Origin: Eledone cirrhosa
Lineage: Eukaryota
Direction of reading: 5' to 3'
DNA: 64,000 bases
Assembly: GCA_964016885.1 (NCBI GenBank)
Contig: OZ024756.1
Span: forward strand, 3,286,001-3,350,000
In this document: one piece after another, positions 1-64,000 of the stretch
Layout: the number at the start of each line of letters is the position of its first letter
Position numbering within the stretch: the first letter of the stretch is position 1
Position numbers and translations under genes: made by a program
Notes under the pieces: model-generated
What the model was told of the DNA's origin: nothing
Databases searched by the model: none
Seen by the model: the letters and a program-made list of their open reading frames with translations, nothing else

Positions 1-666
1 TGTGTGTGTGTGTGTCTGTTTCTCTGTGTTTCGGTGTGTGTGTGAGTGTTTGTCTATTTGTTTGCTTCTCTGTGTGTGTATTTGTTTGTTTCTGTGTGTG
101 TGTATGAGTGTGTATTTGTTTGAGTGTGTGTGTGTGTGTATATTTGTGTGTCTGTGAGTGTGTATTTGTTTGTGTGTGTGTGTGTGTCTGTGAGTGTATT
201 GTGTGTCTGTGTGTCTGTGTGTGTGTATTTGTGTGTGTATGTATATTTGTTTATTTCTATGTGTGCGTGTGTGACTATGTGTGTATTCGTTTGTGTTTCT
301 GTGTGTGTGAGAGTGTGTGTGTGTGTGTGTTTGTATGTGTGTGTGCATTTGTTTATGTGTGTGTGTGTGAGTGTGTATTTGTTTGTGTGTGAGTGTGTGT
401 GTGTGTTTATGTCCGTGTGTGTGTGTGTATGTGCATGTGTGTGTGTAGATATACGTGTGTAGTATATATGTATGTATGCAATATATGTGTACGGATGTGT
501 GTATATATGTATGTATGCAATATATGTGTACGGATGTGTGTATATATGTACGTATGAGGTATTATACTAACGTATGTGTACATATGTACGTATGTATATA
601 TATATATAGTATGTAGTATGTATGTAGTATGTGATATATGTAGTATGTGTATATACGTACGTACGG

Positions 667-713
<47 letters not shown>

Positions 714-1063
714 TGTGAATATACGTACGTATGTGTATATATATGTACGTATGTGGTACATATATGTACGTATGTGGTATATGTGTATATATATATGTTT
801 GTGTGTCTGTATGCGTGTTTATGTGTTATGTATGTGATATGTACGTATGTGGTATATTTGTAACTATGTGTATATATATATATATGTTTGTGTGTGTGTA
901 TCCGTGTTTATGTGTTATGTATGTGGTGTATATATATGTACGTATGTGGTATATCTGTAAGTATGTGTATATATGCGCTTGTGTGCATGTGTATGTGTGT
1001 TTATGCGTTATTGTTTGTCCGTGTTTCTAGTATGTTCAGTATTATTGTTTATGACGTAACCAG

Positions 1064-1170
1064 ATGTTTCGGACCTAACATTCCGTCACGGGGAAATCGA
1101 TGAAATGAAGACTAAAATTAATCAGCGTATTGGGAGTCGATACTTTCGACTAAACCATTCAAATCAATAA
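1064..1170 (+). CDS. Candidate short exon, (D)VSDLTFRHGEIDEMKTKINQRIGSRYFRLNHSNQ*
   Basis: Unique-sequence island after a CAG at 1061-1063 with one protein-like frame. Weak polypyrimidine tract; no recognised homology. Confidence 0.15.
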
Positions 1171-1294
1171 GACAGTTAGGAAAGCATAAATACATACAAA
1201 TATATTTTTAAATACACACACTCACACACACACAAACACACTCACGGATAGATAGATACATACACACACATATATATATATATATGTGTGTGTG

Positions 1295-1342
<48 letters not shown>

Positions 1343-1377
1343 ATATATATAAATATATATATATATATGTGTGTGTG

Positions 1378-1437
<60 letters not shown>

Positions 1438-1483
1438 TCATACATGTATACACATATTGGCAGGCAGGTACAGATAGACAGAC

Positions 1484-1546
<63 letters not shown>

Positions 1547-1739
1547 AAGTAGTGTTTCGTTAAAAGCATGTCTGCTAGAAGACGCCTGTGATTTCCATTA
1601 ACCAATTTTTTCTGCTGTTGCTGTTTTTTGAACTATTTTCGAGTGCAAATATTTCCTCCTCTGTAGAATGGTGGTGAAAACCATAAAGAACTGAGTCTTA
1701 GCCACTTCATATACTATATACTATTGTTGTATTAACTAC

Positions 1740-1809
<70 letters not shown>

Positions 1810-1923
1810 CAATATAAATTCAGCGAGAATAGCATTTCGGCGGGTAGAAAAAGCGAAACGTAACACAAATTCCGAGTCATATATATATATATATATATAT
1901 TTAAGCAACTATATATATAATGT

Positions 1924-1981
<58 letters not shown>

Positions 1982-2122
1982 CATGTATATATATATATAT
2001 CCTATATATATATACATACATATATCTCCCTCTCACTATATATATATATATATATCTTAATATATTCCTTCCATATACTGTACCGATTGTGTTTTTATTT
2101 CTGTATAACTTTTACATATATA

Positions 2123-2158
<36 letters not shown>

Positions 2159-2177
2159 TATATAAATATATATAAAC

Positions 2178-2319
<142 letters not shown>

Positions 2320-2345
2320 TATATACACATATATGTATATTGATA

Positions 2346-2418
<73 letters not shown>

Positions 2419-2715
2419 TGGTGTGTGTTTGTGTGTGCATGAGTGTGTATTTGTGTGGTAAACTGTGTGTGCGTATATATTTATATATACACAGACACGA
2501 ACAAACATCACAGGTTAGCAAACAAAGAATGGTAAATATGACAACGTTTATACTCATTAACATGTAAATATATCTCTATAAATATTTGCTCTACAATTTA
2601 TAGTTCTAAGTAGATTGAGTCCACTTGGGAGGCTGACATCTTTCTATATGTTGGAGTCAATGGCAATATTAACATTTACTAAATATATATAGAAAAGACC
2701 GTCTTTATATATATG

Positions 2716-2747
<32 letters not shown>

Positions 2748-2836
2748 CGGTTTTTATATATTTGATATATATTTATCCTTATCAAGCCCTCTTTGGATTT
2801 TACTCTTCAAATTTATTATTACTATATATATACTAT

Positions 2837-3027
2837 GCGGTGGATTGGCAGTATCGGTAGAGGGTCGGACGCCATGCTTTGGCGCATAGAGTTACGGCCC
2901 TTGCCATTCTGAGTTCAAATCCCACCGATGTTAACTTTGCATTTCATCCTTACGGGGTCGATAAAATAAAGTACCAGTAATGTAGTGGTTAATTTCTGGA
3001 CTTGTGCCAATAGTAGAAACAATTACT
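2837..3027 (+). mobile_element. tRNA-derived SINE family A, near full length
   Basis: A-box-like TGGCAGTATCGG, B-box GAGTTCAAATCCC, central TTTCATCCTTACGGGGTCGATAAAATAAAGTACCAG (resembles the Deu/Nin-type SINE domain), 3' end CTTGTGCCAATAGTAGAAACAATT. About 22 related copies in the window. Confidence 0.9.
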
Positions 3028-3053
3028 ATATATATATATATATATACATAAAT

Positions 3054-3109
<56 letters not shown>

Positions 3110-3352
3110 GTACATAAATACATATATATATATATATATACACATACATAAATACATATATATATATATATATATATATACATACATAAATACATATATA
3201 TATATATATATATATAAAGTAAAAAAGATGATATCGAAAATGCAACTGGAGTCTTATTTAAAAAAAATATATATTTATTTGGTTCCTTTACGGGTTTCTC
3301 AGTTCTTCTGCTTTTCAAAAGAAGAGTTGAGATGGGGGTCTGTGGTTTTTCT

Positions 3353-3394
<42 letters not shown>

Positions 3395-3395
<1 letters not shown>

Positions 3396-3540
3396 CACAC
3401 ACAGAAACAAGATGGCGTAGGACAGTACAAAGGAGAGGCACAAAAACAAAGAAAAGAATCCCCAGTGACTGAAGAGGTCACAAAATGTGTGACGAAAGAA
3501 CCTTGACGATATATAAACAACCATCTGGTTGTGGAACCAA
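3395..3540 (-). mobile_element. Diverged LINE 3'-UTR remnant, similar to 10120-10418
   Basis: Reverse strand reads ...TGGGGATTCTTTTC...TTTGTACTGTCCT..., resembling the 10270-10360 segment. Confidence 0.35.
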
Positions 3541-3714
3541 CCAACCAACCGAAAATTTATAAATTCCTAAATTTATAAATTTATTATAATAAATTGAAGT
3601 GAAACAGCTGGTGCGTGTGTTTCTTATTGGCAACATGACCCTCCCAAAGTATAACAATATTGGTTTCAACACACGTTTTCAGATAAAGAATCTTGCTAAA
3701 CAAATTCAGAAACG

Positions 3715-3783
<69 letters not shown>

Positions 3784-3824
3784 TATATATAAATAAATAT
3801 ATATATAAATAAATATATATATAA

Positions 3825-4196
<372 letters not shown>

Positions 4197-4432
4197 GTAT
4201 ATGTATATATAATTCATAATTTATTAATTTATTGATATTTTATTTGAGTGACCCGAATCTTCCTGGTCATTCTTTTTCGGCTGCACGGGTGATTTTAGGC
4301 ATGTTGTCTATGTGTTGGTATTTTAACGATAGTTATAGCTCTGATTTATCCAAATTATTGAGCCCTCTGCCACACATGTCGGATATTGTTTATCGTGATT
4401 TCGTGGGCTGATATTCCGATTCTCGATTATTC

Positions 4433-4507
<75 letters not shown>

Positions 4508-4734
4508 TATACACATATATATATATAAATTTATATATATATATACGCTAACACCTCAGTGAGAGAATTTGCTCCGTAATCATTAGCCGTGTCCGTTGAA
4601 CCTGCGGATCCAGAATCAGACAGATCCACACAATGATCACGTCTCGAGCTGTCCGCCGAGGAAACAAACACACATTAAATTGAGTTCAGATGCTTCACTG
4701 ATTATATTTATATATTTATATATTTATATATATA

Positions 4735-4869
<135 letters not shown>

Positions 4870-4884
4870 GTATTTATATATATT

Positions 4885-4933
<49 letters not shown>

Positions 4934-5084
4934 TTATATATATATATAGATATATATATATATAAATATAAATTAACGAGAATCGTATTTCAGCTCAGGA
5001 ATTAACGAAAATCAACGTCCGATATGTGTGGCAAGCGCTCGATGATTCATGTGAATCAGAGCTACATATATATATATATATATA

Positions 5085-5165
<81 letters not shown>

Positions 5166-5421
5166 TATTCAAAATGTTAAATGAAAAATATCCACATAAT
5201 TCATTTGTAAACTTTTTGAATAATATCAAAAACTCCAGGAAAACCTACAGTTGAGTGCTTCTAATCTATTGTAATCGTTGAGTAATCAACGAACCATACT
5301 AATCTTTGGTTATATATATATATGTATATATATATATAATAATTCAAGAAAGAAGAGTGACATGGTTCGCTATACAATAAGGGCTTTATTCGATATGCCT
5401 AAAACGATAACCCGTTATCCC

Positions 5422-5458
<37 letters not shown>

Positions 5459-5462
<4 letters not shown>

Positions 5463-5667
5463 AACGAGTAGGACCCCGACGGCCGATCTCAAGCCGTTTC
5501 GACGGCTAATATTTTTTTTTTTATTAGTCCAGAAATAGACGTCGAAACGCCGTAAGCTCTGCCGTCGGGGGTCATACTTCTTCCTATTACCCACTCTACT
5601 ACCCTAAGTATTGAGTACTCTGGTGCGTTATGGTCCATCTGGTTCCTTACCACACTTCCTTCGTTGT
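5459..5667 (+). mobile_element. Family B element with chimeric arms
   Basis: ATAGGAAC...CCCCGACGGC arm, reverse arm, then the roughly 90-bp tail ending CCTTCGTT; in (TA)n. Confidence 0.9.
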
Positions 5668-5752
5668 ATATATATATATAACATCTGTCGAATCCTCTAA
5701 GGATTTCGGTCTTATTGTCATATATATTCATGTGTGTGAGTTTTTTCTGTAT

Positions 5753-5836
<84 letters not shown>

Positions 5837-5921
5837 GAAAGGTATAGAAAACATTGTAGCAAAAGCCAACACTATTCCATAATATATAAGTGACTATAGC
5901 GTCAAAATGGGAAAAATTGTT

Positions 5922-5961
<40 letters not shown>

Positions 5962-6215
5962 AGTATATATATGTATATATATAGCTAATACACCGAACTA
6001 ACCAGGAATGCAAAATTACAGAGTTATATTAGGTTCACATCTGGAGGAAGTGGAGGAGCGTGTGTGTGTATGTGTGTATGTGTGTGTGCGTGTGTGTGTG
6101 TGTGTGTGTCTGTGTGTATTCCTTCTGTAGTTGTTGTTTTTTATGACAGCTGAATGAGTTGGGGGTAAACAACCTACGTATTTAAGGAAGCTTAAATACC
6201 TGTACATTTTACTGT

Positions 6216-6274
<59 letters not shown>

Positions 6275-6515
6275 GCGTGTATGTGTATGTGTGTGTGGGT
6301 GTGTGTGGGTATTTATGATTGTCTTACTTCAACCGCGATTCTCTAATTACACGAGGTTTGAAAGAATCTATTAAAACGTCTACGTTGATTTTTGAATTTT
6401 TTAAAACCAGAATTTGTCGTTTAGTTTACATATTGTGACCCCAACTCATTCTATTTATTTTATAAATTATGGAATTTCTAGTAATGTACTTTTTTAATCA
6501 TGTCTAATGTTTTGT

Positions 6516-7215
6516 TGTGTGTATGTATGTTTGTGTGTATGTATGTTTGTGTGTATATATGTTTGTGTGTATGTATGTTTGTGTGTATATATGTTTGTGT
6601 GTATGTATGTTTGTGTGTATGTATGTTTGTGTGTATATATGTTTGTGTGTATGTATGTTTGTGTGTATGTATGTTTGTGTGTATGTATGTTTGTGTGTAT
6701 GTATGTTTGTGTGTATATATGTTTGTGTGTATGTATGTTTGTGTGTATGTATGTTTGTGTGTATGTATGTTTGTGTGTATGTATGTTTGTGTGTATATAT
6801 GTTTGTGTGTATGTATGTTTGTGTGTATATATGTTTGTGTGTATGTATGTTTGTGTGTATGTATGTTTGTGTGTATGTATGTTTGTGTGTATGTATGTTT
6901 GTGTGTATATATGTTTGTGTGTATGTATGTTTGTGTGTATGTATGTTTGTGTGTATGTATGTTTGTGTGTATGTATGTTTGTGTGTATGTATGTTTGTGT
7001 GTATGTATGTTTGTGTGTATGTATGTTTGTGTGTATGTATGTTTGTGTGTATGTATGTTTGTGTGTATGTATGTTTGTGTGTATGTATGTTTGTGTGTAT
7101 GTATGTTTGTGTGTATGTATGTTTGTGTGTATGTATGTTTGTGTGTATGTATGTTTGTGTGTATATATGTTTGTGTGTATGTATGTTTGTGTGTATGTAT
7201 GTTTGTGTGTATGTA
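6516..7215. repeat. 14-bp minisatellite (GTGTATGTATGTTT)n, about 50 units
   Basis: Regular tandem units with a GTAT/ATAT variant. Confidence 0.97.
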
Positions 7216-7273
7216 TATATCAACGCCGAAGGTGAGCAACATTTAATAAGTCGGATGTTGGGGCTGAACAATT

Positions 7274-7487
7274 AATGGTTTCTTATATAGGCACGAGGCC
7301 AGTAATTTGGGGTGGGGGTGGATTATATCGACCCCAATGCGTGACTGGTACTATATTTTATCGACCCGGTAAGGATGAAAGCCAAAGTTAACCTTGGCGG
7401 CATTTGAACTGACATCGTAAAGGGCCGTAACTCTATGCTGCAAATCGTGGCGTCTGACCCTCTACAAATACCGCCAATCCACCGCCC
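7274..7487 (-). mobile_element. SINE family A, full length (longer subfamily)
   Basis: Reverse complement of the family A consensus, ending ...CCAATCCACCGCC. Confidence 0.9.
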
Positions 7488-7603
7488 TTAATAAGCCGGG
7501 AGGTGGGGGAGATGATTATTTGAGACTAGAGAGTAAGTTACGTTAGTGTTAATTATAAGTATTTTATATTGTAGTTAGTTAACAATAGCTTCGTTCGTTA
7601 CAG

Positions 7604-7670
7604 GTACCAGAAGGATCCTTGGTTCAGTGACATTCTGAAAGTGAAAGTGGAAAGGGAGTATCTACCATAA
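7604..7670 (+). CDS. Candidate exon, (R)YQKDPWFSDILKVKVEREYLP*
   Basis: Acceptor-like TTCGTTCGTTACAG at 7590-7603 and a protein-like frame. Product not recognised. Confidence 0.25.
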
Positions 7671-8413
7671 TACAGAACAAATATCTAGAGGGACATGGCT
7701 GCACAAAGACAGGCAAAAGATACGTATTGTTGGATAATAGAGACGCACATAGAAACACACACACACATATACACACATAGTAACACCAATATATACACCA
7801 CCACCATATATATATATATGTATATGTATATATATATACAGAGAGAGATAGAGAGAGAGGGGGAGAGGGAGAGGGGGAGAGGGAGAGAGAGAGTTATTTC
7901 CACATACTCGAGGACGTGCGTTTCAAACCGTATATGGTTGTACATACACACACACACATATGAACACACACACATATATATATATATATGTATATGTGTG
8001 TGTGTATATACATATATATATTTTTAAAAAATAATAAAATAAGATTGAGGTTACATACATCGTTTAATCATAATAATTATTTCTACGGTTCTCCGTGAAA
8101 TCGAGATGTCCTTCATGCATTTGGTGTTGATTATGAAAATCGATATATTTGATATATCGCTGGCAGGAAAAAACACATCCTAATGCCTGTGCGCCCAGCA
8201 TACATATCTATACATATATATGTAGAGGTTATATTTAATTTGTTGGGATATAACAAGCAAAATATTTTTATAACTGATATAAAGCACCCAACATATAATT
8301 GGAGTAAATACAATATATTCACAAATGGAAACTATATTTATAAAACCATATTTATTTTATTATACATATTTCAAGGGCCATCAAGGCAAATTATGGTGCG
8401 CTAATCTGTATTG

Positions 8414-8479
8414 TATTTTATCTGATGAAAGCGCACCATAATTTGCCTTGATGGCCCTTGAAATATGTATAATAAAATA
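8414..8479 (+). ncRNA. Minimal type I hammerhead ribozyme (family C)
   Basis: Stem I TATTTTAT/ATAAAATA, CTGATGA (8422-8428), stem II AAG..CTT, GAAA, stem III A-T[ATGT]A-T, cleavage triplet AUA. Confidence 0.8.
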
Positions 8480-8598
8480 AATATGGTTTTATAAATATAG
8501 TTTCCATTTGTTAATATATTGTATACATATATATATATATATATAAAATATTTAAAAAATAATGAATAAATCTACCGTAAACTCTTGGTAGATTTATC

Positions 8599-8650
<52 letters not shown>

Positions 8651-8684
8651 ATATTAACAAATGGAAACTATATTTATAAAAACA

Positions 8685-8750
8685 TATTTTGTTATACATA
8701 TTTCAAGGGCCACCAAGGCAGATTATGGTGCGCTTTCATCAGATAAAATA
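8685..8750 (-). ncRNA. Minimal type I hammerhead ribozyme (family C)
   Basis: Reverse strand: TATTTTAT CTGATGA AAGCGCACC...GGCCCTT GAAA TATGTA T A ACAAAATA. Confidence 0.7.
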
Positions 8751-8975
8751 TAAAATACAATACAGATTAGCGCACCATAATTTGCCTTGATGGCCCTTGA
8801 AATATGTATAATAAAATAAATATGGTTTTATAAATATAGTTTCCATTTGTTAATATATTGTATTTACTCCAATTAAATGTTGAGTGCTTTATATCAGTTA
8901 TAAAAATATTTTAAAGCTTGTTATATCCCAACAAATTAAATATAACCTCTGCATATATATATATATATATATATA

Positions 8976-9188
8976 TAGGAACAAGTAAGACCCCGACGGC
9001 TGAGCTCAAGCCGTTTCGACGGCTAATTTTTTTTTTTTTTTTTTTTTTTTAGTCCAGAATTAGCCGTCGAAATGGCTTGAGCTCAGCCGTCGGGTTCTTA
9101 CTCGTTCCTATTACCCACTCTACTACCCTAAGTATTAAGTACTTTGGTGCGTTATGTTCCACCTGGTCCCTTACCACTTTTCCTTCGT

Positions 9189-9190
<2 letters not shown>
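8976..9190 (+). mobile_element. Family B element with a poly-T loop
   Basis: Inverted arms around a T-run, plus the conserved tail; in (TA)n. Confidence 0.9.
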
Positions 9191-9220
<30 letters not shown>

Positions 9221-9538
9221 TGCGTAATCATGATATCGTACATATATATATTTATTTGAAATTGTTGACTCACAAGCTGATACACAATATATATATACAT
9301 AGGTATGTACGCGCGTGCGTGTGTGTGTGTAGTTGTGTGAGTGTGTGTGTGGGGAGGGAGGGGGCGTGTAGGGGGGGGGGGGTGGGGGGGGGGGGGGGGG
9401 TAGTACCTGTTATTCTATATCCATATTAATTAGAAATGCGTGAATGCATACATGCATGTCTCTGGTTTACACGAAAATTATACACCTATTTTCAACGCTC
9501 TTTACACAATGTTAATTACGATATATATATACATACAA

Positions 9539-9639
<101 letters not shown>

Positions 9640-9699
9640 CAAATAACGAAACGAAATTAAATTTCGTTTCGTTTGTAACTCACTTTTGTATGACTTAAT

Positions 9700-9732
<33 letters not shown>

Positions 9733-9994
9733 ATTTATATATATGTGTGTGTTTATAAATATATATATATATATATATGATGGCTGCTCCCTTGTTATCG
9801 AGTATGGCCATCCATATATATGTATATATATATATATACATACATACATATATTTATTTATATATATATATATACATATATATACAGTATATACATATAC
9901 GTATGTATATATATATATATATATATATATACGTATGTATATATATATATATATATATACATATATATACAGTATATACATATACGTATGTATA

Positions 9995-10024
<30 letters not shown>

Positions 10025-10033
<9 letters not shown>

Positions 10034-10115
10034 TAAAATAACAGATAGAAGTTGATATATATTTATCCTTATCGAGCCCTCTTTGGATTTTAGTCTTCAA
10101 ATTTATTATTATTAC
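10025..10115. mobile_element. Family E short element; mirror copy at 10480-10570
   Basis: AAATAACAGATAGAAG...CCTTATCGAGCCCTCTTTGGATTTTAGTCTTC; its reverse complement is at 10480-10570. Confidence 0.75.
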
Positions 10116-10119
10116 TATA

Positions 10120-10418
10120 TATATATACCCGAGTGAATGGGCCTACTCTGAGTATATATCTGTAAATTAAAGGTGGAAAACTGGGAGAGGGCACTTGCCT
10201 TGGTGGTCAGGGTCATTGTGGCCTTTTACTGGGCTTTCTCCACAAATGTCCCTCCGAAGTCTCCCCCCTATTGGGGAATTTTTCATTGTTATTTTTTGTT
10301 ACATCCTCTGTTTTTGTTTTTTACACGCAGAAATGCCCATTTGTACCGTCCTGTATTGTCCTGCACTGTCCTTAATGTCTACTTTATGTAAACCCTTGTG
10401 GTTAATAAAGAAATCATT
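10120..10418 (+). mobile_element. LINE 3' end (L1/Tx1-like by architecture)
   Basis: Pyrimidine-rich UTR ending CCCTTGTGGTTAATAAAGAAAT plus a simple-repeat tail; the same terminus occurs at 46680 and 46803. Clade assignment is inference. Confidence 0.5.
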
Positions 10419-10439
10419 ATTACTATATATATATATTAC

Positions 10440-10480
<41 letters not shown>

Positions 10481-10562
10481 GTAATAATAATAAATGTGAA
10501 GACTAAAATCCAAAGAGGGCTCGATAAGGATAAATATATATCAACTTCTATCTGTTATTTTA

Positions 10563-10675
<113 letters not shown>

Positions 10676-10859
10676 AAAGTAAATAGATATACTTTCTTTC
10701 ATTTCAAGATATCTAGTATTTACATATATACGGAGTTTGAAACGATATATTATTGCATTCCCACATTTTAACATAACATTAGACATAGCTACATAACAAC
10801 ATACTACAGAACACGGTAAGGCTTTTAACTAGATGATGTTTATGGCTGGGTAGACACAT

Positions 10860-11220
10860 ACACAAACACACCTACAGACAGACACACACACACACACACA
10901 CGTACACACACGTACACAAACACAGACACACAGAGACAAACATACAGACAGACACACCACACGTACACACACGTACACAAACACAGACACACAGAGACAA
11001 ACATACAGACAGACACACACACGTACACACACGTACACAAACACAGACACACAGAGACAAACATACAGACACACCCACACACGTACACACACGTACACAA
11101 ACAGGACACACACAGACAGACAAACATACAGACACACACACGTACACAGACACAAACTCAAACACACTCAGACGCGGACAAACAGACAGAGACACACGCA
11201 CGTACACAAACACACACTGA
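10860..11220. repeat. CA-rich higher-order tandem repeat (about 56-60 bp unit)
   Basis: Recurring ACGTACACACACGTACACAAACACAGACACACAGAGACAAACATACAGAC. Confidence 0.85.
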
Positions 11221-11462
11221 CACCACAAACACACACATACACGCTCATGTACACACACACATGTACACACATCGGTAGGTAAATACTCACACGCTCACAT
11301 ATATAAGGAATATATCGTGTAATTTCGTTAATTAATGCATTGAGTATCTGGCAGAGGTCGCCTTCCCGTTCCACCCGGAAAAGCATTCTCACTCCTTCCT
11401 TCCTTATATATGTGTGTGTGTGTGTTTGTGTTTGTGTTTGTGTGTGTGTGTGTTTAGTAAAA

Positions 11463-11680
11463 GGCGCGTGGTTGGGTGGTAAGAGAATTGGATTCGCAAC
11501 CGTGAGGCTGTGAGTTCGATTCCCGGACCGGGCGATGCGTTATGTCCTTGAGCAAGACACTTTACTTCTCGTTGCTCCTTCTACCTGGAGTTGCGACCGA
11601 TAGACAGTATTAGCAATTGGAAAGACCAATGGAAACACTGTTTCCTCGGTTCGAATTGACGAAAGTCGATCGACTGTCAA
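11463..11680 (+). mobile_element. tRNA-derived CORE-type SINE
   Basis: B-box GAGTTCGATTCCC, CORE-like TGTCCTTGAGCAAGACACTTTAC, (GT)n tail; second copy at 18885-19094. Confidence 0.85.
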
Positions 11681-11688
11681 ATGTGTGT

Positions 11689-11745
<57 letters not shown>

Positions 11746-11855
11746 TGTGTGTGTAAAAGGTAAGCAGATATAACAACACAATCCGTACAGTATATTGAAG
11801 GAATATATTAGGTCAACGCTTGAAATAGCAGGAAGAGGGTTTCGGACGCTAGTGC

Positions 11856-11917
<62 letters not shown>

Positions 11918-12073
11918 GCCGATCGCTATATTTGATTTGCTAAGCTGTCCTAAACGTATTGTTATTACTCTGGGGTACTATTCCCATTCGAGTGCTAAAG
12001 CTACAGACCGATTGTGCATTCGTTAGCTTGGCCGCAAACTAAGGGTTCGTTAATGCTGTACTAAAAATGTGTA

Positions 12074-12112
<39 letters not shown>

Positions 12113-12225
12113 ATATACATACAGAGAGAAAGAGGGAGAGATAGATGAAAGTATTTGCGTGTGTGTGTGTGTGCATATGTTGTTAAACTGCAAACGAAAA
12201 TGAAAGATCCGGGGTACACACACAC

Positions 12226-12314
<89 letters not shown>

Positions 12315-12386
12315 CACACACAAACACATACTCGCACGCATATATATATGTGTGTGAGTGTATAATTAAACGTACAATACATGTGT

Positions 12387-12437
<51 letters not shown>

Positions 12438-12495
12438 CACATAAATACCTATTTGTATGTGTATATAATATATATATATATATATATATATTTAA

Positions 12496-12726
12496 CCCTT
12501 TAATGTTCAAACCGGCCCAAACAGGCCAGAATTCTCTACCTCTTTCTGTTGAAGACCGGCTGTAACTGGTCGCTCAAACTGATGTTAAGGTATTGTTCTC
12601 AAAATAAATAAATAAATACTTTTAAAATCTCATAGATTCGATATTATGTGAGGTAATTATGCGAGATAAAGCCTTTACCATGAACATATAATCGTATATA
12701 TATAAAGTAGTGTAAATGCTAAAGGG
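12496..12726. mobile_element. piggyBac-like MITE
   Basis: TTAA|CCCTTTA ... TAAAGGG|TTAA, i.e. TTAA target duplication and CCCTT termini. Confidence 0.85.
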
Positions 12727-12878
12727 TTAAATGAATATGTATATATATTTATTTACACACACATTACACACATTATAAATAGAACTCACACACATACACG
12801 AACAGAGCAACATATCTACACATACACTAATTAAGCAGGAATTGAGAAGATGGTATTGTGTGAATTTTCAATAAATAC

Positions 12879-12944
12879 CTTCCCTGCTGAAGCCATCTTG
12901 CTCCCATAGAGCAACGGTGATAACGTATATTCCACGAGCGAGGA
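12879..12944 (-). CDS. Candidate 66-nt exon, (V)LARGIYVITVALWEQDGFSRE(G)
   Basis: TCAG acceptor and AAG|GTATTT donor on the minus strand, symmetric phase 1, protein-like frame. Confidence 0.2.
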
Positions 12945-13051
12945 CTGACTAATAGTTAAAATAGATGTGACAAGTAGTAAACAGCTTGGAGTGAAACACC
13001 GCACACGCTGCTTCACGTGCGCCTACTTACGTATATACACACCCACACATA

Positions 13052-13092
<41 letters not shown>

Positions 13093-13249
13093 CGTGCCTT
13101 TGCGATCTTAGTTCAAAATCCCGCCGAGGTTATCTTTGCCTTTCATCCTTACGGGGTCGACAAAATAAAGTACCAGTAATGTACTGGGTATATGGCCTTG
13201 TGCCAAAAGTAGAAACAATTATATTATATTACACTATATTAAATAGATA

Positions 13250-13294
<45 letters not shown>

Positions 13295-13436
13295 TTATAT
13301 TATATTATATTATATTATATATATATATATGTTTATATATATAGTAATAATAATAAATTTGAAGACTAAAATCCAAAGAGGGTTCTTTAAGGGTGAAAGC
13401 AGCGATTCTTTGCTTAAACTTTAATCTGTTATTTTA

Positions 13437-13484
<48 letters not shown>

Positions 13485-13487
<3 letters not shown>

Positions 13488-13702
13488 AACGAGTAGGACA
13501 CCCCGACGGCTTGAGCTGAAGCCGTTTCGACGGCTAATTCTGTCCAGAATTAGCCGTCTAATTCTGTCCAGAATTAGCCGTCGAAACGGCCTGAGCTCAG
13601 CCGTCGGGGTCCTACTCGTTCCTATTACCCACTCTACTACCCTAAGTATTGAGTACTTTTGGTGCGTTATGGTCCACCAGGTTCCTTACCACATTTCCTT
13701 CG
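13485..13702 (+). mobile_element. Family B element with a duplicated loop segment
   Basis: Arms plus tandem AATTCTGTCCAGAATTAGCCGTC, plus tail. Confidence 0.9.
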
Positions 13703-13720
13703 ATATATATATATATATAT

Positions 13721-14062
13721 TCCTCAGCATTCTCGTGTTGCACCCATCCCACCATCTGAGTGAGTTTCTTTGTCAGTGTCTAAGTCGCAGACCCGTACAG
13801 CAGCACAGGCTCCACTAGAGCAATGAAGAGGCGGGATTTTCAGGTCTTTACGAAGGTCCGACCTCCACACCGATCTCAAGCGGTGGCACGCCACCCAGAC
13901 CTTGCTCTTCCTCTCAACCACATCATCTTCCGTATTCCCAATCTTTGCTCCCAAATACGTTCTCAGCCCCACACTCATCGACACAGTCTCAACCTCCTGC
14001 ATCAAATCCTCTGCCTCCTTCATTGTATTTGTCACCAAAACTATGTCGTCGGCAAATTCAGA
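13721..14062 (-). pseudogene. RTE-clade LINE reverse-transcriptase fragment (inverted 5' part)
   Basis: EFADDIVLVTNTMKEAEDLMQEVETVSMSVGL...TYLGAKI...RLRSVWRSDLRKDLKI: RT catalytic FADD and YLG motifs; internal deletion and frameshift. Confidence 0.88.
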
Positions 14063-14436
14063 TGGTGGATGGGTGCTACACGAGAATGGTTAGGATGGCT
14101 CTGAACATTAATCAGTAAACACTGAGGATGAAAAACTAAGAGCTGTATGGGAGCCTCCCAAAAGTCAGTTCAAAAGTGACACAGAGGAGACTGAGGTTAG
14201 CTGGACATGCTCACGACATCCAGAGTTGACATTAGCACTCAATGCTCCCTGTGGGAGCCCCTGCATGGACACACTGGAAGGGGAAGACGAAGGTTAACGT
14301 ATGTTGATGCCCTAAGGACAGACACTGGTCTGTTGGAGACGCAGGACATTGGAGACGCAGGACATGGCAGCGATAATGAGGGACAGAGACCGCTGGAGAG
14401 AACTCGTCCATAGATCTTGGAATTTTACCCGCCCTA
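14059..14436 (+). pseudogene. RTE-clade LINE C-terminal/3' fragment
   Basis: DGCYTRMVRMALN...LYGSLPKVSSKVTQRRLRLAGH...LWEPLHGHTGRGRRRLTYVDAL, typical of the RTE ORF C-terminus, with stops. Confidence 0.85.
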
Positions 14437-14437
14437 G

Positions 14438-14509
<72 letters not shown>

Positions 14510-14674
14510 ATATATATATATATATTATATATTATATATTATATAGTATAATAATGTGAAGACTAGATCCGAAGGGGGTTCAACAAGGATTATATATATA
14601 TATATATATATATAAGAATCAGTATATATATATATATATATATTAGTATCAGTATATATATATATTAGTATCAG

Positions 14675-14714
<40 letters not shown>

Positions 14715-14852
14715 TATCAGTATATATATATATATAAGTATCAGTATTATATATACTATAGTAATAATAAATATGAAGACCAACAACGAAGGGACTCGAT
14801 AAGTTTTGAATATATATACAAATATTTATATTTAGGACACATTAAAGTTTAA

Positions 14853-15071
14853 CCCTTTAACATTTGCAATACTCTATATATACTATTGTATTTTCATAGT
14901 AAAGGCTTTACCTCAATAATATCTCACATAATATCGAATCTGTGTAATCTTGATATTATTTATATTTAGAACAATACCTTAACAGAAGTATGAGTGACCA
15001 GTTACAATCGGTTTGAACAGAAAGAGGTGATAGAATTCTGGCTGGGTATGTCCTATTTAAATGATAAAGGG
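14853..15071. mobile_element. piggyBac-like MITE, second copy in opposite orientation, nested in family E sequence
   Basis: TTAA|CCCTTTA...TAAAGGG; interior is a diverged reverse complement of 12496-12726. Confidence 0.75.
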
Positions 15072-15081
15072 TGGAGCAAAT

Positions 15082-15134
15082 AATTTCTGAAGATCCCGTA
15101 ATAGTGTGGAAGCAGAAATTCTTCGGCTTAAATT
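15082..15134 (+). ncRNA. Degenerate hammerhead (older family E copy, canonical CTGAAGA core)
   Basis: AATTT CTGAAGA ... GGAA GC..GC T T AAATT; GAAA is mutated to GGAA. Confidence 0.45.
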
Positions 15135-15348
15135 TAATATATTATATATATATATGTATTATATATATTATATATTATACATATATATATATAATATATA
15201 TATATATATTATACATACATATTACGCAATATATATACTATATATATAATGTATACATATTATATATTATACATACATATATATTATATATATAATATAC
15301 ATATATGTTATATAAATAATATATATCTATATATAAATTATATATATA

Positions 15349-15401
<53 letters not shown>

Positions 15402-15968
15402 ATATATATATGTAATATATATATATACTATATATATAATTTATATATATATATTATATATATAATGTATATATATATATACTATATATATATTGTATAT
15501 ATATATATATATACTATACACATAATATATATATACATACTATATATATATATAATGTATATATATATACTATACATATAATATATACATATATAAATAT
15601 ACTATATACATGATGTATATATAATAGAGCATATATATATATACTATATATATAATATATATAATATATTATATATATATTATATATACTATAAATATAA
15701 TATATTATATATATATACTATATATATGTGTGTGTGTGTGGTGTATGCGTATGCTTGTGTGCACGTGTGTATGTGTGTGTGTTTGTGTGTGTGTGTTTGT
15801 GTGTGTGTGTAAGGCAGTTTTGTGAGATTAAGTAGACCCCATTACATTCATGCAGTTACCAGTTAAATCCCACTACGCAGCAAAGACAACAAATATTTAG
15901 TTTTCTTTTTCTCTGGTTGATCAACATTTTGTGAATGAGATTTAGCAGACATCGCTGCTGTAGCCCTC

Positions 15969-16075
<107 letters not shown>

Positions 16076-16101
16076 GTATAATAAACAATACAATATAATT
16101 A

Positions 16102-16169
16102 CCTCATTACCAGAGGTTTCCCGAATAAGACGATTACAAGAAACGTCCTCATTCGTTCGTCAGACAAGG
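16102..16169 (-). ncRNA. Type I hammerhead ribozyme (family S)
   Basis: CCTTGT CTGACGA A-CGAATGAGGACG[loop]CGTCTTATTCG-G GAAA CC[TCT]GG T A ATGAGG: 6-bp stem I, 11-bp stem II, GUA site. Confidence 0.8.
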
Positions 16170-16249
16170 CAATTTATTAAATTTAGCTCTGTAACTTACA
16201 TAGAGAACTCTTCACTCCTATGACTTTTTCAATTTTCAACGGAAACTTC

Positions 16250-16627
16250 AATGCATATATATATACATACATGCACACATATATATATGTACGTATGGAT
16301 TCACCGAACATTTATTATAATGACGATAGCTAATAAGCTTGAAACTAGTACAGCGTTCCTTTGTCAGTGTTGAACAAACGAGCAACGATGTTTGCTAGAC
16401 ACTGTTCGGCTTAATACGGGATGTTTGTTTACAAACACACCGAGCATTATAATAAATGTTCGGTGAATCCATACGTACATATATATATATGTGTGCATGT
16501 ATGTATATATATATACATACTACTGTACGTCTGTATACATATATGTATGTACGTGTACATACTTATATTTAAGTAACAGCCGTACTAAGAGTGGGAAATG
16601 AAATTTCGTTTCATTTTTACCGTTTAT
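16250..16627 (+). mobile_element. Family H element, 5'-truncated inside the hammerhead core with an inverted 5' segment
   Basis: 16250-16320 is the reverse complement of about 16445-16510; the sense part begins TGACGATAGC...GAAACTAGTACAGCGT. Homologous to 43880-44215. Confidence 0.85.
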
Positions 16628-16684
16628 ATATAGATAGATAGATATATAGATACTATTATAAATATATATTTATATATACAATTA

Positions 16685-16820
16685 TAGGAACAAGTTGGAC
16701 CCCGATGGCTGAGCTCCAGCCGCCGCGGTCCTACTTGTTCCTATTACACACTCTACTACCCTAAGTATTGAGTACTTTGGAGCGTTATGGTCCATCGGGT
16801 TCCTTACCACATTTCCTTCG

Positions 16821-16822
<2 letters not shown>
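16685..16822 (+). mobile_element. Family B element with a central deletion
   Basis: Short arms plus the full tail. Confidence 0.85.
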
Positions 16823-16867
<45 letters not shown>

Positions 16868-16871
<4 letters not shown>

Positions 16872-17284
16872 AAAGTTCTATTTAAATTGTTGGGATACAA
16901 CAAACAAATATTTTTATAACTGATATAAAGCACTCAACAAATATTTGGAGTAAAAATACGATATTAACAAATGGAAACTATATTTATAAAACCATATTTA
17001 TTTCATTATACACATTTTAAGGACACCAATTTAAATTATGGTGTGCTTTCATCAGATAAAATATAATATAGATCAGTTTTATAAATAAATATATATATAG
17101 TCTATCCGGGAGCTTCCAACAGTAATGGTTGCATTCTTTAAGGGTATGTCAATATTTATTTATAAAACTGATCTATATTATATTTTATCTGATGAAAGCA
17201 CACCATAATTTAACTTGGTGTCCTTGAAATATGTATAATGAAATAAATGTGGTTTTATAAATATAGTTTCCGTTTGTTAATATC

Positions 17285-17285
<1 letters not shown>
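16868..17285. mobile_element. Family C fold-back element; intact hammerhead at 17181-17245 (+), mutated mirror copy on the minus strand
   Basis: Long inverted repeat; TATTTTAT CTGATGA AAGCACACCA..TGGTGTCCTT GAAA TATGTA T A ATGAAATA. Confidence 0.85.
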
Positions 17286-17365
<80 letters not shown>

Positions 17366-17685
17366 TGTAAATATATATGTAAATGTAAATATATATACCA
17401 ACGGAATTAAATATATATATGTGTGCGTGTATATATTTGTGCATGTGTGTTGTGTGCATGTGCGTTGGTCTGTGTGCATGTGTGCGTGTGTGTATGTGTG
17501 TGTCTGTGTGCCTGTGTGCGTGTGCGCGTGTGTGCGTGTGTGTATGTATGTGTGTATGTGTGTGTGTGTGTATGTGTGTATGTGTGTGTGTGTTTGTCTG
17601 TGTGCGAGTGCAAAGTTGTAAATCATTTCTCTACAGTATGTAGATATTCCACTTGATATATGTGTATAAAACTATTTTTGAACGT

Positions 17686-17730
<45 letters not shown>

Positions 17731-18835
17731 TCACATATACAAAAACACACACACTCACACACTCACATACACACACTTGATATATGTGTATAAAACTATT
17801 TTTGAACGTAACACACACACATACACATACACATACACACACATATATATATATATATACAAACACACGCGCACACACATACACACAAATATATAAACAC
17901 ATATATACACACATATACAAAGTCACATTCACACACATGTACACACACACACACACATACATACACACACACACAAACACACACACTTGATATATGTGTA
18001 TAACAATTTTTTTGAACGTAAAACACACACACATATATATATATGACAAATATACAAACACACACACATACACACATACACACATATATATATATACATA
18101 TACAAACACACATACACACACACATATGTACACACATACACATGTATACACACTCACACACATGTACAAACACACATACACACACATACACACACATACA
18201 CACACATACACGCACAGATACAAACACATACACACACACACATATGTACACACATACACATGTATACAGACTCACACACATGTACACATATACAAACACA
18301 TATTCACACACATAACCACTCATATACAAACACACATACACACACATGTACATACACACACACATATATAACACACAAACATATATATATATATACATAT
18401 ATACAAACACACATATTCACACACACATACATACACATATACAAACACACATATTCACACATACACATACACATACATACACATATACATACACACACAC
18501 ACACATATATATATACACATATACAAACACACATACACACACATACACGCACATATACAAACACACATATTCACACAAACACACATTCACACAAACACAC
18601 ATACATACACATATACAAACACACACACAGCCACACACACACGTAGTATGTGCGCGGGTGCGTAACCTATATTTCCCCTGGGTAAGTATAACTATCTCTG
18701 CTGAACCTTCCACATATTTAGAAGGTAAACAAGAAGATTGTTTCTTAAAACAAAGTGTTTTCATGAAACCCAGTAAACCTAATGACTATAACATTAAATG
18801 ATGAACGTGTTTCTCTCTAATACACACACACATAT

Positions 18836-18880
<45 letters not shown>

Positions 18881-18884
18881 GGAA

Positions 18885-19094
18885 CGATCGACTTTCGTCA
18901 AATCGGACCGAGGGAACAATGTTTCCGTTGGTCTTTCCAATTGTTAATACTATCTATCGGTCGCAACTCCAGGTAGAAGGAGCAACGTGAAATAAAGTGT
19001 TTTGCTCAAGGACATAACGCATCACCTGGTCCAGGAATCGAACTCACAACCTTATAATTGCGAATCCAATTCCCTAATCACTCAGCCACACGCC
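18885..19094 (-). mobile_element. CORE-type SINE, second copy
   Basis: Reverse complement similar to 11463-11680. Confidence 0.85.
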
Positions 19095-19105
19095 TTAGAT
19101 ATATA

Positions 19106-19449
19106 TAATTGTTTCTACTTATGGCACAAGGCCAGCATTTATCACATTGTATTACTGGTACTTTATATATATATATATATATAATTGTTTCTACTTTTGG
19201 CACAAGGCCAGCAAATAACCCAGTGTATTACTGGTACTTTATATATATATATATATATAATTGTTTCTACTTTTGGCACAAGGCCAGCAAATTATTCAGT
19301 GTATTACTGGTACTTTATTTCTTCGACCCCCCGTAAGGATGAAAGGCAACGTTAACCTCGGCGGGATTTGAACTCAGAACGGAAAGGGACGTAACTCTGC
19401 ATCAAAGCATGGCGTCCGACCCTCTACCGATACTGCCAATCCACCGCCT
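19106..19449 (-). mobile_element. SINE family A, full copy (19259-19449) plus two extra 3'-end fragments
   Basis: AATTGTTTCTACTT..GGCACAAGGCCAGC occurs three times, separated by (TA)n. Confidence 0.88.
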
Positions 19450-19734
19450 ATATATATGTATATATATATATAATGTTTTAATATAGAATAACTTCTATAG
19501 GACTAAAACTGTTTCATTCGTGAGAAATCATCCCGATTCAACCAGGAATAACTTATGTTCGTACTGCCTCTCTATTTTGTTCCCATTCCATTTTTCACTA
19601 TATATATATATATGCGATGAAATACCCATGATCGTTGGTAAATCACTGATGAGGGACTCATTTAAAACATGTTATCCATGTGCAACCTGCAGTATTCTTC
19701 TCCCCAATATTTTATATATATATATATATATATA

Positions 19735-20015
19735 TAGGAACAAGTAAGACCCCGACGGCTGAGCTCAAGCCGTTTCGACGGCTAATTCTGTCCAGAATTC
19801 GTAGAATCAAGACTTCTCTGAGGAGCTTGCGATTTTCATAGTCAGGTTCGATCATCACATCGATCGTGACTAATTTCGACGGCTAATTCCGTCGAAACGG
19901 CTTGAGCTCAGCCGTCAGGGTCTTACTTGTTCCTATTACCCACTCTACTACCCTAAGTATTGAGTACTTTGGTGCGTTATGGTCCACCTGGTTCCTTACC
20001 ACATTTCCTTCGTTA
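19735..20015 (+). mobile_element. Family B element with a 74-bp captured insert in its loop
   Basis: Arms and tail intact; 19798-19871 matches 20341-20414. Confidence 0.9.
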
Positions 20016-20496
20016 TATATATATATATATATATATAAAAATGAAAAGTATAGAAATTGTTGTAGCGAGAAGCTAACAGTATTCCATAATATATAAGTAA
20101 CTATAAAGTCAAAATGGGAAAATAGTTAACATAAGATATGAGAAAAATAATTCAGACTCAATTCAAAAGGAATCAGGATATAGATTTATCCAACAGAATT
20201 TAGAGAAATCCAGGGAAAAATCAATATATATATATATATATATATAATTGGTGCTGGATACTTAAAGTGTCCGTATGCGGTAGGCCGTTTGAGCACTCGA
20301 TGCTCTCATAGAGCAGAGTATGATATCACGAAAAGTCTGCTTCGTAGAATCAAGACTTCTCTGAGGAGCTTGCGATTTTCAGAGTCAGGTTCGATCATCA
20401 CATCGATCGTGACTCGAGCTGGTCGCCAGAGAAACGATTGTAATATGTGCAATAAATTGCATTCCTCGCAACACTGATTCTATTTTTTTTTCTGTG

Positions 20497-20564
<68 letters not shown>

Positions 20565-20768
20565 AGGGTTGACGGACCCAGCATTATATATATATATATA
20601 TATTTCACACGGACCCAGCACTATATATATATATTTCACATGTGTAAATATATATATACATATATATATATATGTGTGTATATCTAAATATATATCACAT
20701 GTTTTAATACAAACACACACACACATATATATGTGTGTGTATGAACGTATCGTATGTGTATGTGTATG

Positions 20769-20839
<71 letters not shown>

Positions 20840-20993
20840 TGTGTGTGTGTGTATATATATATATTGAATATAATGATAAATATATATTATATTATACATA
20901 TAACCTTTGTCGAATCCTCTAAGTATCTGAATGTTTATTGCATATATTTATATGTGTGTGCATGTATATATATATATATATAGATATATATAT

Positions 20994-21042
<49 letters not shown>

Positions 21043-21109
21043 TATATATATATATATATGCACATATATAATATATATATATGCACATATATAATATATA
21101 TATATATAT

Positions 21110-21660
21110 GTCGGGTCACTCTTGAGTGCTACTGGTAACATGTAACCAAGTACAACCTGTCGCATGGTCGGGTCGTCGGCGACTAAACCGGCAACCCCAC
21201 CAAGTTTACTTGGTGAGGAGGGTGATTTTGGACACACTGCAGGACATAAAACAAAACCTGACAAAGGGCGGAAGAACTCATAAGGGTCAACGGCCATCCA
21301 AAAGTGTGTAAATATATATATACACATGTACATGTGTGTGTATATGTGTATATGCATGGGTGCATGTGTATGTATATGCGCGGGGACATAGAAATAGTCG
21401 GGCTGGACACCCGATCGCGCGGTTAAACCACTGGGAGTGAAGGACCTCTAGCCTTTCTCAGAACATTCTTCTAGGAGCAGGCAACTCAGGAAACTGGGAT
21501 AACTCCGATATAAAAACCTGCGGCTCAGTAGTTACCGATGATGTTGAACTTTTCTTCTTTTCGGGTTATAGCTAGTGTCACTCAGAGAGTGGGATTGGCT
21601 CAGAGTACAGTCTTTCCTCACTTTAAAAAATATCTTCACGCACAGGCATTGCACGATAGA
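21110..21660 (+). mobile_element. RTE-like 5'-UTR derivative interrupted by a microsatellite
   Basis: Colinear similarity to 35020-35400 (TGGTAACATGTA..GGTCGGGTCGT..GGCGACTAAAC..GAGAGTGGGATTGGCT..CACAGGCATTG). Confidence 0.65.
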
Positions 21661-21765
21661 ATTAATTAATTATTATTAATAATGGTATATCGTTCAATGG
21701 CTATACTCGATAACGAGGGGACAGCCATCAAAGATATATATATACAGATAGAGAAAGAAATAGGA

Positions 21766-21821
<56 letters not shown>

Positions 21822-22152
21822 GTGAGTGAGAGAGAGAGAGAGAGAGCACGCCACCCATGAATAAAATTGAAACAATGGAAAATAATAAGCAGAGATATAG
21901 TATAGATCATAAAACGACGGGGTGGTCACGGCTGAAACGCTATTGGTCACGCATCAGTGGAACCAGTGGGGCTATCATCACCACAACATCTGTTTCATAT
22001 ATATTACAAATATGTCGCATATTTCACGAAGTTGACTAAGTTCATTAAATTACTTGTTACACAGAATATATACATGTATGAACATATTGCAGGGATTGCG
22101 GTGCAGGGATTGCGGTGCATGTGTGTGTGGTTGTGTGTGTGTGTGTGGGTGT

Positions 22153-22203
<51 letters not shown>

Positions 22204-22538
22204 TGTGTGTGTGTGTGTGTGTGTACATCACGCTCCTGTAAAATCTACAAACACACTCATATACACCCACTCACACAAACACACTCAAAAATACATACAG
22301 AGGCTCACACACCTATATATTATAATATAATCGTTTCTACTTTAGGCACAAGGCCAGCAATTATCCCAGTACATTACTGGTACTTTATTTTATCGACCCC
22401 GTAAGGATGAAAAGCAAAGTTAACCACGGCGAGATTTGAACTCAGAAAAATTCATATATATAAAAGGCTGAATGAGTTGGGTTATATAATCCAAGAGACT
22501 TAAGTACCTGTATTTGTCATTATCGTATAAAATCTTAT

Positions 22539-22571
<33 letters not shown>

Positions 22572-22953
22572 AGATTATTTATATATATATATATAAATAA
22601 TCTTATATATATATATATATAAGATTATTTATATATATATATATAAATAATCGTATATATATAAATATATATATATTTATATTGATATATATAAGATTAT
22701 TTATATTTATATATATAAGATTATTTATATATATATATATAAATATATATATATTTATATATATAAGATTATTTATTTATATATAAATATAAATATATAT
22801 ATATTTATATATATAAGATTATTTATTTATATATAAATATAAATATATATATATTTATATATATAAGATTATTTATTTATATATAAATATAAATATATAT
22901 ATATTTATATATATGATTATTTATTTATATATAAATAAAAATATATATATATT

Positions 22954-22985
<32 letters not shown>

Positions 22986-22997
22986 CATATATATATA

Positions 22998-23072
<75 letters not shown>

Positions 23073-23093
23073 ATATATATATTTATATATATA

Positions 23094-23154
<61 letters not shown>

Positions 23155-23158
<4 letters not shown>

Positions 23159-23422
23159 ATACTTGGGGAGGGTCATATTTGTGTAATAATATTGCCAGAA
23201 TTAATAACAGAACTCACTCGCTGTTGGGTTGGTTTTCGCTTCTGTGTCTTTTATATCGGTTAATTTAATTTTTTTTATTCGGTCCTCAATGTTACCATTG
23301 ACTGACCAATGTTATTAATTCTGGCAATATTATTACACAAATATGACCGTCCCCAAGTATAACAATATTTGTTACGACACACGATTTCATATCAAAAACC
23401 TCGCGAAACTAAATCATCGCCG
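23155..23422. mobile_element. Family G fold-back element in (TA)n; relative at 3620-3715
   Basis: 23155-23209 is the reverse complement of about 23310-23365; ATGACC.TCCC.AAGTATAACAATATT is shared with 3635-3661. Confidence 0.7.
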
Positions 23423-23459
<37 letters not shown>

Positions 23460-23587
23460 ATATGAAAATATATATATATATACATACATATCAAAATAAA
23501 TTAACGGAGTCATAAATTCGCATTGGTCCCTGTACATTGATACACACACAATCTCTTTCGTGTATATCATTTCTATATATTGTATAT

Positions 23588-23659
<72 letters not shown>

Positions 23660-23671
23660 ATATATATATAT

Positions 23672-23838
<167 letters not shown>

Positions 23839-23850
23839 ATATATATGACC

Positions 23851-23898
<48 letters not shown>

Positions 23899-23899
<1 letters not shown>

Positions 23900-24063
23900 A
23901 CAAAGAGGGTGTGGTAAGATACGTGGTGGACCATAACGCACCAGAGTACTCAATACTTAGGGGTAGTAGAGTGGGTAATAGGAGAAGATTCAGGGACCCG
24001 ACGGCTGAGCTCCTACAGTTTCGTCAGCTAGATCTAGCCGGAGCTCAGTTATCGGGGTCCTGA

Positions 24064-24066
<3 letters not shown>
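23899..24066 (-). mobile_element. Family B element (diverged)
   Basis: Tail plus diverged arms. Confidence 0.8.
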
Positions 24067-24094
<28 letters not shown>

Positions 24095-24101
<7 letters not shown>

Positions 24102-24515
24102 TCAATGATATTTAATAAATGGAAACTATATTTATAAAACCATATTTATTCTATTATATATATTTCAAGGGTACCAACACTTTGTATTTTATCTGATGAA
24201 AGCGTACCAAAGTTTATTTTATAAATGTTGACATAACCAAGAAAAGGTACCTTTACGGTTCAAGTTTTTCTTGGATAGTTTTTTCTTGGTTATGTCAAAA
24301 TTCATAAAACAAACTTTGTATTTTATCTGATGAAAGCGTACCAAAGTTTTGGTACCCTTGAACTATATATAATAAAATAAATATGGTTTCATAAATATAG
24401 TTTCTATTTATTTAATATCATTGAATATTATACTACAGAAAAGCTGTCGACTGCTCTGAATCAGTTATAAATATTTATATTTGTTGAATTACCAACAAAT
24501 TGAATATCTCTTTTG

Positions 24516-24520
<5 letters not shown>
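24095..24520. mobile_element. Family C rearranged element; hammerhead at 24319-24379 (+) with GAAC in place of GAAA
   Basis: CTGATGA at 24193 and 24327; stem II AAG-C-GTACCAA/TTGGTAC-C-CTT. Confidence 0.8.
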
Positions 24521-24593
<73 letters not shown>

Positions 24594-24764
24594 ATATATA
24601 TATATATATAAGATATATACATCTCAACATTTAGAGATTTGTATCCTTTGTCATTTCAAACAATTGACTAAGACCCGAATCTTGCGTCTTTATTCCAGTA
24701 TACGTTGGACATCCGACTTTTTCCTTTAAATCCACTAGCGCGATCTAGTCATTGGACCCATAAC

Positions 24765-25059
24765 TAGGCCCGGATTTAATGCACGGCAAAGAGGGTAAAT
24801 ACTCTGGGCACCCGTGCAGTGGTAGGTAAACCAGCGACAGTCGTAGCAATTTATTTGTACACTCAGCTGGGCTTTTTAGTTTCAGGATGGTTATAACATT
24901 TTGAATTTAATACCTGTAAGTATAACTTTTCAATTCCAATTACCTCCGCCAAGCTAACTTCCATATACAAAATTGAGGAGTTTTCTGTGTATTCTAATAT
25001 GTTTTTGTGCATGTGGGGCCCCCCAAACCTGAAGTGACCCAGGACCAAATCCGACTCTG
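24765..25059. mobile_element. hAT-like MITE (degenerate)
   Basis: TAGGCCCGGATTT ... AAATCCGACTCTG termini; imperfect 8-bp flanks CCCATAAC/TTCATAGC. Confidence 0.55.
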
Positions 25060-25414
25060 TTCATAGCCCCATAAAAATTGCTGAAGTCTGAATTTTGGTT
25101 TTCTCATTATTTTTCTACAGAATATTACGATGTATTTTGCTGTTGATTTGTATTTCTTCGTCAAAGGAGGATTGTTTCTCTCACGAAATAACATCTATAT
25201 AGGCATATATTTGTACATATCTCCCCTTTCTTTCGACTCCCTGACTATATATATATATATATATAAATCTGTGTGTGTGTGTGTGTGTGTGCGTGTGCGT
25301 GCGCGCGTGTGTGTGTGAATTTATGTATGTATGTATGTGTATATTTCTATATATTTATATTATATATATAATATAAATGTATATACAAGATTTAATTATT
25401 TAATATTTATATTA

Positions 25415-25457
<43 letters not shown>

Positions 25458-25569
25458 GTTTCTACTTTAGGCACAAGGCCAGCAATTACCTAGTACATTA
25501 CTGGTACTTTATTTTATCGACCCCGTAAGGATGAAAGGCAAAATTATAATGTATATATAAATTACATAT

Positions 25570-25615
<46 letters not shown>

Positions 25616-25687
25616 AGCGGAGCAAGCAATTATCAAACAATCTTTTAAATAAATTAAAAAACGATTTAAATATTCACCTGTACTATT

Positions 25688-25767
25688 GCCGTTACCGAGG
25701 GTTTCACTAATCAAAAGATTGAAAATACAGAGAACTTCCAATGGAATGAATTAGATCTTTAGACAGC
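25688..25767 (-). ncRNA. Degenerate hammerhead (family S relative)
   Basis: GCTGT CTAAAGA TCTAATT...GATTAGT GAAA CC[CTC]GG T A ACGGC; core G5 is mutated. Confidence 0.55.
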
Positions 25768-25864
25768 TATTTCCATACTATAAGGGTACAAAACCTCACA
25801 GTAAGTCAATATTTCGCTTACTGCTCGACGCATGCGGTCAAGCCGTATATATATATATATATAT

Positions 25865-26128
25865 AATGTAGGAGGTGAGTTTTATTGTAGTACAATAAAG
25901 TAATGCAGATATCGGATAAGAAGCACTCTACAATTTGTAGGACTGGAATATACATAATATAAGATCAAAAGATGGTTAAAGGAGTTCCATGTATTTTATT
26001 ATGCGCATTTCAAAAATAAACATCATCATGCAATAATATTTGTGTTTTCATCAGATAAAACATATGTTTTTGAAATGCGCATAATAAAATACATGGAACT
26101 CCTTTAACCATCTTTTGATCTTATATTA
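25865..26128 (-). mobile_element. Family K fold-back element; hammerhead at 25992-26060 (-)
   Basis: TTTTAT CTGATGA ... GAAA TGCGCA T A ATAAAA; inverted arm at 26066-26128. Confidence 0.8.
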
Positions 26129-26611
26129 TATATATATATATATACGTTTCAGGAGAACCTGTTAAGGGTGAAAGCAGCGATTCTTTGCTTAAACTTTAAT
26201 CTGTTATTTTAATAAATATATATATATATATATATATGTTTACGTATTATATATATAATGTGTGTATGTATATAATATATATAATACACATTATATATAT
26301 ATATATCATAAACATGTATGAATATTGTTTATATGTATTGAATATATATATATATATTATATATACACATGTGTATATATTATTTATATATATTATTTAT
26401 ATATATTTATATATATTATTTATATTTATTTATATATATTATTTATATTTATTTATATATATATATATATAAACATGTATATATATTATTTATATATATT
26501 TATATATAATATATATATATAATTTATATATATACGCATACATATATTTATACTTATATTCAGCATATATTAATACACCCCTAATTATTTTTTTCTCTCT
26601 CTACCCTACAG

Positions 26612-26691
26612 TCAGTATAGACAGCTTTGAGCTGAGTTTTGAGATAGAACTCAACAGCCTTGAGCTCAGTTTCAAGACTTCGCTCAACTAA
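26612..26691 (+). CDS. Candidate terminal exon, SIDSFELSFEIELNSLELSFKTSLN*
   Basis: Good branch point and polypyrimidine acceptor (CTAATTATTTTTTTCTCTCTCTACCCTACAG). Contains a 30-nt-period internal repeat. Confidence 0.25.
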
Positions 26692-26900
26692 TGCTCATGA
26701 CTAGGACGTTTGTTGTTCAAACATCCTCACAATCATCGTTATTCTACAAAACATGACATCTGTTTCGTATACATTTTAATTATCTTTCCATATTTCAGTG
26801 AATTATCTAAATTATATGATGTACCATATATATATTTTACAATATTACTTCATGCTTCTGAGCGAGCTGGGTGTGCCGCAGATACGATATAATTATATTT

Positions 26901-26969
<69 letters not shown>

Positions 26970-27034
26970 TATACATATATACATATATATACATATATAT
27001 ATATACATACATATATATATATACATATATATAC

Positions 27035-27237
<203 letters not shown>

Positions 27238-27276
27238 CATTGTAGGAATATGGTCGGAATGGGGTTTACGCTATAA

Positions 27277-27458
27277 TATTTGTTTCTACTTTTGGCACGA
27301 GGCCAGTAAATAACCAGTGTATTACTGGTACTTTATTTTATAGACCCCGTAAGGATGAAAGGCAAAGTTAACCTCGATGGGATTTGAACTCAGAATGGCA
27401 AGGGCCGCAACTCTGTGCGTCAAAGCATGGCGTCCGACCTTCTACCGATACTGCCAAT
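27277..27458 (-). mobile_element. SINE family A
   Basis: Matches the family consensus. Confidence 0.9.
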
Positions 27459-28097
27459 ATATTTTAAATGTGGTATTTATTTCATCGATTTAATTTTGTC
27501 GAATTTCTAGTTTCAAAATTCACCACAGTGTGTTAGTCCCCCACAATAGATGTGAAATACAAAACCACATGGCTACAAAACTTCAAAACTACACAGACAT
27601 ACTTTCCTTTACAAACGAATTGCACAAAAAATGACAAAATATTTTTATTAGCTCTAAAGTGAGTCGCGAGGAACCCCCCAAATAAACTCAAAATAACAAT
27701 AAATAAAAATAATAAATTTCGAAACATTACTGTATAGTAGAATGTCTTCTAGAAGACATTATATGTGCGTGGATGTGTATAGGAATACGAGTGTATATGA
27801 CATTTCTACACATGTAGAGAAATGCCAAAAAAGTCAGTCAAATATTCCGCCTAATTTGTCAGAAAGTTCGCGTATATGAGTTTAAGCAAGATACCTAACG
27901 AATGTACTTTCCACGAGAATTGGGCTGAATATGGGAGCGAGAGTTTAAGTATGTATGTATGTATGTATGTATGTATGTATGTATGGAAAGATGTGTGGTG
28001 TATCTATACATACGAATCTATCTATCTATAGTAATAATAATAATACATGTGAAGACTCAAATTCTCCATGAGGATAAATATATATCAAATATATAAG

Positions 28098-28148
28098 AGT
28101 TTCAGAAGACCCCGTTAAGGGTGAAAGCACCGATTCTTTGTTTAAACT
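28098..28148 (+). ncRNA. Hammerhead with variant CAGAAGA core (family E)
   Basis: AGTTT CAGAAGA CCCC[GTTAA]GGGT GAAA GCA[..]TGT T T AAACT. Confidence 0.6.
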
Positions 28149-28344
28149 TTAATCTGTTATTATATATATATATATATATATATATAAGAAATAGAAGCTT
28201 TCGCTGTAGTGTTTTACTACAGAAATGTTACCCTGATCGTGGGATTTAGAACCCTTTATCAAGTTAAAATTTCTTTAGTATAAAATACAGCGAAACCTTC
28301 TATTTCTAATCTCAGACTCGCACACTGTTTCAAAACAAACTTGC

Positions 28345-28384
<40 letters not shown>

Positions 28385-28389
<5 letters not shown>

Positions 28390-28572
28390 GAGGTTCTACA
28401 GGACTAGAACTGTTTCATTCGTGAGAAATCATCAGGAAGCTTCCTGGTAATTTCTCACGAATGAAACAATTCTAGTCCTGTAGAAGCTCTTCTATATTAA
28501 AACTTGTATACTCTGCTATGTTTTGAGTACCTTACTTACTGTGGTTACCTCCGATTCAACCCGGAATAACTT
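28385..28572. mobile_element. Family D fold-back element; hammerhead on the minus strand (28392-28443), mutated mirror on the plus strand
   Basis: Palindrome centred on GGAAGCTTCC; minus strand CTGATGA TTTC[TCAC]GAAT GAAA CAG[TTCTAGTC]CTG T A. Other D fragments at 19490-19552, 36000-36122, 46018-46080 and 58127-58257. Confidence 0.8.
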
Positions 28573-28678
28573 ATATATATATATAAAGTTTAAGCAAAGA
28601 ATCGCTGCTTTCACCCTAAACGGGATCTTCTTTGGAGTTTAGTCTTCAAATTTATTATTATTACTATATATATGTATG

Positions 28679-28754
<76 letters not shown>

Positions 28755-29304
28755 ACAATTGAACGGGAACAAAACAGAGAGGCAGTACGAACAAATGTTT
28801 ATTAGTTTCACGCTCTTGAGAGTGGGGTGGTGATATATATATATGCGTGTGTAAGTATGTGTGTATTTACAACCTCAACGAGAATACGGGATTACGGGAA
28901 AAGATTACAATGCTATGACTAGATATATTAATTTAACTTTTGATATAATAAGAAAATAATTGTTTACGTTTCGCGCGATTGTCCTTCATCGGGATTGAGA
29001 ATGAAAGAGAGAGAGTGAGTGAGAGAGAGAGGGAGAGAGAAAAGAAGAGAAGATAAATGAGAGTCAAAAAAGAAAAACAACGAGAACATTCTTTTTTTCA
29101 AAAGGAATACACCTGTGTATGTAGTTTTATCATTTCTTATAATTTTATATACATTTTAATATGAATATCGTATTGGTTTGATTTAAACCTATTGTTTAAG
29201 AATATATTACATCTGTATATTATATTATATTATATTATAATATATCATACTATAATATACTATATTATTTTATGTTATATTATATTTTAGTATACTCTAT
29301 TATA

Positions 29305-29830
29305 TTGGCAGTATCGGTAGAGGGTCGGACACCATGCTTTGAAGCAAAGAGTTACGGCCCTTTACGGTCTGAATTAACTTTGCCTTCCATCCTTATGGAG
29401 TCGATAAAATAAAGTACCAGTAATACACTGTATAAATGCTGGCCCTGTGCCAAAAGTAGAAACAATTATATTATATTATAATATTATAAATTATATAATA
29501 TTATATTATAATATAATTGTTTCTACTTTTGGCACAAGGCCAGCAATTATCCCAGTTTATTACTGGTACTTTATTTTATCGACCCCGTATAATAAAATGG
29601 CGGTGGATTGGCAGTATCGGTAGAGGGTCGGACGCCATGCTTTGCCATGCTTTGCGGCATAGAGTTACGGTCCTTTATGATCTGAGTTCAAATACCGCCG
29701 AGGTTAACTTTGCGTTTCATCCTTACAGGGGTCGATAAAATAAAGTACCAGTCACGAACTGGGGTCGATTTTATCGACTTTCCCCTCCCCCAAAATTGCT
29801 GGCCTTGTGCCTATATAAGAAACCATTATA
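29305..29830. mobile_element. Cluster of SINE family A copies: 29305-29468 (+), 29515-29588 (-), 29600-29830 (+)
   Basis: Each matches the family consensus; inserted in (ATATT)n-like repeats. Confidence 0.9.
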
Positions 29831-30125
29831 TTATGTTATATTATACTATATTACATTAGATTATATTACATTATACTACACTCTAGGATACAATACTAAG
29901 TATATATAACCCTAAGACACTCCAAACTCCAGATTGTTATTGTTACGGACAATCTGTGTAACGAAGGTGATCACGAGTATTAAGAGTACTCAATACATTA
30001 TATATGTTACATATTATTTCATGACTACAACTGTTTCATTAACTTGAAATCAGCCGTAAGGATATCCAAGATGGCATTAACCGAATGAAATATTTCTAGT
30101 CTCGTAAAATTTATTTCTTTATGAA

Positions 30126-30220
<95 letters not shown>

Positions 30221-30490
30221 CATGTATATATATATATATATATATTTATATATACATATATATATATTTATATATACATATATATATATTTATATATACA
30301 TATATATATATTTATATATATATTTATATATATAAATATGAACACAGACAGACAAACACGCAGACACATACCCCCCCCCCCCCCCGCCATATATATATAT
30401 ATGTTTATATATATATAAACAATAATATATAAACCGGATAGTACTTAGTACTACCCTCCATTTATAATTGTGTATTACACACACACACAC

Positions 30491-30547
<57 letters not shown>

Positions 30548-30548
<1 letters not shown>

Positions 30549-30727
30549 ATCTGAGTTTTTTTAATAATAATAGTATTCGATTCGTTTGCAATTCTACAAA
30601 CAGCCTCATTTGTAAAGCCATGTCAGTAGAATCAACCCCTCATTCTTGCTCATGGCTTTAAAAATGAGGCTGTTTGTATAATTGCTAACGAATCGAATAC
30701 TATTATTAATATTAAAAAAACTCAGAT
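30548..30727. repeat. Roughly 180-bp near-perfect palindrome (fold-back element) in (TA)n
   Basis: ATCTGAGTTTTTT..CAAACAGCCTCATTT..AAAGCCATG / CATGGCTTT..AAATGAGGCTGTTTG..AAAAAACTCAGAT. Confidence 0.9.
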
Positions 30728-30780
30728 AATCTTTAATTTATATATATATATATAAATATATATATATATAAATATAAACA

Positions 30781-30952
30781 TAACGAAGGAAATGTGGTAA
30801 GGAACCAGATGGACCATAACGCACCAAAGTACTCAATACTTAGGGTAGTAGAGTGGGTAATAGGAACGAGTAGGACCCCGACGGCTAATTCTGGACTGAA
30901 TTAGCCGTCGATGCTGCTTGAGCTCAGCCGTCGGGGTCTTACTCGTTCCTAT
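30781..30952 (-). mobile_element. Family B element
   Basis: Tail plus arms, with a partial deletion in one arm. Confidence 0.88.
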
Positions 30953-30985
30953 ATATAAACATATATATATATATATATATATATA

Positions 30986-31026
<41 letters not shown>

Positions 31027-31867
31027 GGGGGGGGGGGGTGATTGTGTGTGTATGTATGTATACACTACACATATATATACATTATTTTGTCAAATGTCAA
31101 ATGCTATTTGAGTTACAGAATCCAAGAGCAGGTTAGACAACCTATCGTTACACACACCAACGAATCTACAGTCAGGGGCTGTGCTGCCGTGAACCTAACT
31201 AGACTCCCATCTAGGATTCAGTCGTCAAACAGTTGCATGACTGAATATTAAAAGTTCAAATGTTTGTATAAATTAATTTATTCAGTTTAAAAATAAAATA
31301 CTTTCCTCTATGAAATGAATATATCACTAAACCTCTCTGTTGCTAGATAGCAGCGTTATTGCAATATGCAGAGAGGAATTGGAAATGGATGAATAGCTTC
31401 ATGAATCTGTCACAGGATATAGCGTGGGTGGGAGTAGACTGTGCAGGGGAAAATGCAGGCTAAGTAATTTTCCTTGGGGTGGTCAGAGCTAGATGTGTGT
31501 AAAGCTAAACTAGTTTTGTCAGCTTACTAAAGAGTAGGTTAAATTTATTGGAGGCGGGAGGAGAATGGAGGGCATGGCTATAAGAAGGGGAATACAGGTT
31601 AGGTTTAGTCTATGGCGCTAAATACACAAGTATATTCTCTATTCATACCTACGTATAATAGAGAATTGGTTTCTTTGTCATTTCGAATATATTTGTTTTA
31701 TTAGTGACCGGCCCGTTAGTAAGTGTGTGTGATGGACGACAACATACATATAGACAGCCTTGTTAACTTCATCTGTGAATGACCTTAACAGTAAGGTTAT
31801 GTGTAAATATATAGACGATCAATACATGAGTGAGTAGTAAGTGAATGAAAGGACACCACCCTCATAT

Positions 31868-31910
<43 letters not shown>

Positions 31911-32039
31911 TACATACATACACATATATATATATGGCATGTATATATAATAATAATTAAATAATAATAATAATAATAATAGTAATAATTGAGTATATGT
32001 TATACGTTTAGATTACGTATAGTCCAGCCATTATTTGAG

Positions 32040-32073
<34 letters not shown>

Positions 32074-32230
32074 TAGAGAGAGAGAGATAGATAGATAGAT
32101 ATACACTCATTTAATTATATACATATATATATACACACATATAATGACATAGAGAGAGATAGTTAGAGAGAAAGAAAGATTCAGATATATGAATGTGTAT
32201 AAATATATATAAAAATACACTCACACTCAT

Positions 32231-32384
<154 letters not shown>

Positions 32385-32890
32385 ATGTATATAAATGTAT
32401 ATATATATTGTATATATATGTATGTGTTTTGGATTTAAGTCTTCAAATTTATTATTATTATTATATATATATAAACGTATACACATATATGCATGCCGGA
32501 GCCTCGTTTGCCTTAACAATGTGAGGGGTCCTTAAAGGAGCATAAATTGCTTATAGTTCCTTTCCCGGACCCAATAACATAAGTAACATTTTACGCTAAT
32601 TATATTTGATATTTTCAAATTAAGTTCAGATATAAAAAAAAATGATTATATAAAATAAACAAAAAGTAAATATAAATCTTTGTCCCCTGGTACCCCCCTG
32701 AAACAAGGCCCTTGTATATATATATATATATATACCTAATGTTTGTATATATATATATATATATATCCTAATGTTTGTTGAGTGAGATGGTTACCAGTCA
32801 GAGTTTAGCTTAAAGCTTTCTCTGTGATTGTATTAAATATATATATATATATACATTTTATAAATACACACACACACACGTGTGTATGTA

Positions 32891-32925
<35 letters not shown>

Positions 32926-32959
32926 GTGTGTGTATATATATATACATTTATATATACAA

Positions 32960-33006
<47 letters not shown>

Positions 33007-33112
33007 CATTTATATATATAAATGTATATATATATATATGTGTGTGTGTGTGTTATAAATATATATTTATATATATTTTTTATACATACACACGCACACA
33101 CAAGTGTATATG

Positions 33113-33159
<47 letters not shown>

Positions 33160-33176
33160 TAAATATATATATATAA

Positions 33177-33536
33177 GCAAAGAGATATTTAATTTCCTGG
33201 TAATTCACCAAATTTATTTATAACAGATTCGAAGCACTCGACAAGTTTCCTGGAGTATAATATCAATGATATTAATAAATGGAAACTATATTTATAAAAC
33301 CATATTTATTTTATTATATATATTTCAAGAGTACCGAAACACTTTGGTACGCTTTCATCAGATAAAATATATCCAAACGGAAACTGAACCGATAAGGTCT
33401 CGTTTCTCGGATATGTCACTATTTATAAAACAAATTTGGTGTTTTATCTGGTGAGAGCGTACCAGAGTTGTTTGGTACAAATACACAAATATATATAATA
33501 AAATAAATATGGTTTTATAAATATAGTTTCTATTTA

Positions 33537-33541
<5 letters not shown>
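33177..33541. mobile_element. Family C fold-back element; intact hammerhead at 33307-33369 (-)
   Basis: TATTTTAT CTGATGA AAGCGTACC..GGTACTCTT GAAA TATATA T A ATAAAATA. Confidence 0.85.
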
Positions 33542-33598
<57 letters not shown>

Positions 33599-33744
33599 TA
33601 AATGCAATGAAGGAATAATCAATCGTCCTTTTTATCCTTTCTATATTTTACACTCTGTATAGCTCTACACATCATCACAGAAGTGAACCTAAACGCCGAG
33701 TGCTCACCCGGCTGAACCTGCAGTAACTCCTAGTTACACCCTCT

Positions 33745-33810
<66 letters not shown>

Positions 33811-34111
33811 CGAAGGAAATGTGGTAAGGAACCAGGTGGACCATAACGCACCAAAGTACTCAATACTTAGGGTAGTAGAGTGGGTAATATATATATATAT
33901 ATATATATAAATTTAAATATAATTATATATGAAGTAGGTAACGTAGTAATAAACAGAATACCTTGTCACGGAATGACAACTGTTAAATCAATGTTGAAAG
34001 GTTTTTATACAGAAGGTAAATATATCGTGGAGTAATTGTACACAGATACACAACAATTATTCCGAGTAAATTTATATCTATCTATCCGTGTATATATATA
34101 TATATATATAT

Positions 34112-34535
34112 GCAAAAGTTCTATTATAAATTGTTGGGATACAACAAGTAAATATTTTATAACTGATATAAAGCACTCGACAAGTTTTCGGAGTAGATAT
34201 ACGATATTAAATAAATGGAAAATATATTTATAAAACCATATTTATTTCATTTTTCAGGGATACCAAATTAAAATATGGTATGCCTTCATCAGACAAAATA
34301 CAATATATAAACAGTTTCATAAATAATTTTGACGTACCCTATTAGATGCAACCAATATGACAGCTTCTAAAAATAATGGTTGCATCTAATAGGGTAAGTC
34401 AAAATTATTTATGAAACTGTTTATATGTTGTATTTTGTCTGATGAAGGCATACCATATTTTAATTTGGTATCCCTGAAATATGTATAATGAAATAAATAT
34501 GATTTTATAAATATAGTTTCCATTTATTTAATATC

Positions 34536-34537
<2 letters not shown>
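34112..34537. mobile_element. Family C fold-back element; intact hammerhead at 34431-34495 (+)
   Basis: TATTTTGT CTGATGA AGG-C-ATACCA..TGGTAT-C-CCT GAAA TATGTA T A ATGAAATA; long inverted repeat. Confidence 0.85.
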
Positions 34538-34593
<56 letters not shown>

Positions 34594-34717
34594 GTGGTTA
34601 CACAACAGTTAGTGCACCATACCGAGAACAATTGTTTCAACTTGTAACCACATCTACCTAACTCCTCCCTGAGACTGAGTGCTCTGCCACTACCGATATT
34701 ACCTTCCAGTGTTCTAC

Positions 34718-34780
<63 letters not shown>

Positions 34781-35019
34781 GTGTCCCCAAAACATGTGTA
34801 CACACGTTCATTATTATGGTGCTTACGATCTGAGTTCAAATCCCGCAGAGGTTGACTTTACCTTTCATCCTTACGGGGTCGATAAAATAAAATACCAGTA
34901 ATGCACTGGTTAATTCCTGGCCTTGTGCCTGAAGTAGAAACAATTATTATGGTGCTTAAGTGTGTATAAATGTTTCGTAAACTGTATGTGTGTGTATATA
35001 TATGCATATATATATATAT

Positions 35020-35604
35020 GTGGTAACATGTACCCCAGTACAACCTGTCTCATGGTCGGGTCGTTGGCGACTAAACTGGCAACCCCACCAAGGTTTCTTG
35101 GTGAGGAGGGTGACTTTGGACATCCTGCAGGACTAAAAACAAAACCTGTCAAAGGGCAAAGGACCTCTTAAGAGTCAATGGCCATCCAAAATCACCGGGA
35201 GAGATGACCCCTTTAGCCTTAGTCAAGGCAGAATTCTAGGAGAAGGAAAACTCTGATATAACACCTGCAACCCTGATGGTATTCAATGATGTTGACTTGT
35301 TCTTCTTTTTGATAAATATCATCTTGGTTAAGAGAGTGGGATTGGCTTTGTGCAGTGCCTTTGCTCACTATAAAAGCTTCACGGCACAGGCATTGCTTTA
35401 TATCTGGAGATCTCTCTGCACTTGTCATCACGTGGTACCATGGGCCCAGCACTATGTGTCAATAATTGTCACAGGTGTAGTGTTTGTACCAGAGTGTTCA
35501 AGTCGCTGGCTGGACTAAAAATTCACACTCGTTCAGCGCATCGGTAGGAGTTCTCCTACATGGATATAAAGTAGTGGCCGTACTCGAAAACGAGTTGGCA
35601 GCCA

Positions 35605-35608
<4 letters not shown>
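35020..35608 (+). mobile_element. Internally deleted RTE-like element (5'-UTR-like region joined to the ORF 3' end)
   Basis: 35476-35547 encodes CSVCTRVFKSLAGLKIHTRSAHR*, a C2H2 finger like those ending some RTE ORFs, followed by a short UTR and (AT)n. Confidence 0.65.
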
Positions 35609-35640
<32 letters not shown>

Positions 35641-35664
35641 TTTAATATTTAATCTGTACTAATG

Positions 35665-35740
<76 letters not shown>

Positions 35741-35924
35741 GAATGTATATGTGTGTGTATATATGTATATATATATATGTATGTGTGTGTGGATGTGTGT
35801 GTCCTGAATGTATGTGTAGTCAAAGAAATATTTCTCCTTTAGGCACAATGGCAGCGATTTTGTGCAGGTGAAAGTTGATTAATTCCACTGACTTACCTGA
35901 CTAGCACTTTTATTTCATCAACGC

Positions 35925-36000
<76 letters not shown>

Positions 36001-36122
36001 GTTATTCCGGGTTGAGTCGGAGGTAACCACAGTAAGTAAGGTACTCAATACATTGCAGAGTATAAAAGTTTTAATATAATGAAACAGTTCTAGTCCTGTA
36101 GAATCTCATCTATATTAAAACT

Positions 36123-36153
<31 letters not shown>

Positions 36154-36329
36154 TATATATATATATATATGTATGTATATAAGTATATATATATATATAC
36201 ATATATATATATACATATTATATATATATATATGCTATCAGTATATATATATACGTATTATATATATATATATATATTATATATATATATATATATATGC
36301 ATATAAGTATATCTATATACATTTTATAT

Positions 36330-36363
<34 letters not shown>

Positions 36364-36561
36364 GCATATAAGTATATATATATACATATATATATATACA
36401 TATTATATATATATATATATATGCATATAAGTATATATATATACATATATATATATATACATATTATATATATATATATATTTGCATATAAGTATATATA
36501 TACATATATATATATACATATATATATGCATATAAGTATATATATATACATCTATATATAC

Positions 36562-36748
<187 letters not shown>

Positions 36749-36862
36749 AACTTAAAACCAAAACTGAATACTAACCAATACTTATTACTAATTTTTACTT
36801 ATTCCTAATTAAACTATTTTTCACTGGGAACAATTTGTCAGCATTTTCTTTTCCTTTTACCA

Positions 36863-36917
<55 letters not shown>

Positions 36918-36991
36918 TATATACATATTATATATATATATATACATTTATATATGTATATGTATGTATATATATATATACATATATACAC

Positions 36992-37216
36992 TGTGGAAAA
37001 AGTTTGGTAGAAATATCCAAGGGTAAGAGCACTGAGTGATAGGAGGAATTTAGTATAAATAATTACAACTGTGACATAAACAAGTACTTAAGTTTCGTTA
37101 GTTCCTGCACCCAACCCATCCAGCCTGTCATAAGAACAGATATTATCACAGGCTGAATGAGTTGGGATCTAGAACCTAACGAAACCTAGGTACTTGTTTA
37201 TGTCACTGTTGTAACC

Positions 37217-37221
<5 letters not shown>
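36992..37221. mobile_element. Family L fold-back element
   Basis: 37064-37130 and 37147-37214 are inverted; tail on the minus strand extends to 36992. Confidence 0.8.
37148..37197 (+). ncRNA. Hammerhead with 8-nt variant core CTGAATGA (family L)
   Basis: ACAGG CTGAATGA GTTGGG[ATCTAGAA]CCTAAC GAAA CCTAGG T A CTTGT; stem III is the palindrome ACCTAGGT. Confidence 0.7.
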
Positions 37222-37292
<71 letters not shown>

Positions 37293-37437
37293 ACAGGGAG
37301 AAAGAGACGATTATGAGGAAGAAACATTTTTTTTTTTCATTTTTCTTGTGTCTCTCTCTCTCTCTTTTTTCTGGGTTAGAAAATGATTATAATGGAATGT
37401 TTTACTTTGTGTGAAGTGTTAAGGTATTAGTTGATTT

Positions 37438-37491
<54 letters not shown>

Positions 37492-37492
37492 C

Positions 37493-37838
37493 TATTTCTG
37501 CTTTAGGCACAAGGCCAGCAATTCACCAGTACATTACTGGTACTTTATTTTATCGACCCCGTAAGGATGAAAGGCAAAGTTAACCTTGGCGTGATTTGAA
37601 CTCAGACCGTAAAGGGGAGTAACTATGCTGGAAAGCATGGCGTCAGACCCTCTACCGATACTGCCAATTCAACGAAGGAGGGGATGGAACACAACGTACC
37701 AGAGTACTCAATACTTAGGGTAGAGTGGGTAATAGGAAAATGTTTAACCACGACGGCAGAGCTCAAGCCGTTTCCACGGCTATTTCTGAAATAACCGCGA
37801 AACAGCTTGAGCTCTGCCGTCGGGGTCATACATTTTAG
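37493..37838 (-). mobile_element. SINE family A (37493-37669) directly abutting a family B element (37670-37838)
   Basis: ...GATACTGCCAATTC|AACGAAGGAG... with no intervening (TA)n. Confidence 0.85.
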
Positions 37839-37985
37839 TATATATATATATATATATATTAAAAATTGAAATATAGTGAAGTAAATGAATAATTGTGGTT
37901 CCATTACACTCTTATATATTCTACAATGCATTTGTATGTTTGTATGTGTGTGTGGGGGTGGGGACATTATGTAGTTTATGTCTAG

Positions 37986-38046
37986 TGATATCCAATGGAC
38001 TATTCCCATATCTTAAAGCATATATTTTGAATGTTGATGAAAGAAG
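37986..38046 (+). CDS. Candidate exon, (V)ISNGLFPYLKAYILNVDER(R/S)
   Basis: TCTAG acceptor and AAG|GTGTGT donor; F....Y...V.E spacing resembles the cadherin A strand. Confidence 0.3.
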
Positions 38047-38203
38047 GTGTGTTTATTTATATATCTCACCATCACATAAATCAACGAGTTTTATACACAA
38101 TTGGTTTCCTACATATTAATATAATGATAATAATAATAATTTATTATATATATATACATATACGTATATATACATATATATATAATATATATATAAATAT
38201 ATA

Positions 38204-38234
<31 letters not shown>

Positions 38235-38244
38235 ATATTATATA

Positions 38245-38309
<65 letters not shown>

Positions 38310-38310
<1 letters not shown>

Positions 38311-38447
38311 GTAATAATAATAAATTTGATGAGTAAAATCCAAAGAGGGCTCGAAAAGGATAAATAGATGTCAGATATATAAGAACCGTAGAGCAAATAT
38401 TTATTAAAATAACAGATTAAAGTTTAATCTGTTATTTTAATAAATAT
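38310..38447 (-). mobile_element. Family E tail with a short fold-back
   Basis: Links the two E segments; palindrome centred on AGATTAAAGTTTAATCT. Confidence 0.75.
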
Positions 38448-38476
38448 ATATACATATATTATATATATATATATAT

Positions 38477-38508
<32 letters not shown>

Positions 38509-38633
38509 ATATATATTATATTATATATATATATATATATTATATATATATATATATATTATATATATATATATATATTATATATATATATATATATTAT
38601 ATATATATATATATATTATATATATATATATAT

Positions 38634-38704
<71 letters not shown>

Positions 38705-38914
38705 CATATATATATATATATATAATATACATATATACATATACTCATATATATATATACACATACATATACATACATATACATACATATACATATACAT
38801 AAATACACAAACACACACACATATATATATATATGAACCCTACTGCATTGAGGTTTAAACATTCTGGTTAAGTCTATACCCAATAATAGCAACACTTTTA
38901 TTGTTATTAAAGTT

Positions 38915-38945
<31 letters not shown>

Positions 38946-39238
38946 TAAAAGTATATATTGAGTTAAAAACTCACAATAGTCCCCTATAATCACAATAGCT
39001 CAAGGAGGAAAATGTTTCCGAGCCTTGTACGACTGTAAAGAGAGAGGAACTTAGATATATAACTATATATGTTCAAATATGATACTTATCATAGTAGGTT
39101 CGGTTTTCTCAATTTATCCTTATGACTTGAGTTCTGTGAATCATTCTATTTTAGTCAATATTCTCTTTACCCTGGCGCTCTTTGTCCCCTGTGATTTGAA
39201 CACGTATAACTATATGTCTGCGTTCGTCTCTCTTAAAG

Positions 39239-39313
<75 letters not shown>

Positions 39314-39474
39314 ATACATATACATATATATACATATATATACATATACATACATATACCAATACATATATATACAAATACATATATATACATATACATA
39401 TATATGTATCATACATATACATATACATATATATACATATACATATATATACATATATACATATACATATATAC

Positions 39475-39505
<31 letters not shown>

Positions 39506-39670
39506 CACATATATATATATATATATATAACATATATATATATATATATACATATAGATATATATATATACATATAGATATATATAGATATATATACATA
39601 CATATATATATATATATATATAAAGATATATATATATATCAATTATATAAACTATATTTATAAAAGCATA

Positions 39671-40450
39671 TTTATTTTATTATATATATTATTATTTTAT
39701 TATATATATTATTATTTTATTATATATATTATTATTTTATTTTATATATTATTATTTTATTATATATATTATTATTTTATTATATATATTATTATTTTAT
39801 TATATATATTATTATTTTATTTTATATATTATTATTTTATTATATATATTATTATTTTATTATATATATTATTATTTTATTATATATATTATTATTTTAT
39901 TTTATATATTATTATTTTATTATATATATTATTATTTTATTATATATATTATTATTTTATTATATATATTATTATTTTATTTTATATATTATTATTTTAT
40001 TATATATATTATTATTTTATTTTATATATTATTATTTTATTTTATATATTATTATTTTATTTTATATATTATTATTTTATTATATATATTATTATTTTAT
40101 TATATATATTATTATTTTATTTTATATATTATTATTTTATTTTATATATTATTATTTTATTTTATATATTATTATTTTATTATATATATTATTATTTTAT
40201 TTTATATATTATTATTTTATTTTATATATTATTATTTTATTTTATATATTATTATTTTATTATATATATTATTATTTTATTTTATATATTATTATTTTAT
40301 TTTATATATTATTATTTTATTATATATATTATTATTTTATTATATATATTATTATTTTATTATATATATTATTATTTTATTATATATATTATTATTTTAT
40401 TATATATATTATTATTTTATTATATATATTATTATTTTATTATATATATT
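39671..40450. repeat. 20-bp minisatellite (ATTATTTTATTATATATATT)n, about 39 units, inside a family C element (39645-40646)
   Basis: Regular units; flanks are family C sequence. Confidence 0.95.
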
Positions 40451-40643
40451 ATCGGTTCAGGTTCAGTTTGTCATCATTTATAAAACAAATTTCGGTACCC
40501 TTGAAATATATATAATAGAATAAATATGGTTTTATAAATATAGTTTACATTTATTAATATCATTGATATTATACTCCCGAAAAACTGTAGAGTGCTTCGA
40601 ATCTGTTATAAATAAATTTGTTGAATAACCAACGAATCTCTTG

Positions 40644-40724
<81 letters not shown>

Positions 40725-40761
40725 ATATATTTGTATATATATATATATATATATATATTTG

Positions 40762-40792
<31 letters not shown>

Positions 40793-40817
40793 ATATATAT
40801 ATATATATATATATATT

Positions 40818-40912
<95 letters not shown>

Positions 40913-41106
40913 ATATATTTGTATATATATATATATATATATATTTGTATATATTTAAATATATATATATATATAGACTGTAATATAACTATAATGATTA
41001 AGGCACGATTATATTCTTTGAATTCTATTTTGAGCTATTTTTTGAGACAAGACATATGTTTGATATTTTCGATTTTGTATCATTCGTGACATCCTTTACA
41101 TTGAAT

Positions 41107-41159
<53 letters not shown>

Positions 41160-41489
41160 TGTTTCTACTTTTGGCACAAGGCCAGTAATTACCCAGTGCA
41201 TTACTGGTACTTTATTTTATCGACCCCAGACAAATGACATACAATTAATAGGAAATAGCTTACTCCAAACTCATCAGCAAACCAAACAAATTACCACCGA
41301 GTAGAAAGATGGTGAGGGAAAAGAAATACCGTCGATATGGTGGCTTGACCTGCTAGAAACATCAACCAAATCCCTGCCAAATCACAGTCTATCACTATCT
41401 CAATAGTCATAGAAGTTACAATAATACTGAAGAAAACAGAGAAAATATAGACGTGATCATCAGGACAATAAGGTGACGACCAATGATGG

Positions 41490-41705
41490 GCTGGGTTTCA
41501 ACAACACCAGTTACCTATCATAGGTCTGTATGATGGCCTAGGGTTAAACAACACCAGTAACCTATCATAGGTCTGTTGACGGCCTAGGGTTAAACAACAG
41601 CAGTCACCTATCATAGGTTTGTATGACCAATGACGGCCTATGGTTAAAAAACAGCAGTCACAGGTTTGTATGACCAATGACGGCCTAGGGTTAAACAACA
41701 CCAGT
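41490..41705. repeat. Tandem repeat, about 40-50 bp unit (GGCCTAGGGTTAAACAACACCAGT..CCTATCATAGGT)
   Basis: 4-5 diverged units. Confidence 0.85.
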
Positions 41706-41804
41706 ACACAGCTCTATTATATTTATAATTTATACAAGGTTTCATTTATTTGGGTCGCTTATACCACCAGTAAAGACTTAATTCTGATCCCCCACCCTAT
41801 CTAT

Positions 41805-41842
<38 letters not shown>

Positions 41843-42052
41843 ATTCGACAGGTTATTCCAGACGCCGATTTGCCATTGAAACGGTTTGAGCTTAGCCGTC
41901 GGGCCCAGACTCTCTGCATTATCTTCACTCTACTAACACGAGTATCGAGTACTCTGATGAATCTAGTTTAAACTGGTAAAATCCTGATAGGCAATGTGCA
42001 TATATATTCTCTATCAGTTCTCAAATATATTTATTTCCATCCTCACACACAC

Positions 42053-42187
<135 letters not shown>

Positions 42188-42204
42188 TTAAAATAACAGA
42201 TTAA

Positions 42205-42253
42205 AGTTTAAGCAAAGAATCGGTGCTTTCACCCTTAACGGGATCTTCTGAAA
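42205..42253 (-). ncRNA. Hammerhead with variant CAGAAGA core (family E)
   Basis: TTT CAGAAGA TCCC[GTTAA]GGGT GAAA GCA[CCGATTCTT]TGC T T AAACT. Confidence 0.6.
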
Positions 42254-42270
42254 TGTTATTATTATTATTA

Positions 42271-42337
<67 letters not shown>

Positions 42338-42565
42338 ACACAATAAATTGTGTTCACATGCATCACTGATTTTTCGTTTTATATTATATCACACTATGCT
42401 CTGTAAGAACATAGAGTGCTCAACCGGCATACCGCCTTTGGAAGCATCATAGCTACACATACACACACATGCACACACACACACACACACACACAAATAC
42501 ATATATATATATATATATATATCGCGATAAATTAACAGCCATAGGCCCTCGCCATTCTCTGTAAA

Positions 42566-42750
42566 TAATTGTCTCTACTTTAGGCACAAGTCCGGCAAAT
42601 AACCAGTGTATTACTGGTACTTTATTTTATCGACACCGTAAGGATGAAAGGCAAAGTCAACCTCGGCGGGATTTGAACTCAGATCGTAAAGGGACGTAAC
42701 TATGCTGGAAAGCATGGCGTCCGACCCTCTACCGATACTGCCAATCCACC
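42566..42750 (-). mobile_element. SINE family A, full length
   Basis: Matches the family consensus. Confidence 0.9.
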
Positions 42751-43102
42751 AATGTGCTCAAAGGAGAAGAAATCCTGAGCTCCTTAAAATACAATATGTT
42801 GAAAATGTAACACTCCAGAGAGAGTATACAGTGCGCTATCAATAAAACAGGGAAAAAACCACCAGTGTATGGAATCTCTCTCTCTATATATATATATATG
42901 TAAAACCCTTATCGAGTACTCTCTTATACAGTACCTTACTGTGTGCTTGTGGCTGTGTGTAGGTTTGTGTCTGTGTGTGTGTGTAAGTGTTTGTGTGAAA
43001 GAGAGAGAGAGAGATACATTAAGATATAGAGATAGGGAGGTGTGAAGGTTAGGGAGTCAAAAACGGCTGTTATCGTTATTCCATTGTATATTATCTAATT
43101 AT

Positions 43103-43368
<266 letters not shown>

Positions 43369-43791
43369 CGCATATATATATATATATATATTCATATATA
43401 TATATATATTCATATATATATATATACATATACATGCATACACATATACATGTATATCTATATAGATAAACATATATATACATGCATACACATATATATA
43501 TATATATATACATATACATGCATACACATATACATATATATCTATATACATAAACATATATATACATATATATATATATATACATAAACATATATATACA
43601 TATATATATATACATATATATACATATATATACATATATATACATATATATATATACACATACATAAATATATATACACATACATAAATATATATACACA
43701 TACATAAATATATATACACATACATAACTATATATATATACACATAATATATATACACATAAATATATATATATTATATATATATAACATA

Positions 43792-43839
<48 letters not shown>

Positions 43840-43905
43840 TCAGCCGTTAATATGCATAAGGAAAGTATATACTTTCTGACGTTCAACAATCTGGCAGGAA
43901 GGTAT

Positions 43906-43948
43906 ACGTTGCTGACGATAGCAAATAAGCTTGAAACTAGTACAGCGT
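43906..43948 (+). ncRNA. Minimal type I hammerhead ribozyme (family H; element about 43840-44215)
   Basis: ACGTTG CTGACGA TAGC[AAATAA]GCTT GAAA CTAG T A CAGCGT; stem III is the palindrome ACTAGT, GUA site. Confidence 0.85.
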
Positions 43949-44213
43949 TCCTTTGTGAGTGTGGAACAAACGAGCAACATTGGTTGCTAGACACTACGGC
44001 TTAATACGGGATGTATGTTTACAAACACACCGAGCATTATAATAAATGTTCGGTGAATCCATACGTACATATATATATATGTGCATGTATGTATATATAT
44101 ATGCATACTACTGTACGTCTGTTTACATATATGTATGTACGTACACATACTTATATTGAAGTAAAAGCCGTACTAAGACTGGGAGACGAAATTTCGTTTC
44201 ATTTTTTCCGTTT

Positions 44214-44261
<48 letters not shown>

Positions 44262-44339
44262 TATCATAAAACATGTCTATAGAATCACCAGATAAAATAT
44301 ATATATATTATATATATAAATATATATATGTTATATATA

Positions 44340-44403
<64 letters not shown>

Positions 44404-44405
<2 letters not shown>

Positions 44406-44568
44406 CGAAGGAAATGTGGTAAGGAACCAGGTGGATCATAACGCACCAAAGTACTCAATACTTGGGGTAGTAGAGTGGGTAATAGGAACCAGTAAGACCC
44501 CGACGGCTGAGCTCAAGCCGTTTTTCTGGAAAAACGGCTTGAGCTCAGCCGTCGGGGTCTTACTGGTT

Positions 44569-44572
<4 letters not shown>
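44404..44572 (-). mobile_element. Family B element
   Basis: Tail plus perfect arms. Confidence 0.9.
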
Positions 44573-44639
<67 letters not shown>

Positions 44640-44831
44640 ATATATATACATATATACATATATATATATATACATATATATATATACATATATACATATG
44701 TATATATACATACATATATACATATGTATATATACATACATATATATATATACATATATATATATATACATATATATATATACATACATATATACATATG
44801 TATATATACATACATATATACATATGTATAT

Positions 44832-44905
<74 letters not shown>

Positions 44906-45259
44906 GACTCTACAATCTCCATCTATCATCTTTCTGTATATATCAATTGTGACCTCCTTCTTCATCCTTGCATTGCTGTCACCCGTCTATATGTCTCTAG
45001 TTCACCCCCCCCCCCTCTCTCTATCTATCTCTCTTTCCTTCTCTTTGTGTTCCTTCTCTTTCGTTATCTATCTGTCAGTCACGTCTCTCTCCCTCTTCCT
45101 CCCCCTCTCTCTCTCTCTCATTCACCCTCTCTCTACTCTGCTAAATCTTCCTCATTCCACAACAATTAATTTGCCCCACATAACGAACAAGGAATACTGA
45201 AAGTCAATTATAGCTTGTGTATAGCTTTACAAAACAATGAACATACATGTTTATATACG

Positions 45260-45297
<38 letters not shown>

Positions 45298-45314
45298 TTA
45301 TATACGTGTATGTG

Positions 45315-45374
<60 letters not shown>

Positions 45375-45595
45375 CACGTATGTATATATATATAAATATA
45401 TATATACATAGACGTATATAAATATATATATATATTTACGTGTATATATATGTACATATATATATATATACATATATATACATACGTATATATATACATA
45501 TATATACATACATATATATATATACATATATATATACATACATATATATATACACATATATATACATACATATATATATACATATATATACATAA

Positions 45596-45639
<44 letters not shown>

Positions 45640-45694
45640 CTATACAATATATATTTATATTTATATATATATATATATATATCTATACAATATA

Positions 45695-45781
<87 letters not shown>

Positions 45782-45941
45782 CTATACGATATATATTTAT
45801 ATATATATATATATACGTGTATATATATATATGCGTGTGTGTATGTATGTATATATAATTGCTTACAAGCTTTTATGTATGAATATAAATATAATTATTT
45901 TAAATTTACAGTAAATCTAATACAGATATATTCTATATGAT

Positions 45942-46015
<74 letters not shown>

Positions 46016-46486
46016 GTAGGTCCCGGGTTGAGTCGGGGATAACCACAGTAAGTAAGGTACTCAATACATGGCAGAAAATATATATATATAAGAAGTCTGG
46101 GTTGAACGGAGCTGTAAATTCCCTCTATAACATCACAAGAGGTTACTTACTCCAATGATTTCTACCCCCAACAACATCTTTACGGTCTGAGTTCAAATCA
46201 CGTCGAGGTTAACTTTTTCCTTTCATCCTTACGGGGTCGATAAAATAAAGTACCAGCAACGTACTGGGTATTTGCTGGCCTTGTGCCAATAGTAGAAACG
46301 ACTATTTATAACATTTAGGTCATGATCTCTTCCTCTCTTATTTAATGCATGATTCTCATTCTGTTGGCAAAGTAATTAAATATATGATAAATATTTAGCC
46401 AGAACATAGTCTACCTTAGATGATTGAAGTTAAATTTTTATTTAGACATTTCTAGCTGTCTGGCTACGTGTTGATATCACTGACTC

Positions 46487-46527
<41 letters not shown>

Positions 46528-46803
46528 TTTCGGGGGTGTGTGCAACCCCCATCACGTCCCCTCCCTTTTGAGGTTGTTTTCGATTATTTTCATTTCATAC
46601 CCTTTTTACTCGGTTTTATGTAAACTCCCCCTTTGTATTTGTCCCTTCTTTTTATGCCTTTATGGTAAATAAAGAAATATATCTATCTATCTATCTATCT
46701 ATATGTTTGTTTTATATTTTTTTACAAGATTGTATGTAAAAACCCCGACATGTCTTTGTTTTGTCCCCTTTTCTTGTGCGCCCTTGTGGCTAATAAAGAA
46801 ATA
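46528..46803 (+). mobile_element. Two tandem LINE 3' ends embedded in (TATC)n
   Basis: Both end ..TGG(T/C)(A/T)AATAAAGAAATATATCTATCT and are preceded by (TATC)n. Confidence 0.6.
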
Positions 46804-46886
46804 TATCTATCTGTCTGTCAGTCACTCTCTCTCTCTCGGTTTCTCTTTCTCTGTAATCATCATATTATATATATATATATTTACAA

Positions 46887-46948
<62 letters not shown>

Positions 46949-47102
46949 AGTAAGTATGTTTTGAAACAGTGAGCGAGTTTGAAATTAGAAAATATATAGC
47001 TTTCACCGTATTTTTGACTAAAGGAATTTTAGCCTGATAACGGGGTTTAGAACCCTCAGATAAATGGAAAAAGATGAGTATTGACGTACATACCTATATA
47101 TA

Positions 47103-47344
<242 letters not shown>

Positions 47345-47413
47345 ATAGTTCCACATATATACACACACTACTTGCTGTGGTTTAGCTCCAGTTGAGACAT
47401 ATTTCAACAGACT

Positions 47414-47646
47414 AATAATAATAATAATAGTAATAATAACAATAATGAAATTATTCTGTACAGTGCTCAGGTGCACTACAACTCGTCAAAGGTGCATGTA
47501 TAGTACATGGAATGATATAAAAAGTGTCAGGGATGTGAATAATGTATGAGCCATGACTTATACATGTGTGCGTGTGTGTGGAGGGGGAATATATGGTGTA
47601 GTGTTGGCGAATCTCAGGAAGCATGTAGGATTTAAAGGACATTCTC
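47414..47646 (-). mobile_element. LINE 3' end (CR1/L2-like) with (ATT)n tail
   Basis: Minus strand ends GAGTTGTAGTGCACCTGAGCACTGTACAGAATAATTTC-(ATT)n with a terminal stem-loop. Clade is inference. Confidence 0.5.
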
Positions 47647-47852
47647 AGATATTCCTTCCAGCCATAACCACATAACACCACCTCACACACTTTAAATACT
47701 CTGTTCCAAGGACAACATATTTCTCACGATTAGATGACTGACCTGATTAGTAGATTATTTGGCTGCTATTTCTAGCAGCTCGACAAACTATTCCTTAGAT
47801 GATTCCTCCCTTTTGCTCAATTAACTATACATATATACCTACATATATACAT

Positions 47853-47912
<60 letters not shown>

Positions 47913-47917
<5 letters not shown>

Positions 47918-48044
47918 AAAACGTATGACCCCCGACGGCAGAGCTCAAGCCGTTTCGACGGCTATTTCTGGACTCTACTACCCTAAGTATTGAGTACTCT
48001 GGTGCGTTATGGTCCATTTGGTTCCTTGCCACAATTCCTTTGTT
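47913..48044 (+). mobile_element. Family B element missing its second arm
   Basis: First arm joined at GGACTCTACTACC to the tail. Confidence 0.85.
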
Positions 48045-48083
48045 ATTTATATATATATATATATATATATAAATATATATATG

Positions 48084-48129
<46 letters not shown>

Positions 48130-48136
48130 TTGTTTC

Positions 48137-48224
<88 letters not shown>

Positions 48225-48299
48225 TCGCTATATGTGTGTGGAAACAGAGAAAGACAGAGAGAGTGGGAGAGAAGGAGAGTGAGGAAGAAGTCTGTGAGA

Positions 48300-48700
48300 A
48301 AGAGTATGTGTGTGGGTTTGAGATGTCTGGCTGTGTGTGAACGTCTGTGTGTGTGTGTGAGAGAGAGACAGAGAGAGAGAGAGAGAGGGAGTGTCTGGCT
48401 GTGTGTGAACGTGTGTGTGAAAGAGAGAGAGAAAGAGAGAGAGAAGGAGAGGGAGTGTCTGTCTGTGTGTGAACGTGTGTGTGAGAGAGAGAGAGAAAGA
48501 GAGAGAGATAGAGTGGGGGGTGTCTGTCTATGTTTGAACGTGTGTGAGAGAGAGAGAGAGAAAGAGAGAGAGAGATAGAGAGGGAGTGTCTGTCTGTGTG
48601 TGAACGTGTGTCTGAGAGAGAGAGAGAAAGAGAAAGAGATAGAGAGGAGGTGTCTGTCTGTATGTGAACGTGTGTGTGTGTGTGTGAGTGAGAGAGAGAG
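48300..48700. repeat. GT/GA composite tandem repeat (about 60 bp unit containing GTGAACGTGTG)
   Basis: About 6 units. Confidence 0.8.
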
Positions 48701-48948
48701 AGGGGTGGGGTGGGGGTGAAGAGTCAGATGACATCCATTACTATGTTGAAGGATTTTAGTGTAAAAAATATAGTCTTTACACGAACATTTCATGTATATT
48801 TGTAAAATATATATACTTACATACATACACACACATGTGTTATATATATACACACGTATACATATACACAAACACATATACATATATATATATACATATA
48901 TACATATATATTATATACATAAATATATATACATAGATATAAATATAT

Positions 48949-48995
<47 letters not shown>

Positions 48996-49015
48996 TATAT
49001 ATATATATAAATATA

Positions 49016-49059
<44 letters not shown>

Positions 49060-49062
<3 letters not shown>

Positions 49063-49606
49063 CGGAGGACATGTGGTAAGGAACCAGGTGGACCATAACG
49101 CACCAAAGTACTCAATACTTAGGGTAGTAGAGTGGGTAATAGGAACCAGTAAGACCCCGACGGCTGAGCTCAAGCCGTTTCGACGGCTAATTCTAATAGA
49201 GTCCAGAATTAGCCGTCGAAACGGCTTGATCTCAGCCGTCGGGGTCTTACTGGTTCCTATATATATATGCGTGTTTGTGTATGTGTGTATACACATACAC
49301 TCACACATAAATATATGTATATATATAAATAAATATATATATATAATTGTTTCTACTTTTGGCACAAGGCCAGCAATTAATCCAGTGTATTACTGGTACT
49401 TTATTTTATCGACCCCGTAAGGATGAAAGGCAAAGTTAAACTCGGCGGGATTTATAACGAAGGAGGTGTGGTAAGGAACCAGGTGGACCATAACGCACCA
49501 GAGTACTCAATACGTAGGGTAGTAGAGTGGGTAATAGGAAAAAGTTTAACCAGAAATAGGCGTCGAAACGGCTTGAGCTCTGCCGTCGGGGTTAAACTTT
49601 TTCCTA
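49060..49606 (-). mobile_element. Family B (49060-49260), SINE A fragment (49345-49453), family B (49456-49606)
   Basis: Consensus matches; the second B copy abuts the truncated SINE. Confidence 0.88.
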
Positions 49607-49687
49607 TATATATATATAGACGGACGAATGGACTGACATACATATTATACATAATGGACTCACATACATCCCGTTACCCATCTATAG

Positions 49688-50060
49688 AACTACTACTACT
49701 ACTACTACCATTACCACTACCACTACCACTATCACCACTACTACTACTACTACTACTACCACTACCACTACCACCACCACCACTACCACTACTACTACTA
49801 CTACTACTACCACTACTACCACCACTACTACTACTACTACTACAACTACCACTACCACCACCACCACTACTACTACTATTACTACCACTACCACTACTAA
49901 CTACTACTACCACTACTACCACCACTACTACTACTACTACAACTACCACCACCACCACTACTACTACTACAACTACCACTACCACCACCACCACTACTAC
50001 TACTACTACCACTACCACCACTACTACTACTACCACCACTACCACTACTAGTACTACTAT
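49688..50060. repeat. (CTA)n/(CCA)n trinucleotide array
   Basis: Directly visible. Confidence 0.97.
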
Positions 50061-50452
50061 CATATACTTCAGCACTGTTTGTAGGTGTCACATATATATT
50101 GAAACTAACCCAAACACCCTAATACAAACACACACACACAGAGGCAGGCGTTGTTAACGTATATACACATACTGAGAGACATATATACACATACATACTT
50201 ACAAACACATATACACACATGACCCACTGAAACACTGAAACACACACACACGTATATAGATATATCTACACATCCTTAAACACGTACATACATACTCCTC
50301 TATATATATATAGGTATATGTGTATATATATATATATATATTTATATATTATATATATGTGTGTGTATGTATATATATATATGTATATATATATCTACAT
50401 TATACATATGTGTGTATATATATTTATATATATATGTGTATATATATATTTG

Positions 50453-50644
50453 TAACGGAGGAGGTGTGGTAAGGAACTAGATGGACCAGAACGCACCAGA
50501 GTACTTAATACTTAGGGTAGTAGAGTGGGTAATAGGAAATTGTTTGACCCCGACGGCAGAGCTCAAGCCGTTTCGACGGCTATTTCTGGACCGAAATAGC
50601 CGTCGAAACGGCTTGAGTTCTGCCGTCGGGGTCAAACATTCTCC

Positions 50645-50646
<2 letters not shown>
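50453..50646 (-). mobile_element. Family B element
   Basis: Tail plus arms. Confidence 0.9.
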
Positions 50647-50688
<42 letters not shown>

Positions 50689-50716
50689 ATCAAAAGATGG
50701 TTAAAAGAGTTCCAAG

Positions 50717-50787
50717 TATTTTATTATGCGCATTTCAAAAACAAATATCATCATGGGATGATATCTGCGTTCTCATCAGATAAAATA
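50717..50787 (-). ncRNA. Type I hammerhead ribozyme (family K)
   Basis: TATTTTAT CTGATGA GAACGCAGATATCATC[CCAT]GATGATATTTGTTTTT GAAA TGCGCA T A ATAAAATA; stem III is the palindrome ATGCGCAT. Confidence 0.8.
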
Positions 50788-51977
50788 GGGAGACATGATA
50801 TGAAGCTTAAAAAACACTTGTGGGCCATGAAGTTTTAAATCAACATATATATATGTGTGTGTGGGGGGGGGGGGGTAATACAGCAAACATACATATAGAC
50901 AGATCGTACGCACACCCACTAACGCATTCACGAACACAAACACACACAAACACCTACACATGCACAATTTCTCTTTCTCTCCCACACACATGCACACATA
51001 TTCTCTCTCACCCCCTACTCTCTCTCTCTCTCTTTTCGTCTTCTCTTCTCTCTCTCACACATTGATTACACAGATAATTACACATACACATACATACACA
51101 CACATATACACACTCACATAGACACACAGTCGCATACATACATACACACACATTATCATCCCCTCTCTCCATCTTCACTCCTCCATTTCACACATAGATT
51201 CACACACACTTACACATACACACTCACTTACACACACATACATACATGCACACGTTCACATACACAGACACCCACATACACACACACACTTACATACACA
51301 CACGTACATACATATACACACTCACATACATACACACTCATATACATACACACACACACACAGACACACAACATACATACACACACACTCATATACACAC
51401 ACACACACACACATACACACACTCATATACATACATACATACACATACATACACAGACACACATACATACACACACTCAGATATACACACTCACATACAT
51501 ACACACTCATATACATACACACATACACACAGATACACACACACTCATATACATACAAACACACACACGTACACACTCATATACATATACATACACACAC
51601 AGACAGAGACACAGAGACACAGAGAGAGACACACACTCTAGTAATGTACTTTAGGGTGGTTTCCTTCTCCCCAGGGACCTCATTAGGGAAGTTGAAGTAG
51701 AAAAAGGATGTGCAATAGCGGAACACACAAGAATTGAAACCTGCTTTTTATGTTCTAATTTATTTAGAAAACATCTTTTACACCAACTCCAAGCTGAGGT
51801 GGTGAGACAATCCTAGTGGCAGCCTGGTCGAATGGATAACAGGTTCCCTTCCCAGTCACCAGTTCCAAGTTTTTATCCCACTGTGTGGCTATAGCGATCT
51901 TGTGAGTGAAGAAAGTGTGTACACTCTGGCCTGGAACCATCCTCCCCCCCCCCACCTAACCCTCGCTTATTATATTT

Positions 51978-53225
51978 TCGAGGTCGATAAAATAAAGTAC
52001 CAGTGATATACTGGGCAAACGCTGGCCTTGTGCCAAAAGTAGACACTCTTGAGTTCAAATCCCGCCGAGGTTAACTTTGCCTTTCATCCATACGGGGTCG
52101 GTAAAATAAAGTACACTAGGATAATTAATTGCTGGCCTTGTGCCAAAAGTAGAAACAATTATTTTTTTCATATTTTTGCAGCTCCCACCCAGCCTACTTA
52201 TTAAATTTTGCCACTCTATCCCCGGCGAAATTAATTTTCTTTAGACATTAAAACACATTATAAATAACAAAAAAATTAGATTACAAGAAATCTGTTATAA
52301 AATAAATAGGATGGGTTGGGAGCTCAATATGTAAACTAAATAATTAATTCTGGTTTTAAAAAAAAAGAATCAACGGAGACAACCGAGAAAAATTACCAAT
52401 TTTCCATTCACTTCCCCCTTATTCAGCCCCTACCCCGCTTATTCCATCCACCCTCTTATTATTTGGGACCTGAGAGGAGGTAGAAATTGTTTGCAAGCCC
52501 CAGAATGGCCTGCACTTGTAATTCAAAAAGGGGGGCAGCGTTGTCACACCATGTTAAGCTCTTAAGCTGAATCTTCCTAAGGAGGGATATGTCTCTAGAA
52601 TTCACACGTTAATTTCCATGAGCAAACAGTTCCGTTTGTCGAAAAACTGGAACACACATCGTCGAAACCGATGGAGGTCCATTGACCAATCACCAGATCG
52701 ATGACGCCAGCTATTACGGTTGTAGCTCACTTGCTCGACATAGAGAAATAGCAGCCAATTCTCCCTCAAATCAAATCTCGCCGCCGTCTTAAGAAAAATG
52801 TTTTCATTTTATTTCCTGTTTATTCAGGAAGAGAAGGGCTGAATTGTGTCCTAATCGACCTTTTTAGAAATAGCAGCCAAATCTCTCTCAAATAGACTCT
52901 CGCTCTCTTACGAAATGTGCTGTATCTATTGTAGCACAGAGTTACGGCCCTTTAGGTTCTGAATTTCAAATTCCGCCGAGGTTAGCTTTGTCTTTCACCC
53001 TTACGGAATCGATAAAATAATGTACCAGTAATGTACTGGGTTGATTTAATGGACTTCCCCTTCCCCTTCAAATTGCTGACCTTGTGCCTAAAGTAGAAAC
53101 AATTATTATCATCATTATTGGCAGAATAAGTAGAGCGTCGGGAAAAATGCTTTTGCAGCATATAGTTACAAATCAACTTAGCATTTCACCCTTCCGGGGT
53201 CGATAAAATAAAGTAACAGTCAAGT
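51978..53225 (+). mobile_element. SINE A fragments (51978-52045, 52048-52161, 52930-53108, 53118-53225) with other short interspersed repeats
   Basis: Consensus matches; the GAAATAGCAGCCAAATCTC repeat at 52745 and 52867 recurs at 54828, 54970 and (-) 47757. Confidence 0.75.
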
Positions 53226-53430
53226 GTTACTAGAAATAATTATTTATTTATTTATTTTGTTATTTAGTCAATAAGGGAGAGTCTGTGGCCAAGATCCTTT
53301 TCTGAGCACTGAAGACTGATGAGGAGGAAGGGAAGAAGATACCCTCGTTCCCAGACAACTACCTGCTCTGGTCCCTGAATACTGGCTCCGGCTTGTAGTA
53401 AGAGTGTTAAACCAGGCAAATTTCGTATCA

Positions 53431-54002
53431 GGACACATTGTCAAATATAGGCCCAGATCTGGACATTGTCAAATATAGACGTAGATCAAGTCATTGTCAA
53501 ATATAGACCCAGATCTTGTCAAATATAGACCCAGATCAGGACATCTTTTCAAATATAGACCTATATCTGGACATTGTCAAATATAGACCGATATCAAGTC
53601 ATTGTCAAATATAGGACCCAGGTCAGGACATCTTGTCAAATATAGACCCAGATCCGGACATTGTCAAATATAGACCCAGGTCAGGACATTGTCAAATATA
53701 GACCCAGATCAGGATATAGACCCGATATCTGGACATTGTCAAATATAGACCCAGATCAGGATATTGTCAAATATAGACCCAAATCTGGATATAGACCCGA
53801 TATCTGGACATTGTCAAATATAGACCCAGATCAGGATATTGTCAAATATAGACCCAAATCTGGATATAGACCGAGATCAAGGCATTGTCAAATATAGACC
53901 CAGATCTGGACATCTTGTCAAATTTAAACCCAGATCAGGACATCTTGTCAAATATTGACCCAGATCTGGACATCTTGTCAAATATAGGACCCAGATCAAG
54001 TC
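53431..54002. repeat. About 28-30 bp minisatellite (GGACATTGTCAAATATAGACCCAGATCT)n
   Basis: About 20 diverged units. Confidence 0.95.
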
Positions 54003-54009
54003 AAAAGTT

Positions 54010-54110
54010 ATAGTCTGTTCTAAGCTGAAGGCTCACCAGGCCGGTATCCCCGGTTTCCTTGGCGTTCAGCAACTGAGAGTACAAGACTCTCTCCCTGGAT
54101 AGGACGACAT
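54010..54110 (-). mobile_element. 3' part of another SINE
   Basis: Minus strand GTCCTATCCAGGG..TACTCTCAGTTGCT..GGAAACCGGGG..GGCCTGGTGAGCC resembles Deu/Nin-type SINE 3' bodies. Confidence 0.45.
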
Positions 54111-55192
54111 ATAGAGTTCCACATCGGGACACATTCACAAATATTGTCTCAGACGTACAATAGAAATACGACAGACTGGTTGGTCATTGCTGGAACGCCA
54201 TTGATCAGAGACATACTCGCTCACTGTTGACCTAGGGCTGAACAACATAACATCAACAACGATATATGAGGGTGTATATATACATGTATGTATGTGTGTA
54301 TGTATGTATGTGTGTGTATGTATGTGTGTGTGTATGTATGTGCGTATGTATACATGTACGTATGTATGTGTGTGTATGTATGTATGATTGTATGTGTGTA
54401 TACATGTATGTATGTATACATGCATGTATCTGTGCATGTATGTGCGTATGTATGTACGCATATATAAGTGTGTATGTATGTACATATATAAGTGTTTATG
54501 TATGTACGACTGTAAATGCGTAATTTGTAAATATTGCTATATTTGTTAATAAGTAAAGAGAAAATGTGAGGTTGTGATATTCATGCCTTTCCAAAAGGCA
54601 TTTCAGAGCACATCTTTCGTTTTTAGCTAATGACGAATTATAACTGAGAATTCACGTTAAATAAACCGAATTCTTCTCTAGAGGGTGTATATAAATTGGG
54701 TGTGTAATTGTGTTAGTGTGTCTCTGTGTCTATGTGTATATATGTGAATATATGGGTGTCCTAGTTTAAATGTTTGTTTAAACATCGAATTGGCAGCGTT
54801 TCTTACTGCTGTTACTCAACCTGCTAAAAATAGCAGCCAGATCTCCCTCTAAAATCACAAACACTGTCGCTTGTTTTCGAATAAGATTAAGTTTTAAAAA
54901 AATATAATATTTATCTTTTTTAAACCAGAGAATAGGAAACGATTAGTACCGTTGTTACTCAACCTGCTAGAAATAGCAGCCAAATCTCCCTAAAATCACA
55001 AAACCACGTTACTTGTTTTCGAATAAGATATTTAATTAAGTCCTAGGTGTATTATGACTAGAGGTGGGGAAATAAGCTGGAACAGAATCCATACTAAGAC
55101 AGCAACACCAGGAGATTTGACCTATGGTTACACGGCAACCACAGCAACTAATCGATGAAGGAAAATCAATTTTCTCTGCTAAATATATCATT

Positions 55193-55445
55193 GCTGGCTG
55201 TAATTGGTAGAGCGCCGGATCACACACTTTGTGCCATGTACTTACACCCCTTTACGTTCTGTGTTCAAATCCCGCCCAGGTTAGCCTTGCATTTCATCCT
55301 TACGAGATCAATAAAAAACAAAGTACCAGTAATGCACTAGGGTCGATTTAATCGACATTCCCCTCCCCCCAAATTGCTGGCCTTGTGCTTATAGTAGAAA
55401 TCATTAGTAGTAGTAGCACTAGCATTAGTAGTAGTAGTAGTAGTA

Positions 55446-55530
<85 letters not shown>

Positions 55531-55541
55531 AAGTAGTAGTA
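55193..55541 (+). mobile_element. SINE family A with an expanded (GTA)n tail
   Basis: Body 55193-55405, followed by the (GTA)n tract. Confidence 0.85.
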
Positions 55542-55812
55542 ATGACAACTCTTCCTGTGTCAGGAAGTATAAACCGGCTACAATTGGCGGCGTAAATCCC
55601 ACCTCCACGCCACAAATATTAGGCTACATGATCAACCGAAGTAATGAATCTTTCACACGATCATTAATGCTAATATATATACAATATATATGTGTATATA
55701 TATATATATATGTGTATATATATATGTGTATATATATATATCCCAGTGTATACAGGCGTTTGTGGGTTTCTGCACGTTTGTATACACGTATTATATATAT
55801 ATATATATATAT

Positions 55813-56021
55813 ATAGGAAAAAGTATGTCCCCGACGGCAGAGCTCAAGCCGTTTCGACGGCTATTTCTGGACTCAAATAGTCTGAGTCCAGAAATAGCCG
55901 TCGAAACGGCTTGAGCTCTGCCGTCGGGGACATACTTTTTCCTGTTTCCCACTCTACTACCCTAAGTATTGAGTACTCTGGTACGTTATCGTCCATCTGG
56001 TTCCTTACCACAATTCCTTTG

Positions 56022-56024
<3 letters not shown>
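55813..56024 (+). mobile_element. Family B element with perfect 62-63 bp arms
   Basis: GGAAAAAGTATGTCCCCGACGGCAG...CTGCCGTCGGGGACATACTTTTTCC plus tail. Confidence 0.92.
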
Positions 56025-56067
<43 letters not shown>

Positions 56068-56400
56068 TATATATATCTCTATATATATATCTATATATAT
56101 ATCTATATATATATACACATATTATATATATCTATATATCTATATATATATACACATATTATATATATATAAGAATGATAGATAGATGTAATGTATATAT
56201 ATATCCGTGTGAGTTTGATGGTTGAGAGAAAGGAGTACCAGAGTAGAGTTTTAATATTTATATTATAAAGGCAAATAATATGGTTAAATAATATATGTAT
56301 ATATAAGTTGAAATAAAATGAAAACGAAATTTCATTTCTCACTCTTAGTATGTGTATGTGTACCTGTATGTATATGTGTATATGTATATATATATATGTG

Positions 56401-56452
<52 letters not shown>

Positions 56453-56505
56453 TGCTACTGTACGTCTGTATACATATATGTATGTACGTATACACACATA
56501 CTTAC

Positions 56506-56568
<63 letters not shown>

Positions 56569-56633
56569 TAGATATATACATATATATACATACATATATA
56601 TATATACATATATATACATACATATATATATAT

Positions 56634-56738
<105 letters not shown>

Positions 56739-56815
56739 TACATATATATATATATACACACATATATATATATACACACACACATATATATATATATACA
56801 CACATATATATATAT

Positions 56816-56902
<87 letters not shown>

Positions 56903-56937
56903 TACACGTATATACATATATACACATATATATATAT

Positions 56938-56984
<47 letters not shown>

Positions 56985-57032
56985 TATTTACACATGTATG
57001 TATATATATATATCTACACACACACAGAAGTA

Positions 57033-57074
<42 letters not shown>

Positions 57075-57150
57075 CACACATATATATATATATCAGTCCA
57101 GAATTAGCCGTCGAAACTGCTTGAGCTCAGCCTTCGGGGTCTTATTTGTT

Positions 57151-57228
<78 letters not shown>

Positions 57229-57409
57229 TATATATATATACATATAACGTTAACCTAATTTATTTCTTCCATATACCGTATCGAATGGTTTTGTTATTTC
57301 TGTTTACCTTTTACATACAATTATATATACATATATATATATACATATATATCTATATATATATATAAATATATACATAGATACATATATACGTATGTAT
57401 ATACACACA

Positions 57410-57440
<31 letters not shown>

Positions 57441-57520
57441 GTATATATGTCCATATATACGCTATGAGGATATGGTAGTTGGAGAACTATGAAATGTTAG
57501 TGGTCCTATCAAAGTGGTTT

Positions 57521-57576
<56 letters not shown>

Positions 57577-57579
57577 ATT

Positions 57580-57625
<46 letters not shown>

Positions 57626-57788
57626 TATATATTTGTATAGATATATATATTGAGTTACGTTATCATAACATAATATAAGTATAATATAACGAATATGTTT
57701 CTCAATAGAAAAGCTCAAAGGGCGTTTGCCCAGAGTTTCAATAACTCAAATTATGTTATATAGCTCTCTCTCTCTTTCTCTTTCTCTT

Positions 57789-57822
<34 letters not shown>

Positions 57823-57913
57823 GCTCTCTCCCGTTCTCTGTCACTCTCCGCCTCTTTCCATATATCTTTTAATTTGAATTATATATACACACACATATAT
57901 ATATATGTGTGTG

Positions 57914-57946
<33 letters not shown>

Positions 57947-57977
57947 GTGTGTGTGTCTATATATGTATACATATATG

Positions 57978-58124
<147 letters not shown>

Positions 58125-58190
58125 ACGTTGTTCCGGGTTGAATCGGAGGTAACCACAGTAAGTAAGGTACTCAATACTTTTTTGATACCC

Positions 58191-58241
58191 AGATTCCTGA
58201 TGATTTCTAATGAATGAAACAGTTCTAGTCCTGTAGAATCT
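58191..58241 (+). ncRNA. Type I hammerhead ribozyme (family D)
   Basis: AGATTC CTGATGA TTTC[TAAT]GAAT GAAA CAG[TTCTAGTC]CTG T A GAATCT: 6-bp stem I, GUA site. Confidence 0.85.
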
Positions 58242-58256
58242 CATCTATATTAAAAC

Positions 58257-58332
<76 letters not shown>

Positions 58333-58492
58333 TGTATGTATATGTATATATATGCATACATATACATATCTGTAAATGAAGAGACACAAACAATAACAAC
58401 GTATAATAACAATAACCTCAAAAGCTGTCAGAGCAGAAATACTTACTGTTGCGTTTATATTTTGTTGTTAAACAAAAAACGGTATTTTGTAG

Positions 58493-58598
58493 CAGAGACT
58501 ATTTTTGAAATAATAAATCCTACACAATTTCTTGTGATAGATGATGATGATGCTGAAGATGGGAACTTAGATTCTTATATTAATGGTGCAAACGAGGG
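58493..58598 (+). CDS. Candidate cadherin-like exon, ETIFEIINPTQFLVIDDDDAEDGNLDSYINGANE
   Basis: TTTTGTAG acceptor and GG|GTAAAT donor; acidic V.D.D...G....Y spacing resembles the cadherin Ca-binding motif. Confidence 0.35.
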
Positions 58599-58676
58599 GT
58601 AAATATTATGGTGTGAACATATGTATATACACACATGTATATATTTATATTCATGTAGATTTACATACATACATAC

Positions 58677-58771
<95 letters not shown>

Positions 58772-59122
58772 TGTATGTATGTATGTATGTATGTATGTAT
58801 GGGTAGTTGTGTGTATGTTTGTGTGTATGTGTGTATCAGGTAAGATAATATAATATATAATAATGATGTATATATAAATATATATAAATATATATATGTA
58901 TAAAATATATTAGATGTATATTCCAGCTGAATTAATTAATGATCCATCTTCCGGTTTCAATAAATAATTTCTTATATAAATATATTGTTTATAACAATAT
59001 TCCTCCATGTAGAATAGTATTGCATATGTGCTGTGGTGGTAAGTTAGTGCGATTCCGTGTGGGAGGAAGTGAGAGGAAATGAGGGAGAGGAAGAGAGAAT
59101 GAAAGGAAGTTGAATGTAGCAG

Positions 59123-59178
<56 letters not shown>

Positions 59179-59287
59179 TTATAATTTATCAAATTGAAGC
59201 TATAATGCGTGTGTGTTTATGCAATTAACAAAATTTCCTTTTTACAATGGCAGATGCGCGCGCACGTAAATTGGTATGTGAAAATAC

Positions 59288-59325
<38 letters not shown>

Positions 59326-59554
59326 ATTAGTGTTGGTGTGGCGACGGTATATATACGTGTAATTTTTTTTCTTTTTTATATGAAATATATATACATATGT
59401 GGAGTCATATGAAATTACATATTACAAATAATATAAATATTGATGTGTTTGTAAATAAATAATATATATGATGTGTTAAAAGGTGTCATGTCATTATTAT
59501 TTTTTGTTTCATACAATAAATACCACACCTGGGCGTAAATGATAGCAACACCAG

Positions 59555-59647
59555 GACTCCTTTAATGAAAATCATCCAAGGTTACTTCCTATTGTTTATA
59601 TTAAACTGGAGACGGATCAGGTCCCTCCGGCTACATTGAGAATATCA
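59555..59647 (+). CDS. Candidate cadherin-like exon, DSFNENHPRLLPIVYIKLETDQVPPATLRIS
   Basis: Spacing fits cadherin N(D/E)NxPxFxxxxYxxxxxExxPxGT. GTGAGT donor at 59648, with alternative donors slightly downstream; acceptor is weak. Confidence 0.4.
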
Positions 59648-59832
59648 GTGAGTTTCAGGTCGGACGTTCATCAACAAGTGTGACACACACACATATATAT
59701 ATATGTGTGTGCGTGTGTGTGTTCGGAAGAGGTGTATATATGTGTGTATAATTGCAGTACCGTAGCCTTCGTATTGGTAAGTACACTCTTGTTACAAATC
59801 CTTGTGTATTAAGCTACCATTTTTTTCTTTAG

Positions 59833-59900
59833 TACTGTATGGTGTAGTAGTAGTAGTAAACTCCTCGGCATCAAACCTGACACGATCAACATTCCATCAG
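59833..59900 (+). CDS. Candidate exon, TVWCSSSSKLLGIKPDTINIPS (frame uncertain)
   Basis: Strong acceptor TTTTTTTCTTTAG; 3' boundary uncertain. Confidence 0.25.
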
Positions 59901-59920
59901 GGTCACAAGGCGATTTCTTT

Positions 59921-59962
<42 letters not shown>

Positions 59963-60035
59963 GAGAGAGAGAGAGAAAGTTATCTAGCCGAAATTGCCAA
60001 GTTCGCGGTGGCGCCTCAACATTCACTAGTGTATG

Positions 60036-60077
<42 letters not shown>

Positions 60078-60249
60078 CAACAGATCCTTTGTATCCAATA
60101 TTATAATGCTCCGTATACTAGTATATATATATATCAGGGATATATATCAGGGATTAAATCCACATTCCATTATAGGTCGTATATATGTATATATATATAT
60201 GTTTATATTATATTTATATTATATTATACAAATATATATATACATATAC

Positions 60250-60281
<32 letters not shown>

Positions 60282-60691
60282 TTGTTTGCGTGTGTGTGCG
60301 TATGCGTATGAGTGTATGTGTGTGAGTGTGTGTAATTTTATGGGTTTTAAATATATTTCATACTATACTGTGTTAAATGGGAATATTATATTATTGTGTG
60401 TGTTAGTGTGATTCTGTGTTTGTGTATGTGTGTGTGTGTGTTTCTGTGAGTACTTCTTGAACGTGTGTGTTAGTGTGGGTCTGTGTGTGTGTGTTTATGT
60501 GTATATGTGAGTGAGTACTTGTACATGTGTGTTAGTGTGAGTCAGTGTTTGTATGTGCTCCCACAGTTCTTAAAAGCATTGAGTGGGAGTGTGCGGATGT
60601 GTGCTACCTATCCGGCATAGATAGAATGTGTGTGTGTATGTACATATATATATGTATGTATGTATTTATGCAATGCATATATAGATACATG

Positions 60692-60753
<62 letters not shown>

Positions 60754-61063
60754 GTAATATTACTAGTTATTTTACATAGCCTGCCTCAATAGAGTACAGA
60801 GTTAAGCAGGCGAGGCATTGCTCAACTGACAGGCTAGGGAGAAAAACTCACTGATTCGATATACATGTACCACAAGGCCCTTTCCTCTTCCATATATGGA
60901 ATAGAATAAGTCCCGCCTTCTATCCACTTAAATTAACCAATCATGTCACACCACAATTCAACAGACACTAGTCGGGGAATGGAGAATAAAGTGACAGAAG
61001 GTGTCTTGCTCAGCTTAGTAGTTTTTCAATATTACAGACTGACAACAGCTTAAGTACTGTGTG

Positions 61064-61151
<88 letters not shown>

Positions 61152-61324
61152 CACATATATATAAACACATATATACACATATATACAGACATATATATAT
61201 ATATATATATACACATATATATACATATATATATACACACATATATATATACACTTATATATATACACACATTTATATATATACACACATATATATATAT
61301 ATACACATATATATATATACACAC

Positions 61325-61355
<31 letters not shown>

Positions 61356-61663
61356 CACATATATATATATACACATATATATATACATATATATATATTA
61401 TATATATATACACATACCTATATATATACATATATATATATACATATATATATACATATATATATATACACACATATATATAGACACACATGTATATATA
61501 TACACATATATATATACACATATATATATATACACATATATATATATACATATATATACATACACATATATATACACATATATATATACACATATATATA
61601 CACATATATACACATATATATACACACATATATATACACACATATATATACACACATATTTAT

Positions 61664-61699
<36 letters not shown>

Positions 61700-61866
61700 C
61701 CAGGAACCTCCAACCGTTCAGGTTCTCTTTTTTTCCTGGTTTGTCAATATTTATTTATAAAACAAATCTGTATTTTATCTGATGAAAGCGCACCATAATT
61801 TGCCTTGGTTGCTCTTGAAATATGTATAATAAAATAATTATGGTTTTATAAATGTAGTTTCCATAT

Positions 61867-61871
<5 letters not shown>
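61700..61871 (+). mobile_element. Family C element; hammerhead at 61771-61836
   Basis: TATTTTAT CTGATGA AAGCGC..GCTCTT GAAA TATGTA T A ATAAAATA. Confidence 0.82.
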
Positions 61872-61925
<54 letters not shown>

Positions 61926-61927
<2 letters not shown>

Positions 61928-62671
61928 TCAAATGATATTAAATAAATGTAAACTATATTTATAAAACCATATTTATTCTATTATATATATTTCAAGGGTA
62001 CCAAAACCTTTGGTACGCTATCATCAGATAAAATACCAAATGTTTTATAAATATTTGATATGACCAAGTTATCCCTGGATAGGTTAAGATAATATAATTG
62101 TTTCTACTTTTTGGCACAAGGCCAGCAATTATTCCAGTGTATTACTGGTACTTTATTTTATCAACCTCGTAAGGATGAAATGCAAAGTTAATCTCGGCGG
62201 GATTTGAACTCAGTCCGTAAAGGGAAGTAACTGTGCTACAAAGCATGACGTCCGACAATCTACCGATACTGCCCTAAGATAATATAATATATAATAATAT
62301 ATAGGTTATAACAATATTCATCCATGCAGAATAGTGTTGCGTATGTGCTGTGGTGGTATATTTAGTGCGATTCCGTGGGGGTGGAAGTGCGAAGGAATGA
62401 GGGAGTAAAAGAGATAACTTGAACCGTTAAGGTATATCATCCTTGGTCATGACAAATATTTATAAAACATTTTGTATTTTATCTGATGATAGCGTACCAA
62501 AATTGTTGGTACCCTTGAAATATATATAATAGAATAAATATGGTTTTATAAATATAGTTTCCATTTATTTAATATCAATTGAATATTTACTCAAGAAAAT
62601 TCTGCCGAGTGCTTTGAATCAGTTGTAAACATCGATATTCGTTGGATTTACAACAAGTTAAATATCTCTTC
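61926..62671. mobile_element. Longest family C fold-back element; hammerheads at 61974-62035 (-) and 62475-62536 (+)
   Basis: Inverted arms. Internal 62300-62410 is homologous to 58985-59100; a SINE is nested inside. Confidence 0.85.
62099..62274 (-). mobile_element. SINE family A with a 14-bp target-site duplication
   Basis: TAAGATAATATAAT at 62085-62098 and 62275-62288. Confidence 0.92.
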
Positions 62672-62673
62672 TA

Positions 62674-62880
62674 CAAAAGTATGACCCCGACGGCGGAGCT
62701 CAAGCCGTTTCGATAGCTATTTCTGGACTAAAAACTTTTTAGTCGAAAAATAGCCGTCGAAACGGCTTGAGCTCTGCCGTCGGGGTAATACTTTTTCCTA
62801 TTTCCCACTCTACTACCCTAAGTATTGAGTACTCTGGTGTGTTATGGTCCATCTGGTTTCTTACCACTATTCCTTTGTTA
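62674..62880 (+). mobile_element. Family B element abutting the family C tail
   Basis: Arms plus tail. Confidence 0.88.
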
Positions 62881-63607
62881 TATATATATATATGTGTATA
62901 TATATATATATATAGTGTGCGTGTGTGAGTGTGTATTTATATATACACATATATTATATATATGTGTGTGTGTGTGTGAGTATGTATTTATATATACACA
63001 TATATTATATATATGTGTGTGTGTGAGTGTGTATTTATATATACACATATATTATATATATATGGGTGTGTGTGTGTGTATGTATTTAGATATACACATA
63101 TTTTATGTATATGTGTGTCTGTGTGTATGTATTTAGATATACACATATTTTATATATATATGTGTGTGTGTGTATGTATTTATATATAGACATATTTTAT
63201 ATATATATGTGTGTGTGTATTTATTTATATATACACATATTATATATATATATGTGTGTGTGTGTGTGTATGTATTTATATATAGACATATTTTATATAT
63301 ATATGTGTGTGTGTGTATTTATATATATATAGACATATTTTATATATATATATGTGTGTGTGTGTATGTATTTATTTATATATAGACAGACATATTTTAT
63401 ATATATGTGTGTGTGTATTTATATATAAACAAATATATATATGTGTGTGTGTGTATGTATTTATATATACAGATATATTATAAATATATGTGTGTGTGTG
63501 TATGTATTTATATATACACATATATTATATATATATGTGTGTGTGTGTATGTATTTATATATACACATATATTTATATACATATATTTACATATATGTAT
63601 ATACATA

Positions 63608-63662
<55 letters not shown>

Positions 63663-63872
63663 GTGTTAATACATATAAATATGTGTCTATATATATATAT
63701 GTGTTTATATATATATGTATGTATATATATGTATATATATATACATACATATGTGTATATATATATATACATGTATATATATATACTTGTATATATATAT
63801 ACATGTATATATATATACAAGTAAATATATATACATGTATATGTGTATATATATATATGTATATATATATAC

Positions 63873-63903
<31 letters not shown>

Positions 63904-64000
63904 CATATGTGTTTATATATGTTTCATATATACATATGTGTATATATATATATATGTTTTTATATATACATATACGTATATATATATATATATATATATA

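Follow-up and report, generated by a model that had tools for sequence, protein, structure and literature searches.

A hammerhead-like motif with an extra core nucleotide at the 3' end of a decayed Hydra-clade Penelope-like element family in Eledone cirrhosa

The stretch of Eledone cirrhosa DNA analysed here, hereafter the window, is 64,000 nucleotides long and contains a head-to-head inverted pair of short repeat copies, both ends of which run into (TA)n. The right arm (37143..37222, plus strand) is a 5'-truncated 3' end (pLTR) of a Hydra-clade Penelope-like element (PLE) of subfamily B type; it ends without a tail in (TA)n, and the target microsatellite on that side occupies 37221..37289. 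With 7 of 67 sites differing from the subfamily B majority, this arm is about 10% decayed. The left, or mirror, arm (36995..37140, minus strand, boundaries approximate) is the same element end with a decayed core, CTGGATGG, and a PLE "tail" extension of about 55 nt, and a TA-rich tract lies on its side (about 36865-36990). PLE insertions are known to be 5'-truncated, to adjoin an inverted copy and to have the tail at just one of their ends (PMC8557442). The window copy is a relic and probably inactive in place, because RNA transcribed across the pair is predicted to collapse into a single long hairpin (-82.7 kcal/mol), burying the motif described below. The pair (37040-37230) also scores on several miRNA-precursor models, far below the gathering score; we discarded these E-value matches as miRNA models fitting an inverted repeat. 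PLE hairpins of this inverted-pair kind could yield small RNAs if transcribed.

Within the right arm, positions 37148..37197 (plus strand) have the stem and core layout of a type I hammerhead, with three stems round a junction and stem I at the open end. Stem I has 5 bp and pairs ACAGG (37148..37152, plus) with CTTGT (37193..37197, plus; CUUGU in RNA, where the family majority is CCUGU). The core strand (37153..37160, plus) reads CUGAAUGA, or CTGAATGA in DNA, and in the numbering of PMC3088659 consists of C3 U4 G5 A6, an extra A (A6a), U7, G8 and A9. It is followed by the 6-bp stem II (37161..37180, plus), in which GTTGGG (37161-37166) pairs with CCTAAC (37175-37180) around an 8-nt loop, G10.1-C11.1 being the closing pair. 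The remainder (37181..37192, plus) comprises G12 A13 A14 (GAA, 37181-37183), the 8-nt palindrome ACCTAGGT (37184-37191) running from A15.1 to U16.1, which is predicted to form an intermolecular stem III (computed duplex energy -11.4 kcal/mol), and A17 (37192), after which the cut is predicted. All core letters, that is C3 U4 G5 A6, G8 A9, G12 A13 A14, A15.1-U16.1 and H17, are therefore present with one extra base at 6a/7. The canonical 7-nt spacing CUGANGA is absent; subfamilies A to C of the family have 8 nt with G-A last. As that spacing is missing and a natural exception has been published, we call the motif a variant rather than a canonical member.

A three-stem descriptor with the 8-nt core matched the window once, at 37148-37197, and never in 300 dinucleotide shuffles. 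This bears out the original prediction, which had described a complete hammerhead topology with a core strand of 8 nt in place of CTGANGA; every element lies where it had been placed. Its further claim that standard descriptors would miss the motif also holds, as Rfam returned no hammerhead match at the gathering score in the window or at E <= 10 in 37040-37230. The 8-mer core alone is a weak signal (3 matches in the window, a number reached by 5 of 100 shuffles), and the folding energy of the 50-mer monomer is unremarkable against shuffles (z = -0.10). A contig of public run X1, possibly from the same sample, is identical to the window over 37008-37210.

Two further copies of the family lie in the window on the plus strand, at 6140..6215 (core match at 6149-6163) and at 22462..22530 (subfamily A type, core at about 22467). 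The core had been said to recur at about 6169 and 22467; the second position is right, the first lies instead at 6149-6163, and both copies are damaged after stem II, on its 3' side and in the GAAA. A separate repeat family, marked by CUGAUGA ... UGAAA, flanked by AT-rich pairing sequence and frequently arranged as inverted pairs, occurs in the window at 8417, 17184, 34434, 61774 and 62478 (plus strand) and at 8747, 17060, 26059, 33366, 34297, 50784 and 62032 (minus strand); these window repeats failed the type I descriptor. Three more short repeats with CUGA-N-GA ... GAAA cores are found at 3467, 43912 and 58197 (plus) and at 28435 and 19545 (minus), and also at other loci of the genome.

The original prediction had seen that the motif recurs in a repeat family but missed the parent element. 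Judged by its sequence, the parent is a Hydra-clade PLE, an old and decayed family. Among the 163 motif copies, 37 have a collinear RT/EN-coding stretch on the same strand at most 900 nt upstream; no ORF match lies upstream of the window copy, which is truncated. The reading frames of the family are broken, yet DKT, RWR/RWK and CxCx5C are present, and DKT, RWK-like and CxCx5C motifs with a C-terminal nuclease were found in eight copies (L009, L107, L278, L085, L092, L094, L106, L111) and in a sister family. These motifs mark the Hydra clade, which inserts into (TA)n (PMC8557442), and the family copies display (TA)n insertion, 5' truncation, an inverted copy and a one-sided tail. The Hydra-clade PLEs described by Craig et al. 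2021 (PMC8557442) likewise have a short single ORF that joins an RT to a C-terminal GIY-YIG-type nuclease, a (TA)n target and a 3' hammerhead, whose core the sister family's resembles. The sister family (L151-L162, L118, L119; for example G000:C2:72347500-72352000) is younger, with about 55% protein identity, open frames of up to 722 codons and partial tandems. Its hammerhead has a canonical core and U-U at 10.1-11.1, and reads CUGA(A/G)GA followed by U in 17 of the 17 motif matches listed from 20 scanned loci. Pfam did not recognise the ORF pieces of the family, a generic GIY-YIG search of the genome returned other elements, and a metagenome scan for the family in other animals gave 2 loci, neither of which reaches the 3' end. 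The 946 protein relatives found are known here from protein sequences alone.

The extra nucleotide had been proposed to be a family trait and not a single mutation, and this is largely correct. In the species' own genome (3.0 Gb) the exact 15-mer GCTGAATGAGTTGGG has 586 matches against 0 for a control, and the 3'-half pattern 765 against 0. A genome search for the core with 8 versus 7 nt had been proposed as a check, and the 7-nt equivalent gave just 30 matches, with family copies lacking one A making up 3 of the 20 inspected; the canonical 7-nt core is thus not the family consensus. A profile run over the fetched loci yielded 188 distinct copies, of which 163 span the whole motif and 25 were set aside. 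In 100 copies not chosen by their core, the linker is 8 nt long in 96, 7 nt in 3 and deleted in 1, with G-A at linker positions 7-8 in 70 and at 6-7 in 14. The trait is not universal in its A6a form, since a derived subfamily reads CUGAAGA-A. An alternative in which the window copy alone gained the extra base, by mutation or through a sequencing error, could draw on that copy's divergence of about 10% from its subfamily, but the 586 exact matches, the 8-nt linker in 96 of 100 unselected copies and the identical public contig all speak against it, and we regard it as ruled out by the genome-wide counts.

Other details of the locus are private to it. The palindrome ACCTAGGT occurs in 1 of the 163 copies, where the usual family forms are ACTTAAGT (59) and ACTTGAGT (46), and it therefore gives no evidence of covariation. 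In general stem III is palindromic, ACUUAAGU and ACUUGAGU each self-pairing over 8 bp. The mirror arm had been cited as a second example of the 8-nt core; it has the family length, but its decayed form, two substitutions from CTGAATGA, occurs once in the linker tallies.

As copies decay after insertion, subfamily majorities were compared. They were defined on a tree of the 470 nt upstream of the motif (58 rows, with six long, gappy or duplicate rows omitted). Between the majorities of A and B, 0 of 40 core and stem sites differ, against 40 of 117 UTR sites (Fisher p ~9e-7). Loop II differs at 3 of its 8 sites and the 22 nt 3' of the motif at 3, so that this downstream stretch is fairly conserved as well. 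Subfamily A2 (3 rows) differs from A at 0 of 41 against 19 of 98 sites. The catalytic core letters are unchanged among A, A2 and B. Because core and stems stayed the same in both comparisons while the UTR changed, the A6a core went unaltered through a long period of the master lineage. The B to C step changed 2 of 40 against 23 of 157 sites (p = 0.08) and the C to D step 2 of 42 against 8 of 172 (p = 0.69); constraint is undetectable on these two branches by majority comparison. From B to C, G10.1 became A and one stem III A became G. The latter keeps the pairing as U-G, and the former replaced G10.1-C11.1 by A-C in subfamilies C and D, which still spread. Apart from these two changes (U-A to U-G in stem III, G-C to A-C at 10.1-11.1) the stems are invariant. 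Copy divergence is 0.13 for A, 0.088 for B, 0.084 for C and 0.084 for D, which gives no age order for B, C and D.

A second, older hammerhead repeat in the genome (L171-L180, L183-L205), here family 2, has a CUGAA(A/G)GA core on unrelated stems: stem I is GCAU/AUGC, stem II is long and stem III is a 3-bp hairpin. Its copies lie on average 17% from their majority. Eleven of its loci were chosen by the 8-nt pattern and the rest by DNA likeness. Among 31 arms the core is CUGAAAGA in 12 and CUGAAGGA in 8, and the linker has 8 nt in 29 and 9 nt in 2. Position 7 varies (A, G, U) and the preceding A is mostly kept, a pattern that looks as expected of A6a with a free N7. One stem II pair is G-C in 8, G-U in 7 and A-U in 7 of 29, and another is paired in just 17 of 29. 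The stems of the two families differ wholly, yet pair in each. No collinear PLE ORF was found upstream of family 2 copies, and at two distinct loci a PLE fragment lies on the opposite strand. A repeat with CUGAUCGA ... CGAAAC-AATTGT-A at L133:1480-1560 and L135:1480-1560, the L133 copy lying downstream of a distant PLE nuclease fragment, was considered as a third family and dropped, as its stem I does not close by eye.

The same type of core occurs beyond this genome. Among the 125 matches of CUGAAUGAG...CGAAAC listed from viral contigs, 19 (15 of them distinct) form all three stems of a type I or type III hammerhead, compared with 0 of 120 listed matches of a G8C control. These CUGAAUGA-core hammerheads of both types have varied stems (L306, L314, L326, L328, L332, L333, L348, L354, L396, L402, L409, L422, L423), and the contig L314 carries two in tandem. 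In a prokaryote scan with a tighter pattern, 0 of 120 matches close stems I and II.

The implied novelty of the core does not stand. Perreault 2011 (PMC3088659, Fig. 5, S6) describes a natural variant with the insertion at the same site, after A6, and one marine-metagenome panel of Fig. S6 has the same core letters as far as its text extraction is readable. That insertion gave low but detectable cleavage, was called detrimental and was expected to disturb the U4 contact (PMC3088659). The published variant is rare and microbial with a stable stem III, whereas here a dimer-type stem III accompanies the insertion, which has become fixed in an animal retroelement family of high copy number. Linker length is also unexceptional. 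The metazoan PLE hammerheads of Cervera and De la Pena 2014 (PMC4209133), with their min-HHR and palindromic-helix-III variants, are dimer-type and slow and have the consensus CUGANGAH; 54 of the 56 rows of Fig. S3 carry an extra base after A9, 2 have 7 nt and none has an extra base before G8. As an 8-nt linker is the norm in these hammerheads, what sets the present motif apart is just where the extra base stands: in subfamilies A, A2, B and C it precedes G8. In other respects the two are alike: both lie at the element's 3' end (pLTR) with type I topology, a short stem I, a long stem II and a palindromic stem III that implies dimers, and both come with a mass of truncated and inverted copies (PMC4209133).

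Among Hydra-clade elements, 26 of 26 Hydra rows in File S2 of PMC8557442 begin CUGA-N-GA and none has an insertion before G8, an absence that is partly built in, as the searches used a CUGANGA descriptor. The Poseidon PLE of Anolis (Frangione et al. 2024, PMC11167929) shares a hammerhead at the element end, a one-ended tail and uncut RNA as template; it differs in its canonical C3/G8 spacing, in cleavage that needs the element's protein and in belonging to another PLE clade. Our literature search turned up no A6a core described for a PLE or for any animal genome, although the nearest survey of variant PLE hammerheads, Lunse et al. 2017, may cover it. Nor did we find in print its fixation in an animal PLE family, its sharing by a second repeat family or a subfamily shift to the CUGAAGA-A register; the accessible text of a retrozyme preprint (10.64898/2026.07.22.740005) does not contain the word "core". 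In sum, both the core variant and its setting are known, and the motif is real, family-wide and missed by standard models. Because the variant had already been published, the surprise is limited.

Subfamily D provides a change of register on the same scaffold. Its core, CUGAAGAA, is canonical CUGAAGA plus one base after A9, so that a base stands between A9 and 10.1 in D and none does in A to C; it is represented by 200 exact 16-mers in the genome against 0 for the control, and is the commonest linker of PMC4209133 (18 of 56 rows of Fig. S3 by our count). In the body tree the 13 D rows group together (93/94) within a 100/100 clade that also holds one CUGAAUGA and one CUGAAGGA copy; this clade is nested in C, and C in B. 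A coding-DNA tree of 37 rows, in which one row is visibly chimeric and another mis-cut, has the sister family as outgroup and places the root between A and B-C-D. From the nesting and this outgroup root it follows by parsimony that the A6a form is likely ancestral and D derived, although an AU test did not reject a tree in which B and C group apart from D (p = 0.14). D retains A-C at 10.1-11.1. The C to D step involves only two motif changes, side by side, in which the old G8 is lost and a new G arises one base upstream, rebuilding G8-A9. The double change looks selected, an argument made post hoc. The CUGAAGGA intermediate comes from a single locus, the two arms of which agree. One conceivable explanation, which we offer tentatively, is that an 8-nt linker joining stems I and II is a requirement of PLE hammerheads and that G8-A9 may occupy either register within it, allowing a path from CUGAAUGA through CUGAAGGA to CUGAAGAA without a dead state.

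The same facts could be read the other way round, the family ancestor having had the ordinary PLE register (CUGANGA + 9a) with damaging changes G8U and A9G, so that the ribozyme was already dead and its repair in D came about by chance or by selection. Such a history would agree with a linker of 8 nt, the usual PLE length, and with the two substitutions that separate CUGAAUGA from CUGAAGAA. A dead motif should drift, though, and none of the 40 core and stem sites differs between A and B; the CUGAAAGA and CUGAAGGA cores of family 2 fit only a fixed G-A at the linker end, and phage and published examples have the same core. We consider this history very improbable.

Given the observed topology, parent element, family-wide core and unchanged core and stems between old subfamilies, we infer self-cleavage. 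The motif is likely the 3'-end hammerhead of a decayed Hydra-clade PLE family and in its parents was likely a slow self-cleaving ribozyme, with the extra nucleotide before G8 (A6a) rather than after A9. In such a ribozyme, C3-G8, G5, A6, A9, G12-A14 and A15.1-U16.1 would retain their usual roles and the extra A would bulge out beside position 7, which varies freely. Two motifs would dimerize by pairing their 8-nt palindromes into stem III, perhaps aided by the element's protein, and cutting after GUA would process tandem or read-through transcripts. As the family copies read through the cut site, they were made from RNA uncut there. The low but detectable cleavage of the published A6a variant (PMC3088659) and the same core type in family 2 and in viral contigs favor a ribozyme. 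On the other side, the insertion was judged detrimental in that study, subfamilies C and D spread without G10.1-C11.1 and the monomer folds no better than shuffles, points that may tell against catalysis.

In the main alternative, the motif is of hammerhead descent and was not catalytic in this lineage; the PLE protein would have recognised it as a structured element, in template binding or the start of reverse transcription, and this role would have preserved it, the extra base being tolerated because cutting did not matter. Hammerhead cleavage in the lizard PLE is dispensable for insertion in vitro (PMC11167929), copies of the present family read through the cut site and the loss of G10.1 in C and D did not halt their spread, all of which such a role would accommodate; protein binding could also explain why the stems of the family are invariant rather than covarying. 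It fits less well with position 7 and loop II varying while the catalytic positions are fixed, in two families with unrelated stems, with the same core closing full hammerheads in phage DNA and having been measured as active (PMC3088659), or with the two changes of subfamily D rebuilding exactly the canonical G8-A9. We think a non-catalytic, protein-binding relic unlikely.

The family bears on the question of what PLE hammerheads do: by themselves they are poor cutters, and in the sole in vitro system insertion took place without a need for cleavage (PMC4209133, PMC11167929, PMC8557442). The family offers a natural series on one scaffold, namely the A6a core, A6a without G10.1, a 7-nt core with 9a and a sister with an ordinary core, which can be assayed side by side. 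Searches based on CUGANGA undercount hammerheads in animal genomes. If the two-register switch is real, it would be evidence that selection for catalysis maintains animal PLE hammerheads and that every CUGANGA descriptor has overlooked an A6a class of them. At the 5' side of stem I, family copies such as L009, L024 and L030 have a pyrimidine tract and then ACAG/G before the core, resembling a splice acceptor; in Drosophila Penelope an intron terminates at the 5' end of helix I (PMC4209133).
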